Positions 1 to 64,000 of a DNA stretch of 64,000 bases are shown here, piece after piece; position 1 is the stretch's first letter, and the number at the start of each line of letters is the position of its first letter. The notes beneath the pieces are model-generated. The model was not told the DNA's origin, ran no database searches, and was given only the letters and a program-made list of their open reading frames with translations. The stretch covers positions 162,726 to 226,725 of the forward strand of contig CAWJZV010000042.1 in NCBI GenBank assembly GCA_963847445.1, read 5' to 3'. The DNA is from an uncultured delta proteobacterium (lineage in GTDB: Bacteria; Desulfobacterota; Binatia; UBA9968). Made by a program: the position numbers and the translations under genes.

Positions 1-390
1 GTGATCAAGCTCACCGACGGCGGTGTCGATAAATCTTTCGAGGCGATTGGCAATACGAAAACTGCCGATCAGATCATACAAGCGACCCGGCCGGGCGGCA
101 CGGCGACGATCATCGGCGGCTTGGGCAGCGGGCCGTTCACGATCAGCAGCGGCAACTTCGTCACCAAAGAAATCACCATCACCGGGGTGTCGAGCCGGCA
201 GGCCAACGATGTCGATGAAGTGTTTCAAATGGCCCGGCAGGGACGCATCGAGCTCAAGAGCTTGATCACCCAGAGCTATCGCTATGAGCAGATCAATGAG
301 GCGTTGCATGATCTGGAGCATGGGCAAACTGCGGATGGGGATTTCGCTTTGGAATTAGCGCGCCGCGTTCAAAAGTTCAAGGTCGGATGA
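1..390 (+). CDS. Zn-dependent alcohol dehydrogenase (MDR family), C-terminal part; 5' end outside window
   Basis: GGVDKSFEAIG...PGGTATIIG...LITQSYRYEQINEALHDL is a typical MDR C-terminus; the true end is probably near 358 after an indel. Confidence 0.75.
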   Translation: MIKLTDGGVDKSFEAIGNTKTADQIIQATRPGGTATIIGGLGSGPFTISSGNFVTKEITITGVSSRQANDVDEVFQMARQGRIELKSLITQSYRYEQINEALHDLEHGQTADGDFALELARRVQKFKVG

Positions 391-432
391 AGCGCGCGGT
401 TCCAATCGTTCAAAAGTTCAAGCGGTTCAAAT
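367..432. repeat. Short-period GTTCAA(N1-3) repeat
   Basis: cgttcaaaagttcaagg...aatcgttcaaaagttcaagcggttcaaa; the same unit recurs near 14960, 40668, 47116 and 57685. Confidence 0.7.
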
Positions 433-607
433 CGCTTCGGCTGTTCGGAGAGACAGCGTGGCACGAGCACTTCGTCATTGGAGCGCCGGCCGCACGCCAA
501 GCCGACGCAAGGAGTTGACGTGCCGAGCCAAGAAAAACGAAGGCGCTAACGGTTCAACAATTGGTCGATTTGCGCTACTTTCAATAAGCAATAACTGATT
601 TGGGGGA

Positions 608-1462
608 ATGATGAGGCACAAATGGAATGCCGGCGCATTGCTAGCGGCGGTGGTGTGGTGCATTGGCGCTGGGGTTCACGCGGCGGATGAAAAACCGATT
701 GACGTTATAGAGGACAATAGTTTTCTCATCGAAGAGGCCTACAACCAGGAGCCCGGCGTGGTGCAGCATATTTTCACCGCTGCCTACACGAAATCGGGTC
801 GAACTCATGGTTGGGAATTTAGCTTTACGCAAGAATGGCCGGTGTTTTCACAGGACCACCAGTTTTCTTATACGATTCCATCATTCCACCTGGTCGACGA
901 AGGGTCGCGGGTGTCGGGTGTGGGTGACATCCTGCTCAACTATCGATACCAGTTGCTATACGAGGGCGATGGTAAACCAGCCGTCGCGCCGCGCTTCAGT
1001 TTAATCTTGCCCACCGGCAATCGCAAAAAAGGCACAGGCAATAATGTGGTCGGTTATCAATTGAACTTGCCGGTCAGCAAAAAAATTACCGATAGCATTG
1101 CGCTCCATGGTAACGCCGGTGCGACGTTTTCACCCCATGTCAAAGCGCCGGTGGATATCAACGGGAACTCCGGTAAAAAATCTCTAACCTCAGCTAATCT
1201 TGGCGGCAGCGCGATTTACGCGTTGTTTCCGCGCTTTCATCTGATGCTGGAATGGGTCGGCATATTTGACCAAGATTTTAGCGATTCGGGTAAACGCCAG
1301 CGATCGTTTCTGTCGACGATGTCGCCGGGTTTTCGGACGGCGATCGTCAACCAGGACAAGTTGCAGATCGTCACCGGCGCGGCCATGCCGATCGGGCTCA
1401 ATCGCAAGACCGATAACCTCGGAGCGTTTCTTTATCTGTCGATCGAGCATAATTTGTTTTAG
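608..1462 (+). CDS. Probable outer-membrane beta-barrel transporter (MetA-pathway-of-phenol-degradation-like)
   Basis: Signal peptide, DNSFLIEEAYNQE start, GxGDI and LPTG motifs, amphipathic strands, C-terminal Phe. Confidence 0.6.
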   Translation: MMRHKWNAGALLAAVVWCIGAGVHAADEKPIDVIEDNSFLIEEAYNQEPGVVQHIFTAAYTKSGRTHGWEFSFTQEWPVFSQDHQFSYTIPSFHLVDEGSRVSGVGDILLNYRYQLLYEGDGKPAVAPRFSLILPTGNRKKGTGNNVVGYQLNLPVSKKITDSIALHGNAGATFSPHVKAPVDINGNSGKKSLTSANLGGSAIYALFPRFHLMLEWVGIFDQDFSDSGKRQRSFLSTMSPGFRTAIVNQDKLQIVTGAAMPIGLNRKTDNLGAFLYLSIEHNLF

Positions 1463-1725
1463 TGAGACCTCAGATTACCGAGTGCACGACGACGAACCGA
1501 AACTCGGCATATCTCCCGAAAGCACGAAAGGTCGCAATGAAGTCCGCGAAGAGTTTCGGCAATTTGGGAGACAAACTGATTCCGGAATACGATCAGTTCT
1601 GATGCGATTTTCGCCTGTAAACTAGCGCACTTTCGGATCACTTCGTGGGAAGACTTTCGATCATGCCTTAGTGATCCGAGGACTGGCAGGCCATGCCGGC
1701 GCTAGAATTTATCTGGGGGTGAAAC

Positions 1726-2817
1726 ATGAAGGGAATTATCGACGCCGATACGCATATTTCTGAAGGGGCAGCAATGTGGGCGCTGATGGATCAGGCGATG
1801 CAGCCGCGCCGGCCGATCATGTTGCAGGTTCCAGACGACACTTGGTACGGCAACCGCGACGCATTTTGGCTGATCGACGGGGAGATCTATCCCAAGCCGG
1901 CGGGCAAGGGGAGCTTCGCGTTGGTCACGCCATCGGAACAAAAGGTCCAAGCCGGGCGCAAAGACTCGACGCCGGCGACGCGCGAGATGACCGACATCAA
2001 AGGCCGGCTGGCCGACATGGACAAGCTCAACACGGCGATGCAGATCGTCTATCCGACCTTGTTTCTGGTCTACAACACCAAAGACAAAGAATTGGAAGTG
2101 GCGCTTTGCCGCGCTTACAACCGCTTTCTCGCTCAGGCCTGTGCACAATCCGGCGGCCTGATGAAGTGGGTGGTCGTGTTGCCGTTGCAATCGATGAATG
2201 TTGCCATCGATGAAATTCGCTTCGCCAAAGAGAACGGCGCGGTGGGGGTTTTCTTCCGCGGCATCGAAGGCGAATATACCCTCGACAGTCCGTATCTGTT
2301 TCCGGTCTACGAAGAAGCGCAAAAGCATAACCTGTCGATCTGCGTGCACACCGGCTGCGGCGTGAAGCAGGTGCTCGAGATGTTCGATCTGGCGCGCAAC
2401 CATACCTTCGGCCACACCCGTGTCATGCCGCTGTTGGCGTTTCGCGATCTGGTTGCCAACAAGATTCCCGAACAGTTTCCTAGCCTACGCTTCGGCTTCA
2501 TCGAAGCGGCCGCGGGTTGGGCGCCGTTTCTCATTCACATCATTCGCCGGGTGCTCAAAGAACGCTTTAAATACGCGAGCAGCGAAGAACTGTTCCGCGA
2601 GTACCGGCTCTACATCGCTTGCGAAGCGGACGAGGATATTCCGTATATCGCCAAGTGCACCGGCGAAGAGCATCTGCTGATCGGTTCGGACTATCCGCAC
2701 AACGATCCGTCCCGCGAAGACCAGTTCGTCAATGCGCTCAATGTCCGCGAAGATATCTCGCCGCAATTGCGGCAGAAGATCTTGTACGACAATCCGCGCG
2801 CGTTTTATGCGCTTTAG
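1726..2817 (+). CDS. Amidohydrolase_2 family protein (decarboxylase/hydratase-like)
   Basis: IIDADTH, VHTG, FGFIEAAAGW, LLIGSDYPH, ILYDNPRAFY motifs; intact ORF. Confidence 0.85.
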   Translation: MKGIIDADTHISEGAAMWALMDQAMQPRRPIMLQVPDDTWYGNRDAFWLIDGEIYPKPAGKGSFALVTPSEQKVQAGRKDSTPATREMTDIKGRLADMDKLNTAMQIVYPTLFLVYNTKDKELEVALCRAYNRFLAQACAQSGGLMKWVVVLPLQSMNVAIDEIRFAKENGAVGVFFRGIEGEYTLDSPYLFPVYEEAQKHNLSICVHTGCGVKQVLEMFDLARNHTFGHTRVMPLLAFRDLVANKIPEQFPSLRFGFIEAAAGWAPFLIHIIRRVLKERFKYASSEELFREYRLYIACEADEDIPYIAKCTGEEHLLIGSDYPHNDPSREDQFVNALNVREDISPQLRQKILYDNPRAFYAL

Positions 2818-2819
2818 AA

Positions 2820-2900
2820 GAATGGAGTGTTGGAGTAATGGAGGGGTGGAGTGATGGGTTTCCGACCCAATACTCCAATATTCCAGTACTCCATCACTCC
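2820..2900. repeat. Inverted pair of 8-nt-period repeats (TGGAGTRN / NYACTCCA)
   Basis: tggagtgttggagtaatggaggggtggagtgatggg followed by cccaatactccaatattccagtactccatcactcc. Confidence 0.8.
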
Positions 2901-2924
2901 GGGTGGCGGGCGGGCAAAAAGACA

Positions 2925-3904
2925 ATGAAATTGCGTCGCGTCTTTAAATTTAGTTTTGTCACGCTCGCTCTGCTGTGGGGCGCTACCGGCGGCGGGGCAG
3001 GAAGTTTTCATCGGCAATCCCGGCAAGAGCCTCAACTTTTTTCACTTCGATCTGGCCATCGAGCGCGGTTTTTTTCGCGAGCTTGGGCTCGACGTCAAAT
3101 TGCTCCATACCAAGTGCGATGTCGCAGTGACGGCGCTGCTCACCGGCGACTTGCAGGCGAGCGGCTGCGTCGGCACGGCGTCGCGGGTGATCGCCAGCCA
3201 AAACGTGCCGGTGCGCACGGTGATCTGGCTATTCAAGAAGCCGACGTTTTACGTCGTCGCCAAGCCGGAGATCAAAAGCGCCGCCGACCTGCGCGGCAAG
3301 ACCATCGGCATTAGCTCCTTCGGCAGCGACACCGATCTAGCGATGAAAGTCTTCGCCCAGAGCGGCAAACTCGACCCCGACAAAGATATCAAGCGCATCG
3401 TCGCCGGCTCGACGGCGACGCGCTTGCAAGGATTGAAAGCGGGATCGATGGACGCGACGACGCTTGTCGCCGCCGTTTAACATCTACGCCGAACAGATGG
3501 GGCTACGGGTGCTGGCTTACACGGGGGATTATCTGGAATTTCCCCAGAGCGGTTTCACCGTCGCCGACGCGACGCTCAAGAACAAGCGCGATTTGATCAA
3601 ACGCTTGCTGCGCGGCACCCTGCGCGGTTTGCAGTTCACGCTGAAAAATCGCGCCGACACCGTGCGCTTCATCGCCAAGGACTACAAGCTGCAAGAAGCG
3701 GTGGCCGATAAAGTCTATACATCGCTCTTGCCGGCGATGAGCGAGAACGGTTTGGCGACTGACAAGGGACTGAGGAACATGATCGAAACCCTCGGCACGG
3801 CGGTGGGCAAGAACGTCGACTTTCCGCCGGAGCGTTTGGTCGACTACACGTTGCTGAAAGAAGTGCAGAAGGAGTTGGGCAATCCAGTGAGGCGGTGCCT
3901 ATGA
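2925..3904 (+). CDS. NMT1/THI5/SsuA-type ABC substrate-binding protein (frameshifted near 2980 and 3465)
   Basis: Signal peptide; AIERGFFRELGLDV and DLRGKTIGISSFGS motifs; joined from ORFs 2956-3480 and 3464-3904. Confidence 0.8.
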
Positions 3905-4850
3905 AAAATATCTCAATGATGGTTTCCAGTCTGCTCGTGTCGCTCGCCATGGTGACGGCGGCAATGGGCGCGGAGACGCGCGCAAAAGATCCGCATCGCT
4001 TACGCGAGCCGGAGCAGTTCGGCGCTGCCGCAATACCTGGCTCGGGCAAAAGGGATACTTCAAAGCCGAAGGGCTCGACGTCGAGATGATTCAGATGAAT
4101 CCCCGGCTCGGCGCCACCGCCGTGGTCAACGGCGATGTTTCTTTCGCCACGCCGTTCACCAGCACGTTTCGCGGCGTTCTCCAGGGCTTTCCGATGAAGC
4201 TCGTCTTCGTCCATATCAAGAAAGGTCCGTATTACTTGATGGTGCGGCCGGAGATCAAGGACGTGCAGCAGCTCAAAGGCAAGAAGATTGGCGTGGCGAC
4301 GATCAAGGGCACGGACCAATTGGTGGCCGAAGAGATGTTGCAGGCTAAAGGTTTCAACATCAGCCAGATCCAGGCGGTCGCCATCGGCGATGGGCCGGTG
4401 CGCATGCAGGCGCTGATCAGCGGCGCCGTCGAAGCGGTTTGTTTGGCGCCGCCGCATGATCTGATGCTGCGCAAAATGGGCTACAACGCACTCCTCGGAC
4501 CGCCTGAAATCGGCCTTCCTTCCGCCGGGATGCTGACCTCGGACCGCCTGATCAAAGAGAATCCACAAATCGTCCGGCGCACGCTCAAGGCGCTCCTGCG
4601 CGCGCATTATCATATCGTCGAGAATCGCCAAGACGCGATCCAGACGCTGATCAAGTGGCTGCCCCAGCCTTTGGATGTCGCCGAACATTCCTATGATGCC
4701 GAGCTCAAGACGCTCAACCGCGACGGCACCATGACCGACGCCGAGATCGAAGCGATCATCGAGCGGGTTGGCGAAAAGAAGCGGCCGCTGGATGAAGTGC
4801 GAGATTTCTCTTTCGCGCGCGCGGCGCTGAAGGAGCTGGGAAGGCAATAG
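3901..4850 (+). CDS. NMT1/THI5/SsuA-type ABC substrate-binding protein (frameshifted in 5' part)
   Basis: Signal peptide from ATG 3901; QLKGKKIGVAT; joined with ORF 4086-4850. Confidence 0.8.
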
Positions 4851-4852
4851 CC

Positions 4853-4943
4853 CGGAGTAATGGAGTGATGGAGTACTGGAGGGTTGGGCCGGAATTCCGA
4901 AAACCCATCACTCCACCACTCCAATACCCCATCACTCCAATCC
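4853..4943. repeat. Inverted pair of 8-nt-period repeats between convergent genes
   Basis: ggagtaatggagtgatggagtactggagggttggg ... cccatcactccaccactccaataccccatcactccaa. Confidence 0.8.
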
Positions 4944-4945
4944 GC

Positions 4946-6085
4946 TCAGTGATTTCTATTCGTGTCATAGTTTTCGCCCAACTCTGATGCTCCGACAATC
5001 TGCGCGGCGATGTCATGGCGGCCGTGCATCATGTGCAGGTGCATGTCGCGGTAAAAACGTTCCAGCGGATGTTTGACGAATAGCGCCGTCGAGCCGCAGA
5101 TCTCCGCGGTGCTCCAGATGATTTTTTCCAGAGTCTCTTTGGCCATCCACTTGGCTTCGTGAGCGGCGACCATCGCGTCGTTGGGATTATTCTTAAACAT
5201 GCGGACGGCACTGTAGAGAATCAATCTTGCGGCGTCGAGCATGCTTTTAAGCTCGCCGAAGCGCAGCTGCCGGTAGCTGTCCTTGGCGCCGTTTCTTTCG
5301 CGAATATAGGCGAGCGCCCAGTCGTACATGGCGCGCGCTGAGCCGAGATAGTTCGCCGTGAACGCGAAGTTGATCTTGCCCATCCAGTTTTCGCCGAGAA
5401 ATTGCCCCGGCTGTCCCAGCAGATTTTCTTCCGGCACGAAGCAGTTTTCTAAGTATAACCATGGGCTGACGCAGGCGCGCATGCCGGTGGGGCGCCACGC
5501 TTCGGTGTCGATTTTCAAACCCGGCGTGTCTTTGTGCAGCATGAACATGATCGGCTTGGGATGGGAATCCGACGCGACCCGGCCGATCCAGAGCCACTCG
5601 GCCAGGCTCGCATTGGTGGCGTAGTGTTTGGTGCCGCTGACGAGATAGCCGCCGCTCACTTTTTTCGCGCTGGTCGGCGCCGCGCCGTAGGGTTCGGCGC
5701 CGGCGCCGGGGATCAGGGCGCCGCGTTCGAAGGTCGGCGCCAGCCATTTTTTCACCTGCTCATCGCTCGCCATGGCGTCGACCATCATCAGGCCGTTGTT
5801 GTGCACCTGAAAGCAGTGCGCCGTGGATGGATTGCCGTAGGCGAGGTGCTCGTCGATCAAGAAAAAACTCAGCGGATCGTCGCCGTATAGACCGAAGCCC
5901 AAGCCGCCGCGTTTCTTGTCGAGATTGGCGACTAGCCAGCCCTGGCGATGAAGATCTTGGATGTCTTCCACCGGCATGGCGAACTCGGCGTCATAGCCAG
6001 CCGCGCGCGGCGCGATGCGCTCTTTGACGAGCGCGTTAACGCGCTCGATCAGCTGTTGCTGTTCTTGAGTGAAGCCGAAGTCCAA
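4946..6085 (-). CDS. Acyl-CoA dehydrogenase family protein (possibly flavin monooxygenase subgroup)
   Basis: Probable TTG start at LDFGFTQEQQQL; GYLVSGTKHYATN, WRPTGMRA, PLERFYRD motifs. Confidence 0.85.
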   Translation of the reverse strand: MDFGFTQEQQQLIERVNALVKERIAPRAAGYDAEFAMPVEDIQDLHRQGWLVANLDKKRGGLGFGLYGDDPLSFFLIDEHLAYGNPSTAHCFQVHNNGLMMVDAMASDEQVKKWLAPTFERGALIPGAGAEPYGAAPTSAKKVSGGYLVSGTKHYATNASLAEWLWIGRVASDSHPKPIMFMLHKDTPGLKIDTEAWRPTGMRACVSPWLYLENCFVPEENLLGQPGQFLGENWMGKINFAFTANYLGSARAMYDWALAYIRERNGAKDSYRQLRFGELKSMLDAARLILYSAVRMFKNNPNDAMVAAHEAKWMAKETLEKIIWSTAEICGSTALFVKHPLERFYRDMHLHMMHGRHDIAAQIVGASELGENYDTNRNH

Positions 6086-6251
6086 TGGGTGGGTTTCCTG
6101 GTTGAATTTCAGTGCGGATCTGTGCACCACGAGGGACACGAAGTTCGAAGAATTGATTTTTCTTGCTCTGTGCACTTCGTACTACTATCCGTACGACTAT
6201 CCGTGATAGTTTGCGCGGCGTGCGCCAATTTCTCCATGCGCCAAATCCGAG

Positions 6252-6277
6252 AGGGCGGGTTTCAAACCCGCCCCTAC
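6252..6277 (-). repeat. GTAG-type REP palindrome
   Basis: Minus strand GTAGGGGCGGGTTTGAAACCCGCCCT: GTAG head plus hairpin. Confidence 0.7.
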
Positions 6278-6424
6278 AACTCCCGAGTCTTTTTTGCGCT
6301 CTTTGCGTTCTTTGCGGCCATTCTTCTTTCGGTTGCGGCTTCGCTGCGCTAGGTCCTTCGTGGGAAAAGTCTTTCTGTTTCCGGCACTGCCAATGAGAAA
6401 ACACACCGTAGCGTGGCTACGACA

Positions 6425-7411
6425 TTATTTGTAAAGTTCTTTGATGAACCCGGATTTCTCCAGGTCGGCGACGAATGAATTGTCGATGAACTGTTCCGGT
6501 TTGGCGGTTTTGGCGGCGGGATTGATCGCGAAGTTCAGCACCGTCTGCATTGCCGGGACGGATAAATAAGGCGCCGGCTCCCAAGCTTTCACATAGGTGT
6601 TGTAGGTTTCGTCGAGGTCTTCTTTGTTGTCAGTCTTGGTCCATTTGCCGATCACTTGCTTGGTGGTCTCCGGATCGGTGCGGGCGATCTTGGTGGCCTC
6701 GATATAGGCCTGGACGTAGCGGCGCACCTTGTCCGGATTGCTCTTGATGAACTCGCGGGTGGTCGCCAGACCGGCATGGATCATCGGAATATTCCGCGCC
6801 GTGATGTCGACCAGCTCCTTGAGTCCGGCTTGACGCGCTCTCAACGTCGTCGGCGCCGAGACGATGCCGGCGTCGATGCGGCCCTGGCTCAATGCGGTGA
6901 TCATGTCGGGCATGCCTTGGAGATGGGTAATCTGAATGTCTTTGCCCGGCTGCATGCCGGCTTGCTGGAGCAACATGCGTGCCGCCAAGTCGGTGGTCGA
7001 GCCAGGGAGCGTGACGCCGAGAATCTTGCCCTTTAGATCTGATAATTGTTTGAACTCCGGTTTGCTGTAGATCGACAGAACTGCACGATTGAGAATGCCG
7101 ATGATGAAAGCGATGCGCGCGCCGCCGAGGCCGGCTTCGACTAATTCAGTTGCCGGGTTGACGATATCGATGCTACCCGAGAGCAGCGCTTGAGTGCCGG
7201 TGGCCGAAAGCATGTACTTGAGATCCACCGCCAAGCCGTACTTGGTGAAGACGCCTTTGTCCTGGGCGATCCACAGCGGCGCAAAGGCGCCGCCAATGGA
7301 AGCATAGGTTGCCCGCAGCGGCATCAGTTCGGCGCTGCGAGCCACGGTGTTTGCCGATAGGACGGCGATCATGACGGCTAAGAAAAGACAACGGCTACGA
7401 CGAGAGCGCAT
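6425..7411 (-). CDS. NMT1/THI5/SsuA-type ABC substrate-binding protein
   Basis: Signal peptide, APLWIAQDKGVFTKYGL, DLKGKILGVT; intact. Confidence 0.85.
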   Translation of the reverse strand: MRSRRSRCLFLAVMIAVLSANTVARSAELMPLRATYASIGGAFAPLWIAQDKGVFTKYGLAVDLKYMLSATGTQALLSGSIDIVNPATELVEAGLGGARIAFIIGILNRAVLSIYSKPEFKQLSDLKGKILGVTLPGSTTDLAARMLLQQAGMQPGKDIQITHLQGMPDMITALSQGRIDAGIVSAPTTLRARQAGLKELVDITARNIPMIHAGLATTREFIKSNPDKVRRYVQAYIEATKIARTDPETTKQVIGKWTKTDNKEDLDETYNTYVKAWEPAPYLSVPAMQTVLNFAINPAAKTAKPEQFIDNSFVADLEKSGFIKELYK

Positions 7412-7561
7412 CGGAATTCCCCCTCAGAAAAAGTTTAAGCAGATATATTAAAAAATCCCGGGTTGCGCTAGGGGCGGCGATAACATGGTTTCGAGCGCTA
7501 TCTCTTTCCGGGCTGCTTATGGTAGGACGGAATTCGGTAAGCGAAATAATAGGAGGGATCG

Positions 7562-8522
7562 ATGGCCGGTAATTTCTTGCGGGCTTTATGTACGATCCTG
7601 ATCGGTGGGTCGGTGTTGGCGGGCGCGCCGGTGCGAGCGGCGGATGCGCCGCAGAAAATTCGCTTCGTCCACGCCAGCCGAAGCAACTCGATGGCGCCCA
7701 AGCTGATCGCCCAGTCCAAAGGTTTCTTCAGAGCCGAAGGTCTGGAGACCGAGATGATTCAGATGAATCCGCGCTTGGCCGCTACCGCGCTCGTGAGCGG
7801 CGAAGCGGCGTTCGCCGACGCTTTTACCAGTGTCTTTCGCGGCATTCTGCAGGGTTTCCCGATCAAGATCGTCTTCGTGCATCAGAAAAAGGGGCCGTAC
7901 TTTTTACTGGCGCGGCCGGAGTTCAAAGGCGTCCAGCAGTTGAAGGGCAAGAAGCTGGGTGTGGCGACGCTGCGTGGTTCGGATCATTTGGTGGCGGAGG
8001 AGTTACTGCAATCGAAAGGCTTCAATCCAAGCTTGATTCAGGTTCTCGCCGTCGGCGATGCGGCGACGCGCTTTCAATCCCTCAGCAGCGGCGTTGTCGA
8101 TGTGATCGCGGTGGGCACGCCCCATGATCTCATGCTGCGCCAGAAAGGGTTCTCCGTGCTCGCCGGGCCGCCGGAAGTCGGTTTGCCCGGCGCCTGTGTA
8201 TTCACGCCGGAAACGTTTCTCCGTGAAAACCCGCAGACGGTGCGAAAAACTTTGAATGCGCTGTTGCGCGCGCATCAATATATTCTCGAAAACCGCCAGG
8301 AGACCATCCAAGCGCTGCTGCAATGGCTGCCGCAGACGCCGGAAGTGGCGGCCCATTCCTACGATTTCGAATTGAAAACGATGACCAAGAGACGGTTTGA
8401 TGAGCGATGCCGAACTCGAAGCTGTGATGGTCAAGTTGGGCGATAAGAAGCGGCCCATCGACGAAGTGCGGGATTTCTCCCTGGCGCGCCAGGCGATGAA
8501 AGAGTTGGAAGCGGGGAAATAG
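7562..8522 (+). CDS. NMT1/THI5/SsuA-type ABC substrate-binding protein, close paralog of 3901-4850 (frameshift near 8390)
   Basis: Shares MIQMNPRL, FRGxLQGFP, KKGPY, HDLMLR, GPPExGLP, WLPQ and KKRPxDEVRDFS blocks with the paralog. Confidence 0.85.
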
Positions 8523-8540
8523 CCGCGCTACCGCGCGGTG

Positions 8541-8618
8541 GTTAGGGGTGAGGGGGTAAAGGGTAAGGGGTTCGGAGTCGGGGTGGACGCCTAACGCCTC
8601 ACCCCTGACGCCTTACGT
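8541..8618. repeat. Inverted pair of ~7-nt-period repeats between convergent genes
   Basis: ttaggggtgagggggtaaagggtaagggg ... acgcctaacgcctcacccctgacgccttacg. Confidence 0.7.
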
Positions 8619-8626
8619 TTTTTTGA

Positions 8627-9034
8627 CTATTGTCGCGCGCCGAAAGTGTTCTGCTGAATCATCCAATCTTTTTGCGGCGACAGGTCGACGCGTTTGTTGT
8701 CGATGTTCTGATCCTTGGCGGTGACGCGGAGCACTTCCAGCGCTTCGCTCGAGGCGCTTTCGAACCAGTACTTAAAGCCGCGCGGCACCAAGAGGCCTTC
8801 GCCCTTTTGATATTCGCCGATGACCTTGTCGCCTTCGCCGTAGAATCGCACCGCGCCGCTGACGACATACCAGAAGGCATCCTCGCCGGTGTGGGTGTGC
8901 AGATTATTCTCGCCGCCGTCTTTGACCACCTGGACTTGAACCTTCATCAAATCGCTGTTGCAAACCTGCCAGGTTTTCTTTGGGCCCTCGAACTCGGGGG
9001 TCTTATGTCGAAACTCTTTTGTCTCCTGTGCCAT
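8627..9034 (-). CDS. Cupin domain protein
   Basis: GGENNLHTHTGEDAFWYVVSG and LLVPRGFKYWF cupin motifs; SD-like GAGG upstream. Confidence 0.85.
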   Translation of the reverse strand: MAQETKEFRHKTPEFEGPKKTWQVCNSDLMKVQVQVVKDGGENNLHTHTGEDAFWYVVSGAVRFYGEGDKVIGEYQKGEGLLVPRGFKYWFESASSEALEVLRVTAKDQNIDNKRVDLSPQKDWMIQQNTFGARQ

Positions 9035-9176
9035 GGGTCACCTCGTTTTGAAGATTTGCTCCACCATAATCCCGATTGGGGACGGCGGTCAAGGCGGCCA
9101 GCGATTGAAAATAATCTCCAGCCGTTGACGGTTTATTGTCGGGTATATTATTTATGCCGTCATTGAAGTGAATCCG

Positions 9177-9450
9177 ATGAGTCGATGCAAAGTTTCGTTG
9201 CTGGCGATTTATCTGTTCTGGCTGTGGCCGGCCTTAGCCGCGGCGCAGAATCTGCCGCTGCTCAATATGGGTTACAGCGGCGCGGGCATCGGCTCGGATT
9301 TGCTGAAAGTCATCGAGCGCGCCGGTTTGTGGCGCAGGCATGGCATCGACGTGCGGACGATCTATCTGTCGAGCGGATCTTTGATGGCGCAGACGATGTC
9401 GTCGGGCGACATCGGCGTCGCCGGCTTCGATACTCCGGCGATGGTGAACG
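9177..9450 (+). pseudogene. 3'-truncated NMT1/THI5-type binding protein (signal peptide plus about 70 aa)
   Basis: ERAGLWRRHGIDVRTIYLSSGSLMAQTMSSGDI then homology stops and the frame runs into a palindromic repeat. Confidence 0.6.
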
Positions 9451-9498
9451 TAACCTCGTTTGGTGCAATATCTTTAGGCGGCTCGAGTCCCACTCTAC

Positions 9499-9580
9499 GT
9501 CATGCCCGCGAAAGCGGGCATCCAGGTTCATTCCGGGATGATAGAGAAAACAACTGGATTCCCGCCTGCGCGGGAATGAC
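9499..9580. repeat. Inverted pair of GTCAT-CCCGC-N4-GCGGG-ATCCAG palindromes (dRS3/REP-like)
   Basis: gtcatgcccgcgaaagcgggcatccag ... ctggattcccgcctgcgcgggaatgac. Confidence 0.75.
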
Positions 9581-9622
9581 GAATAAGAAGATCGATCGTC
9601 GAAAAGGCACAACAGGTAAATA

Positions 9623-10978
9623 ATGAATGACTTAGTTATCACAAATGCGCTGATCATTCCGATGAACGAAGAGCGTCAATTCTTCAACGGCTATGTGCGC
9701 GTGCGTGACGGTGCGATTGCCGAGGTGGGTGCCGGCGCGCCACCGGAAACGGCCAAGAACGAGGAGATGCTTGACGGCTCGGGCTGTGTGCTCATGCCTG
9801 GCCTGGTCAATGCTCATACCCATCTCTATCAAGTCTTGCTGCGCGCGGTGTGGGAAGACCTGGAGTTGATGCCGTGGCTGAAGCGCATCTACGGCTGCGC
9901 CCGGGTGCTTACTCCGGAGCATTTCTACACGGGAAGTCTGCTCGGTTGCTTGGAATCGATCCGCGGCGGCGTGACCACTGTCTGCGAGCATAATTTTCTC
10001 AATCCCAGTCCCGAGTGTGCGCTGGAGACGATCCGGGCGATGCGCGATGCAGGTTTACGTTCGGTGTTTGCCCGGACGATTATGGATACCGGGGAGATCG
10101 TGCCGGAGTGTACCAAGGAAACGCCGGAACAGGCGTTTCGTCTCATCGAAGCGCTTCTCGCGCGGCATAAAAATTCTCAGCAGCTCACTTTCATGACCGG
10201 GCCGAACACGCCGCCGATCAACACGACGCCCGATCTGCTCCGTGAAGTGCGCCGCTTCGCCGATGCCAATTCCCTTGGCATCAGCGCCCATGTCGCCGAG
10301 TCGCACTCGGTGGTTGAAGCGGTGCGCCGGCAGCATGGCAAGAGCGGCGTTGTCGAATTTTTGCATCAATTCGGCATTCCAGCCAAGAATTCGATCTTCG
10401 CCCATTCGGTGCATGTTTCCCAGGATGAAATTCGGCATTCTCAAAGAAACCGGCTCGTCGGTGTCGCATAATCCGGTGAGCAACATGATGTTAGGCGATG
10501 GCGTGGCGCCGGTGGTGGAAATGCTGCGCCAAGGCGTCAACGTCGCCCTCGGCACCGACGGCGCGGCGAGCAACCATTCACAGGATCTGTTCGATACGAT
10601 GAAGGCGGCGTCGCTGTTGCAGAAGGTTCAGCACCAAGATGCCGGCGTGATCAAACCGTACGATGTTCTCGCGCATGGCGACCATCGGCGGCGCCAGGGC
10701 GTTAGGTTTAGACTCGCTCTGCGGCACCATCGAGGTCGGCAAGCGCGCGGATCTGATTCTTGTCGACATCGACACCGCGCATAACCAGCCGATAAACGAT
10801 ATCTTCAGCCAGATCGTCCACTGCGCCAAAGCCAGCGATGTCCGGACGGTGATGATCGACGGCGTGATCGTCATGCGCGACCGCCAGCTCGCGGGCCTCG
10901 ATGATAAGAAGATATTGGCCGACGCCAAAGCTCGCCAACCGCGATTTGCTGGAGCGGGTGAGCGGCTTGGCGTTCTAA
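9623..10978 (+). CDS. Amidohydrolase, MTA/SAH deaminase (MtaD/SsnA/AtzA)-like (three indels)
   Basis: MPGLVNAHTH, SAHVAE, FAHSVH, SHNPVSN, ALGTDGAASN, ATIGGARALG, GKRADL motifs across three frames. Confidence 0.85.
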
Positions 10979-11044
10979 ACTATGCGCCTGGATTGCGGCT
11001 ATCCGCGTCGCAGTCATCGTTGGCCACGGAAGCTCGGAACGGAG

Positions 11045-11119
11045 AGATTTCTCAGTCGCTTCGCTTCTTCGAAATGACAGGCGACGCGCGGCTGTCATTT
11101 CGACCCCTGGGAGAAATCT
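11045..11119. repeat. TGTCATTTCGA...GAGAAATCT palindromic repeat pair (second copy near 17755-17850)
   Basis: agatttctc...tcgaaatgaca and tgtcatttcgacccctgggagaaatct; tgtcatttcgaccaaagggagaaatct at 17755. Confidence 0.65.
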
Positions 11120-11156
11120 CTCTGCAATTGGTTCGAACGGTGAATCACCAGCGCCG

Positions 11157-12023
11157 ATGATCTATCTGCTCCTCGCCATCCTCGGCTCCGGCGTCATCCC
11201 GGTGATCTTTCGCGCTTTCGCGGGTTGGCGCGTCAATCTATTCTGGGCGATCCCGATCAATTATGTGACCTGTGTTGTGATCGGCGGTTTCTTAGCCGGG
11301 ACTGGCCTCGACCTTCAGAACCTAATCGGCCAACCCTGGATCTGGCTCGCTGGAGTGCAGGGTTTCTTGCTCGCGGTGAACTTCTTTCTGCTCGCCCACA
11401 CGGCGCAGCGCGCCGGTGTCGCCATCGCCGCCCTGGCGAGCCGCTTGTCGGTGGCGATCCCGTCGGTGCTGGCGTTCGTTCTTTATGGCGATTCGCTGAC
11501 ACCCGTAAAGATTGCCGGATTGTCGGCGGCGCTGGTGGCGCTTTTCCTCTGCACCGCGCCGGATAAAAATAGCGAGAAGCTCAGTTCCAAACTGTTTCAT
11601 CTGTTGCCGCTGCTCGTTTTTGCCACCTTCGGTTGCTACTTCACGATTCTAAAATACTTGCAGACCTACTATCTCGATGGTTCGAATTATCATTCCTATG
11701 TGATGTCGGGATTCCTATTCGCGTTTTTATCGAGCCTTGCCATCGGCTTCGGTAAAGGCGTCATCGTCGCGGCGGAATTCCGCGCCGTTCACGTGGTCGC
11801 CGGACTCGGCCTCGGCCTGGTCAATTACGTGGCGGTCTACTCGCTGCTTCGCATGCTTGCGCTGAAGGGCTGGGAAAGCTCGCAGATCTATCCGATCTAC
11901 AGTGTCGGCGTCGTGGCGGTGAGCACGGTGTTGGCGTTTCTCTGCTTTCGCGAGCGGCTGTCGCGGCAGAAGGCCTTGGGTCTCGGGGTTGGTTTAGCAG
12001 CCGTAGCCTTGCTGAACCGATAG
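11157..12023 (+). CDS. EamA/DMT family transporter
   Basis: About 10 hydrophobic segments in two repeats; FRERLS near the C-terminus. Confidence 0.8.
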   Translation: MIYLLLAILGSGVIPVIFRAFAGWRVNLFWAIPINYVTCVVIGGFLAGTGLDLQNLIGQPWIWLAGVQGFLLAVNFFLLAHTAQRAGVAIAALASRLSVAIPSVLAFVLYGDSLTPVKIAGLSAALVALFLCTAPDKNSEKLSSKLFHLLPLLVFATFGCYFTILKYLQTYYLDGSNYHSYVMSGFLFAFLSSLAIGFGKGVIVAAEFRAVHVVAGLGLGLVNYVAVYSLLRMLALKGWESSQIYPIYSVGVVAVSTVLAFLCFRERLSRQKALGLGVGLAAVALLNR

Positions 12024-12102
12024 AGTCTCGACTCGTGGCTAGTGTTATCGGGTGTAGGGATCGTGGTAGACTGTGTAAGTCGTGAGGGTCGGAGGCAAGA
12101 CC

Positions 12103-12686
12103 ATGTCAAAAGTGGAGAAAGCAAGTTTTACAGCGGCCGAGTACTTGACCATGGAGCGCCAGTCCAGCGAAAAGCATGAGTTTGTTTTCGGCGAAATCTT
12201 CGCGATGACGGGTGCGTCGGCGCGGCATGTCGAGATCGTCGGTAATATTGCTGGCGAATTGCGTAGTCAACTGCGACAACGTCCATGTCGCGTTTATTCG
12301 ACGGATTTGCGGATTTGTATCGATTCGGAACATCGGTACACCTATCCGGATGTGGTCGCGATTTGCAGTCAACCGCAGTTTCTCGACGACACCCTGGATA
12401 CCTTGCTCAACCCGGAGCTCATCGTTGAGGTGCTATCCGAATCGACCCGAAACTACGATCGTGGCGACAAGTTTCAACAGTATCGCGGCATTCCGTCGTT
12501 TCGCGAGTATCTTACTCGTCGATCAAGAAAGAGTTCACGTCGAGCGCTACACCAAGGGAAACGACGGCATCTGGTCGCTTTGGGAAACCGACGTCGATAG
12601 ATGACGTGGTCCGGCTAGACTCAGTCGGCGTCGCGCTGGCGGTCTCGGAGATTTATTTCAAGATCGACTTCGGGCGGCCGCGGTAA
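12103..12686 (+). CDS. Uma2 family (PD-(D/E)XK) endonuclease-like protein (frameshifts near 12515 and 12600)
   Basis: EYLTMER..KHEFVFGEIFAMTGAS..H, YPDV, NPELIVEVLSESTRNYDRGDKF; SD GGAGG. Confidence 0.85.
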
Positions 12687-12746
12687 AATTCCGATCACCT
12701 GAGAAACCAACAAGCCCGCGCACGAACCGCCACGCGACAGCGCAAT

Positions 12747-13181
12747 TTATTTATCGCTCACGTCGATGAAATTTCCATCCGGGTCGGACAACTGGTGCCG
12801 GCCATAGCGGCAGGCTTCTAGCAATCGCAACACGACATGGTGTTCACTGGTGGCATTGGGAGCCTTCGGAGCCATCCATTCAGGGTCCACGGTGGTCAAG
12901 ATCTCAAAATCCTTTTGAAACGTTTCGACACTTTCGACTTTGAAACCGACATGGTCGAGTCCCGGACCCGGGTGTTCGGCATCGTGATAGTCTTCGATCT
13001 TCCACCGCGTCAGGACTAAAGTGATCCTGCCGTCGGTCAGATAACAGTTAGGATCCTCCAGGGCTTTCTCTTCTTCTTGGAACTCGAAAACGTCGACGTA
13101 AAAGCGCGCTAACGCAGCGGGATTGATAGCGCGTATGGTCAGGTGCTTGACGTAGCGATTTTGCTCCCGTTCGGACTCGGC
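12747..13181 (-). pseudogene. C-terminal half of a two-domain VOC/glyoxalase protein; no start codon, absent from ORF track
   Basis: Manual translation: ...RYVKHLTIRAINPAALARFYVDVFEF...YLTDGRITL...GLDHVGFKVESVE...LSDPDGNFIDVSDK*; in-frame TAG directly upstream; aligns with second half of 49780-50596. Confidence 0.75.
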
Positions 13182-13211
13182 CTATACGCTGCCGGCGAGG
13201 TATCCGCTCTG

Positions 13212-14204
13212 CTACTTCAATGTCTCGCCAACCTTGCGGGCAATGCTAAAGTCGAACACTTGCGCCGGCAGCACCGGTTGCTTGGGCTTAATTTGCGCCG
13301 CCGCGTCGGCAATCATTTGGCGTTGAACGTCTTCGCCGACGATGCCGTTTTCCAAGAGTGCCGGGGCGGCGATGTCATAGGTGCGCGCCGCGATCTTTTC
13401 CGGGTCCTTGCCAATGTCCAACCACGGACCTTTGAGGAATTCGATGCCATACTTCCGATCGGACTTGAAGAGCCGGGTTGCTCGCAACATGGCGCGCACG
13501 ACTTTGGTCACCAACTCGGGTTGCTCCGTGAGCATGGCTGTGGTCGTCGCCAGACCGCCTTGCACCGTTTGGTAAACGTCGCCGGCGGACACCAGCTTGC
13601 GGAAGCCTTCGTCCTGGGCCGTAAAGGTTAACGGCATTTGCAGCGGCGCGGCGTCAATGACTTTGGCTTTGAGCGACAAATAAGTAACGTGGCTGGGACC
13701 CGTTGCAAGAATGGCAACTTCCTCGGGGCGGACGTTATTCGCCATAAGAATCCGGCGCGCGAGGATTTCCGCCAGAGAACCGACGCCGCCGGTGCCGATT
13801 TTTTTGCCGCGCAGTTGTTGCACGCTGGTGATATTGGGCTGGACGATTAGATCGAAAGACGGGCGATCGGTAACCGCCAAAATCACTTTGATGTCGGCGC
13901 CTCTCACGGCGGCGCTGACCGCCGATCCGGTTGCCGAGGCGAATTGCGTGCTATTCCCCAACGTTGCTTGAATGGTTTGGATCGCCTGCATGACGATCAG
14001 CTCAACATCCAAACCTTCTTCGCGGAAGAAGCCGCGTTCCTTGGCCACGAAGAAGGGCATGGAAGTCGTGCTTCGCGCGGCCAAGCCCATGCGGATGCGG
14101 GTAAGCTTCTCGGTGCCATCGGCTGAATGGGCCGCGTTGGCCATAGAGCAGATGAATGTAAGGGAGACTAGAGAAAGAGTGGCGAATCGTCTTAGCTTCG
14201 TCAT
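13212..14204 (-). CDS. NMT1/THI5/SsuA-type ABC substrate-binding protein
   Basis: Signal peptide, VAKERGFFREEGLDVEL, QLRGKKIG; intact. Confidence 0.85.
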   Translation of the reverse strand: MTKLRRFATLSLVSLTFICSMANAAHSADGTEKLTRIRMGLAARSTTSMPFFVAKERGFFREEGLDVELIVMQAIQTIQATLGNSTQFASATGSAVSAAVRGADIKVILAVTDRPSFDLIVQPNITSVQQLRGKKIGTGGVGSLAEILARRILMANNVRPEEVAILATGPSHVTYLSLKAKVIDAAPLQMPLTFTAQDEGFRKLVSAGDVYQTVQGGLATTTAMLTEQPELVTKVVRAMLRATRLFKSDRKYGIEFLKGPWLDIGKDPEKIAARTYDIAAPALLENGIVGEDVQRQMIADAAAQIKPKQPVLPAQVFDFSIARKVGETLK

Positions 14205-14333
14205 CGCGTCCTTCTTTCGCTTACGTCGATTCCTTCAGTCCAATGGCCTCCGATCGACGGATCGGCAAATTCCGCGCTCTTGCAATAGCCGGGTTGCCCC
14301 GGCGCGCTTCACAGATGAAGCTTGGCAATGCGA

Positions 14334-14951
14334 CTAGCCATCCGAGCTCTGAGCTGCCGGCTCCTTCAAGACATGCTCGATCAGCCGCTTTAACTCCTCA
14401 TAGGGCTGGGCGCCGACCATCAAATATTTGCCGGCCAGAAACGTCGGCACGCCGTTGACGCCGAAGGCGGCGCAGCGTTTCCAGTCCTCGTCGACGGCGT
14501 CTTTGTATTTGCGGCTGAGCAAGACTTCGGTGGCTTCGTCTTTCGGCAAGTCATTCTGCTCGGCGATTTGCGCCAGCACGTCGACCTTGCCGATATTCTT
14601 CACGTCGACGAAGTAGGCGCGGAACAGCGCGTTGGCGACTTCTTCGGCTTTGCCTTTGGTTGCCGCCCAGGTGGCGAGTTCTTGAGCGAGGCGGCTGTTG
14701 AAGGACATGTTGCGTTCGGCGTTGAACGGCAAGCCTTCGCGCTCCATGTTTACTTTCATCCGGCCGTTGCGGGCGATGATCTCTGGGCCGCGCACGCTGC
14801 CTTCTTCCGGCGTCTCAGGGTGGAGCGGAAAGTTGGTGAATTTGATGCCTAGACCGTATTCGTTCTTGAGTTTCTCGACACGCCCGGTGACGAGGTAGCA
14901 CCAGGGTCAAACGAAGTCGGAAAAGATTTCCAATACTAATGGTTCAGCCAT
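14334..14951 (-). CDS. DsbA/FrnE-family thiol oxidoreductase, selenoprotein (U-P-W-C motif, TGA at 14907-14909)
   Basis: GGAGG SD then MAEPLVLEIFSDFV-TGA-PWCYL...FPLHPETPEEG in frame with ORF 14334-14795 (GVNGVPTF, GAQP); TGA occupies the first Cys of CPWC. Confidence 0.9.
14874..14894 (-). promoter_or_regulatory. Candidate bacterial SECIS hairpin
   Basis: CTCGTCAC-CGGGC-GTGTCGAG beginning 12 nt after the in-frame TGA. Confidence 0.65.
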
Positions 14952-15090
14952 AAAACCTCCGTTCAAATCGTTCAATAAGTTCTAGGTTCAAGGGTACAAG
15001 CGGATTCTATGGTTGTTGATTGGCGGAAGTCAAAGACTATTTCGCCGGTTAATTTGACATTGTTGCGCTGGCTCGGATAGTTTCAATGCG

Positions 15091-15887
15091 ATGCCATTCT
15101 TGCAAATCGGTAACTCTGTTCATCACTATCAAGCGCACGGGCCAAAAGAGCAGCCCGCGGTGGTGTTCTCCAACTCGCTCGGCAGCGACCTGCGCATCTG
15201 GGACGGGGTGGCGGCGCGCTTGTTGCCGCATTGCCACGTGGTTCGTTACGACTTGCGCGGCCATGGCTTGTCGGAGGCTCCTACGCCACCGTATTCGGCA
15301 GTGGATTTGGCGGGCGACGTAGTCGCGCTTACTCGATGCGTTGGAAATTCGTGACGCAGTGGTGTGCGGCGTGTCGGTTGGCGGTGTGATCGCTCAGGCG
15401 GTGGCGCTGAATCATCCCGAGCGCGTGCGCGCTCTGGTGCTATCCGATACCGGCGCGCGCATTGGCAGCGGCGGAGGCTTGGCAGCAGCGTATCGACAAG
15501 GTGCGCGCCGATGGCGTCGATTCTCTAGTGCAGATGACCATGGAGCGTTGGTTCTCCGCCGGCTTTCGCGAGCAATGCCCGGCCGATATTCGCGGCTATT
15601 CGCTGATGCTGCGGCAAACTTCGGCGGACGGCTATATCGGCACCTGCGCGGCGTTGCGCGATGCGGATTTTCGCTCGGCCGTGGCGCAGATCAAGCAGCC
15701 GACGCTGGTGCTCTGCGGCGCCGAAGATATTGCCACGCCGCCGGAACTTGGCCGCGAGCTGGCGGGCTTGATTCCAGGCGCGCAGTTTTCTCTGATCGAA
15801 AAGGCGGCTCATTTGCCCTGTGTCGAACAACCGGATGCGGTTGCCGAGCGCATGATGCAATTTTTCCGGGAGGTGGACATTGTCTGA
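15091..15887 (+). CDS. pcaD: 3-oxoadipate enol-lactonase (two indels)
   Basis: VFSNSLGSDLRIWD, RYDLRGHG, GVSVGG nucleophile motif, AAHLPCVEQP; pca context. Confidence 0.9.
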
Positions 15888-16266
15888 CGAGCTATTCGAC
15901 AAAGGTATGGCAATGCGCAAAGCGGTGTTCGGTGAGGAATACGTCGCGCGCGCGGAGGCAAATAAGACCGACTTCGACGCCGACTGGCAACGCTACGTCA
16001 CCGAACACGCTTGGGCCGCGGTGTGGACCCGGCCGGGGCTGGAAAAGCGCACGCGCAGCATGCTGACCATCGCCATGCTCGCGTCGTTGGGCCGGCTCGA
16101 CGAACTCGGCGCGCATATCCGCGCGACGCGCAACACCGGCGTGACCAAAGAGGAAGTCAAAGAAGTATTGCTGCAAGTCGCGGTCTACGCCGGCGCGCCG
16201 GCGGCGAATTCGGCGTTTGCCATCGCCAAGCGGGTCTACAAAGAAATGGAAAGGGAGAAGAAATAA
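15880..16266 (+). CDS. pcaC: 4-carboxymuconolactone decarboxylase
   Basis: GMAMRKAVFG..YV, AWAAVWTRPGL, EVLLQVAVYAGAPAANSAF. Confidence 0.9.
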   Translation: MSDELFDKGMAMRKAVFGEEYVARAEANKTDFDADWQRYVTEHAWAAVWTRPGLEKRTRSMLTIAMLASLGRLDELGAHIRATRNTGVTKEEVKEVLLQVAVYAGAPAANSAFAIAKRVYKEMEREKK

Positions 16267-16271
16267 GACTA

Positions 16272-16356
16272 TTTACCACGAAGACGCGAAGAACACGAAG
16301 TTCGGAGAATCTTTTCCCAGAACCTTCGTGCTCTTCGTGGACACTTCGTGGTGAAA
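16272..16356. repeat. Inverted pair of 9-nt-period CACGAAG repeats inside the pca cluster
   Basis: tttaccacgaagacgcgaagaacacgaag ... cttcgtgctcttcgtggacacttcgtggtgaaa. Confidence 0.8.
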
Positions 16357-16381
16357 TCATTTCAGATCGAGGCAGGCTGTT

Positions 16382-17099
16382 ATGATGAACATCAAACCCT
16401 ACAATCCGCGCGACTGGCGCTCCCATCCGCCTTACAGTTTCAAAGCCTACGGTTCGTCGGTTAAACGCGGGCCGCTCAAGAGGTTGGTGCCGCTCAAGCA
16501 AACCTTGTCGGAGATCACCGGGCCGTTGTTCAGCGATATCAAACTGGCGCCGGGCGAGAACGATCTCACGCGCAACGCCGACACCGGCAAGGAAGCGATG
16601 GGCGAGCGCATCATCGTCGTCGGCCGGGTGTTGGACGAAGATGACAAGCCGGTGCCCAATACGCTGATCGAGATTTGGCAGGCCAACGCCGCTGGGCGCT
16701 ATCATCATCCGGTGGACCAACACAACGCGCCGCTCGATCCGAACTTCACCGGCGCCGGGCGCTGCGTGACCAATGACAAGGGCGAGTACCGTTATCTTGA
16801 CGATCAAGCCCGGCGCTTATCCCTGGTTGAATCACCGCAACGCCTGGCGGCCGGCGCATATTCACCTGTCGTTGTTCGGGCCAAGCTTCGTCACCCGGCT
16901 GGTGACGCAGTTTTTCTTTCCCGGCGATCCGCTGATCCCGCTCGATCCGATTTTCAATTCGGTGCCGACCAAGAGCGGCCGGGAGCGGCTGATGGCGAGC
17001 TATGCCCATGACGTCACCGAACCGGAGTTCGCCTTGGGTTATCGTTTCGACATCGTGCTGCGCGGACGCAAAGCCACGCCATTCGAGGGGCCGCAATGA
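16382..17099 (+). CDS. pcaH: Protocatechuate 3,4-dioxygenase beta subunit (indel near 16795)
   Basis: TLSEITGP, EIWQANAAGRYHH, PLDPNF, TIKPGAYPW..H.NAWRPAHIHLS with Fe-ligand Tyr/His residues. Confidence 0.95.
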
Positions 17100-17668
17100 G
17101 CAAGCAAACACCTTCGCAAACCGTCGGTCCGTTCTACGCCATCGGCTTGACGCGCCAACCGATGAACGTGATGGCGAAGGAATCGACCCAAGGCCAGCGC
17201 ATTCGCATCGAGGGGCAGGTCTTCGACGGCGACGGCGTGGCGATTCCCGATGTCATGGTGGAGATCTGGCAAGCCAACGCCTACGGCCGCTACAATCACC
17301 CGGATGACAAGCAAGAGAAACCGCTCGATCCGACGTTTACCGGCTGGGGCCGTTCCGGCACTGACGAGAAATGTTTTTATAGTTTCGAAACCATCAAGCC
17401 CGGTCCGGTTCCGGGCAGCGACGATACAGTCCAAGCGCCGCATGTCAACGTCGTGATCTTTGCCCGCGGCATGTTGGTGCATGCTTATACGCGGATTTAC
17501 TTCGACGACGAAGCCGCGAACGCCAACGATCCGGTGCTGCTATCGATCAAGAACAAGGCGCGACGCCAGACGTTGATCGCGGCGCGCGGCGAGCGGGACG
17601 GCAAGACCGTCTACCGTTTCGACATTCGGCTGCAGGGCGGAAACGAGACGGTTTTCTTCGATATGTGA
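17096..17668 (+). CDS. pcaG: Protocatechuate 3,4-dioxygenase alpha subunit
   Basis: TPSQTVGPFY, EIWQAN, QAPHVNVVIFARG, YRFDIRLQG..ETVFFD; ATGA overlap with pcaH. Confidence 0.95.
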   Translation: MSKQTPSQTVGPFYAIGLTRQPMNVMAKESTQGQRIRIEGQVFDGDGVAIPDVMVEIWQANAYGRYNHPDDKQEKPLDPTFTGWGRSGTDEKCFYSFETIKPGPVPGSDDTVQAPHVNVVIFARGMLVHAYTRIYFDDEAANANDPVLLSIKNKARRQTLIAARGERDGKTVYRFDIRLQGGNETVFFDM

Positions 17669-17905
17669 GGAACGCGTGTTTGGAGTGATGGAGTTTGGGA
17701 AACGACGGCTCGCTTATCAGCGTATTGTTACGCAGCTTTCGTGAGCCGTCTTTCTGTCATTTCGACCAAAGGGAGAAATCTTTCTCTTGTACGGTCAGTC
17801 GAAATCGTTGCGGCAACCGAAGATCGATTCTTCCGTTCGTTCGGAAGGACGAGAAGGCAGGACAGGAATCACTAGTTTTAGATCGTAGCTTCTAAACCAC
17901 AACGC

Positions 17906-19277
17906 ATGACCTACGTCCGCTCGATTCAACTATTTTCGGTCCGTTGTTCGGCGACTGAGGAAATTAACGGCCTCTTCAGCGATCAAGCCTATGTTCGCGC
18001 GCTAGTGGACGTGGAGATTGCCCTGGCCCGCGCCGAGGCGCTGCGTCGGAGTCATTCCAGCCACAGCGGCAGAGCAGATCGCTGCGGTGAAAGCCGACAA
18101 GATCGATGTTGCCGCACTCACCAAGGGAACGCTTCGTTCCGGCTTTCCGATCATCGCTCTGGTGCAGGAGCTGCGAAAGCACGTGAGCGCCGACGCGGCG
18201 CCGTACATTCACTGGGGCGCGACGACGCAGGATATCATGGACACGGCCAGCGTGTTGCAGCTGCGCGCGGCGATTCAAATGATTGCGCAGACGCATGACG
18301 GCGAGATCGCGCGGCCATTGGCTGCGCTGGCCGAGAAGCATCGTTCGACTGTTCTGGCCGGGCGCACCCATAGCCAGCAGGCGTTGCCGATCACCTTCGG
18401 TTTGAAGGCGGCGGGTTGGTTGGCGCCGCTGTTGCGCCATGCTTGAGCGATTGGCGGAAATCGAACCGCGGTTGCTGGTCGTGCAATTTGGCGGCGCGGC
18501 GGGAACCTTGGCGGCGCTTGGCGATAAAGGTTTGGCGGTCATGCAAGCGTTGGCCAACGAATTGAAGCTGGCCGTACGCCGGTGATGCCGTGGCATACGC
18601 AGCGCGATAGCTTCGTCGAGTTTGCCGGCTGGCTCAGTCTGGTTACAGGGTCGCTCGCCAAGATGGCGCAGGATGTTATTCTCATGGCGCAGACCGAAGT
18701 GGCAGAGGTCGGCGAGTCGGCGGAGGCAAGGGCGCGGCGGCAGCAGCACCATGCCGCAGAAGTCCAATCCGATCACCAGCGAGTTGATTCGTCGCCGCGG
18801 CGCGCATCAACGCTCGTTGCTTTCGGCGCTGCACAACGCGCAGATTCAGGAACACGAGCGCGGCACGCATGGCTGGCAGGTGGAGTGGTTGACGTTGCCG
18901 CAGATGATCACGCTCACCGGCGGCGCGTTGAAACATGCGGTTTATCTGGCTAAGAATTTGCAAGTCGACGCAGCCGCGATGCGGGCGAATATTTCCAGCG
19001 CCAACGATGTGATTCTCGCCGAAGCGGCGGTGTTCGCGTTGGCTAATGCGATGCCACGGCCGCAGGCCGAAGAGCTGGTCAAGAAGGCATGTGTTATCGC
19101 CGTGGCTGAAAATAAGCCGCTAATCGAGATTGTCAGAGCGATTGGCCGGCGATTCGATTATGAGGTGCGGTCGACTGGCAGGCGTTGGCGAGACCGGATA
19201 ATTATCTCGGCGAGAGCGATAAAATTATCGACCGAGTGCTCAAAGGTTCAACTAAAAAAAGCGGGCGGGTTTTCTAA
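17906..19277 (+). CDS. pcaB: 3-carboxy-cis,cis-muconate cycloisomerase (several indels; end approximate)
   Basis: HWGATTQDIMDTA, GRTHSQQALPITFG, QFGGAAGTL, GGSSTMPQKSNP fumarate-lyase signature, QEHERG..WQVEW. Confidence 0.85.
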
Positions 19278-19334
19278 CCCACCGAAAGAACGCGGACACT
19301 GATGTCCGCCCTCCGAGATTTCAACCGAGACGCT

Positions 19335-20267
19335 ATGAACAAACCTCAAAAAGCCGATAAACTCACTACCATGCGGGAAGCCATCGCTGCCTACGTCGGC
19401 GACGGCTGCTCGCTGGCGATCGAAGGATTCACCGGATTCATTTCATTCGCCGCGGGCCACGAGATCATCCGCCAGAAGCGCCAGGGTCTCACTTTGATCC
19501 GCATGACACCAGACCTGATCTACGATCAGATGATCGCCGCCGGCACGGCGAAGAAGTTAATCTTCAGCTACATGGGCAACCCCGGTGTCGGCTCGCTTTA
19601 CTGCGTCCGCCGCGCGGTGGAAAAATCTATTCCTCGGCCCGCTGGAATGGGAGGAGTATTCGCACTACGGGTTGGTGGGGCGCTATGCGGCGGGAGCGTC
19701 GCGGGCGCCGTTTTTTCCGCTGCGCAGTTATATCGGCTCGGAAATGCTGGAGGTCAATCCGCTGATCAAATTGATCGACGATCCCTACGGCACTGGCAAG
19801 ATCGCGGTGGTGCCGCCGCTCAATCCCGACGTGGCGATTCTCCACGCTCAGCGCGCGGACCGGCGCGGCAACACGCAACTGTGGGGCCTGCTGGGCATGC
19901 AAAAAGAAGTGGCGTTTGCCGCCAAGCATGTGATCATCGTGGTGGAAGAAATCGTCGATGAATCGGTGATTCGCGCCGATCCCAACCGCACTTTGATTCC
20001 CGGCCTGATCGTCGATGCGGTGGTGCACGAGCCCTACGGCGCGCACCCATCCTACGTCCAGGGTTATTACGACCGGGACAACGAATCTTATCTTACCTGG
20101 GACAAGCTTTCTCAGGATCACGGGGCGGAATGGCGTGGCTCGACGAATGGGTTTACGGCTTGGAGAATCACGCCGCCTACGTGCGGAAATTGGGTCAAGC
20201 TTATTTCGACAGGCTCAAGCCGGAGCCATTGCCGGCGCCCTCGGTGGACTACGGGAGGTATCGATGA
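19335..20267 (+). CDS. CoA transferase subunit A (GctA/CatI-type; probably 3-oxoadipate CoA transferase)
   Basis: EGFTGFISFAAGHEIIRQ, RMTPDLIYDQ, GNPGVGSL, GAHPSYVQGYYDRDN. Confidence 0.85.
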
Positions 20268-21031
20268 GCGAAGTCACTTACACCGATTCCGAGATGATGA
20301 TCGCGGTGGCGGCGCGCATGTTGAAAGGAGCGCGCACGGTTTTCGTCGGCGTCGGTCTGCCCAATGTCGCCTGCAACCTGGCGCGCTACACGGTCGCGCC
20401 TGACTTGGAGTTGATTTACGAATCCGGCGTCTACGGCGCACGTCCGGAGCGGCTGCCGCTTTCGATCGGCGATCCCACCTTGGTCAGCGGAGCGACCTCG
20501 GTGGTCTCCATGGCGGATCTGTTTGGCTTGTACCTGCAAGGGGGGCTGGTCGAGATCGCGCTGCTCGGCGGCGCCCAGATCGACCGCTACGGCAATCTCA
20601 ACTCCACGGTCATCGGCGACTATAGCAAACCGAAGACGCGACTGCCGGGCAGCGGCGGCGCCTTAGAAATCGCTACCAACGCGCAACGCACGTTCATGAT
20701 CATGCGTCTTAAGCGTCGCGCGTTCGTCGGCAAGCTCGATTTTCTCACCAGCCCAGGCCACTTGACCGGTGGTGACAGCCGCGCTCGGTTGGGCTTGCCC
20801 GGCGGCGGGCCGGAAATCGTGATTACCGACAAAGCTGTCTTGAATTTTGCCAACCCGGAGCGCGAAATGCAGCTTAGCGCACTCTATCCAGGCGTGACGG
20901 CAGAAGACGTGCAGGCCGAGGTCGGCTGGCCGCTGCGTTTAGCCGAGACGATCGAAGAAATCACCGCGCCGACGAGTGCAGAGCTGCATTTGATCCGCGA
21001 CGAAGTCGACCCCGATGCTATGTACCGTTGA
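20264..21031 (+). CDS. CoA transferase subunit B (GctB/CatJ-type)
   Basis: VFVGVGLP, LIYESG, LGGAQIDRYGNLNSTVIG, RLPGSGGA; ATGA overlap. Confidence 0.85.
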   Translation: MSEVTYTDSEMMIAVAARMLKGARTVFVGVGLPNVACNLARYTVAPDLELIYESGVYGARPERLPLSIGDPTLVSGATSVVSMADLFGLYLQGGLVEIALLGGAQIDRYGNLNSTVIGDYSKPKTRLPGSGGALEIATNAQRTFMIMRLKRRAFVGKLDFLTSPGHLTGGDSRARLGLPGGGPEIVITDKAVLNFANPEREMQLSALYPGVTAEDVQAEVGWPLRLAETIEEITAPTSAELHLIRDEVDPDAMYR

Positions 21032-21080
21032 AAACGAAAACAGCCACTGAAACATTTTGCTGATTTCACGATCTGCGGCG

Positions 21081-21161
21081 CGGCGCGGCGATGAGAATAC
21101 TTCCTCGGAGGAAGTGGATCGCGTGCTCAATTCTCATCCGCAGGTCGCCGAGTCGGCGGCG
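21081..21161 (+). pseudogene. Short remnant of an acyl-CoA synthetase (AMP-binding) C-terminal domain
   Basis: Reads RRGDENTSSEEVDRVLNSHPQVAESAA, matching the RRGENISxxEVExVLxxHPxVAExA motif. Confidence 0.5.
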
Positions 21162-21249
21162 TCCATCCGACCGACCTGACGCAGGTCTCTGCGGGGTCGT
21201 CGTTCGCGACGGCGCGGCTAACCGAGCAATCACAGATTGAGCAGGATCG

Positions 21250-23262
21250 ATGAATCAAGAAGCAAAAAAATCATTCAAAGAACTCTTATTCGGCAAAGCC
21301 AAGGATCCGCTCGATCCGAAGGTCTTTCATCAAATCTCTTTGGTCGCGTTCCTTGCCTGGGTTGGGCTCGGCGCCGACGGCTTGAGCTCTTCGGCCTACG
21401 GTCCGGAAGAAGCTTATCTGGCGCTGGGGCAGCATTTACATCTGGCACTCCTGCTGGTGATATTGACTGCCGCGACGGTCTTCATCATTTCCGCCAGCTA
21501 TTCGCAGATCATCGAGCTTTTCCCGACCGGCGGCGGCGGTTATTTGGTCGCGACCAAGTTGCTCGGCTCGCGGGCGGGCCTGGTTTCGGGGTCGGCGCTG
21601 GTGGTCGACTATATGTTGACGATTACCATTTCGATCGCCAGCAGCGCCGATGCGTTGTTTAGTTTTCTCCCCGCATCGCTGTCAGCTTACAAGTTCGCCG
21701 TCGAGGTGTTGCTGATCTTTGCGCTGATTTTTCTCAATCTGCGCGGTGTGAGAGAGTCGGTGCTGGTCATGTTGCCGATCTTCCTGCTATTCATCGTCAT
21801 GCACCTCGTGGTGATTACGCTGGGTATCGTGCCGCACGCGGCCGACATGCCGGCGCTGGTGGCGAACACCTATCGGGAAGTTGACCGCGATGTTCAAGGA
21901 ATCGGTTTGCTGGCGACTTTGGCTATTCTGCTCCACGCCTATAGCCTCGGCGGCGGTACTTATACCGGTATCGAGGCGGTCAGTAACGGACTGCAGATCC
22001 TGCGCGAACCCCGTGTCGTTACCGGCAAAAAGACCATGCTCTACATGGCCACCTCGCTGGCGTTTACCGCCGGCGGCATTTTGCTCTGTTACTTGCTCAA
22101 CCGCGTGATGCATGAGCCGGGAAAGACGCTCAATGCGAGTTTATTCGCTAACATCTATGGCGCGTTCTTCGGCGGCGATTCGACGACCACGGCGAGCCTG
22201 GTGATCGTCACGCTGATCACCGAAGCGGCGCTGTTGATCGTCGCTGCACAGGCGGGATTTCTCGACGGGCCGCGGGTGCTGTCGAACATGTCGCTCGACT
22301 CCTGGACGCCGCATCGTTTGTCCCACTTGAGCGACCAGTTGGTGACGCGCAACGGCGTCTGGTTCATGGGCATCGCGTCGCTGGGATTTTTGGCCTACAG
22401 CCACGGCGAAGTGAAGCTGTTGGTGATCATGTACAGCATCAACGTGTTTCTGACCTTCACCTTGTCGCAGTTGGGCATGTGCCGGCATTGGTGGCAGGTG
22501 CGGCGGAGCGCCGAGCCTTGGCGCATGAAACTTGCGGTCAATGGCTTCGGGTTGCTTTCGACCAGCACGATTCTTTGCGTCACGGTGGCGACGAAATTTC
22601 TCGAAGGCGGCTGGCTGACGGTCGTCGTGACCTTGAGTTTCGTAATGGTTTGCCAGGCGGTGCGCTGGCATTACGAGAAGGTTCAGCGAGCTCTAAAAGC
22701 CCTCGACGACACGCTTTTGGGCATTCCCTTCCAACCGGATTTGAAAGCGCCGACACCGGTGAAGAATGTCCAGGCGCCGACCGCGGCGATTGTCGTGCGC
22801 GAGTTCGATGGCGTCGCGGTGCACACATTGCTGAACCTCCAACGGTTGTTCCCGAATCACTATAAGAACATCGTCTTCGTTTCCGTCGGCGTGATCGATG
22901 CCGGCCAGTTCAAAGGCCATGCGGAAATGGAGAGTCTCCAGCGAAAAAAAGAAGAGGACCTCAAGAGTTTCGTCGACTACGCAACCTGTTTGGGTTGGTA
23001 CGCGGAGTATCGCTACGCGCTCGGCGTCGATCTGATCGACGAGCTGGAGCAAACTTGTAACTTGGTTGCCAAGGAATTTCCCCGCACGGTCTTCTTTAGC
23101 GGCAAGCTGGTTTTCGAGGAGGAGAGTGTGTTTACCCGGCTACTGCATAACCACACGCCTTATACCTTGCAGCAGAAACTCCAGTTCGCCGGCCGGGACA
23201 TGATGATATTGCCGATCCGGGTAACAACTCAGCAGAACGCTTCTGCGCGACCGGCAGTCTAA
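21250..23262 (+). CDS. APC-superfamily permease, KimA-like K+/H+ symporter
   Basis: ADGLSSSAYGPEE, PTGGGGY, LVVDYMLT, YTGIEAVSNG motifs; about 12 TM segments plus a cytoplasmic C-terminal domain. Confidence 0.75.
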   Translation: MNQEAKKSFKELLFGKAKDPLDPKVFHQISLVAFLAWVGLGADGLSSSAYGPEEAYLALGQHLHLALLLVILTAATVFIISASYSQIIELFPTGGGGYLVATKLLGSRAGLVSGSALVVDYMLTITISIASSADALFSFLPASLSAYKFAVEVLLIFALIFLNLRGVRESVLVMLPIFLLFIVMHLVVITLGIVPHAADMPALVANTYREVDRDVQGIGLLATLAILLHAYSLGGGTYTGIEAVSNGLQILREPRVVTGKKTMLYMATSLAFTAGGILLCYLLNRVMHEPGKTLNASLFANIYGAFFGGDSTTTASLVIVTLITEAALLIVAAQAGFLDGPRVLSNMSLDSWTPHRLSHLSDQLVTRNGVWFMGIASLGFLAYSHGEVKLLVIMYSINVFLTFTLSQLGMCRHWWQVRRSAEPWRMKLAVNGFGLLSTSTILCVTVATKFLEGGWLTVVVTLSFVMVCQAVRWHYEKVQRALKALDDTLLGIPFQPDLKAPTPVKNVQAPTAAIVVREFDGVAVHTLLNLQRLFPNHYKNIVFVSVGVIDAGQFKGHAEMESLQRKKEEDLKSFVDYATCLGWYAEYRYALGVDLIDELEQTCNLVAKEFPRTVFFSGKLVFEEESVFTRLLHNHTPYTLQQKLQFAGRDMMILPIRVTTQQNASARPAV

Positions 23263-23308
23263 TACTCGACTTTCACCGCAGAATTACGTTGACCGCATCG
23301 AGTAACCC

Positions 23309-24768
23309 ATGTTTGAACAAGCCTTCAAAAACATCGACGACGTTCTCTGGAAAGAGGCCGGCTGCACCACCGAACTCGACTACACCGAGCAGACTTCCTG
23401 GCTGCTGTTCCTGAAATACCTCGACGGCCTGGAGCAGGACAAGGCCGACGAAGCCGAGCTGGAGGGCAAGAAATACACCTACATCCTCGACAAGCCGTAT
23501 CGCTGGGAAAGCTGGGCCGCGCCCAAGGGCAAGGACGGCAAGCTCGACCACAACACCGCCCTGACCGGCGACGACCTGCGCGACTTCGTCAATCAGAAGC
23601 TCTTTCCCTACCTGCACGGCTTCAAGCAGAAGGCCACCGGGCCGAACACCATCGAATACAAGATCGGCGAGATCTTCGGCGAGATCAAAAACAAGATCCA
23701 GAGCGGCTACAACCTGCGCGAGATCATCGACCACATCGACGAACTGCGCTTCCGCTCCCAGACCGAGAAGCACGAGCTGTCGCACCTCTACGAAGCCAAG
23801 ATCAAGAACATGGGCAACGCCGGGCGCAACGGCGGCGAGTATTACACGCCGCGCCCGCTCATCCGCGCCATCGTGCAGGTGGTGAAGCCCAAGATCGGCG
23901 AGCGCATCTACGACGGCGCGGTCGGCTCGGCGGGCTTCCTGTGCGAGTCGTTCGATTACCTGCAGGCAGACCAATCCCAAGCGCACCACCGCGCAGGACC
24001 GCACCCTGCAAGAGCGCACCTTCTACGGCAAGGAAAAGAAGTCGCTCGCCTACGTCATCGCGATCATGAACATGATCCTGCACGGCATCGAAGCGCCGAA
24101 CATCATCCACACCAACACGCTCACCGAAAACCTCGCCGACATTCAGGAGAAAGACCGCTACGACGTGGTGCTGGCCAATCCGCCCTTCGGCGGCAAGGAA
24201 CGCAAGGAAGTGCAGCAGAACTTCCCCATCCGCACCGGCGAGACGGCGTTCCTGTTCCTCCAGCACTTCATCAAGATCCTCAAGGCCGGCGGACGCGGCG
24301 GCGTGGTCATCAAGAACACCTTCCTCTCCAACACCGACAACGCCTCCGTGAGCCTGCGCAAGCTGCTGCTGGAAAGCTGCAACCTGCACACCGTGCTCGA
24401 CTGCCCCGGCGGCACGTTCCAGGGCGCGGGCGTGAAGACCGTGGTGCTGTTCTTCGAGAAAGGCGCACCGACCCGCAAAGTCTGGTTCTACCAGCTCGAC
24501 CCCGGCCGCAACCTGGGCAAGACCAACCCGCTCAACGACGACGACCTCGCCGAGTTCGTGAAGCTGCAAAAGACCTTCGCCGACTCGCCCAAGAGCTGGA
24601 GCGTGGACGCCAAGAGCATCGACCCGACGACCTTCGACCTCTCCGTGAAGAACCCCAACGGCGGCGAGGAAGTCACGCACCGCAGCCCGCAGGACATCAT
24701 GGACGAAATCGCCGCGCTGGATGCCGAGAGCGCGGAGGTGCTGGCGGAGCATCAGGGGGTTGCTATGA
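23309..24768 (+). CDS. hsdM: Type I R-M methyltransferase subunit (indels near 23965-24000)
   Basis: GEYYTPRPLIRAIV, IYDGAVGSAGFL, VVLANPPFGG N6-MTase motifs. Confidence 0.93.
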
Positions 24769-24806
24769 AATAAGTCCTATGTGACTCATGATGACCCATA
24801 CGACCT

Positions 24807-25424
24807 ATGAGTCACGTTCCTGAACCGAAAACTTCATCCCGCCTCACGGCAACTACCAGGAGCTGCTTTCCTACCAAAAGGCAGAGGTGGTCTATGATCT
24901 CACCTTCCGCTTCTGCGAACGCTTCCTCAAAAGGGGCGACCGCACCATCGACCAGATGGTGCAGGCCGCCCGCTCGGGAAAACAAAACATCGTGGAAGGC
25001 AGCAAAGCCGTCCGGCACCTCCAAGGAAATGGAGATCAAGCTGACCAACGTGGCCCGCGCCAGCCTGGAAGAGCTGCTGGAGGACTACCGAGACTTCCTC
25101 CGCGTGCGAGATCTGGCCCTTTGGAACAAAGATTCCAAAGAAGCTCAATACGTCCGCAAGCTCGGAAACAAGCCCCATACGACCTATGAAACCTATCGCG
25201 AGTTCTGCGAAACCCGCCCGCCGGAAGTCGTCGCCAACATCGCCCTCTGCCTCATCCACCAGACCAACTACCTGCTCGACCAGCAAATCCGCCGGCTGGA
25301 GAAAGATTTCGTGAAGCACGGCGGCCTGCGCGAGCGCATGACCCGCGCCCGTTTGCAGCACCGGAACAAACCGCCGCCAGCCATGAGTCCTATGAAGACA
25401 CCTGTGTCGCATAAGCCCCCATGA
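24807..25424 (+). CDS. Four-helix-bundle (23S rRNA IVS-like) protein with C-terminal suffix domain (two indels)
   Basis: FIPPHGNYQELLSYQKA..YDLT..FC, RTIDQMVQAARSGKQNIVEGS, LTNVARASLEELLEDY, LEKDFVKHGGLRERMTRAR. Confidence 0.85.
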   Translation: MSHVPEPKTSSRLTATTRSCFPTKRQRWSMISPSASANASSKGATAPSTRWCRPPARENKTSWKAAKPSGTSKEMEIKLTNVARASLEELLEDYRDFLRVRDLALWNKDSKEAQYVRKLGNKPHTTYETYREFCETRPPEVVANIALCLIHQTNYLLDQQIRRLEKDFVKHGGLRERMTRARLQHRNKPPPAMSPMKTPVSHKPP

Positions 25425-25522
25425 CACCCCGCCACTCAATGAGTCTCATCAGACCTATGGAACCCATGAGTCCAATCCCAGACTCCGAGACCGGAGGTGC
25501 TGGGAAACATCAGGGCGCTGCT

Positions 25523-26760
25523 ATGAAGAAGGGTGGCAAACGCAAGACTCTTGGAGAAGTCTGCCAATTCCCAAAGGTCTGTGGAAAGCGAAAAGCTGCC
25601 TTTGGATAACGGTTGGTGTCATCCGAAATACGACTTCACCAAAGACAGGAACGCTGATGCATTCAGCATCGCGATCTCGACTGGAGGCGAAGAAGCTCGA
25701 AAGCGTCGACTTCAGTTTGGACGACATCGATTCGTTGTAAAGTCGTGCGGTGGCTCGAACAGCCAGCAGGGTCGAGTCGCCCATGTTCGATACGATGGAC
25801 GGCGCCTTCGCGATCAGCAATTCACTGCGCTCTTCGAGTCCTGAAACTCAGACCTAGACTTCCGAGTTCTCTACAAGTTTCTGCATTCGACTGATGTCTC
25901 GGCATACGGAGGGCATGCAGAGCCATGTCCACGGGCATTCACAACGGCTGGCGAAGCATATCAAGGCCATCAAATTCACTTTCCCCCGCTCCCCGAACAG
26001 CAGCGGATCGTCGGCATCCTCGACGAAGCGTTTGAGGGCATCGCCACCGCCAAAGCCAACGCCGAAAAGAACCTCCAAAACGCCCGCGCCCTCTTCGAAA
26101 GCCACCTCCAATCCGTCTTCACCCAGCGCGGCGAGGGGTGGGTGGAGAAGACGCTCGGCGAGATATGCGCAGCGACGTCTGGTACGGCCATTTGGCAAAG
26201 CTTCGCAACGAGTGTGATCACGTGACGGGATTCCGTCTGCTCATGAGCTCAACAACGTGCAGCCAGGCAGACTCGACTGGGAAGACGTGCAATACTATCA
26301 CGGCAGAGAATTTCACGAACGACTCAAGAAATACTCAGCTTCGAGATGGCGATTTCTTGTCTGCGATCGGAGCGAACGAGTCGAGATTGGTTGCGCAGTC
26401 TCATGAACGACGTGAGCAGACTCAACTGCGCAAATTAGCTAATTCGCGAGACCGACTCGCAGTGGAACGACGAGCTCTTCATGCACGATATTTCAATCGC
26501 ACTCCGGCTGTCGAAAGCGATTCACTGCGGCAAGACGTCGGGATCAGCGTCAAGGTGTCAAGCAACATCATCGACAGGATTGCGAAGCTTCTCGATTTCC
26601 CAGCCTTCCGCCAGCCGAACAAAGAAGCGCATCGTCGCCAAACTGGACGAACTCCGCGAAGAAACCCAACGCCTCGACTCGCCTCTACGAGCGGAAGCTC
26701 GCCGCGCTGGAGGCGTTGAAGAAGTCGCTGCTGCACCAAGCGTTCAGCGGAGAATTATAA
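25523..26760 (+). CDS. hsdS: Type I R-M specificity subunit; both target-recognition domains unreadable (many indels)
   Basis: Clean conserved blocks: MKKGW-like start, PLPEQQRIVGILDEAFEGIATAKANAEKNLQNARALFESHLQSVF..GWVEKTLGE, and KLAALEALKKSLLHQAFSGEL*. Confidence 0.85.
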
Positions 26761-26768
26761 GCAGAGAT

Positions 26769-26844
26769 GTTTGTATACATTTCTTGATTAAATGTATGCA
26801 AACTCATACATTTTGTTTACATTGCAAACAAGCTGTATACAAAC
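26769..26844. promoter_or_regulatory. Palindromic operator-like sites upstream of fic
   Basis: GTTTGTATACATTT-N7-AAATGTATGCAAAC (13/14 inverted match) plus TGTATACAAAC just before the ATG. Confidence 0.55.
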
Positions 26845-26845
26845 C

Positions 26846-27997
26846 ATGAAACGCATAGAAGTCGGTAAAAACATCGCTCAAAAACAAGGGTTTACGGCAT
26901 TCATTCCACATCCATTCCCGCCCAAAGAGGGGTTTGATTGGGATTCACAGCTCCTAAAGAAGACAGATCATGCAACCCGGTTGCTGGGTAAGTTGGATGG
27001 AATTACAAAGTTGTTGCCCGATGCCGACTTTTTCCTCCTGATGTATCTCCGAAAAGACGCCACCTCATCAAGCCAGATTGAGGGGACACAAGCCACGATG
27101 ATCGATGCAATCGAAGCGGAAGCAAAAGTAACCACCAATATCCCGAAAGATGTGGATGATATTCTGCACTACATCAAGGCGCTGAATTACGGGATGAAGC
27201 GAATGGTTGGTGATAAGTTTCCGGTTTCCATGCGTTTTGTTCGTGAGCTGCATGGCAAGCTGATGGATCAGGCGCGCGCCAGCCACTTTTCCGATCCCGG
27301 AGAATTTCGCAAAAGTCAAAACTGGCTTGGTGGTACTCGCCCGGATAACGCCCGTTTTGTTCCTCCACCCGTTGAGGACATGAACAGAGCATTGAGTGAT
27401 CTTGAGCGTTTCATGCACGCAAACGATTCAACCCTGACACTGATCAAGGCGGCGCTTATCCATGCCCAATTTGAAACCATCCATCCCTTTCTCGATGGCA
27501 ATGGTAGAACCGGCAGAATGTTGATCACATTCTATTTATGGAAAGAGGGATTTTTGGAAAAACCGGTTTTGTTTTTATCCTCCTTTTTCAAAAAACACCA
27601 GGAGCTGTATTACGAAAAACTGCTCGCTTATCAGAAGCACGGCAAGGTGGATGACTGGGTCGATTTCTTTCTCGAAGGTGTCATTGAAGTTGCCAATGAA
27701 GCCATAGAGATTGTCGGTAAGATTACGACGTTGCGTGAAGAAGATATGGCAAGAGTGCAAAAACTTGGCAAACGGGCAGCAGAAAGCGCGGCACTCTTGT
27801 TGCCCAGGCTCTATGGGCAACCGGTTGTCAATGTTGCGCTCGTGCAAAAGTGGACGGGATTTACACGAGCCGGCGCACAAACAGTTATCAATCGTTTTAT
27901 CGCGATGGGAATTCTTTCCCCGAAGGACAAGGATAAGAAATACGGACAATCCTATATTTACAAAAAGTACATCGAGATTTTTGCGGATAGCAAATAA
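26846..27997 (+). CDS. Fic family protein (class II, N-terminal inhibitory helix, probable C-terminal HTH)
   Basis: Canonical HPFLDGNGRTGR; SSQIEGT inhibitory motif; visibly more AT-rich than flanks. Confidence 0.92.
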   Translation: MKRIEVGKNIAQKQGFTAFIPHPFPPKEGFDWDSQLLKKTDHATRLLGKLDGITKLLPDADFFLLMYLRKDATSSSQIEGTQATMIDAIEAEAKVTTNIPKDVDDILHYIKALNYGMKRMVGDKFPVSMRFVRELHGKLMDQARASHFSDPGEFRKSQNWLGGTRPDNARFVPPPVEDMNRALSDLERFMHANDSTLTLIKAALIHAQFETIHPFLDGNGRTGRMLITFYLWKEGFLEKPVLFLSSFFKKHQELYYEKLLAYQKHGKVDDWVDFFLEGVIEVANEAIEIVGKITTLREEDMARVQKLGKRAAESAALLLPRLYGQPVVNVALVQKWTGFTRAGAQTVINRFIAMGILSPKDKDKKYGQSYIYKKYIEIFADSK

Positions 27998-28006
27998 ACA
28001 ACCATC

Positions 28007-30348
28007 ATGAACGAAGCCGAAACCCGAGCCGAGCACATTGACCCCGCGCTGAAAGCGGCGGGCTGGGGCGTCGTCGAGGGCAGTCGCATCCGGCGCGAGT
28101 ATCCGATTACGCCCGGTCGCATCGAAGGTCACGGGCGACGCGGCAAGCCGCTCACCGCGGATTACGTGCTGGAGTATCGCAACACCAAGCTGGCCGTCGT
28201 CGAGGCCAAGGCATGGGACGAAGCACTGACCGAAGGCGTGGCGCAGGCCAAGAACTACGCCGGCAAGCTCGCCATCCGCTTCACCTACTCCACCAACGGC
28301 CAGGGCATCTACGGCATCGACATGGAGACCGGCAAGGAAGGCGAGCAGCCGCGCTACCCCACGCCGGATGAACTCTGGAACCTGACCTTCGCCGAAGCGA
28401 ACGCCTGGCGCGACCGCTTCGCCGCCGTCCCGTTCGAGGACAAGGGCGGCTCGCATCCTAGCCGCTACTATCAGGACATCGCCGTCGAGCGGGTGATGGA
28501 GGCCATCGCCGCAGACCAGCAGCGCATCCTGCTCACGCTCGCCACCGGCACGGGCAAGACGTTCATCGCCTTTCAGATTGCGTGGAAGCTGTTTCACAGC
28601 CGCTGGAACTTGAGCCGCGAGCCGTCGCGCCGCCCGCGCATTCTGTTTCTCGCCGACCGCAACATCCTGGCCAATCAGGCCTACAACGCCTTCTCTGCCT
28701 TCCCGGAGGACGCGATGGTGCGGATCGAGCCGGAGGACATCCGCAAGAAGGGCAAGGTGCCGAAGAACGGCAGCCTGTTCTTCACGATCTTCCAGACCTT
28801 CATGAGCGGCCCGCCGAAGGATGGCAAGCCGTCGCCCTATTTCGGCGAGTATCCGCCGGACTTCTTCGACTTCATCGTCATCGACGAGTGCCATCGCGGC
28901 GGCGCCAACGACGAGAGCAACTGGCGCGGCATCCTCGAATACTTCGCCCCGGCCGTGCAGCTTGGCCTCACCGCCACGCCCAAGCGCAAGGACAACGTGG
29001 ACACCTACGCCTACTTCGGCGAGCCGGTCTATATCTATTCGCTCAAGGAAGGCATCAACGACGGCTTCCTCACGCCGTTCAAGGTGAAGCAGATCTCCAC
29101 GACGCTCGACGACTACGTCTACACGCCGGATGACACGGTGTGGAAGGCGAGATCGAAACCGGGAAGCGTTACATCGAAACCGACTTCAACAAGATCATCG
29201 AGATCAAGGAACGCGAAGCATACCGCGTGAAGATGTTCATGGAGCAGATCAACCAGAACGAGAAGACGCTGGTTTTCTGCGCCACGCAGGATCACGCGCT
29301 GGCCGTGCGCGATCTCATCAATCAGATTGAAGACGAGCAAAGACCCGAACTATTGCCAGCGCGTCACCGCCGATGACGGCGAGCTCGGCGAGCAGCATCT
29401 GCGCGATTTTCAGGACAACGAAAAGACCATCCCGACCATCCTCACCACCTCGCAGAAACTCTCGACCGGCGTGGACGCGCGCAACATCCGCAACATCGTG
29501 CTGATGCGCCCGATCAATTCCATGATCGAGTTCAAGCAGATCATCGGACGCGGCACACGGCTCTATGACGGCAAGGATTACTTCACGATCTACGACTTCG
29601 TGAAGGCGCACCATCACTTCAACGATCCGGAGTGGGACGGCGAGCCGGCAGAGCCGGAGCCGAAGACCGGTTAGCCGCCAAACGGCTGTCATCGATCCGA
29701 ACGAGCTGCCAACCCCGTCCCGGTAACCTGAAAAAGATCCAGCCGAATATGGCAAAAGACAGAAGATCAAGGTCAAACTTGCCGACGGCAAAGACCGATC
29801 GATCCAGCACATGATGGCCACCACGTTCTGGCATCCGGACGGCACGCCCATGTCGGCACAGCAGTTCATGGAAATGCTCTTCGGCAAGCTGCCTGAGTTC
29901 TTCAAGAACGAGGAAGAACTCCGGACCTTGTGGAGCGCGCCTGACACTCGCGCAAAACTCCTGCAAGGACTGGCCGAGAAAGGATTCGGCAAAGAGCAGT
30001 TGACGGAGATGCAAAGGATCATCGACGCGGAAAAGAGCGATCTCTTCGACGTGCTGGCTCACGTCGCCTACGCGCTGCCCGCCACTCACCCGCGAGGAGC
30101 GGGCGCGGAAGGCCAAGGTCGTTATCAGCACGCACTTCAACAGCAGGCAGCAGGTCTTCCTCGACTTCGTGCTGTCCCATTACGTGAGCGTAGGCGTCGA
30201 GGAACTGGATCAAGAAAAGCTCACGCCCTTGCTCCGGCTCAAATACCACGACTCCATTGCCGACGCCGTGGCGGACCTAGGCAAGCCGGATGAAATCGGC
30301 AGAGTCTTCGTCGGCTTTCAAAAGTATCTTTACGAAGCTGCGGCGTGA
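28007..30348 (+). CDS. hsdR: Type I restriction subunit, EcoAI/EcoEI-like (several indels)
   Basis: ADY..VVEAK nuclease motif, ATGTGKT, IDECHR, GLTATP, LSTGVD, KQIIGRGTR, EcoEI-type C-terminus. Confidence 0.93.
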
Positions 30349-30608
30349 GTGTTAGACGATGGTGCGAGCAGGCAAACCTGCACTTCTCGAAAATCTACCG
30401 CTGAGTTTGGTGTTAGGCTTAAACCGCTGACTGAAACACCGCTAAGCCGCTGGCAGTGGTGCCTTTCAAAGCCGCAGAGTTTCATTCAATCTCTCCTTAC
30501 TTTCCTTCTCAGCAGAATCCTAACCTCACTCCATCTTGCGGCTAGTTTCAGGCGGTCGCCGCAAAACTTCAGCTAATTCAAACTCAGGATGCGGCGAGCG
30601 ATAAGCGG

Positions 30609-30651
30609 TTGCATTTTGCAATCTGCGCAACGAGGCGTCGTGCAAATTGCC
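30609..30651. promoter_or_regulatory. Tandem palindromes, candidate enhancer sites for a sigma-54 activator
   Basis: TTGCATTTTGCAA (30609-21) and TGCAAATTGCC (30641-51), centres about 31 bp apart, upstream of the -24/-12 element. Confidence 0.5.
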
Positions 30652-30704
30652 AGGCGGTTGTTGGTTTTTAGGTCGAAAGCCTAATGTTTTCGCGAGGCGG
30701 GAGC

Positions 30705-30719
30705 TGGCATATCGCTTGC
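30705..30719 (+). promoter_or_regulatory. Sigma-54 (-24/-12) promoter of the kdp operon
   Basis: TGGCATATCGCTTGC matches TGGCAC-N5-TTGC with exact GG-N10-GC spacing, 42 nt before the first ATG. Confidence 0.8.
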
Positions 30720-30761
30720 GGTACCCGACTATAAAGGTCGTCAACTTTCAGGAGCGATCAA

Positions 30762-30845
30762 ATGGCTGACGTTATATTTATCCTCATTATCGCGGTGTTT
30801 TTCATCATCTCGTGGCTTTACGTCCGCGGCTGCGATCGTTTGTAA
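30762..30845 (+). CDS. 27-aa single-TM peptide upstream of kdpF
   Basis: AGGAG SD; MADVIFILIIAVFFIISWLYVRGCDRL*. Confidence 0.7.
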   Translation: MADVIFILIIAVFFIISWLYVRGCDRL

Positions 30846-30854
30846 GAGGTCATC

Positions 30855-30944
30855 ATGGGAATCGAATACGTTATCGGCTTGGTCGTGTCGGTGGTCATTT
30901 TGGTGTACTTGGTTTATGCGCTGCTCTGGCCGGAAAAGTTCTGA
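30855..30944 (+). CDS. kdpF: K+-transporting ATPase subunit F
   Basis: GAGG SD; MGIEYVIGLVVSVVILVYLVYALLWPEKF* with the YLxYALxxPExF signature. Confidence 0.92.
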   Translation: MGIEYVIGLVVSVVILVYLVYALLWPEKF

Positions 30945-31031
30945 GGTCGGCAGCAGCGTAGGAGCGAGAGACTTCGCAGCAGTGCGAAATTCTCTGCCTG
31001 GTTTTTCAGAACCGCGAAATTAGGAGAAGTT

Positions 31032-32755
31032 ATGACAGTCAATGGATGGATTCAGATTCTGCTCTATGCGGCGATCATTTTCGCCATCACCAAGCCGCTC
31101 GGCAGCTATATGTATCGTGTTTTCGAGGGCGAGCGGCAACCTTTGCCGCGCCTGTTCGGCGCGATCGAACGGTTGCTCTACAAGCTTTGCGGCGTCGATC
31201 CGAAGGAGCACCAGGACTGGAAGCAGTACACCGTAGCGATGCTGGTGTTCAGCGCGATCACGTTGCTGGTGACCTACGGCATCGAGCGGTTGCAGCATGT
31301 TTTGCCGTTGAATCCGCAGAATTTTGGCCCGGTACCTGCGGACCTCGCTTTCAACACGGCGGCGAGCTTTACGACTAATACCAACTGGCAAGCGTACAGC
31401 GGCGAGTCGACGATGAGCTATCTGACTCAGATGGCGGGTCTCGCCTGGCATAATTTCATCTCCGCCGCCGTCGGCATCGGCATAGCGCTGGCGTTGGCGC
31501 GCGGCATCACCTATCGCTTGCAGGCGGGCGCGGCGAAGACGCTGGGCAATTTCTGGGTCGATCTGGTGCGCGCCACGGTGTACGTCTTGATTCCTATATC
31601 TATTCCGGTGGCATTGCTGCTGGTCTCCCAGGGAGTGATTCAAAACTTTTCTTCTTACGTCGAAGTGACGACCCTGGAGGGTGTCAAACAAACCCTAGCT
31701 ATGGGTCCGGTGGCTTCGCAGGAAGTCATCAAGGAATTGGGCACCAATGGCGGCGGTTTTTTTAACGCCAACAGCGCCCATCCGTTCGAGAATCCAACGC
31801 CCCTGACTAACTTGATCGAGATGCTGTTAATCTTCGCGATTCCGGCGGGGCTGACTTACACGTTCGGTCGCATGGCGCGCGACCAGAAACAAGGTTGGGC
31901 GATCTTCGCGGCAATGGCCGTGCTTTTCTTCGTGGGCGTGACGACGGCGTATCGCTTCGAAGCCGCCGGCAATCCGATTATGCAGTGGTATGGCTGTCAA
32001 TCAATCGTTAGGGAACATGGAAGGAAAGGAAGTCCGTTTCGGTGTCGCTAACTCGGCGCTCTTCGCCACGATCACCACCGGCGCTTCATGCGGCGCGGTT
32101 AATTCAATGCACGATAGTTTTACCTCCATCGGCGGCCTCGTGCCGCTGGTCAACATCCAACTTGGCGAAGTCATCTTCGGCGGCGTCGGCGCCGGGCTGT
32201 ACGGCATGTTGGTGATGGTCTTGTTGTCGGTTTTCATCGCCGGCTCTGATGGTCGGTCGGACCCCTGAATACTTGGGCAAGAAGATCGAGGCGCGGGAGA
32301 TGAAGTTGGCGATGCTTTACATTCTCATTTTCCCCCTCGTCATCCTGGTTTTTTCGGGGTGGTCGGTTGCCGCGCCTTACGGTGTTTCATCTTTGAACAA
32401 TGCCGGACCCCACGGTTTGAGTGAAATCCTCTACGCATTTACCAGCGCGACCGGCAACAATGGTTCGGCTTTCGCCGGACTGAACGCGAACACTCCTTGG
32501 TACAACGTAACGCTGGGCTTGGCGATGCTTCTGGGGCGCTTCTTGATGATCGTGCCTGCCCTGGCGATCGCCGGCTCTCTGGTCGGCAAGAAGGCTGTAG
32601 CGGAAAGCCTCGGCACTTTCCCGACGAACGGGACTCTCTTCGTCGTCTTGCTTGTTGGTGTGATTGTGATCGTCGGGGCATTGACTTTCTTCCCCGCGCT
32701 GGCGCTTGGGCCCATCGTCGAACATTTTCTAGCTCAGGCAGGAAAGGTTTACTAA
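31032..32755 (+). CDS. kdpA: K+-transporting ATPase subunit A (two indels)
   Basis: [39 protein letters not shown] selectivity-filter motifs. Confidence 0.95.
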
Positions 32756-32756
32756 C

Positions 32757-34816
32757 ATGGCAGATACTCGCTTAAAAGATCGTTCGCTTTTCGATCCAGA
32801 AATTGTCCGGCCGGCGGTGTGGGAGAGCTTCCGCAAACTCGCGCCGCAGCATGTGATCAAAAACCCGGTCATGTTCGTCGTCGAGATCGCCAGCGTGCTG
32901 ACGACTTTGATTTTGCTGCGCGACCTGGCTGGTCCGACTGCCGGATCTCAGCCGCTGTGGTTCACCTTCAACGTCAGCTTCTGGCTGTGGTTCACGGTAA
33001 TCTTCGCCAACTTCGCCGAGGCGGTTGCCGAAGGCCGAGGTAAGGCCCAGGCTGCCACTTTGCGCAAGATGCGCCAGGAAACCAACGCGCGGCGCTTGAT
33101 CAACGGCAACCGTGAAGAAACCGTGCCCGCGTCGGCGTTGCGCAAAGGAGATAGCGTCGTCGTCGAAGCCGGCGAGATCATTCCCGGCGACGGCGACGTG
33201 ATCCAGGGTATCGCCTCGGTCGATGAATCGGCGATCACCGGCGAATCCGCTCCGGTCATTCGCGAGAGCGGCGGCGATCGTTCGGCGGTCACCGGCGGCA
33301 CCAAAGTGTTGTCCGACCGCATCGTCGTGCGCATCACGGCGAGCCCGGGCGAATCTTTTCTCGATCGCATGATCGCTTTGGTCGAAGGCGCTTCGCGGCA
33401 AAAAACCCCGAATGAAATTGCCCTCAATATTTTGCTCGCTGGATTGACGATCGTTTTTCTATTTGCTTGCGTGACGCTCGTGCCGATGGCGCTTTATTCG
33501 GGCGTTGCGGTCGTCTCCGTGACAGTGATCGTGGCTTTGCTGGTTTGCTTGATTCCGACGACGATCGGCGGACTGCTTTCCGCCATCGGCATCGCCGGCA
33601 TCGACCGTTTGCTGCGGAAAAATGTCTTGGCGATGAGCGGGCGCGCCGTCGAAGCCGCGGGCGACGTGGATACGTTGTTGTTGGATAAAACCGGGACGAT
33701 CACCTTGGGCAATCGCATGGCGACCGAATTCATTCCGGTCGACGGCGCCAGGGCGGAGACGTTGGCGGATGCGGCGCAGCTTTCTAGCCTGGCGGACGAA
33801 ACCCCGGAAGGGCGATCGATTGTCGTGCTCGCCAAGGAAAAATACGGACTCCGCGGTCGCGACGTGACCGAGATCGGCGCGCATTTTATTCCGTTTAGCG
33901 CTGAAACCCGCATGAGCGGCTGCGATCTCAATGGACGCAAGATCCGCAAGGGGGCGGTTGATGCGATCGCCGCCTATGTCCAGGAATTGGGTGGAACGGT
34001 GGGTTCGCAAGTCGAGGGCATCACCCATGGAATCTCGGACACCGGCGGCACGCCGCTGGTGGTCGCCGAGGGAAACAAAATTCTCGGCGTGATTCATTTG
34101 AAGGACGTGGTGAAAGGTGGCATCAAGGAACGCTTTGAGCGCTTTCGCGCCATGGGCATTCGCACGGTGATGATCACCGGCGACAATCCGCGCACCGCGG
34201 CGGCCATCGCCCGCGAAGCCGGCGTGGACGATTTTCTCGCCGAAGCGACGCCGGAAGCAAAGATGCGGCTCATCAAAGAAGAGCAAGCCAAGGGCAAAGC
34301 TGGTTGCCATGACCGGCGACGGCACCAACGATGCGCCGGCCTTGGCGCAGGCCGACGTTGGCGTGGCAATGAACACCGGCACGCAAGCGGCGAAAGAAGC
34401 CGGCAACATGGTCGACTTGGATTCCAATCCGACCAAGCTGCTTGAAGTGGTCGAGATCGGCAAACAGATGCTGATGACGCGCGGCGTGCTGACAACCTTT
34501 TCGATCGCCAACGACGTGGCGAAGTATTTCGCGATTATTCCCGCCATGTTCATGGGTGTTTACCCGGAGATCGCGCCGCTTAAACATCATGCATCTGGCG
34601 TCGCCCCAGAGCGCGATTCTCGCGGCGGTTATATTTAACGCTCTTATTATCATTGCACTCATTCCCCTGGCGCTAAGCGGCGTGCAGTACCGCCCCATCG
34701 GCGCCGGCCCGTTGCTGGCGCGTTCTTTGTTGATTTATGGCGTCGGCGGAGTCGTCGCGCCTTTTATCGGTATCAAACTGATCGATTTGGTTTTGGAAGC
34801 TGTCGGACTTGTCTAG
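32757..34816 (+). CDS. kdpB: K+-transporting ATPase subunit B (two indels)
   Basis: NPVMF, TGES, CLIPTT, DKTGT, KGA, MITGDN, GDGTND P-type ATPase motifs. Confidence 0.95.
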
Positions 34817-34827
34817 GAGACGAATCT

Positions 34828-35437
34828 ATGAAAACCTATTCGGCTATCGCGTTCGAACTACGATCGTCACACTTGTTCTAACCGGACTTCTTTATCCCTT
34901 CGTGATGACCGGACTCGCTCAGGTCCTTTTCCCATGGCGCGCCAACGGCAGCTTGGTGACAGACGAAAAAGGCCAAGTCGTCGGCTCGGAGTTGATTGGC
35001 CAAGGGTTTGTCAATCCGGCTTACTTTCAGCCGCGGCCATCGGCGGCAGGCGAGAAGGGCTATGATGCGACCGCGTCGTCCGGCTCCAATCTCGGTCCGA
35101 CTTCGAAGAAGTTGCAGGACCGCATCAACGATGACCTCAAACGGCTGAAGGCAGAAAATCCGGACGCTGCCGGACCCATCCCCGCTGAACTTGTTACTGC
35201 GTCGGCCAGCGGACTCGATCCCCATCTCTCGCCTGAAGCGATGCTATGGCAGGCGCCGCGAGTGGCGAAAGCACGCGGCGTCAGCTGCGGAGCGGGTAAA
35301 AGCCGTCGTCGATGCGCATGTGGAAGGGAGAACCTTCGGCATCTTGGGCGAACCGCAGAGTCAATGTGCTGATGGTCAATCTGGCGCTCGATCGGCAGTT
35401 CGGCCGACCGGCTACGCTGCCGGTTCAAGAGAAATAG
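34828..35437 (+). CDS. kdpC: K+-transporting ATPase subunit C (indels)
   Basis: [40 protein letters not shown]. Confidence 0.92.
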
Positions 35438-35471
35438 GAAATAGTTGACCAGTTGAATCCTGAGCTATCCG

Positions 35472-36629
35472 ATGGCAACAGAACATAAACGGCCTGAAGA
35501 TTTTCTCGAGCTGGTCGAACGCGCCAAGCGCGGCCGTCTCAAGGTTTACATCGGCTCGGCCGCGGGCGTTGGGAAAACTTACCAGATGCTCGAGGAGGCG
35601 CATGCCTTGCAGAAGCGCGGGGTGGATGTGGTATTGGGTTTCATCGAACCCCATGACCGGCTCGATACCGCGGCGCTAATCGAGGGACTCGAAGTGGTGC
35701 CGCGCCAGCGGGTTGAGTATCGCGGCGTGATTGTCGAAGAGATGGACTTGGACGCCGTTCTCAAGCGCCGTCCACAGTGGCGATCGTCGATGAGCTAGCG
35801 CATACCAACGCGCCCTTTTGCCGCAACAAGAAGCGCTATCAGGACGTGTTGGAACTGCTCGACGCCGGCATCAACGTCATTTGCGCTTTCAACGTGCAAC
35901 ATCTCGAGAGTCTCAACGACATGGTGAAGCAAGCCACTGGCGTAGTCGTTCGCGAGACGGTTCCTGACTCGATCCTGAAGCGGGCCGACCAGGTCGTCGA
36001 TATCGATCTAGCCGTCGAAGATCTCATCGACCGCCTTAAAGCGGGCAAAATCTATGCGCCGGACAAGGTTGGTTGGGCGCTGGAAAACTTTTTTCAGCCG
36101 GAAAAACTCGCGGTACTGCGGGAAATCGCCCTGCGCGAAGTGGCGGAAAGCGTCGATCGCGCGGTTTCAGCAAAAGCTGACGACGACGATGCCGGGCGCA
36201 GAGCAGCCGCCAGCGAACGGGTGATGGTTTGTCTACCCACTCGCCCGCCGCCTCATGGCGTCCTGTTGCTCAGGCAGGGATCGCGCTTGGCCGGACGCTT
36301 GAACACGGATTGGTTTGTCGTTCACGTGGAAACCAAAAGCGAAGCCGGCCACCGCATCGACGCGACGCTGCAGCGCCATCTTTTGGAAGACGAACAAAGG
36401 GCCAGGGACCTGGGCGCCGAAGTCGTGCGGCTGAGGTCGGAAAAGCCGGTCGACAGCGCTGCTCGAATTTGCCCGCGAGCATGGTGTTCGCCACATCGTC
36501 GTTGGACGTTCGCACAAATCATGGTGGCGTCGTCTGTTAGGTCAATCGCCGGTGTTTAAGCTGGTCACCGAGGCGGTCGGTTTCGATCTCCATATCGTGT
36601 CATTGGAAGATCAGGAGAGTAAGGAATGA
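35472..36629 (+). CDS. kdpD: Stand-alone KdpD N-terminal domain plus USP domain (no TM, GAF or kinase part; two indels)
   Basis: RGRLKVYIGSAAGVGKTYQML, VDELAHTN, NVQHLESLND, GKIY, LREIALR, then USP-like region; stop overlaps next ATG. Confidence 0.88.
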
Positions 36630-38487
36630 ACCTCTACAAAAAACTTTTGCTGGCGCAAAGTCCGATCGCGCTGGCGCTGGTGAGCCTGGGGATTTTTTCG
36701 GTGGTGGCGATCTCGTATCTAGGGCTCGCACTCGCAGACGATCTTGAAGGACAATTACCGCAGCGTACTTGCGGCACAGCGAATGAAAGAGGCCATCGAA
36801 CGGCTGGACAGCGCGGCGCTTTTTCTGGTCGGCGGGCCAGATATGAAAAAGGGGTCCAACAGGCGGCAAAATACCGGCCCATCTTCGAGGCCGAGCTCAA
36901 AGTTCAGGAAAGCAATATTACCGAGGCTGGGGAAAAGGAGTTTACCGCGGGACTGCGCGCCGCGTGGACGGATTATCAAGCTAAGTTCGATCGTTTTCAG
37001 GCAACTGCAAGTACCGATGAGATACGGCGACTTTATTTCTCCGAGCTCGAAGCGGCATTCTATAAAGTCAAAGCCTCCGCCGACGAGATCCTGGCGATCA
37101 ATCAAGACACCATGGTGCGCAAGAGCGACGACGTGCGGCGCACCGGCGAGCGCATGAATGCGATCAGCGTTACGGTGGCGCTGGTGGCTTTGGCACTGGG
37201 ACTCCTGGTCTCGACGTTGTTGACTCGTCGCCTGCTGCAGCCGCTCTCGGCGCTCAGCGAAGCGACGCGCAAAATCGGCGAAGGTAATTTCGACGCTCGC
37301 GCCCGCGTGCACGGGCACGACGAACTGGCGCGCTTGGCGCGCGATTTTAACGCCATGGCGGCGCGTTTGGCAGAGTATCGTAAAAGCTCCCTGGGAGATT
37401 TGCTGCAAGCCCACTTGAGCATGCAGGCGGCCATCGATAGTATTCCCGACCCCGTGGCGATTTTCAGTGTGGAAGGCAGTTTGCAAAATGTTAACCAGGC
37501 TGCGGAAACGTTGCTCGGACTCAAAAGCGATTCATCGTCTAGAGATCCACTCAAGAGTGTTCATGCTTCGACCGCTGCAGTGCTCGAACGGGTTCGCAGC
37601 CATGTGCTCAGCGGCAAAGGGGCGTATTCTCCCAGGGGTTTTGAGGATGCGGTGCAACTCACCTCGCTTTTGGGCGATCGTTATTTTCTGCCCCGCGGGG
37701 CACCGGTTTATGAGGACGCGCGGTGTAATCGTCGGGGCTACGGTAATCCTGCAGGACGTCACCCGCTTGCGCCGCTTCGAGGAACTCAAAAATGATTTAG
37801 TCGCCACCGTCGCGCACGAATTTCGCACACCGCTTACCTCGCTGCGCATGGCGGTTCATCTTTGCACCGAGCAGGTGGCGGGACCGCTCACCGACAAGCA
37901 GGCCGAGCTGCTCCACGCCGCGCGTGAGGATTGTGATCGGTTGCAGGGCATGGTCGACGATTTCTTGGATCTCTCTCGGATCGAGTCCGGACGCGTCGAA
38001 CTGTATCCGTTGCCCACCAAAGTATCCGGTCTCATCATGGACGCTGTCGATGAATATAAGGCCGATGCGGACGCCCAAGGCGTGATCCTGAGCGCTGAGG
38101 TTTCGCTTCATGAGTTGAGCGTGTTAGCGGATCACGATCGTATTCGGCCATGTGTTTTCCAATCTGATCGGCAATGCGGTGCGGCATACGCCGAAGGGCG
38201 GGAGTATCACGTTAGGTGCGGAAGGCGTCGACGGTTCCGTGCGTTTTACTGTAGCCGATACCGGTACGGGAATTCCCAAGGAATACCAAGAGCGAATCTT
38301 TGAAAAATTTTATCGAGCCCCGGAATCGGGACCGAAGGGTACCGGCCTAGGACTTTATATTGCCAAGGAAATTGTCCGCGCCCACGGCGGTGAAATCGGT
38401 GTGGAAAGCGAGCCCGGAAAGGGGAGCCGCTTTTGGTTTACCTTGCCCTCAGCGTCAAAAACCGCCTCGAAAGGAGTTCTGCCATGA
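36626..38487 (+). CDS. Membrane sensor histidine kinase (periplasmic helical sensor, HAMP, PAS-like, HisKA, HATPase; KinB-like; indels)
   Basis: [69 protein letters not shown]. Confidence 0.85.
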
Positions 38488-39125
38488 TGGAATCAAAATC
38501 GCGGATTCTGGTGGCCGACGACGAACGGAATATTCGCAAAAACTTAGCGATGGTCCTGGAGGCAGCGGGTTATCTGGTCGATGTGGCCAAGGACGGTGAC
38601 GAAGCTTTGGATCTGTGCAAAAATAACCACCCCGACATCGCATTTGTCGATCTGCATATGCCGAAAATGGCCGGTCTCGACGTACTCGCAAATATCCGCG
38701 CTCTCAGTCCCAAGACAGCGGTGGTGATTGTTACCGCCTATGGTTCGGCGGCCAACGCCGTGCAAGCCATGAAGCTCGGCGCGGTGGAATTCTTGGAGAA
38801 GCCCTTCGACCCCAAGGTGATTGGGCTATTGGCGGAGGAAATTCTTTTCCGCCAGCGGCTGGGATCGGGCGTTTCATTCGACGATCTCATGCACTTGGCG
38901 GAACTCGCGCGCGAGCGCAAGGCCAACATCGAAGCGCGTGCTTATCTCAAGGCGGCGATGTCACGGGCGCTCGATCGGCCGGAGCCTTACTACTGGTTGG
39001 GTTTTCTGTGCGAGAAGGAAGGGGACGAAAGGCGCGCCGTGCAGTATTATTATATGGCGATCACCGCGGACCATTCCTATGAAGCCGCGACCGCCGCCTT
39101 GAAGCGGCTCGGCAAGCTGCATTGA
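38484..39125 (+). CDS. Response regulator: receiver domain plus TPR-like helical tail
   Basis: ILVADDE, FVDLHMP, VTAYGS, FLEKPF; C-terminal [24 protein letters not shown]. Confidence 0.8.
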
Positions 39126-39132
39126 TGCAGGT

Positions 39133-40505
39133 TCAGCTCTCGTATTTCTTTCGTTTGCGCCAAAGCGTCGAACTATCGATGCCGAGAACTGCCGCCGCGT
39201 CGTCCAAGGTCGGCGAGCGGCCGACGACGCGAGCGATATGTTCGCGCTCGATGTCCTCCAAGGAGAAGTTTCCACCGACCTGCGGCGCTTCGGCTGACTT
39301 AACCTGCGCGGCAATGTGCGCGGGAAAGGCTTGCGGCTCGATCACCTGGGCGGGCCAAAGAATCACTGCTCGTTCAACGGTGTTTCTGAGCTCGCGTACA
39401 TTGCCGGGCCAGTGATAAGAGGTGAGGGCATCTTCCGCCGCTTTCGATAACTCCGGCGTCTGGCGTCGCGCCGAGCGCGCGAAGAACAATAGAAAGCGCT
39501 GCGCCAGACGCAGGATATCTTCGGGCCGTTCGCCGCAGTGGCGGCAACTCCAATTCGATCACGTTTAGACGGTAGAGCAGATCTTCGCGAAACAATCCCT
39601 GGCGCATCAACTCTTCAAGATCACGGTTGGTGGCGGCAAGGGTGCGAACGTCGGCGTGCCTGGTTTTGTTTTCGCCGAGCCGATCGAATTCCTTTTCCTC
39701 GATGAAACGCAATAGTTTTGCTTGCAGGGACGGTGAGATGTCGCCGATCTCATCGAGAAATAGCGTCCCACCCTCGGCGGCCTCGACGCGCCCTGGCTGA
39801 TCGCGCACGGCGCCGGTGAAGGCCCCCTTTGGCGTGGCCGAACAGTTCGCTGGCGAGCAACTCCTCGGATAAGGTCGGGCAATTGACCACAACGAACGGT
39901 TGCCGACTGCGCGGACTCAGCGAATGAATCCAGCGGGCGAGCACGCTCTTGCCGGTGCCGCTCTCGCCGCGAAGCAAAACCGGCGCGTCTGATGCGGCTA
40001 CTTTCGTGGCGATTTCAAATACCGCGCGGACTTTGGGCGAGTCGGATTCCAGATCGGTCTCCGGCGCGGCCTCGCGCAGGCGGCCTTCCAGGTCGGTGAG
40101 TTGTCTTTTTATATCGCGTTGTTTGACGCTCTGATCGACGAGGTGGCGAATCTGCGCCGGGGTGAATGGCTTGGCGAGATAATCGGCGGCGCCGCGTTTG
40201 ATCGCTTCGACGGCGCTGTCGACGGTTGCGTAGGCGGTCACTATCACCACCATCAGGTTAGGACAGACGGCGATAAGTTTCGGAATGAGATCGAGACCGC
40301 TCGATTGGCCGAGACGGACATCGAGGAACGCTAAATCGTAAGCTTGTTGGCTGAGCGCGTCCAAGGCGCCGTCGGCAGAGGCTACCGCGGTTACCTGACA
40401 GCCGGCTTGTTCGAGACAAAACGCAAGGGTGGTGCGAATATTTTTTTCGTCATCGATGACGAGCACGCGAAGCTTTATGCCGGATGGTGAAATGTTGGAG
40501 CCCAC
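39133..40505 (-). CDS. Sigma-54-dependent response regulator (NtrC/AlgB-like; indels)
   Basis: Receiver domain, [45 protein letters not shown], Fis-type HTH. Confidence 0.92.
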
Positions 40506-40667
40506 GGTGTCGCCCTGTTGGGCGCACTATGCTACCGCGGCGGCGTCGATGCAAGCGACAAAGTCTGAAGACGAAACACCAATAGTTCTTCGATCGACCG
40601 CGTGGAGTGGGCGATGGTGTGGACGGTTCGGTTTCCTTCGCAGTTCATTTGGGCTCGCTTCTCTCGC

Positions 40668-40756
40668 GTTCCAATCGTTCCATGGGTTCCAAAGGTTCCA
40701 GATGTTATTCGGAATCCGCCCGTTGACCGATTGGAACGTCTGGAACTATTGGAACC
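40668..40756. repeat. Inverted pair of 9-nt-period GTTCCA repeats
   Basis: gttccaatcgttccatgggttccaaaggttcca ... ttggaacgtctggaactattggaacc. Confidence 0.75.
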
Positions 40757-40795
40757 GGCGTCGTAGACGGCGTTGATGAATGCTATCATTGGCGA

Positions 40796-42034
40796 ATGTG
40801 GCATTCGATCCCGCTGACGCTTTTCTGGTTTGCCTATTTCGGCTCTCTGGGTGTTTTCTATCCTTACTTTGCTCTCTATCTCCGTGAGAACGCCGGTTTG
40901 ACCGGCACGCAAGTCGGCATGGTGTTGGCGATCTCGCCGTTGATCGGCATGATCGCTCAACCGTTTTGGGGACAGGTAGCGGACCGCACCGGCGCGCGCA
41001 CGCGGGTGTTGGCGTTTCTCACGCTGGGGACGGCGCTGGGCTATCTCGGTCTCGGCGCGGCGACCAGTTTTCAGTCGATCTTGCTGGCGACCTCGGCGCT
41101 GGCCCTGGTCGGCACGGCGGTGTTTCCACTGATGACTTCGGTGAGCCTGGCGATCTTGCGCGATTCCGGGCGCCATGCGTTCGGCCGGGTGCGCGGCTGG
41201 GGCACCATCGGTTACTTCATTCTGGTTCTGGTCTTTCCGTGGGCGCTCACCGTGTATCAGCCGCCGGTGCAATCCGCCGTTGCCGCGGCGAACGTATCAC
41301 AGCCGGGCATGGGCTTGATGTTTCCGCTGACCGCGTCCTTGGTGTTGATCGCGGCGCTGATTGCGTTTCTGTTGCCGCAAAAAGGCGCGGTGGGATTGCG
41401 TGCCGAGCGCGGCGATTGGCGCGAGCTGTTGCGCAATCGGGCCTTTTTTCGCTTTCTCTGTTTTTCCCTGCTTGGCCACTTCCTCATGCATGGGCCGATG
41501 TGGTTGTTTCCGATTTTCATCCGCTCCCGCGGCGGCGATTTGACGACGATCCGCAACATGTGGATTCTCATGCTGATCGTCGAAGTGCCGTTGGTCTTTC
41601 TCACCGGCAGCGGGCTGAAGCGGTTGGGCGCGCGCGGCCTGTTGACCGTCGGCGTGACCGTGGGCGGCCTGCGTTGGATCCTGTCGGCGCTGATCACCGA
41701 CCCGATGATTTTGTTCGCCGTCCAGGCGCTGCATGGCGTCATGGTCGTCGGCTTCAACCTTGGCAGCCCGCTCTACTTGGATGTGGTCGCACCGGAGAAA
41801 TTGCGCTCGACGGCGCAAGGCATACTCTCCATGGTCGGCAGCGGCTTGGCCGGCATTCTATCCAATCTGACGGCCGGCTGGATGGTCGATCACAGCGGTG
41901 TCAATGTGCTTTATCTCTGGTGCGGCATCGGCTCTTTGACGTTGGGAATCTTGAGCTACTGGATTCTGCCGAATGTCCGACGCCGGCAAGAGGCGCCCAA
42001 GGAAATCGTTCTCGCGACGGAGACGATTACTTAA
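40796..42034 (+). CDS. MFS transporter (MFS_1-like / nucleoside-symporter-like)
   Basis: 12 hydrophobic segments, PFWGQVADRTG, FGRVRGWGTIG, LRSTAQG. Confidence 0.85.
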   Translation: MWHSIPLTLFWFAYFGSLGVFYPYFALYLRENAGLTGTQVGMVLAISPLIGMIAQPFWGQVADRTGARTRVLAFLTLGTALGYLGLGAATSFQSILLATSALALVGTAVFPLMTSVSLAILRDSGRHAFGRVRGWGTIGYFILVLVFPWALTVYQPPVQSAVAAANVSQPGMGLMFPLTASLVLIAALIAFLLPQKGAVGLRAERGDWRELLRNRAFFRFLCFSLLGHFLMHGPMWLFPIFIRSRGGDLTTIRNMWILMLIVEVPLVFLTGSGLKRLGARGLLTVGVTVGGLRWILSALITDPMILFAVQALHGVMVVGFNLGSPLYLDVVAPEKLRSTAQGILSMVGSGLAGILSNLTAGWMVDHSGVNVLYLWCGIGSLTLGILSYWILPNVRRRQEAPKEIVLATETIT

Positions 42035-42160
42035 CTGCGCTGACTCAAAATTACGATACTAACACGTCATGACATCCCCCTCTTTTCAAAATTGATTGTG
42101 CGACAGATACCTTATTGGCTGGACGCGGAGCTGACGAAATGAATCGCTAGCGATGACAGA

Positions 42161-42306
42161 TTCCCCCTTTGGAAAAGGGGGATCAAGGGGGATTTGATTG
42201 TGGTGTGGGGAGGTTTTGTCACAGCAGATCGGCAATCCTCTGCGACGGTGGAGCCGCATGGAGGAAAAAAAATCTCCCCTGGCCCCTCTTTTCCAAAGAG
42301 GGGTAA
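42161..42306. repeat. Inverted CCCCCTTT..AAAGGGGG palindromic element between convergent genes
   Basis: ttccccctttggaaaagggggatcaagggggattt ... aaatctcccctggcccctcttttccaaagaggggtaa. Confidence 0.75.
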
Positions 42307-42450
42307 CAGAGAAATTCCCCCGTATTGAGCGGTTGAGCAAAACTTGTTGTACTTACAACACCCGCCGTGTCCAGCCGAGACTTATGGATAACGATCAGTT
42401 TTCAAAGGGGGGATCATGCGAACCGATAGCTTAGGTTTGGATTACGACGC

Positions 42451-43409
42451 TCAATGCGGCACTCCTGTGTCTTCTGCAACACCGAGCATGAGATTCAAAT
42501 TCTGAATCGCCACGCCGGCGGCGCCCTTGCCGAGATTGTCCAGGCGCGCCATCAGAATGACGTGGCCTGACTGATGCGGCAGGATGCGCAGCGAAATGCG
42601 ATTGGTATCGTTGAATTCTTGCGGATCGAAGCTGGTTTCGTCGCTTTCGCTGGCGTCGGTGAGCGGTTCGACCTCAATGAAAGGTTCTTTGTCGTAACGC
42701 GCGGCCAATGCTTCCCACATCGCTTTGGCCGATCCGGCTTTCGGCAATGAATTCGCCGGAAGCATGATTTGCACACGCATGCCGCAGCGAAACGGCCCGA
42801 CGTTGGGGAGAAACTGCGGTTCAGTGGTCAATTTGCCGTGGCGCATGATCTCCGGGATATGCTTGTGCAGTTTGCCGATGCTGTAGGGCGCCTCGTGCGG
42901 CAGACTGATTAATTTCTTCTTCGGATCTTCCCAGCGTTCGATCAAGGCGCGGCCGCCGCCCGAGTAACCTGACAGCGCGTGGATCGCCAGCGGCGTGTCG
43001 GCGGCGATCAAATCCGGCATCGATGAGCGGCCGGGTGAGCAAGATTACGGCGGATGCATAGCAGCCCGGATTCGCCACCCGTTTCGCCTTGGCGATCTGC
43101 TCCCGCTGGCCGGCGGTCAATTCTGGCAAACCATAAACCCAGCGATCAGCTGACCCGGTGTGCCGTGCTGGCGTCGAGTATGCGCACCGGCGAGTCGGCA
43201 AGCCATGCCGCGGCTTCCTTCGCTGCGTCGTCGGGAAGGCAAAGGAGCACGATGGTTGCGTCTTGCAGCGCCTTTTTTCGCGCCGCAGGGTCTTTGCGCA
43301 GTTCTTCAGGGAGTGTGATGACTTCGAGATCGTGGCGACCTGTGAGCCAGTCGCGAATGCGCAGCGCGGTGGTTCCCGCCTGACCATCGATATAGATTTT
43401 GGCTGGCAT
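42451..43409 (-). CDS. argC: N-acetyl-gamma-glutamyl-phosphate reductase, type 2 (two indels)
   Basis: IYIDGQAGTT, DASTAHR, WVYGLPEL, ANPGCY, SGYSGGG, RLDNLGKGA. Confidence 0.92.
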
Positions 43410-43526
43410 TTGAGAGTCCTTCTAAGTTTGAGCATAAATCTTAGCAGAATTTTATTAACTTGAAATGGCGCGGGCAACTGGCATATACGAATCGTAACCT
43501 GTGTGAAGATAGCGGAGGAGCGCTCG

Positions 43527-44609
43527 ATGACTTATCTGGCTCGCAGCTCGGTTGCCTACGTCGCTTTCGTAGTATTGTCATGCGCTTGGAACTCAGACGG
43601 CCGCGCCGCGGAGCGCTCCATCGAGCAGCTCTATGCCACCCTGGCGAAACTTCCCGCCGACCAGCGGGAAAAACGCATCGAGGAAGGCGCGCGCAAGGAG
43701 GGCAAGCTCAATTTCGTCCATACCTGGCGCGGCAAGAACGCCCGCGATCACGTCAAGCTGTTCGAGAAGCGCTATCCCTTCGTGAAAGTCGACATGGGCG
43801 ACTTGGGTTCCCAAGACGCCGCCGAGCGTTTCATCGCCGAGGAAAGCGCCGGGCGCCATTTGACCGACATCCTGACGCTCGGCGTTCCCGACATGGCGAT
43901 CATCCTCAAACATAATTTCGTCGCCAAGTTTCCCACGCCGGCAACCAAGAAAATTTTAAAGCAGTATCAAAACTTCATCGATCCGGCGGAGCGCTGGATT
44001 CCCTGGTACTGGGCCGAGCATGGTATTTCCTACAACACCAATTTGATCAAACCGGACAAAGCGCCCAAGACTTGGTTCGATCTGTGCAAGCCGGAGTTTA
44101 AAGGGCAAGTATCCTTCGATCCGTCGGAGACGCGGTTTCTCGCCGGGCTGCACGTCATGATGGGCGAGGAGAAAACTAAGGAGTGGCTCAAGTGCATGGG
44201 ACAGAACCAAATCATTATCCAAACCGGCCACACCCAACGCATGGAGCTGATGCTCACCGGCGACCATGCGGTACAGGGCGACAATTATTTCTACACCGGC
44301 GTCGAAGCCAAGCGCAAAGATCCCAAGGCGCCGTTCGCGATGGTGCTGACGGCGCCGATCCTGTCGTTTGCCGGCGGCATGATCATCAACAAGAACGCTC
44401 TGAACCCCTACGCGTCGGCGCTCTTTGTCGATTGGACGCTGTCGACGGATAGTCAAAACATGATCAATGGAATTTTGCGCGGTCCACTCACGATCAAGCA
44501 CCCGTATCTGCCCGATAACGTCAAGCTGGTGACCTATAACATCGTCAGCGACGATATTACCAAGCGGTTACATGACGCCTGGGGCCAATATATCGGCCGC
44601 ATGAAATAA
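43527..44609 (+). CDS. ABC extracellular solute-binding protein (Fe3+/polyamine/thiamine cluster type)
   Basis: Signal peptide, GARKEGKLN, FEKRYP, ISYNTNL..APKTWFDL, ALFVDWTLS. Confidence 0.8.
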   Translation: MTYLARSSVAYVAFVVLSCAWNSDGRAAERSIEQLYATLAKLPADQREKRIEEGARKEGKLNFVHTWRGKNARDHVKLFEKRYPFVKVDMGDLGSQDAAERFIAEESAGRHLTDILTLGVPDMAIILKHNFVAKFPTPATKKILKQYQNFIDPAERWIPWYWAEHGISYNTNLIKPDKAPKTWFDLCKPEFKGQVSFDPSETRFLAGLHVMMGEEKTKEWLKCMGQNQIIIQTGHTQRMELMLTGDHAVQGDNYFYTGVEAKRKDPKAPFAMVLTAPILSFAGGMIINKNALNPYASALFVDWTLSTDSQNMINGILRGPLTIKHPYLPDNVKLVTYNIVSDDITKRLHDAWGQYIGRMK

Positions 44610-44627
44610 GCTGCCGCTCCTCCTATT

Positions 44628-46373
44628 ATGACCATGAATTCGCCGCGCTCCGGAGCCGGCGTCCGGCTGCCTTTGCCCAGCGGCGGCGGCATCGTGCTGA
44701 TCGGTCTCAGCGTTATCCTGATTTACCAGGTCGCGGTGCCGCTGGCGCTGATTGTTTGGACCAGCCTCAAAACCATTCGCCCCGGCGAGAGCGGGTTTTT
44801 GGATTTCAGTTTTACTTTGGCCAATTACAGCCGCGCCTACGGCATCGGCGAGTTTTGGCAGGCGAGCGTCAATACGCTCTACTTCGCCCTGGCGACGACC
44901 ATTCTGGCATTTATCTGGGGAACCTTTCTCGCCTGGACAGTCGAGCGCACCAACACGCCGCTGGCGCGGCTGATCGGCCTGGTCACGCTCGGCCGGATTA
45001 TTATTCCTGGTGTGATCATCACGGTCTCGTGGATTTTGATGGCGAGCCCGAGCATCGGAATATTGAATCACATCATCGCTGCGCTGACCGGGGTAAGCAG
45101 ATTTCTCAACATCTATTCATTCTGGGGCATGGTCTGGGTGCAGTCGCTGGAAATGACGCCGCTGGCTTATTTGTTAATGTCGGCGGCGTTGCAGTCGATC
45201 GACCCGCGGCTCGAAGAAGCGTCGGCGATCGCCGGCGCCGGCACTTGGCCGACTTTTCGCCGGATCAGCTTGCCGCTGGTCTTGCCCGCGGCCGCGGCGG
45301 CGGCTTTACTGTTGTTTATCCAAACCGTGGAGAGCTTCGAGGTGCCGCTCTTGCTTGGCGGGCGCGCCCGGGTGTCGGTCTACACGACGCAAGTTTACTT
45401 CAACACCTCGCGCATGCCGACGGACTGGGGATTGTCGAGCACCTATTCGATGATGTTGCTGCTGTTGGCGATGGTGTTGCTCTTCGTCTACTTCAGACTC
45501 GTGCGCCACGGCGAGCGTTATCAGACGATTACCGGCAAGGATTACCGGCCGCGCCGCATTGATCTTGGCGGCTGGAAATATCCGGCTTGCGCGCTCTCCC
45601 TGCTGCTGGTTTTTCTCATCACCGGCCTGCCGTTTCTCACCATGCTCTACGCGTCGTTCCTGCCGCGCTTTCAAGCGCCGACTGCCGAAGCCTTCCAGGC
45701 GATGACATGGTCTAACTACGTCAACCTGCTAGCTGACGACGGCTATGCCTTGAAACCGCTGTGGAACAGCACGCTGCTCGGCGTCGGATCGGCGACCGCG
45801 GTGATGCTGCTGGTCGCCGGCATCAGCTATTTCGTGCATAAGACGCGCGTCCGCGGCCGGAAAATTCTCGACTTCCTTGGCTTCGCGCCGATCGCGCTGC
45901 CGAGCGTCGTGCTCGGCTCGGCGTTCATGTGGCTCTATCTGATCATCCCGCTGCCGGTGATCGGCACTCTGAGCATTATAGGCTTGGCTTATCTGACGAG
46001 ATATTTGCCGTTCGCATTGCGCTTCGTTTCCTCCGCCATGGTGCAAATCCACGCCGAACTCGAAGAGGCGGCGGCGGTCGCCGGCGGCGGGTGGTGGAGA
46101 AATTTTTATCACATCTATCTGCCGCTGCTCCGCCCAGGGCTCATGGCGGGATGGTTTTGGGTGATGGTTCACGCCTACCGCGAGCTGACGATTTCACTCA
46201 TGCTGGCGCGTTCGAATAATCGCACCGCCTCGGTGATCATCTTCGACCTGTGGTCGAACGGTTCGTTTCAACAGTTGAGCGCCTTCGGCGTCGTCATGTT
46301 CACGCTGCTGATCGCGCTGGTGGCGGTCGCGCAGAAGATCAGTAGGCGGTATGGCATACAGGAGCAGGTGTGA
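44628..46373 (+). CDS. ABC permease, FbpB-like double-domain; no ATPase gene adjacent
   Basis: Two EAA loops (LEEASAIAGAG, LEEAAAVAGGG); ERTNTP; many TM segments. Confidence 0.88.
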   Translation: MTMNSPRSGAGVRLPLPSGGGIVLIGLSVILIYQVAVPLALIVWTSLKTIRPGESGFLDFSFTLANYSRAYGIGEFWQASVNTLYFALATTILAFIWGTFLAWTVERTNTPLARLIGLVTLGRIIIPGVIITVSWILMASPSIGILNHIIAALTGVSRFLNIYSFWGMVWVQSLEMTPLAYLLMSAALQSIDPRLEEASAIAGAGTWPTFRRISLPLVLPAAAAAALLLFIQTVESFEVPLLLGGRARVSVYTTQVYFNTSRMPTDWGLSSTYSMMLLLLAMVLLFVYFRLVRHGERYQTITGKDYRPRRIDLGGWKYPACALSLLLVFLITGLPFLTMLYASFLPRFQAPTAEAFQAMTWSNYVNLLADDGYALKPLWNSTLLGVGSATAVMLLVAGISYFVHKTRVRGRKILDFLGFAPIALPSVVLGSAFMWLYLIIPLPVIGTLSIIGLAYLTRYLPFALRFVSSAMVQIHAELEEAAAVAGGGWWRNFYHIYLPLLRPGLMAGWFWVMVHAYRELTISLMLARSNNRTASVIIFDLWSNGSFQQLSAFGVVMFTLLIALVAVAQKISRRYGIQEQV

Positions 46374-46432
46374 GGAATCTGTTTGCCGCTGGTCAACTCG
46401 CAGGCCGGCGCTTGGGTTGACTTGCATCGGAC

Positions 46433-46526
46433 CGTAGGTTCGGTTAAGGAGCGCAGCGACAAGCCCAATGTCTTGAGCGTATCAATCGAAGGACGATGGG
46501 TATCGCTTCGCTCCACCCATCCTACG
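46433..46526. repeat. Inverted pair of GTAG-headed REP-like elements
   Basis: cgtaggttcggttaaggagcgcagcgac... and ...gatgggtatcgcttcgctccacccatcctacg. Confidence 0.6.
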
Positions 46527-46531
46527 AAAGA

Positions 46532-47663
46532 TCACTCTGCTTCGTGTTGCTCTCGAAGTCCTGCGGATAAATCGGCGTGCAGCAGCCGGTGAAACAGATG
46601 TTCGCCCGCTTCGCGCCGAACCGATAGGCGCCCGGTATTGTAGGCGCGAGAATTCAGTCCGCGCTGGACCGATTCACAGATCGCGACATCTTCTGCCTGA
46701 ATCTGTTCGCTGACGGCGATGCTGGCTACATTCCTTTCTCGTGCCGATGCGGAAACGTCGGCGAAGTAGTAGTCGAAGATGACTTCGGTCTTGTCGACGC
46801 CGCGCGGGATGACGAGATTGGTGTCCATCACGTCGTCGTAAATGTTGATCATGAAGTTGGGATAGATCCAGAAATAGTTGGCGCGCTCGCCTTTTCGCAC
46901 TGCGGCGGTCTTGGCTTCGCCCTTTTCCGACGCGATGGGACTCGATTGCAGGCAAAAGCGTTCGCCGGTTTCGATTTTGTATTTGCTGTTGTCGAGGACG
47001 CTGCTCAGGCCGCCGTGAATATGCGGCACGTGGTAGCCGCCGTCGAGGTAGTTGTCGACGAAGACTTTCCAGTTGCAATTCAAGAAATAAGAACGGCGCT
47101 CGAACCACGAATACTGTTCAAGGTTCAAGGGTTCAAGGCGTTCAATCAGATCGGTGCCGACGTAATCCGTCAGGTCGGGATCGCCACTCTCTAGTTTAAC
47201 GAACACCCAGCCATGCCATTCGCGCGGTTTGGACCGGGACGAGGCCGTTGGCGCTTCGGTCGAAGTTGGCAACTCCGGCAAATTCCGGTGTGAGGATCAG
47301 CTTGCCTTCGAGGTCATAGGTCCAGCCGTGATATGGACAGCGGAGATTTTCGACTTTGCCTTCGCACTTTGTCACGACCGCCGCAGCGTGGTGGCGACAT
47401 ACATTGAAGAAGCCGCGCAGGACGCTGTCGTTGCCTCTGATGACGAGAATTGCTTCGCCCGCTACTTCCGCCGTGATGTATTGCCCTGGATTGCGAACTT
47501 GATCGGTGCGGCCGGCGATTTGCCACGAACGTGAAAAAACGGTGCGCTGTTCCAACTCAAAAATTCGCGGATCGGTGTACCAGGCGGAGGGAGGGGTGGA
47601 TGCTTCCGCTAGCGGATAGTTGGGATCGTAGTTAGCAATTAATTCTCTAAGGCCGATGTCCAT
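46532..47663 (-). CDS. Rieske non-heme iron oxygenase alpha subunit, choline-monooxygenase-like (indel near 47220)
   Basis: NVCRHH...CPYHGW Rieske ligands; NWKVFVDNYLDGGYHVPHIH; ED..ICESVQRGL. Confidence 0.88.
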
Positions 47664-47733
47664 GTCTTCGGGCGAGGGATCGTGGCTGAGTAGAATCGCT
47701 TTCAAGCTTCCGGCGCAATCCGAAATCAGGCAA

Positions 47734-47973
47734 TTAGCCTGTTTGGGCAAGCGGCCGGACTGACGGGATTACATCAGCGGTGAGAGGCTCTACGGCAGAC
47801 TGAGGAACAGTAATCACCGCAATGGTGTCGCCGACCGCATTGAAAACCTTGAGTGCATAACCGTCCTCACGATCCTTGCCGGGTAAATGTTCGACAATGG
47901 TGGCAACGTCGCCTTTTCGGAGTCCGTGTTCGGGAAGATCGACCCGCAGCGCTATACGATTGAATAGTTCCAT
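47734..47973 (-). CDS. DUF4926-like small protein
   Basis: MELFNRIALRVDLPEHGLRKGDVATIVEH...VFNAVGDTIAVITV. Confidence 0.7.
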   Translation of the reverse strand: MELFNRIALRVDLPEHGLRKGDVATIVEHLPGKDREDGYALKVFNAVGDTIAVITVPQSAVEPLTADVIPSVRPLAQTG

Positions 47974-48099
47974 TTTCCATTCCGCCCGGCTAATGAGCCC
48001 TTTACCTGCGTACATGTCAGCATACGCGGTTCGATCGAGTCAAATTCGCATCTTTACTCTCTCGATCAAGTTGCGCAATCAGAGATCCAAGAATTCTGC

Positions 48100-48315
48100 C
48101 GAACGTCATAAAAATATCGCCCATGAGTCCGAGTAACGCGGCTTCGCTTTCCGCATGCAACAAAACGACTTCGTGATCGATTTTCTTGCGGTTCAGGTCT
48201 AGGTCGATCTCGGGCTCGCAGGTCCATGCGCCTTCGATCGCTTGCCGACTCGGCGAAAACTTTGAAGGTGACTAAACGTACCCTCAGGGCAATCTGTATT
48301 CAATAGGTAGATCAT
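48100..48315 (-). pseudogene. Degenerate small hypothetical gene
   Basis: Frame-broken pieces MIY..EY, LVTF and LDLNRKKIDHEVVLLHAESEAAL..THGRYF look like one disrupted small protein. Confidence 0.35.
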
Positions 48316-49310
48316 CGTCTATCGCCCTTATCGTCCGATTCCGCTGCTTACCAATCTCCCGCCGCGCTTGTTCGGCGAAGCTCCAGTTGCGGACTTTGTC
48401 GAGCGGGACGGGGTCTTTGCTTTTCAGTTCGAGCATCGACTGGTCCACCAGGGTTTGCACGGCGGCGTCGGAGACGACTCCGCCGTCGGACCAACTTCGT
48501 TTGCCGAGTTCGTAACTTCTAGCAGCGACTTCGCGATCGAGCCGCAGCCAGTTCATCAGCATCTGGATGGTTTCTTCGCGATTGGCGCCGGCGAAGGCCA
48601 TGGCGCGGAAGACGGCTCTGATTACGCCATAGACTTGTTTGGGATTTTTCTGAATCGTCTCGTCGCGGACGGCGAGACCGGCGAGCGGTAGCTCTAAGCG
48701 TTCGCCGAACCAGAGGAGATCTTTGTAGCCGGCTTTTTCCGCTTGCAGGTTGTAAGGCAGAGTTAAGATCGTCGCGTCGACGCTGCCGGAAATGAGCGCA
48801 GCGTAGCGCGCCGCGGCTCCGCCCATTTGCAACCGAATGAGATCGCGGTCGGGGTCCAAGCCCTTCTTGCTTGGCGACCGTGCGGAGGGCGAGATCGGCG
48901 GCGGCGCCGAAGCTGCCGATGGCGATGCGTTTGCCTTTGAGATCGCGTACGGTTCTTACGTCTCTCTTGACGGTGAGAAAGTAGTCGGGACGGCCGAGCA
49001 AGACGGCAACCGTTTTGACCGGCAAGCCGGCGCTGGCGGCGTTTATCGCTGAAGTGCTGGGAGTGGCGTATTCGACGCTGCGGGTGAGCAACGCATTGAC
49101 CGCGATATTGGTGCGCATCGTAATCGTCAATACGTCAAAGCCTTCGTCGCGAAAAAATCCTTTGCGCGCGGCGATCTCAAGCGGCAGGGTGCTGAGGCCG
49201 GCACCGGTGGAGGCGATCTTTATTTCTTCGGCTGCGGCAACGATAGATGGCGAAAGTACCAGGACGGAGAAGATTGCGACGATGAAACGCAATGCGGATG
49301 GAGTTTTCAT
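48284..49310 (-). CDS. NMT1/THI5/SsuA-type ABC substrate-binding protein (indel near 48865; end approximate)
   Basis: Signal peptide, IAARKGFFRDEGFDV, DLKGKRIAIGSFG. Confidence 0.82.
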
Positions 49311-49351
49311 CCCGGCATGGGTCGACGCGGTTGGCGAAGTGCGGTTTGCGA

Positions 49352-49702
49352 CTATGCTTCTTTGGCGGTCACATGGGCGCCGCCGAACGCTTCGGAGCGG
49401 TTGCCGACGAGCACCAGCGGTTCGGTGCCGACGTTGGTGATCTGGTAGTAATCCTTGGCGCCGAAAAAAACGATCTCGTTCTTTTCGATGATGCGCTCCT
49501 CGCCTTTGAGCCCTTTGACCGAGGCTTTGCCTTGCAGCACGAGAAAGGTTTCCGGCGACATGTGGAAATGCATGTCGGTGTGTTCGCCGGGGCGGAAATA
49601 AAGAATCCACGAGCGAAATGTCTCCGAACCGAAGAGCGGCATGAAGCGTTTGTCCTGCTCCTTGGCCGTCCGCATGGTGTCGTTGATGTTGGCGAATTCC
49701 AT
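49352..49702 (-). CDS. Cupin domain protein
   Basis: PGEHTDMHFHMSPETFLVLQG; YYQITNVG. Confidence 0.8.
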   Translation of the reverse strand: MEFANINDTMRTAKEQDKRFMPLFGSETFRSWILYFRPGEHTDMHFHMSPETFLVLQGKASVKGLKGEERIIEKNEIVFFGAKDYYQITNVGTEPLVLVGNRSEAFGGAHVTAKEA

Positions 49703-49779
49703 AAATCCTTCGAAGCTTTGCTGTGCTTTACGCGTCCGGTCTAGTCTTCGAATAAGTTGCGCGGACCCTACTAGCTCGC

Positions 49780-50596
49780 TCAGTCCGTCAGATCCAGCAG
49801 CACGCCGTCGGGATCGGCGAGAGCTCTGCTTGCATAGCTTGCAGCCCTCGAGATTTTTCTGGCGCGTCTCGCCTTCGCGGCCGATGGCGATTTTTCTCGG
49901 CGCGGAAGCCGGGGAGGCTGCAGCCAGGGCGTCAAGATCCTTTTTGGTTTGTTCGAGATCGTCGACCTTGAAGCCGAAGTGATCGAGGCCCGCCATGTGG
50001 CCGCGGTACTGGACCATATCCCAGGGACGGATCGCCAGATTCACTTTGCCGTCGGTAAGATAGTAGCTGTTGTCGCCGGACATTCCCTCGACCGGCTGGA
50101 GATCGAAAACCTTCTGATAGAACTCGGCGATGTAAGCCGGGCGTCCGCTGCGGATGCAGACGTGATTGATCCAGCGCGGCTGTTCCCAGCCGAATTCGAC
50201 ATAGCCTTCGCGCACATTGGCCATGCCTTTTTGCGAAAGATCGTATTGGTTGCCGTCGGGATCATGGCCGCGCAAGCCGGCAAATGGCACATGGCCCGGG
50301 CTCTCGGCGAATGTAGATATCGGGGTATGACTGCTTTGAGGCGCTCGCGCACCAGTCTGGACATTTTCGACGGCAAAGCCGAAATGGTCCAGGCCCGATC
50401 TCGAACCGGGTTGGCGCTGCAAGAGGGCGAGGCCGATGACGCCGTCGCTCAAATGGCCGCGGTCCTTGTTGTAGTCGCCTTTTTCATCGGTCATGCCGTT
50501 GGTGATTTTCTTCATGCCGAAGATCGTTTGATAAAACTTCGCTTCGCGATCCCAGTTCTCGGTCATCACGGCGATATGTCGAATGCTGGTAAACAT
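49780..50596 (-). CDS. Two-domain VOC/glyoxalase family protein (indels)
   Basis: SD AGGAGG; IRHIAV..FYQTIFGM, GLDHFGF twice, DPDGN and DPDGV. Confidence 0.82.
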
Positions 50597-50747
50597 GCTC
50601 GTTACCCTCCTTTTGGATTGATTCATCTCAAAGTTGGTCGTTGCTGTCAAATGGATAAAAGCGGGGCTCCCGGCAGTTTTTCCGGCGAATGCGCCTTGAT
50701 TCTAAAAACCGGAAGGATAGAAACGAAGCGATCTCAGGAAAACGCCG

Positions 50748-51622
50748 ATGACCATGCGATCATTCGATTTGCTCCAGCCACGATCCTTGGCCGAAGCCGT
50801 GGAACTGCTTGCAAAAGCATGGCGACGACGCCCGCGTCATCGGCGGCGGCACGACGCTGGTCATCTTGATGAAGCAGCGCGCGCTGCACTATCCGTACTT
50901 GGTCGATTTGCAGACGATCCCGGGACTGAATCATATCACGCAGAGAGCACGACGGCATACGCATCGGCGCTCTGGCGACCCATCGCATGGTCGAGCTGTC
51001 GCCGGTCATTCGTCAAGCGGTTCCCGTCGTCGCCGAGGCGTTCAGCCATATCGGCAACGTGCGCGTGCGCCAGACGGCGTCGGTCGGCGGCAATCTCGCC
51101 CATGCCGATTATCGCTTGGACCCGCCGCCATCGTTGTTGGTTCTTGACGCTCAGGTCTCGGTCTTCGGCCCCAACGGCGCGCGCACGATTCCACTCAAGC
51201 AATTTTTCCGCGGCATGTATGACACCGCGCTCGATCCGGGCGATATTCTCACCGAAGTATTCATTCCCCAGCCGCCGGTGAATAGCAGGGCGGTCTACCT
51301 GCGTTACAGCGCATTGTCGGCCAACGATTGGCCATGTTTGGGCGTGGCGGCGTTCATGCGGAAAGATAACGGTCGCTGCCAGGAGCTCCGTCTCGCGCTC
51401 GGCGGCGTGGCGGCTACGCCGCTGTTGATCTCCGGATTGGAATTCGCCAACGACCAGTTGGTCGACACCGGCCTGGTTGATCGGATTCTGGCTGCGGTTG
51501 ACGAGCAGATCTCGCCGTCTTCCGATATGCGGGGCTCGGATTGGTACAAGCGCCGCATGGCTCGGCTGTTTACTCAAAGGGCGATTGACGCAGTTGAACG
51601 GATAGACCCATGGCAAATTTAG
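50748..51622 (+). CDS. Xanthine-dehydrogenase-family FAD subunit (CoxM-like; indels)
   Basis: IGGGTTL, IGNVRVRQTASVGGNL, SDMRGSDWYKR. Confidence 0.88.
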
Positions 51623-53953
51623 CAGTGGTCGGACAATCGGTATATCGCAAGGACGCTAACCCGAAGGTCACGGGACGGGCTTTGTACGTCGGCAATATCG
51701 ATATGCCGGGTATGCTCCATGTCGCCGTATTGCGCAGTCCGTATCCCCACGCGCGCATCTCGCGCATCGACAAATCCAAGGCCGAGGCGTTGAGCGGCGT
51801 GGCGCTGGTAGTCACGGGCGCCGAGATCGCCAAGATGCCGGGGATCGATCCCCACTTCGGGCCGGCGTTTCGCGACCAGCCGATTCTCGCCGTGGAAAAG
51901 GTCTGTCATGTCGGCGATCCGGTGGTCGCAGTGGCGGCGGTCGATAAGCGCACGGCCGAGGATGCGCTTGCAGCTTGGTTGAGATTGACTACGATCCGTT
52001 GCCGGCGGTTTTCAATGTGCTCGATGCCGTCACAGAACAATCGGCGCTGGTCCATGAAGTGCATCGGCCGGCCAAAGCGTTCGCTGATCTGGCTCATGTC
52101 CAAGCCGGCCAAAAATCCAATATCTGTTATCAGTTTAAACTACGCTTGGGCGATGTCGACAAGGCGTTCGCTGAAGCCGACCGGGTGTTCGAAGATCAGT
52201 TCACTTCGCCGCCGGCGCAGCATGTGCCGATGGAGCCGCATGTCACGCTGGTCTATCTCGACGAGCATGAACGGCTAAACATCTGGACCGCCAGCCAGTC
52301 GCCGTCCTACGTGCGCACGGAAGTGTCGGCGACCTTCGGCATCCCGATGCACCGGATTCGCGTGCGCGTGCCCTATCTCGGCGGCGGTTACGGCGCAAAG
52401 CTTTACGCTAAGCTGGAACCGCTGGTGACGCTTCTGGCGCTGATCACAAGAAAACCGGTGCGTTACGCGTTGACGCGGGAAGAGGAGTTTCTAACGTCAC
52501 CAAGCATGGAGTGGTGACCAAGATCAAAACGGCGATCAAGAACGGCGCGATCACGGCGCGCAAGTGCGAAGTCTATTGGGACACCGGCGCCTATGCCGAG
52601 ATCGGCCCGCGCATCGGTCATAAATCGGGGTACACTTCCGCCGGGCCGTACAAGATCCCAAACGTGTGGATCGACTCTTATTGTGTGTACACCAACAAGG
52701 TTCCCGCCGGCGCCTTTCGCGGTTTCGGCGTGCCGCAGGTTATCTGGGCGTACGATTCGCAGACGGACATGATCGCGCGCGCCCTCGGTGTCGACCCCGT
52801 CGAATTTCGGCTCCGGCCGATGCTTGACGAAGGCGAGGCGTTTGCCACCGGCACGTTGGTAAAGTCCTTCGGCATTAGACAGGCGACCCTTCAAGCGGCC
52901 CAAGCCATCGAATGGTCGAAACCGCGCGCGGCCCAATCCGGCACCAAGTTTCGCGGCAAAGGCATCGCCGCGGGTGTCAAAGCGGTGCTCACGCCGTCGA
53001 TTTCGGGCGCTATCGTGATTCTCAACGCCGACGGCACGGCCAATGTCTTGAGCAGCACGGTGGAAATGGGCCAAGGGTCGGAGACGACCATGAGTCAGAT
53101 CGTCGCCGAGGAGTTGGGCATCACCGCCGACGAAGTCCATATCGTTCAGCCCGACACCGATGTCACGCCTTACGATACCATCACCGCCGGCAGCCGTTCG
53201 ACTTACCATATGGGCAACGCGGTGCGGATGGCTGCCGCCAAGGTCAAGGCGGCACTCTGCGACGTGGTCGCGTCAAAGCTTGAGGTCGATCCCGACGATC
53301 TGGCTGCGGGCAAGGGGCGCATTTACGTCCGCGGCCTGGAAGAGCGCGGCATGACCATCGGGCAAATTTTTTTGGCCAAGTTTGGCAGCCTTGGCACCAC
53401 ATTGGCGGCCGAAGCGGTTTGCCAGCCGAGCGCGGCCCATATGGATCCCGAAACCGGCCAATCTGAGAAGTGCACGGAGTACTGGTTCCCGTCGGCGACC
53501 GCTGCCGAGGTCGAGGTTGACACCGAGACCGGGCAGGTAAAAGTGCTTCAACTGGTGAGCGTCGGCGACACTGGGACGTCGATCAACCCGCGCCATTGCG
53601 AGCAGCAACTGCAAGGAGCTGCGCTCATGCACCTGGGGCTCACCATGTTCGAGGAGATGATTTTCGAAGACGGACAGCTGATCAATGGTTCACTGCTCGA
53701 TTACCAAATCGCGTCGATCAAAGATATGCCGGAAGTGGTCCGTCCGGTGGTAATTGAGGTGCCTCATGAGGACGGGCCGTTCGGCGCCAAAGGGGCCGGT
53801 GAGACCGGTGCCCTAACGGTAGCGCCGGCTATCGCCAACGCGATCGACGACGCCGTCGGTGTGCGCATTCGCGATTTGCCGATCACAGCGGAACGGGTGT
53901 TACGAGCGTTGGTCGAGAAAAACGACTCAAGTGGCGCGGGGTTAAGTTCATGA
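51610..53953 (+). CDS. Xanthine-dehydrogenase-family molybdopterin subunit (indels)
   Basis: KVTGRALY, LRSPYPHA, QHVPMEPH, GGGYGAK, AFRGFG, EMGQG, TAGSR, GAKGAGE. Confidence 0.9.
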
Positions 53954-54432
53954 AACGCGAGATTCACTGACGACTCAACCAGCGGGATGAGCGCATTGCC
54001 ATCGACGACGCCGACACGCTGCTCGAAGTCTTGCGCGAGCGCTTTAAGTTGTGGAGCGTGCGCGAAGGCTGCGGCGTCGGCGCCTGTGGCACTTGCACGG
54101 TGTTGCTTGACGGCAAGCCGGTGAGCTCGTGTCTGCTGCTTGCTGCGCGTGCCGCCGGCTGCGACATTCTCACGGTCGAAGGCTTGAGCGAAGGTGAGTC
54201 GCTGCATCCGATTCAGCAAGCTTGGGTCGAAGAGCGCGCCTTGCAGTGCGCCTACTGCACGCCGGGTTTTGTGCTCTCGGTCAAAGCTCTGCTCGACGAG
54301 AACGCCGATCCGAGCGATGACGAGATTCGCGAATACCTCGCCGGCAATCTCTGCCGCTGCGCCGGCTATGCCGATATCCTGCGCGCGGTCCATGCGGCGC
54401 GGGTGAAGCTTAAAGCTACAGTCAATCGCTGA
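53950..54432 (+). CDS. 2Fe-2S subunit (CoxS-like; indel near 53980)
   Basis: GCGVGACGTCTV..SC, QCAYCTPG, GNLCRCAGY. Confidence 0.92.
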
Positions 54433-54650
54433 TCAGTCATCCACTCCCGCTCGCTGCAATTCCACAATTTGAACATTTCTGTCGTTATGGGGGTCTGAAG
54501 GCAACTTACGACATTTTTGTGCCGCTGCAGAGTAATTTGTCCGTTGCGCTGCTATCGATTTGCCCTGGGTCAAAGTCACCGACGTTTAAGTCGTTAACAA
54601 AGTTAAACAATTTCTAGTGGTGGGAGCTACTCAGCAAGCTTTAGCGTCGC

Positions 54651-54665
54651 TGGCACGCAATGTGC
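54651..54665 (+). promoter_or_regulatory. Probable sigma-54 promoter
   Basis: TGGCACGCAATGTGC with GG-N10-GC spacing, 54 nt before ATG 54720. Confidence 0.6.
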
Positions 54666-54719
54666 TGATTGACCCGAGTGAGGCTGAAGACTTAAACGAA
54701 GAATGTAGACGGCTAACCT

Positions 54720-56619
54720 ATGGTAACGAGACAGAGCGCGGATTCCAGCAACAAGAAGCGGTCTTGGAATTTGGATTGGATCTTTGATGCCGCTAAAAAA
54801 GACACAGTCATCCGTTTGCGTTGGCCGTTGGTCATTTTTTCCTCGTATCTGCTCTACTACGCGCCAGTCGAGTGGTTTACGCCGACGCAGGTCCAAGCAA
54901 TTCTGAGTCTCTATCTTCTGAGCCACGCCACACTGTATTTTTTGGCGGATGATTTCTTCGATTCGCCGTATTTTTACGGGCCTTTGTTGATCTTCGACAG
55001 TTTGGTGTTGATTGTCGTCTTGAGTGCCAGCAGTGCGGCCACTCCCGACTTTTACATCGCCTGTATAGTTACTCTCGATCTTGAGTGTCATTTGTAACGA
55101 CGCGCGCGGTCTTTTGGTCGTCACGTTCCTGGCACCGCTGCTCTACGGTTACGCGCTATTCAGCTCGTCGACGGTCATAAAGCCGGCGCTCTTTCTCCAG
55201 TTGCCGTTTCCTTTTGTGATCTCACTCTTCTACGGCTACTTCGCTCAAGTCGGCAGAATGCGCCGATTGGCACAGGTAAAAGAGCAAGAGGTGCGGCGCG
55301 AGCAGCTGGCCGCGGAAGAACTGCGCCGCCAGCGCGAGCGCTTGGAGGCGATGCATGAAGTCAACGTCGCCGTGACATCGACCAACGAAACTCGAAGCAT
55401 TCTCACTGCGCTCTTAGAGAAAACCTTAAGCCACTTGCCCTATGCCGCGGCGCTGGTTCGGTTGCGCGATCCGCAGTCGCAGCTGGTCGAGACGGTTGCC
55501 GCCAAGGGCTTCGATACCAAAGAGCGGTTGGACGCGGATACGCTCAGCTATGTCGATGGGATCATGAAAGCCACCGAGCCATTGATCGTGCGCAACGTCT
55601 TTGCCGATGCGCGGTTCGAGAATTTGGCGTTTTTCAAGAAAGAAGGTTTGGTGTCGATCATCGGCCTGCCGCTGGTGGCCAACCACGAAACCCTCGGCTG
55701 CCTTGTCTATGGAGCCCGTGAAGAACATGGCTTTGGCGCTGAAGAAGTCGAGTTTTTAGACACGCTAGCCGGCCAAGCCGCCATGGCGATCCACCACTCG
55801 CAGTTGTACCGCCAAAGCCAACAGCAGACCGAAGCACTGCGTCATGCGCACAAGATCAAAGATGAGTTTCTCAAGGTGGTGTCAAACGAATTGAAAACGC
55901 CGCTCAGCGTGATCGCCGGTTACACCGACATGTTCAACCAGGGATTGTTGGGCCAACTGACGCCGATTCAGGAGAAGGCGATCGCAACCATTGAGCGGCA
56001 GTCGAAAGAGCTTGGCGGTCTTATCAACACGGTTCTGCGGGTGAGCGATATCGAGTCGGAGGCTCTGTGCGCCAGCGAGAATGAAATCAATCTGTGGGAA
56101 TTTCTGTCCGAGCTGCGCTCGCAGTACGATACCCCTCGGGAGAAAAACGTCAAACTCATCTGGGATTATCCGGCGGATTTGCCGACCATCCAAAGTGACC
56201 GGCCCAAGCTCAAACGCATTGCCGAAAATCTGATCAACAATGCCGTCAAGTTTACCGAGCATGGCACCGTGACGATTTCGCTGTACTATTTGGCAGCGGC
56301 CAAAATTCTTGAGCTCACGGTGGCCGATACCGGAATCGGTATGGCGAGCGAACGGCGCGGCGTGATCTTCGAGAAGTTCCGCCAGCTACACGATTCCCAA
56401 CGGGTACCGCAGCATGGCGGCATCGGATTGGGACTCTACATCGTCAGGAAGTACATGGACATTCTCGGCGGTGAGATTCGCGTCGACAGCGAGCCGGGAA
56501 AGGGCTCGACGTTTACCATGCGCATCCCGATAGCGCTCTACAAACAAGCGATGCTGCACGAACAGCTTTTGCTGCCTACCGGAATCGAAACACCAAGGGT
56601 TGGTATAGAGTTAAGATAG
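54720..56619 (+). CDS. Multi-TM GAF sensor kinase-like protein; H-box His replaced by Asn (indel near 55075)
   Basis: TM bundle, GAF domain, KDEFLKVVSNELKTPL, NLINNAVKFT, DTGIG, GIGLGL. Confidence 0.82.
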
Positions 56620-56648
56620 TTGCAGCGCCCAGAAGCGGCGCAGAATAT

Positions 56649-57215
56649 TTAGCGCGGCGTATCGGAAATCGCCCGGTTGCCACGTTTCAAATACATTTTA
56701 ACCCAATGGTCGTAAAGATTGTCGGGCCGAAAGACGTCGATCCGTTTGCGGCCCTGGGCGGTCTCGACAACAATGCTGACGGATAGCTCCTGCCAGGATA
56801 CCCCGAGCAGTCGTTCGTTGCGCTGTTCAACCAATGCCCCGATGGTGCGCATGAGCTGAGATAGACCGTGACCGTCGGCGCTGCGGCTGTGGCGCCGCCG
56901 CAGTTGGCGGCGGTCGCGCTCGATCCGGTCAAGATCCTGGAACGAATAGCGTAATCGCTTGGCGGGCTGCGACGAGGCATTGGTATAGGTCTCTTCTTGG
57001 CCGATCGCACGCGGCGCAATGCGATTCTTCCAAAGTTTTTGCAGGCGATTGCGGCTAATTCGCAGCAGCGGATTTTGGCTCGTCGTCGGCGACTCTGGGC
57101 GCAGCCAAACCAGGTAATTTTCGCTGGTGCATTCCAAATTGAATCTGTCGAGCTGAAGGTTCTCCAGATCGTGACCAATAACGCGCAAATGGCGCGCGTA
57201 ATCGCTATTGCCCAT
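56649..57215 (-). CDS. Hypothetical protein (basic, internal L-R-x-I-G repeat)
   Basis: Intact 188-aa ORF; YARHLRVIGHDLE and LSQLMRTIGALVE. Confidence 0.6.
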   Translation of the reverse strand: MGNSDYARHLRVIGHDLENLQLDRFNLECTSENYLVWLRPESPTTSQNPLLRISRNRLQKLWKNRIAPRAIGQEETYTNASSQPAKRLRYSFQDLDRIERDRRQLRRRHSRSADGHGLSQLMRTIGALVEQRNERLLGVSWQELSVSIVVETAQGRKRIDVFRPDNLYDHWVKMYLKRGNRAISDTPR

Positions 57216-57219
57216 GAAT

Positions 57220-57480
57220 CTATTGTTCTTGTGGGTATTGGGCGTCGTCGCCGGAGTCTGGTCCCTGCTGACAATCAATTTCAAGAGTCCGCGTTTGAAT
57301 GGCCGCGGCGCGCGCCGAACCCCTCTGCAAGATACTAAACACAGGCAATTTATAGTTGCAATTGAGGCAAAAGTTAGTCACCGCGACTTGGACGGCTTTG
57401 GGCAACCGCTTTGAGATGGAGAAGCCGAGATAGTAACCGCACTTGGGACAAGACCGGGCACGATAGTTAGACATCAACAT
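57220..57480 (-). CDS. Small Zn-ribbon-like protein
   Basis: CPKC...CLNC pair; stop lies 5 nt before the next ATG. Confidence 0.5.
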   Translation of the reverse strand: MLMSNYRARSCPKCGYYLGFSISKRLPKAVQVAVTNFCLNCNYKLPVFSILQRGSARAAAIQTRTLEIDCQQGPDSGDDAQYPQEQ

Positions 57481-57760
57481 ATTCTTTTCGGTGTCGGTTT
57501 TTATTCGTATCGTCGGCGAAAGTCAACAAATCAGCGCGGCTTTACCGCTAGAATCGAGGCGCGCTTTTGTTCTCACGCATTTGGGTGGTCTAATTTCTCA
57601 CGCTGTCATGGTTTGGCTACAATTGCGACGAATCTGCTGGGACTCAATGCCAAGAGGTTTTTTTCCGGGTTAAAATAATTAAGCCGTTCAAGCCGTTAAA
57701 ACGGTTGAGCCGTCAAAGATGCCAAAGCTGAAAGACTGCTCCTGGCTTTGCTCGTTGGCG

Positions 57761-59065
57761 TCAAACTTCGGTCGGTTTGTCAGCCTTGCTCTCCAACGAC
57801 GCCAGCGCTTTTTCCATCAATGCAATGCGCCAGCGCCGTTCTTCCTCGGCGGGCAGCTCCGGCTGGCCGACGGGATAATGAAACTTATTACCGCCGACGA
57901 TTCTGCCGACGCCAACTTGCGCGGCGACGTTGGCTAGGCAGGTGATGAGCACCACCGGGATTCCTTGTTTTTCAATTTCTTTGGCGATCGTAGCGCCGCT
58001 ACGCGTGCCGGTGCCTCACGTCGCAGTTAAGATGACTGCGTTGACACCGGAGTTCGCCAGTTCCCCGGCGATGCCGGCACCGAGCTCAGCCATCTTGCTG
58101 GGCATCGCGCCGGTGCCGGTGGTGACGAAATAGCGCTCGTGAAGTTTCTTGAAGCGTTGGGCCTTCTCCAGCTCGCGCATTGCATCCAGCGGCAGAATGC
58201 GGTCGGGATCTTGATCCACCATCGAGGTGTCGTAGCCGGTATGCATGGCTGCGAATTCGCCGCACTTCAAATCGTCCAGCCCGGCCAGCGAATATTTGAA
58301 ATACCGCGAGCCGCGCGAGCTTTCGAGCCGATCCGGATTACCCTTGGGCACGAGACCGCCTTCGGTGACGAGAGCCACTGTGGCGTCCTTCAAACTGCCG
58401 GTTAGATTGGGAATCGCGTGCTTCGCGGTGGCTATGACCGGAATCTCGCTTGCGTAGGCTTCGCCGTTAAGCTTGGCGAGCAAGAGATCGACGGCGCGGA
58501 CATAATCCGGCTTGCCGGTTCTGACGGTAAAGCGGCGTGCAATCGGCAAGCAATGCTCGGCGCGAAAGGCTTCCGCGGCCGCGGGGTCTTGCGCTATCAA
58601 TAGTTCAAGCAGCGCGGAAAAGCGTTTTGCCACTTCAGCCATGGACGCCGTGGAGGCGCCGGTTTGCACGACGAATACTTGGCGGCCGATCTCCTGTGTG
58701 CCCGGATTGTTTTCATGCATGCCGGTGATTGCCGGAATGCGCCAGTTGTCGCGCACCCAGCTGCACGCCTTGGCGCAGGCGATACCGTAGCGGCCGGCGT
58801 TGAAGGCTGGGCCGGCGAGGAAGAAATCGGGCTGAAACTGGTCGACGGCGTTGCGCATCGCTTGCAGCGCTTTCTCTTCCTGTTCATGAAAGTAGTTGTC
58901 GCCGCAGGCCAGCGTTGCATACGCGACGCCGTGCTGCTGCAGGCTCTTTGCGATTTCAACTCCGATACCGACCGCCTGTGGTAAAAATATAACTTCCTGT
59001 CCGGCCTTCTCTTCGCCGCCGATACCGGCGAAAAACTGATTCAGATAATGGAGCACTTTGATCAT
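57761..59065 (-). CDS. grdB: Glycine/sarcosine/betaine reductase selenoprotein B family; Sec at codon 350 (TGA 58016-58018)
   Basis: HYLNQFFAGIGGEEKA, CGDNYF, AGPAFNAGRYG, ALVTEGGLVPKGNPD; ILTAT-TGA-GTGTRSGATIAKEIEKQGIP continues in frame to 57761; SD GGAGG. Confidence 0.92.
57989..58003 (-). promoter_or_regulatory. Candidate bacterial SECIS hairpin
   Basis: CGTAGC-GGC-GCTACG perfect stem starting 12 nt after the TGA. Confidence 0.7.
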
Positions 59066-59104
59066 CTGATGCCTCCTCCAGGAATGGTGCAAGATTTGGG
59101 AACA

Positions 59105-59190
59105 TTCACCGCCGAGACGCAAAGGACGCGGAGAAATGTATTGTTGATAGATGTTGCTCCTAGCTCCGCGTCCTCTGTGCCTCTGTGGTG
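59105..59190. repeat. Inverted pair of 9-nt-period repeats between grdE and grdB
   Basis: ttcaccgccgagacgcaaaggacgcggag ... ctccgcgtcctctgtgcctctgtggtg. Confidence 0.75.
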
Positions 59191-59215
59191 CAATTCTTCT
59201 CGCAATTCAGTGGCC

Positions 59216-60502
59216 TTATGTTTCGTATGCCGCGCGAAAACCGCTCATGCCCATCTTGCTATAGGAACCGAAGAAAATCGTCGGGTCGAAGAGAAAAGGT
59301 TCACGCGCGTCATGGCGCGCTTTCAAGTGGAGGTCGATCTCAGGCCCGCCGATGACGCTGGTGAGCGGGGGAATATAAATTTTCTCCGATACGTTGCCGC
59401 GGCTGATCATGCCATCGGCCTCTTCTGGATGATCGACCAGCGGCCGCTCGTAGCCCTTGGGGCCATTGGATTCATGCAACACTGCGGCGGTCTTGATGCC
59501 TTCATCTTCGCATGCCTTGACGGTCTGCATGAAATCGACGGTGCCGTTGCCGGTGCCTTCCATGAAAGCCAGCGCGCCGTCAGCGTCCAAATTTCTTGCC
59601 AGCCGCGCCACCCACAGGCCCATCTTCTTTTTCTGTTCGAAGCTGTCGTTATAACCGCGCGACAAAATCACGCCGCGAAAGTTCACGCCCTGGCCGTGGC
59701 GGTTGAGCAATTCCCATATAAACGGATTGTCGCAGTGGAGCGAGGTCGGCAGCTTGCGCTCGCTCGTAAAGTTGCCGCTGACCAGCGCGCCGTCGAAAAA
59801 TTCCGCCGGATGGACGAATGTCGGCAGCGTTCGTGAGATTTCTTCGCCATAATAAAATGTCCGGGCGCAGCGCACTTGGCTTTGCACTTGGTAGATCAAG
59901 ACCACTTTGGGCAGACTCGCGTCCACCGATGTGAGCCCAATCCTGTGGCGCTGGGGCGCGGCGTGGTGCTTTTCCGCTTGGGCAATAAGGCGCGCGCAGC
60001 GCAGCGCCATGAGCCGGAGCGCGTGATCGAAGCCCGCATTGGAGACAGAAGCATCGGGAGTGAGCGACAGCACCAGATGAAAACAATCCGAGCCGTAGGA
60101 ATAAGGTGCGCCGACGCCGCTCATGTCGAGAATGCCCTCGCGCTGTTTCTCGATGGGGCTCAGTTCGTCGGCATGAGGGAAGCGGCCGGCGACGGTAATG
60201 AGCAGGTTGCGAATTCGCATTGTCTGTCCCGTTCCCACGAGAGCTGCGGGACCGTCGAATCCTGGAAAAGTCGAGCCGCCACCGGCGACTTTGGCGATCG
60301 GCAGGACCGTGTCGAGCACATGGACGATGCGCTTGGCTTCGCCGGGACGAGCGAGTTCGAAATCAACCCCGATGCCGTGACCAAGCTCGTCGATTTGCTT
60401 TTCAAGCTCGGCCCGGCAGAGCGACAGGGCGGCACCGTCAAGCCGCGTGCGCTCGCCCCATCCGAGTTCTCCGATTGAATAATCGAGCAGCTCCAGTTCC
60501 AT
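59216..60502 (-). CDS. Glycine/sarcosine/betaine reductase component B proprotein family (GrdE/GrdI-like)
   Basis: MELEL start, LARPGE..RI, FPG, VGTGQT, REGILDMSGVGAPYS, PTFVHPAEFFDGALVSGN, HGQGVNFRGVI, EGTGN. Confidence 0.88.
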   Translation of the reverse strand: MELELLDYSIGELGWGERTRLDGAALSLCRAELEKQIDELGHGIGVDFELARPGEAKRIVHVLDTVLPIAKVAGGGSTFPGFDGPAALVGTGQTMRIRNLLITVAGRFPHADELSPIEKQREGILDMSGVGAPYSYGSDCFHLVLSLTPDASVSNAGFDHALRLMALRCARLIAQAEKHHAAPQRHRIGLTSVDASLPKVVLIYQVQSQVRCARTFYYGEEISRTLPTFVHPAEFFDGALVSGNFTSERKLPTSLHCDNPFIWELLNRHGQGVNFRGVILSRGYNDSFEQKKKMGLWVARLARNLDADGALAFMEGTGNGTVDFMQTVKACEDEGIKTAAVLHESNGPKGYERPLVDHPEEADGMISRGNVSEKIYIPPLTSVIGGPEIDLHLKARHDAREPFLFDPTIFFGSYSKMGMSGFRAAYET

Positions 60503-60615
60503 CGCGCGATCCTTTCGACAAACGGCACGCTCAACGTTTATCGCGGCAGTAAGCTCGGTGTCAATGAAGTTCGCATCACCCCGATGCGGGTGCCGCACTG
60601 GAAGCAGGGTATTTC

Positions 60616-61000
60616 TTAAAATCGCGCGTTGACCCACTTTGCGACGTAGTCGAAAAAGTTTTTCACCGAATTGGAATAGTGCCCCTTAGATTCATCGCAC
60701 TCGGTGCATGGCGTGATGCCGTGGGTGGCGCCTTCGACGGTGATGAAGTCCTTGCCTTTGCTTTTGGCGACTTCGTAGTGGATCTCATTGTCGCGGATAA
60801 AGTAGTGGCCGCCCATGGCGCCAAACAGGACCGGGACGGAAATGCTTTACAGCGCGCAGACGGTGGAGTAGTTGTCCGAGCGCGGATCTAAGCACGGCAC
60901 CATGTAGCCGCGCTTGGCGAGCTCAGTGCATGCAAGACTGCCCATAACGTTGCCCGTGCGATGCACGACCAAGATGCCCAAAAGGGCGGCCGGCAACGGC
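60616..61000 (-). pseudogene. Alpha/beta-hydrolase-like gene with a large internal deletion and premature stop
   Basis: GILVVHRTGN..ACTELAKRGYMV..PRSDN joined directly to STVCAL*SISVPVLFGAMGGHY..VEGATHG; TAA at 60847-60849; no start codon. Confidence 0.6.
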
Positions 61001-61104
61001 GAAAAAATGTTGCCTATACGCACCGCGAAGCAATGGCTGCTTGGTCAGTAACCTTGCTGCGGCCGAAGCATGAGTCGGCTCTTAGCAAAAGGCGGAGGAA
61101 AAAT

Positions 61105-61162
61105 GGAGCGCGGGCTTTCTAGCCCGTGCTTCTGGTTTTGCGGACAGGAATGTCCGCGCTCC
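61105..61162. repeat. GGAG-headed REP-like inverted pair (related copy near 19261-19313)
   Basis: ggagcgcgggctttctagcccgtg ... gcggacaggaatgtccgcgctcc. Confidence 0.65.
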
Positions 61163-61234
61163 TGTTTATCGCAATTCGGCGCTGGAGCGGAAGGTGTCGG
61201 CGGCTACAATGCGATTTCGCCGAGGGTACGGCTA

Positions 61235-62717
61235 CTACTCCGGCGATGCCGGGAAAATCAGCGACTTGATGACCACCGGCGCGGCGCCGGAGGACGGAAT
61301 GAGCGCGCCGACGTTGATGAAGTCGAAGTCGCTAAGCGCGATGCCGTCGATGGAAATGATCGCGCTGTCCAGCTTCAGCTCTTCCTGGCAGTGCAGGCCG
61401 ATGATGCCGCCGATGTCGCCATCGTTGACTAAAACGAGTGGATGGCCTTTGGCGAGAATGTCTTTGAGACCTTCGGCCACGCCGCTGCAAAACGCTTGCA
61501 GGCGAAAAATGTCGCTGAGCCGTCCCAGTGAAAGGCCACGGCCACCGGCTGGCGGCCGTGCAGCATATCGAGGCGGCGCAGCGCGCTGAGTAATCGCGTC
61601 GCGCACCGAATCCTTGCTGAATTCCTCCTGAGCGAGAGGGAACTCCGGCGCGACCACGGCGATGTTGCGCACTGGCACCGCGTCGTCCGGCATGATGAAG
61701 ATGGTGTTGCCGCTCACTTGCACGGTGTACTGGGAGGCACCGATGACGGTGGCGCGGATGCGCGCGTTGGGTTCCATCATGAACAGGCCCAGGTTGCCGG
61801 CGCGTTTGCGCACTTCGTCGGCGATCAACGGCCCCAGGTCGCCGAAGCTGGTCTTGGCGCGATTGTAGATAAATTCCGAGACTCCGCCGGAAAACATCAC
61901 GCAATCGATCTCGCCGGTGTAGCTTAGCGGCGGCAAGCGCAAAAGGTTTTTGACGTTGTCGTCGATGTCGGCGGGTTTCAACATGGCGAACAGCTTGTCG
62001 ACCATGCCGGAAACCATTTTGCGTAAATTCTCTTCGGCGATTTTCTCGCCCATGGCCACCGAGAAGCCGGCCCAGCCAGCGTGTTCGCGGGCGGCTTCTT
62101 CGATGCGCACGACGGCGCCGTCTTTGTCGAAGGCGAGCAGGCGGGCACCGATGTCGATGGCCGAGACTTCCTGGACTTTGCCGTTGTTGCAGACGGCGAA
62201 CTTGCTGGTGCCGCCGCCGATGTCGATGTTCAAAACCACGCCGCCCATTTTTGCCGAGTGGGCCACGGCGCCCGAGCCGTGGGCGGCCATGGTCGCTTCA
62301 AGACCGTCGCCGGCGCTGACCGCGACGAACTTACCGGCTTCTTGAGCGAACAGTTCGCCGATGGCGCGGGCATTGCGCCGGCGCACGGCGACGCCGGTAA
62401 GGATCAACGCGCCGGTGTCGACTTGTTCACGGCCAATTTTGGCGATCTTATATTGGTCGTTGATAAACTTGCCCAAGGCTTCGACATCGATTCTTGTGTC
62501 GTCGACGTAGGGCGTCAGGAGGATTTGTGATTCGTTGATCACTTCGCGCTTGGTCACCCGATAGCGCGATCCTTCGAGGGTTAGTTCGAGGCGCGAAAAA
62601 ACCAGATGGGATGTCGACGATCCAATGTCGACGCCGACGCTGGTGAGCTTGAGGTTTTCCTCGTCTTGCATGTGGCGGTTGGCATTGGAAAAACGAACCT
62701 CTAGGTGCGGTGGCCAT
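61235..62717 (-). CDS. eutA: EutA-like reactivating factor (ASKHA/actin-fold ATPase; indels)
   Basis: SVGVDIGSSTSHLVFSRL, DTGALILTG, GKFVAVSAG, NIDIGGGTS, FSGGVSE, IRATVIGASQ, PVVIKSLIF. Confidence 0.85.
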
Positions 62718-62771
62718 AATTATTCCTGACAATTCTCAGTCGATGTTAGAAAGCGTTTGGGAGTGTGACGA

Positions 62772-62834
62772 TTTCGGGTTTCGAGTTACGGGTTTGGTGT
62801 TAACCCGAGACTTGAAACCCGTAACTCGGAACTT
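62772..62834. repeat. Inverted pair of 7-nt-period repeats
   Basis: tttcgggtttcgagttacgggttt ... aacccgagacttgaaacccgtaactcggaactt. Confidence 0.75.
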
Positions 62835-62837
62835 GGG

Positions 62838-64000
62838 CTAATAGGAGTTCTTGTAAAGGTCGGGTTCCATGCGCGATTTGGCGCCGACTGCGGCGAGGGT
62901 TTCTTCGAACTCTTTGCGCAGGTACGGATCTTCCTCGTTATATGGGATCGCCGTGCCGCCGTCTTTCATGTCGATGGCGCCGTAGTCGATGCCTTTTTCA
63001 CCGGGCTTGCCGCGATCGCGACCAGGGGCGTTGGGGCCGGACGAAGCCGCGAGACGCAGCGGCTCTTTGCCCGCGCCAAAGTGAGCGTGGAACCAATTCC
63101 CGCTCATTGGCGCGGCGCTGACCATGCCCACCGGTTCATAGTCCTGTCGTCTAATTTTTTCCGTTGTGCCTTTTTCCCAGGGATGGGTGCCCAGTACTGA
63201 CGGCCAGGTGTAGGTATATCCCTTGCCGCTGAGGAAGCTACACGGCGGCGGAGCCATGGGCGTGGGCTTTCGAGTAGCGCCCGGTTTCACGCTGGCCGAT
63301 CCACATGTAGAACTGCTGGCCGGCCATATGCGGTTCGATGCGCCGGTAACCCGGCGAGCGCCGGTTATCCATGGGCAACTCGCAAGCCATCACGTCCGGA
63401 ATGATATTGGTCTGGCGCATGGCGAGACCGCGCAGCGGATCGGGTGTCACTTCTTCTTTGTACTTGTAGTAGTCGTCGCTCGGATCGAAACGATCTTTGA
63501 AGTGATAGGGGCAATTGAAAATAAAATCGTCGTTGCCGAAATTATTCATAACGTTCGGCGCTGTAGTGCCGGCCAACAGCAGTGCCGGACTCGAGGTCGC
63601 ATTGACGATGCGATGGGTGGCATTCATGGGGATGGCAAACATCGAGCCTTTTTGCCATTCGAAGGTGATCTTTTTCGGATTGCCGTCGATCCAAACTTCC
63701 GTGGTGCCGCGGCCGTCGACGACGAGGTATTGTTCTTCGTACAAATGCTTTTCGGGATTCAAAGCGCCGGCGCCGGGAACCTCAACAACGTAGCAGCCCC
63801 ACAAACCTTCGGTGCCGAGAAGCTGAATAAAGGTGCCGTTGCCGCCCATGCGCTTCCACGGCTTGCGCGGTAAGTCCTGTACGCGGCGCACGCCGATGTC
63901 CCGATAGATCGGAATACCCTGCGACTCCATGTAATTGTCGTAAGGCGTGTTGGGCCGGAGAAATTTCCCATACCCTGCCCGGGTCTTATTATCCGTCGGT
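62838..64000 (-). CDS. Bicupin protein; 5' end outside window (indel near 63235)
   Basis: EKHLYEEQYLVVDGRG..FEWQKGSMFAIPMNATH and YSKAHAH..GKGY..WFHAHF. Confidence 0.82.

Follow-up and report, generated by a model that had tools for sequence, protein, structure and literature searches.

A GrdB-family selenoprotein of the UxxGxxS type and its GrdE/GrdI-like partner in an uncultured delta proteobacterium

The selenoprotein subunits of glycine, sarcosine, and betaine reductase (GrdB, GrdF, and GrdH) are described by the motif UxxCxxC in the available portions of two papers (PMC6778437, PMC13188914), and a B component that lacks this motif is called "likely a pseudogene" in the portion of the former. 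The pyruvoyl group of GrdE, the partner of GrdB, derives from Cys242 (PMC9908766, available text). Fluoroacetate reductase of Cloacibacillus is described, in the accessible sections of PMC10838667, as having a FarB subunit without CxxC after the Sec and a FarE subunit that, like GrdI of betaine reductase, is without the cysteines for pyruvoyl formation; the same sections report that several protein B complexes, fluoroacetate reductase among them, feed one common GrdA system.

We analyzed a stretch of 64,000 nucleotides (the window) that carries, on its minus strand, a GrdB-family selenoprotein gene of a UxxGxxS subfamily (57761–59065) next to a gene for a partner subunit. The pair has fold family, length, gene pairing, and SECIS in common with glycine reductase GrdB/GrdE, but the selenoprotein is without UxxCxxC, the partner is without the SGN-C-VSAC site, and loci passing the GrdB equivalog model TIGR01917 are 38–41% identical to the UxxGxxS protein. 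Betaine reductase GrdH/GrdI shares the family (PF07355/TIGR01918), the Sec column, the type of SECIS hairpin, a Phe at the pyruvoyl site of GrdI, as in the partner here, and presumably the hand-over to GrdA. However, GrdH keeps U-G-T-C-T-R-C, of which both cysteines are gone in the UxxGxxS protein, and loci passing the GrdH cut-off are 36–39% identical to it and fall in a different clade. The likeness to FarB/FarE lies in the missing CxxC and the unprocessed partner, FarB being known here only by its description in the accessible part of PMC10838667. Membership in the FarB subfamily was judged via the partner only, which scores 98.3 bits against a cut-off of 675 with the FarE model NF053623; unlike the fluoroacetate reductase locus, the neighbors scanned include no radical-SAM (farC) or antiporter (farA) gene, and host lineage and habitat differ from those of Cloacibacillus. 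PrdB of D-proline reductase belongs to the same superfamily and likewise has a Sec and a Ser at U+6, whereas its Cys at U+3, its length of ~240 amino acids, its pairing with the pyruvoyl protein PrdA, and its position as the tree outgroup set it apart.

Reading frame, family, and clade

The gene comprises 434 codons and a TGA stop, with GGAGG 7 nt ahead of its ATG. Its only internal TGA, at codon 350 (58016–58018, minus strand), stands in the context VILTAT-U-GTGTRSGATIAKEIEKQG and joins two pieces of the open reading frame track (58016–59122 and 57761–57955, both minus strand) into a single 434-residue GrdB homolog, as a preliminary description of this DNA had proposed and as the translation and the list of reading frames bear out. 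This TGA column, read here as selenocysteine 350, is common to all 71 family members that we extracted. Loci above the NCBIfam GrdB equivalog cut-off read LTST-U-GTCTRCGATMVKEIE, in agreement with the earlier statement that canonical GrdB has two cysteines beside the Sec. Both are indeed replaced in the present protein, whose motif is TAT-U-GTGTRSG: codons 353 (GGC, Gly) and 356 (AGC, Ser), at 57998–58009 of the minus strand, stand in their place, and Gly and Ser occur at these positions in all 14 rows of the clade described below, with U-G-T-G-T-R-S identical throughout.

The protein matches the Pfam GRDB model PF07355 over residues 1–349 (361.7 bits, cut-off 22) and TIGR01918 from end to end (371.2 bits, cut-off 65.45), both above the cut-offs for the GrdB superfamily, to which it further conforms in having a Sec at the conserved column, a SECIS directly downstream, and an adjacent PF09338 partner. 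It falls below the models for individual reductases: 333.6 versus 602.2 bits for glycine reductase GrdB (TIGR01917), the partner having Phe at the pyruvoyl-Cys site; 374.8 versus 800 for sarcosine reductase GrdF (NF040794); 361.7 versus 775 for betaine reductase GrdH (NF040795); and 95.7 versus 300 for D-proline reductase PrdB (TIGR04483), with Gly rather than the Cys of PrdB at U+3. Nor does U-G-T-G-T-R-S correspond to the UxxCxxC described in print for GrdB, GrdF, and GrdH.

In a tree of 66 GrdB-type rows and 5 PrdB rows (quick IQ-TREE run, LG+G4, PrdB as outgroup, motif columns included, few lineages sampled), the UxxGxxS proteins form one clade of 14 rows with an SH-aLRT support of 99. Every row of the clade has the motif, including the divergent L056, at 43% identity. 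This grouping, with scores under every NCBIfam equivalog cut-off (GrdB, GrdF, GrdH, and PrdB), upholds the earlier proposal of a distinct and conserved subfamily. Of 24 other genomes of the genus, 17 have an orthologue (62–94% identity); none was found in 16 genomes from two further families of the same order or in 400 sampled genomes of the phylum. These counts include the unpublished genome G559, which is without one. The metagenome-assembled genomes that hold the gene are labelled "delta proteobacterium," "Thermodesulfobacteriota," "Candidatus Binatia," or "Syntrophobacter sp." in NCBI. Neither the patterns UxxGxxS, UxxSxxS, and UxxCxxS nor the string UGTGTRSG is mentioned in the literature searched, and we found no description of the UxxGxxS clade there, including the available portions of PMC1976440, PMC1794560, and bioRxiv 10.1101/2022.07.06.499078.

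The motif change itself is less singular than the preliminary description had made it. The 66 GrdB-type rows hold eight other motif classes, namely UxxCxxS (19 rows), UxxCxxC (17), UxxSxxC (6), UxxSxxS (5), UxxDxxS (2), and, with one row each, UxxDxxC, UxxGxxC, and UxxCxxA; the UxxSxxC, UxxDxxC, UxxGxxC, and UxxCxxA forms are found in Bacillota. The four distinct paralogues of the present genome read UxxGxxS, UxxSxxS, UxxSxxC, and UxxCxxS, so that none of the four is canonical, and a related genome holds 20 GrdB-type paralogues. Since PrdB reads UGTCHRSA at all six loci above the TIGR04483 cut-off, one characterized reductase, of the UxxCxxS form, already has a Ser at U+6, and FarB is described, in the accessible text of PMC10838667, as lacking CxxC. 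The subfamily is real and selected, but, given PrdB, the eight other classes, and FarB, less singular than had been claimed.

Selenocysteine decoding and the SECIS hairpin

A SECIS element (57978–58015, minus strand) occupies the 38 nt after the TGA and matches the full Rfam model SECIS_4 (RF01990) with 33 bits (E = 3.9e-6 in 201 nt, E = 1.8e-4 in 9 kb), short of the gathering threshold of 38 bits; canonical loci score 42–65 bits. This model has the coding sequence of canonical GrdB as its consensus, and the helix in it corresponds to the CGUAGC/GCUACG hairpin that had been noted earlier. The core CGUAGC-GGC-GCUACG (57989–58003, minus strand) has the same structure as SECIS_4, with a 6-bp stem, a 3-nt GGN loop, and a start 12 nt past the UGA, the difference being that a U-A pair of the consensus is A-U in the UxxGxxS gene. 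An energy-based fold of the 65 nt past the UGA did not show the hairpin, as its minimum free energy was no better than that of shuffled sequences (z = −0.46); comparative counting and the Rfam model were therefore needed.

For the comparison we used 71 family members from this genome, its relatives, and a sample of Bacillota, which reduce to 66 distinct proteins and 63 distinct SECIS stretches. The six pairs of the hairpin are standard in 97.9% of the 378 cells of the 63 sequences, while registers slid along the alignment give pairing in only 8–59% of cells. Compensatory changes occur at three of the six pairs, and the covariation score was matched by none of 500 shuffles. The pair 25–33, which joins position 1 of the U+6 codon to position 3 of the U+8 codon, is A-U in 37 sequences, U-A in 25, and G-U in one, and is unpaired in none (n = 63); the pair 24–34 is CG in 31, UA in 31, and UG in one of the same 63 sequences. 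Because pair 25–33 covaries between A-U and U-A without an unpaired case, a Ser AGC codon is matched by GCU and a Cys UGC codon by GCA, so that the compensatory change from TGC/GCA to AGC/GCT put forward in the preliminary description is well supported by covariation across distinct sequences. The locus thereby offers a clean natural case in which a Cys-to-Ser change in the protein is tied to a synonymous compensatory change, with the SECIS stem preserved.

The genome was also searched for the selenocysteine machinery, a check that the preliminary description had named, and all of its parts were found: selA (569.8 bits), selB (as four adjacent pieces), selD (360.3 bits, itself with a TGA), and one tRNA-Sec. 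These findings and the comparative data on the hairpin establish the predicted decoding of UGA350 as selenocysteine, aided by a GrdB-type SECIS that lies inside the coding sequence. In this assembly selB, selA, and grdC are split across frames. We take these breaks as indel error, since other genes that are broken here are intact in contig C32; real decay is another possibility.

Such frame breaks, which are many in the assembly, would also suit a reading in which the motif is a sequencing or assembly artefact, or in which the TGA is a true stop between two genes, and gene callers do end the protein at this codon. Metagenome protein sets hold at least 120 matches, nearly all of 348 or 349 residues, with more than 100 such entries at 74% identity or above, which were therefore ended at the TGA by gene callers; one metagenome entry, P0036, runs to 434 residues at 62% identity, with W at the TGA and GTGTRSG kept. 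However, all 12 homologues in the genomes of other species (64–94% identity) have the same TGA, the same TAT-U-GTGTRSGAT with Gly353 and Ser356, and an invariant 15-nt hairpin. Contig C32 of the same assembly, 98% identical and apparently a strain variant of the terminal part of the contig that holds the window (C42), carries the same TGA, Gly353, Ser356, and hairpin. The same features recur in DNA contigs of two studies: a contig of run X1 covers 57700–58303 with no differences, and a 2.6-kb contig from another study spans the whole gene at ~96.5% identity, with no difference within 57790–58099 among those listed, a list that leaves aside 39 weaker differences. With the compensatory A-U/U-A pairs, these copies confirm the earlier view that the motif is not a read error, and the artefact or true-stop reading, which is very unlikely, is refuted as far as sequence data go. 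Runs from several studies, on biofilters, sediment, soil, and drinking water, contain near-identical DNA. In RNA runs, a fraction of 0.06–0.08 of the words is present; two of these runs gave short contigs only (~87–99% likeness), and those spanning the SECIS are loose-ended on both sides and may stem from paralogues.

An inactive or decaying paralogue, in which the loss of UxxCxxC marks a pseudogene, would accord with the wording of PMC6778437 quoted above, as far as its available text goes, and with the several broken genes of this assembly. Against this, the frame is intact, the TGA and the SECIS are both retained, and all 14 clade rows have an identical motif down to 43% protein identity. 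Third-codon positions in the clade are frozen inside the hairpin (5 of 5 invariant), whereas 10 of the 11 flanking ones vary. Conservation does not drop past the TGA: in nine closer clade members, the 84 residues after the TGA are 71–100% identical, compared to 62–93% for the 349 residues before it, and in the divergent L056 the two values are 53.6% and 39.8%. Hence decay, too, is very unlikely, if a little less remote than artefact. UxxCxxC serves in print as a test of functionality for GrdB-like genes (PMC6778437, in the part available); because the motif-free form is under clear selection across the whole clade, and it turns up commonly in data from biofilters, sediment, soil, and drinking water, this test would wrongly drop real enzymes.

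The partner subunit and cysteines private to the clade

The gene for the partner subunit (59216–60502, minus strand) is GrdE/GrdI-like (PF09338, 300.4 bits); its likely start is the ATG at 60502, and the frame is open to 60637. In each of the 10 close loci that retain upstream DNA, a partner gene is the immediate upstream neighbor, and one lies beside most of the GrdB-family members examined; all four long representatives are PF09338–PF07355 fusions. When 30 partners were aligned, SGN-C-VSAC appeared next to loci that exceed the GrdB cut-off or come near it and SGS-F next to GrdH, and the six clade partners have SGN-F/Y-K/T, with Phe or Tyr at the position of GrdE Cys242 in all six. In the present partner the residue aligned with the pyruvoyl-forming Cys of GrdE is Phe245, counted from ATG 60502 (59768–59770, minus strand). 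Because Phe replaces this Cys, the alignment shows that the adjacent partner subunit would be unable to form a pyruvoyl group in the known way. For the same reason the suggestion of a different chemistry, made in the preliminary description, is plausible to this extent.

The accompanying proposal of a lone Sec nucleophile stands only in part. The motif cysteines are gone, but two other cysteines conserved in the clade could act as a thiol, which leaves the word "lone" uncertain. The first is Cys376 (TGC; 57938–57940, minus strand), which the alignment and a structure model place straight after the β-strand that follows the Sec helix; all 14 clade rows have it, and the other five main motif classes lack it. 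The second, Cys257 of the partner (59732–59734, minus strand), lies in HC[D/A/S/N]NPF, 12 residues beyond the pyruvoyl-forming spot of GrdE, and is found in all six clade partners compared to 2 of 24 others; one of these two belongs to L091, whose selenoprotein is the sole other one with Gly at U+3. Cys172 of the selenoprotein is present in 13 of the 14 clade rows.

An AlphaFold2 model computed from a 46-row alignment (pLDDT 91.8) has a strand at residues 343–347, Sec350, a helix at 351–365, a strand at 371–375, and then Cys376. Since the strand ends adjoin in such a β-α-β unit, Cys376 probably lies near Sec350 in the modeled fold. No solved structure gave a sequence match to either subunit. 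A Foldseek search with the same model returned only generic matches to two-domain α/β binding proteins (TM 0.16–0.29), which, being generic, gave no functional lead.

One could suppose that the guarding or resolving thiol has moved out of the Sec helix to Cys376, or in trans to Cys257 of the partner, and that the pair forms a pyruvoyl-free site of a Sec plus a remote Cys. Such a site might cleave the C-X bond of a non-amine or quaternary substrate (of the sulfonium or halo-/oxy-acetate type) in oxidase-bearing soil bacteria, feeding GrdA–GrdC without GrdD. In its full form we regard this proposal as speculative and rather improbable.

Possible chemistry and genome setting

The reading that we favor, with some reserve, is that the UxxGxxS selenoprotein and its partner constitute a pyruvoyl-independent, substrate-specific "protein B" that resembles betaine or fluoroacetate reductase and feeds GrdA. 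The enzyme would work like GrdH/GrdI or FarB/FarE, with no Schiff-base activation of the substrate: the selenolate of Sec350 would attack a carbon bearing a good leaving group, giving a selenoether, and the alkyl (carboxymethyl-type) group would pass to GrdA, a single-copy selenoprotein encoded beside grdC, and be reduced with thioredoxin-type electrons. The thiol role ascribed to the motif cysteines in guarding or resolving selenium would then be dispensable, or may have moved to Cys376 or to Cys257 of the partner. The genome has a GrdA gene with a TGA, single-copy and beside GrdC-beta, the latter in two frames (397.8 + 124.2 bits), and GrdA is present in 22 of the 26 genomes of the genus. 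A search for GrdD (NF040747) gave no match in the present genome (91.8% complete) or in any of the 26, so that canonical protein C is either incomplete or of another kind, and with GrdD at 0/26 the hand-over to GrdA and GrdC is a putative, unproven route.

The main rival is a stand-alone, PrdB-like reductase. Here Sec350 would likewise form a selenoether, but Cys376 or Cys257 of the partner would attack the selenium and release the product, and the resulting Se-S bond would be reduced by a dithiol or thioredoxin, with no part for GrdA or GrdC. The two private cysteines, conserved in 14/14 rows and 6/6 partners, argue for it, as do the Ser at U+6 common to PrdB, the lack of any grdA, grdC, or thioredoxin gene beside the subunit pair in the loci scanned, and the negative search for GrdD in 26 genomes of the genus. 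On the other hand, the protein is of full-length GrdB type at 434 residues, scores below a third of the PrdB cut-off (95.7 versus 300 bits), and has PrdB outside it in the tree. PrdB chemistry requires the pyruvoyl group of PrdA, according to the accessible text of PMC11229817, and the partner here would be unable to form one. Moreover, the single-copy selenoprotein GrdA is kept in 22/26 genomes of the genus even though none of the four paralogues here is canonical. We therefore rate the stand-alone mechanism as unlikely, if still a serious contender, and retain the GrdA-feeding protein B as the preferred reading.

Taken with FarB, that reading suggests that Sec reductases without a pyruvoyl requirement form a broader class, one that cleaves bonds besides the C-N bond of glycine. 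The host lineage, with four to twenty such paralogues per genome, would hold a large set of predicted enzymes for reductive bond cleavage beyond the classical strict anaerobes. The genome has heme-copper oxidase genes, in line with the earlier remark that it has oxygen-dependent pathways.

The surroundings of the gene pair offer little on the substrate. An EutA-like ATPase gene (61235–62671, minus strand; PF06277, 356.9 bits) lies ~730 nt upstream of the partner gene and is a neighbor only, being found solely in the two closest loci in which upstream DNA is kept (L015 and L017). A cupin-domain gene (62838–63999, minus strand), which is frameshifted and cut by the contig end here but intact at 421 residues in the 98%-identical C32, is common only to the two closest loci. 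No conserved neighbor hints at a substrate; a GNAT gene, a 206-residue open reading frame, and a 277-residue open reading frame each occur in few loci. A search of 55000–64000 for riboswitches and other RNAs (E up to 1) returned only the SECIS and a chance miRNA match, and in 10 related loci none of the RNA elements reached its gathering score. Several of the paralogues have NMT1/SsuA-type binding-protein genes nearby, a weak lead on the substrate.

GrdB-family genes of the source genome

The source genome encodes four distinct GrdB-family selenoprotein paralogues at six loci, each with one TGA; two of the loci are strain copies. We located them at C24:74236-75507, C4:66981-68289, C17:213421-214692, C25:1929-3202, C32:4407-5687, and in the window itself (contig C42). 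The motifs of the four paralogues read UGSSTRCG, UGTCSRSG, UGTSTRSG, and UGTGTRSG, the canonical UxxCxxC being found in none of the four. Related genomes carry 20 (G003), nine (G004), and seven (G002) GrdB-family paralogues.

A search of protein representatives returned a short GRDB-domain homologue (P0219, 273 aa) that reads VTAT-T-GTGTRSGAA and shares 46% identity with residues 219-432 of the window selenoprotein. Its selenocysteine position is occupied by Thr, yet its GTGTRSG motif is the same as that of the window protein; P0219 is possibly a non-selenium, non-thiol protein related to the UxxGxxS clade. Elsewhere in the family, the UxxCxxS clade (19 tree sequences; loci L050-L109 of relatives G002-G004) has a private cysteine within an HPCGDP motif approximately 50 residues past the selenocysteine, this position being Cys in 19/19 UxxCxxS sequences versus 6% of canonical ones.

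Surroundings of the reductase pair and its strain copy

The selenoprotein gene (window 57761-59065, minus strand) and its GrdE/GrdI-like partner are separated by a 150-nt spacer (59066-59215, minus strand), for which a long hairpin, GGACGCGGAG...CUCCGCGUCC, is predicted with an MFE of -55.1 kcal/mol over the 150 nt; the corresponding spacer of locus L015 is just 12 nt. Upstream of the pair lie genes for an EutA-like ATPase (61235-62671, minus strand; PF06277, 356.9 bits, under every EutA equivalog cut-off) and a 421-aa cupin-domain protein (62838-63999, minus strand), both common only to the window and its two closest relatives. No ethanolamine ammonia-lyase gene was seen within the 24 kb scanned. 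Directly downstream of the selenoprotein gene is a 277-aa ORF (56649-57480, minus strand) with no Pfam or NCBIfam match, which is kept in the closest relatives at 85-91% identity; it is frameshifted in the window and L015 and intact in C32, L016, and L017.

The final 10.6 kb of C42 (window 53367-64000; C42:216092-226725) is repeated in C32:1-10623 at 98.06% identity, with the cupin gene and the 277-aa ORF broken in one copy and whole in the other. C32 continues beyond this common stretch, and a further match (94.5%) links its opposite end to the end of C44. The contamination of the genome bin is 6.91%, and C32 probably represents a second strain within it.

Proteins A and C, selenocysteine machinery, and oxidases

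In C4, a TGA-bearing grdA directly follows grdC-beta (C4:214454-216464; loci L116, L120, and L121), the latter divided between two frames. Four TrpX-like binding-protein genes stand in tandem upstream. GrdA is present in 22 of the 26 genomes of the genus, and GrdD (NF040747) was found neither in the source genome nor in any of the 26. Protein C here would thus either lack its alpha subunit or have it in an unrecognised form.

The selA, selB, and selD genes form a single cluster (C14:191492-195726). An in-frame TGA is present in selD, which therefore encodes a selenocysteine-containing SelD. The selB gene lies in four pieces in differing frames, and selA is broken close to its end; the selA and selB breaks are probably assembly indel errors. 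Several genes encode heme-copper oxidase subunit I (C28:46463; C6:23873-25208; C34:204288-205705, in pieces with a TGA within the match; and C43:28513), so that by gene content the organism does not qualify as a strict anaerobe of the classical kind.
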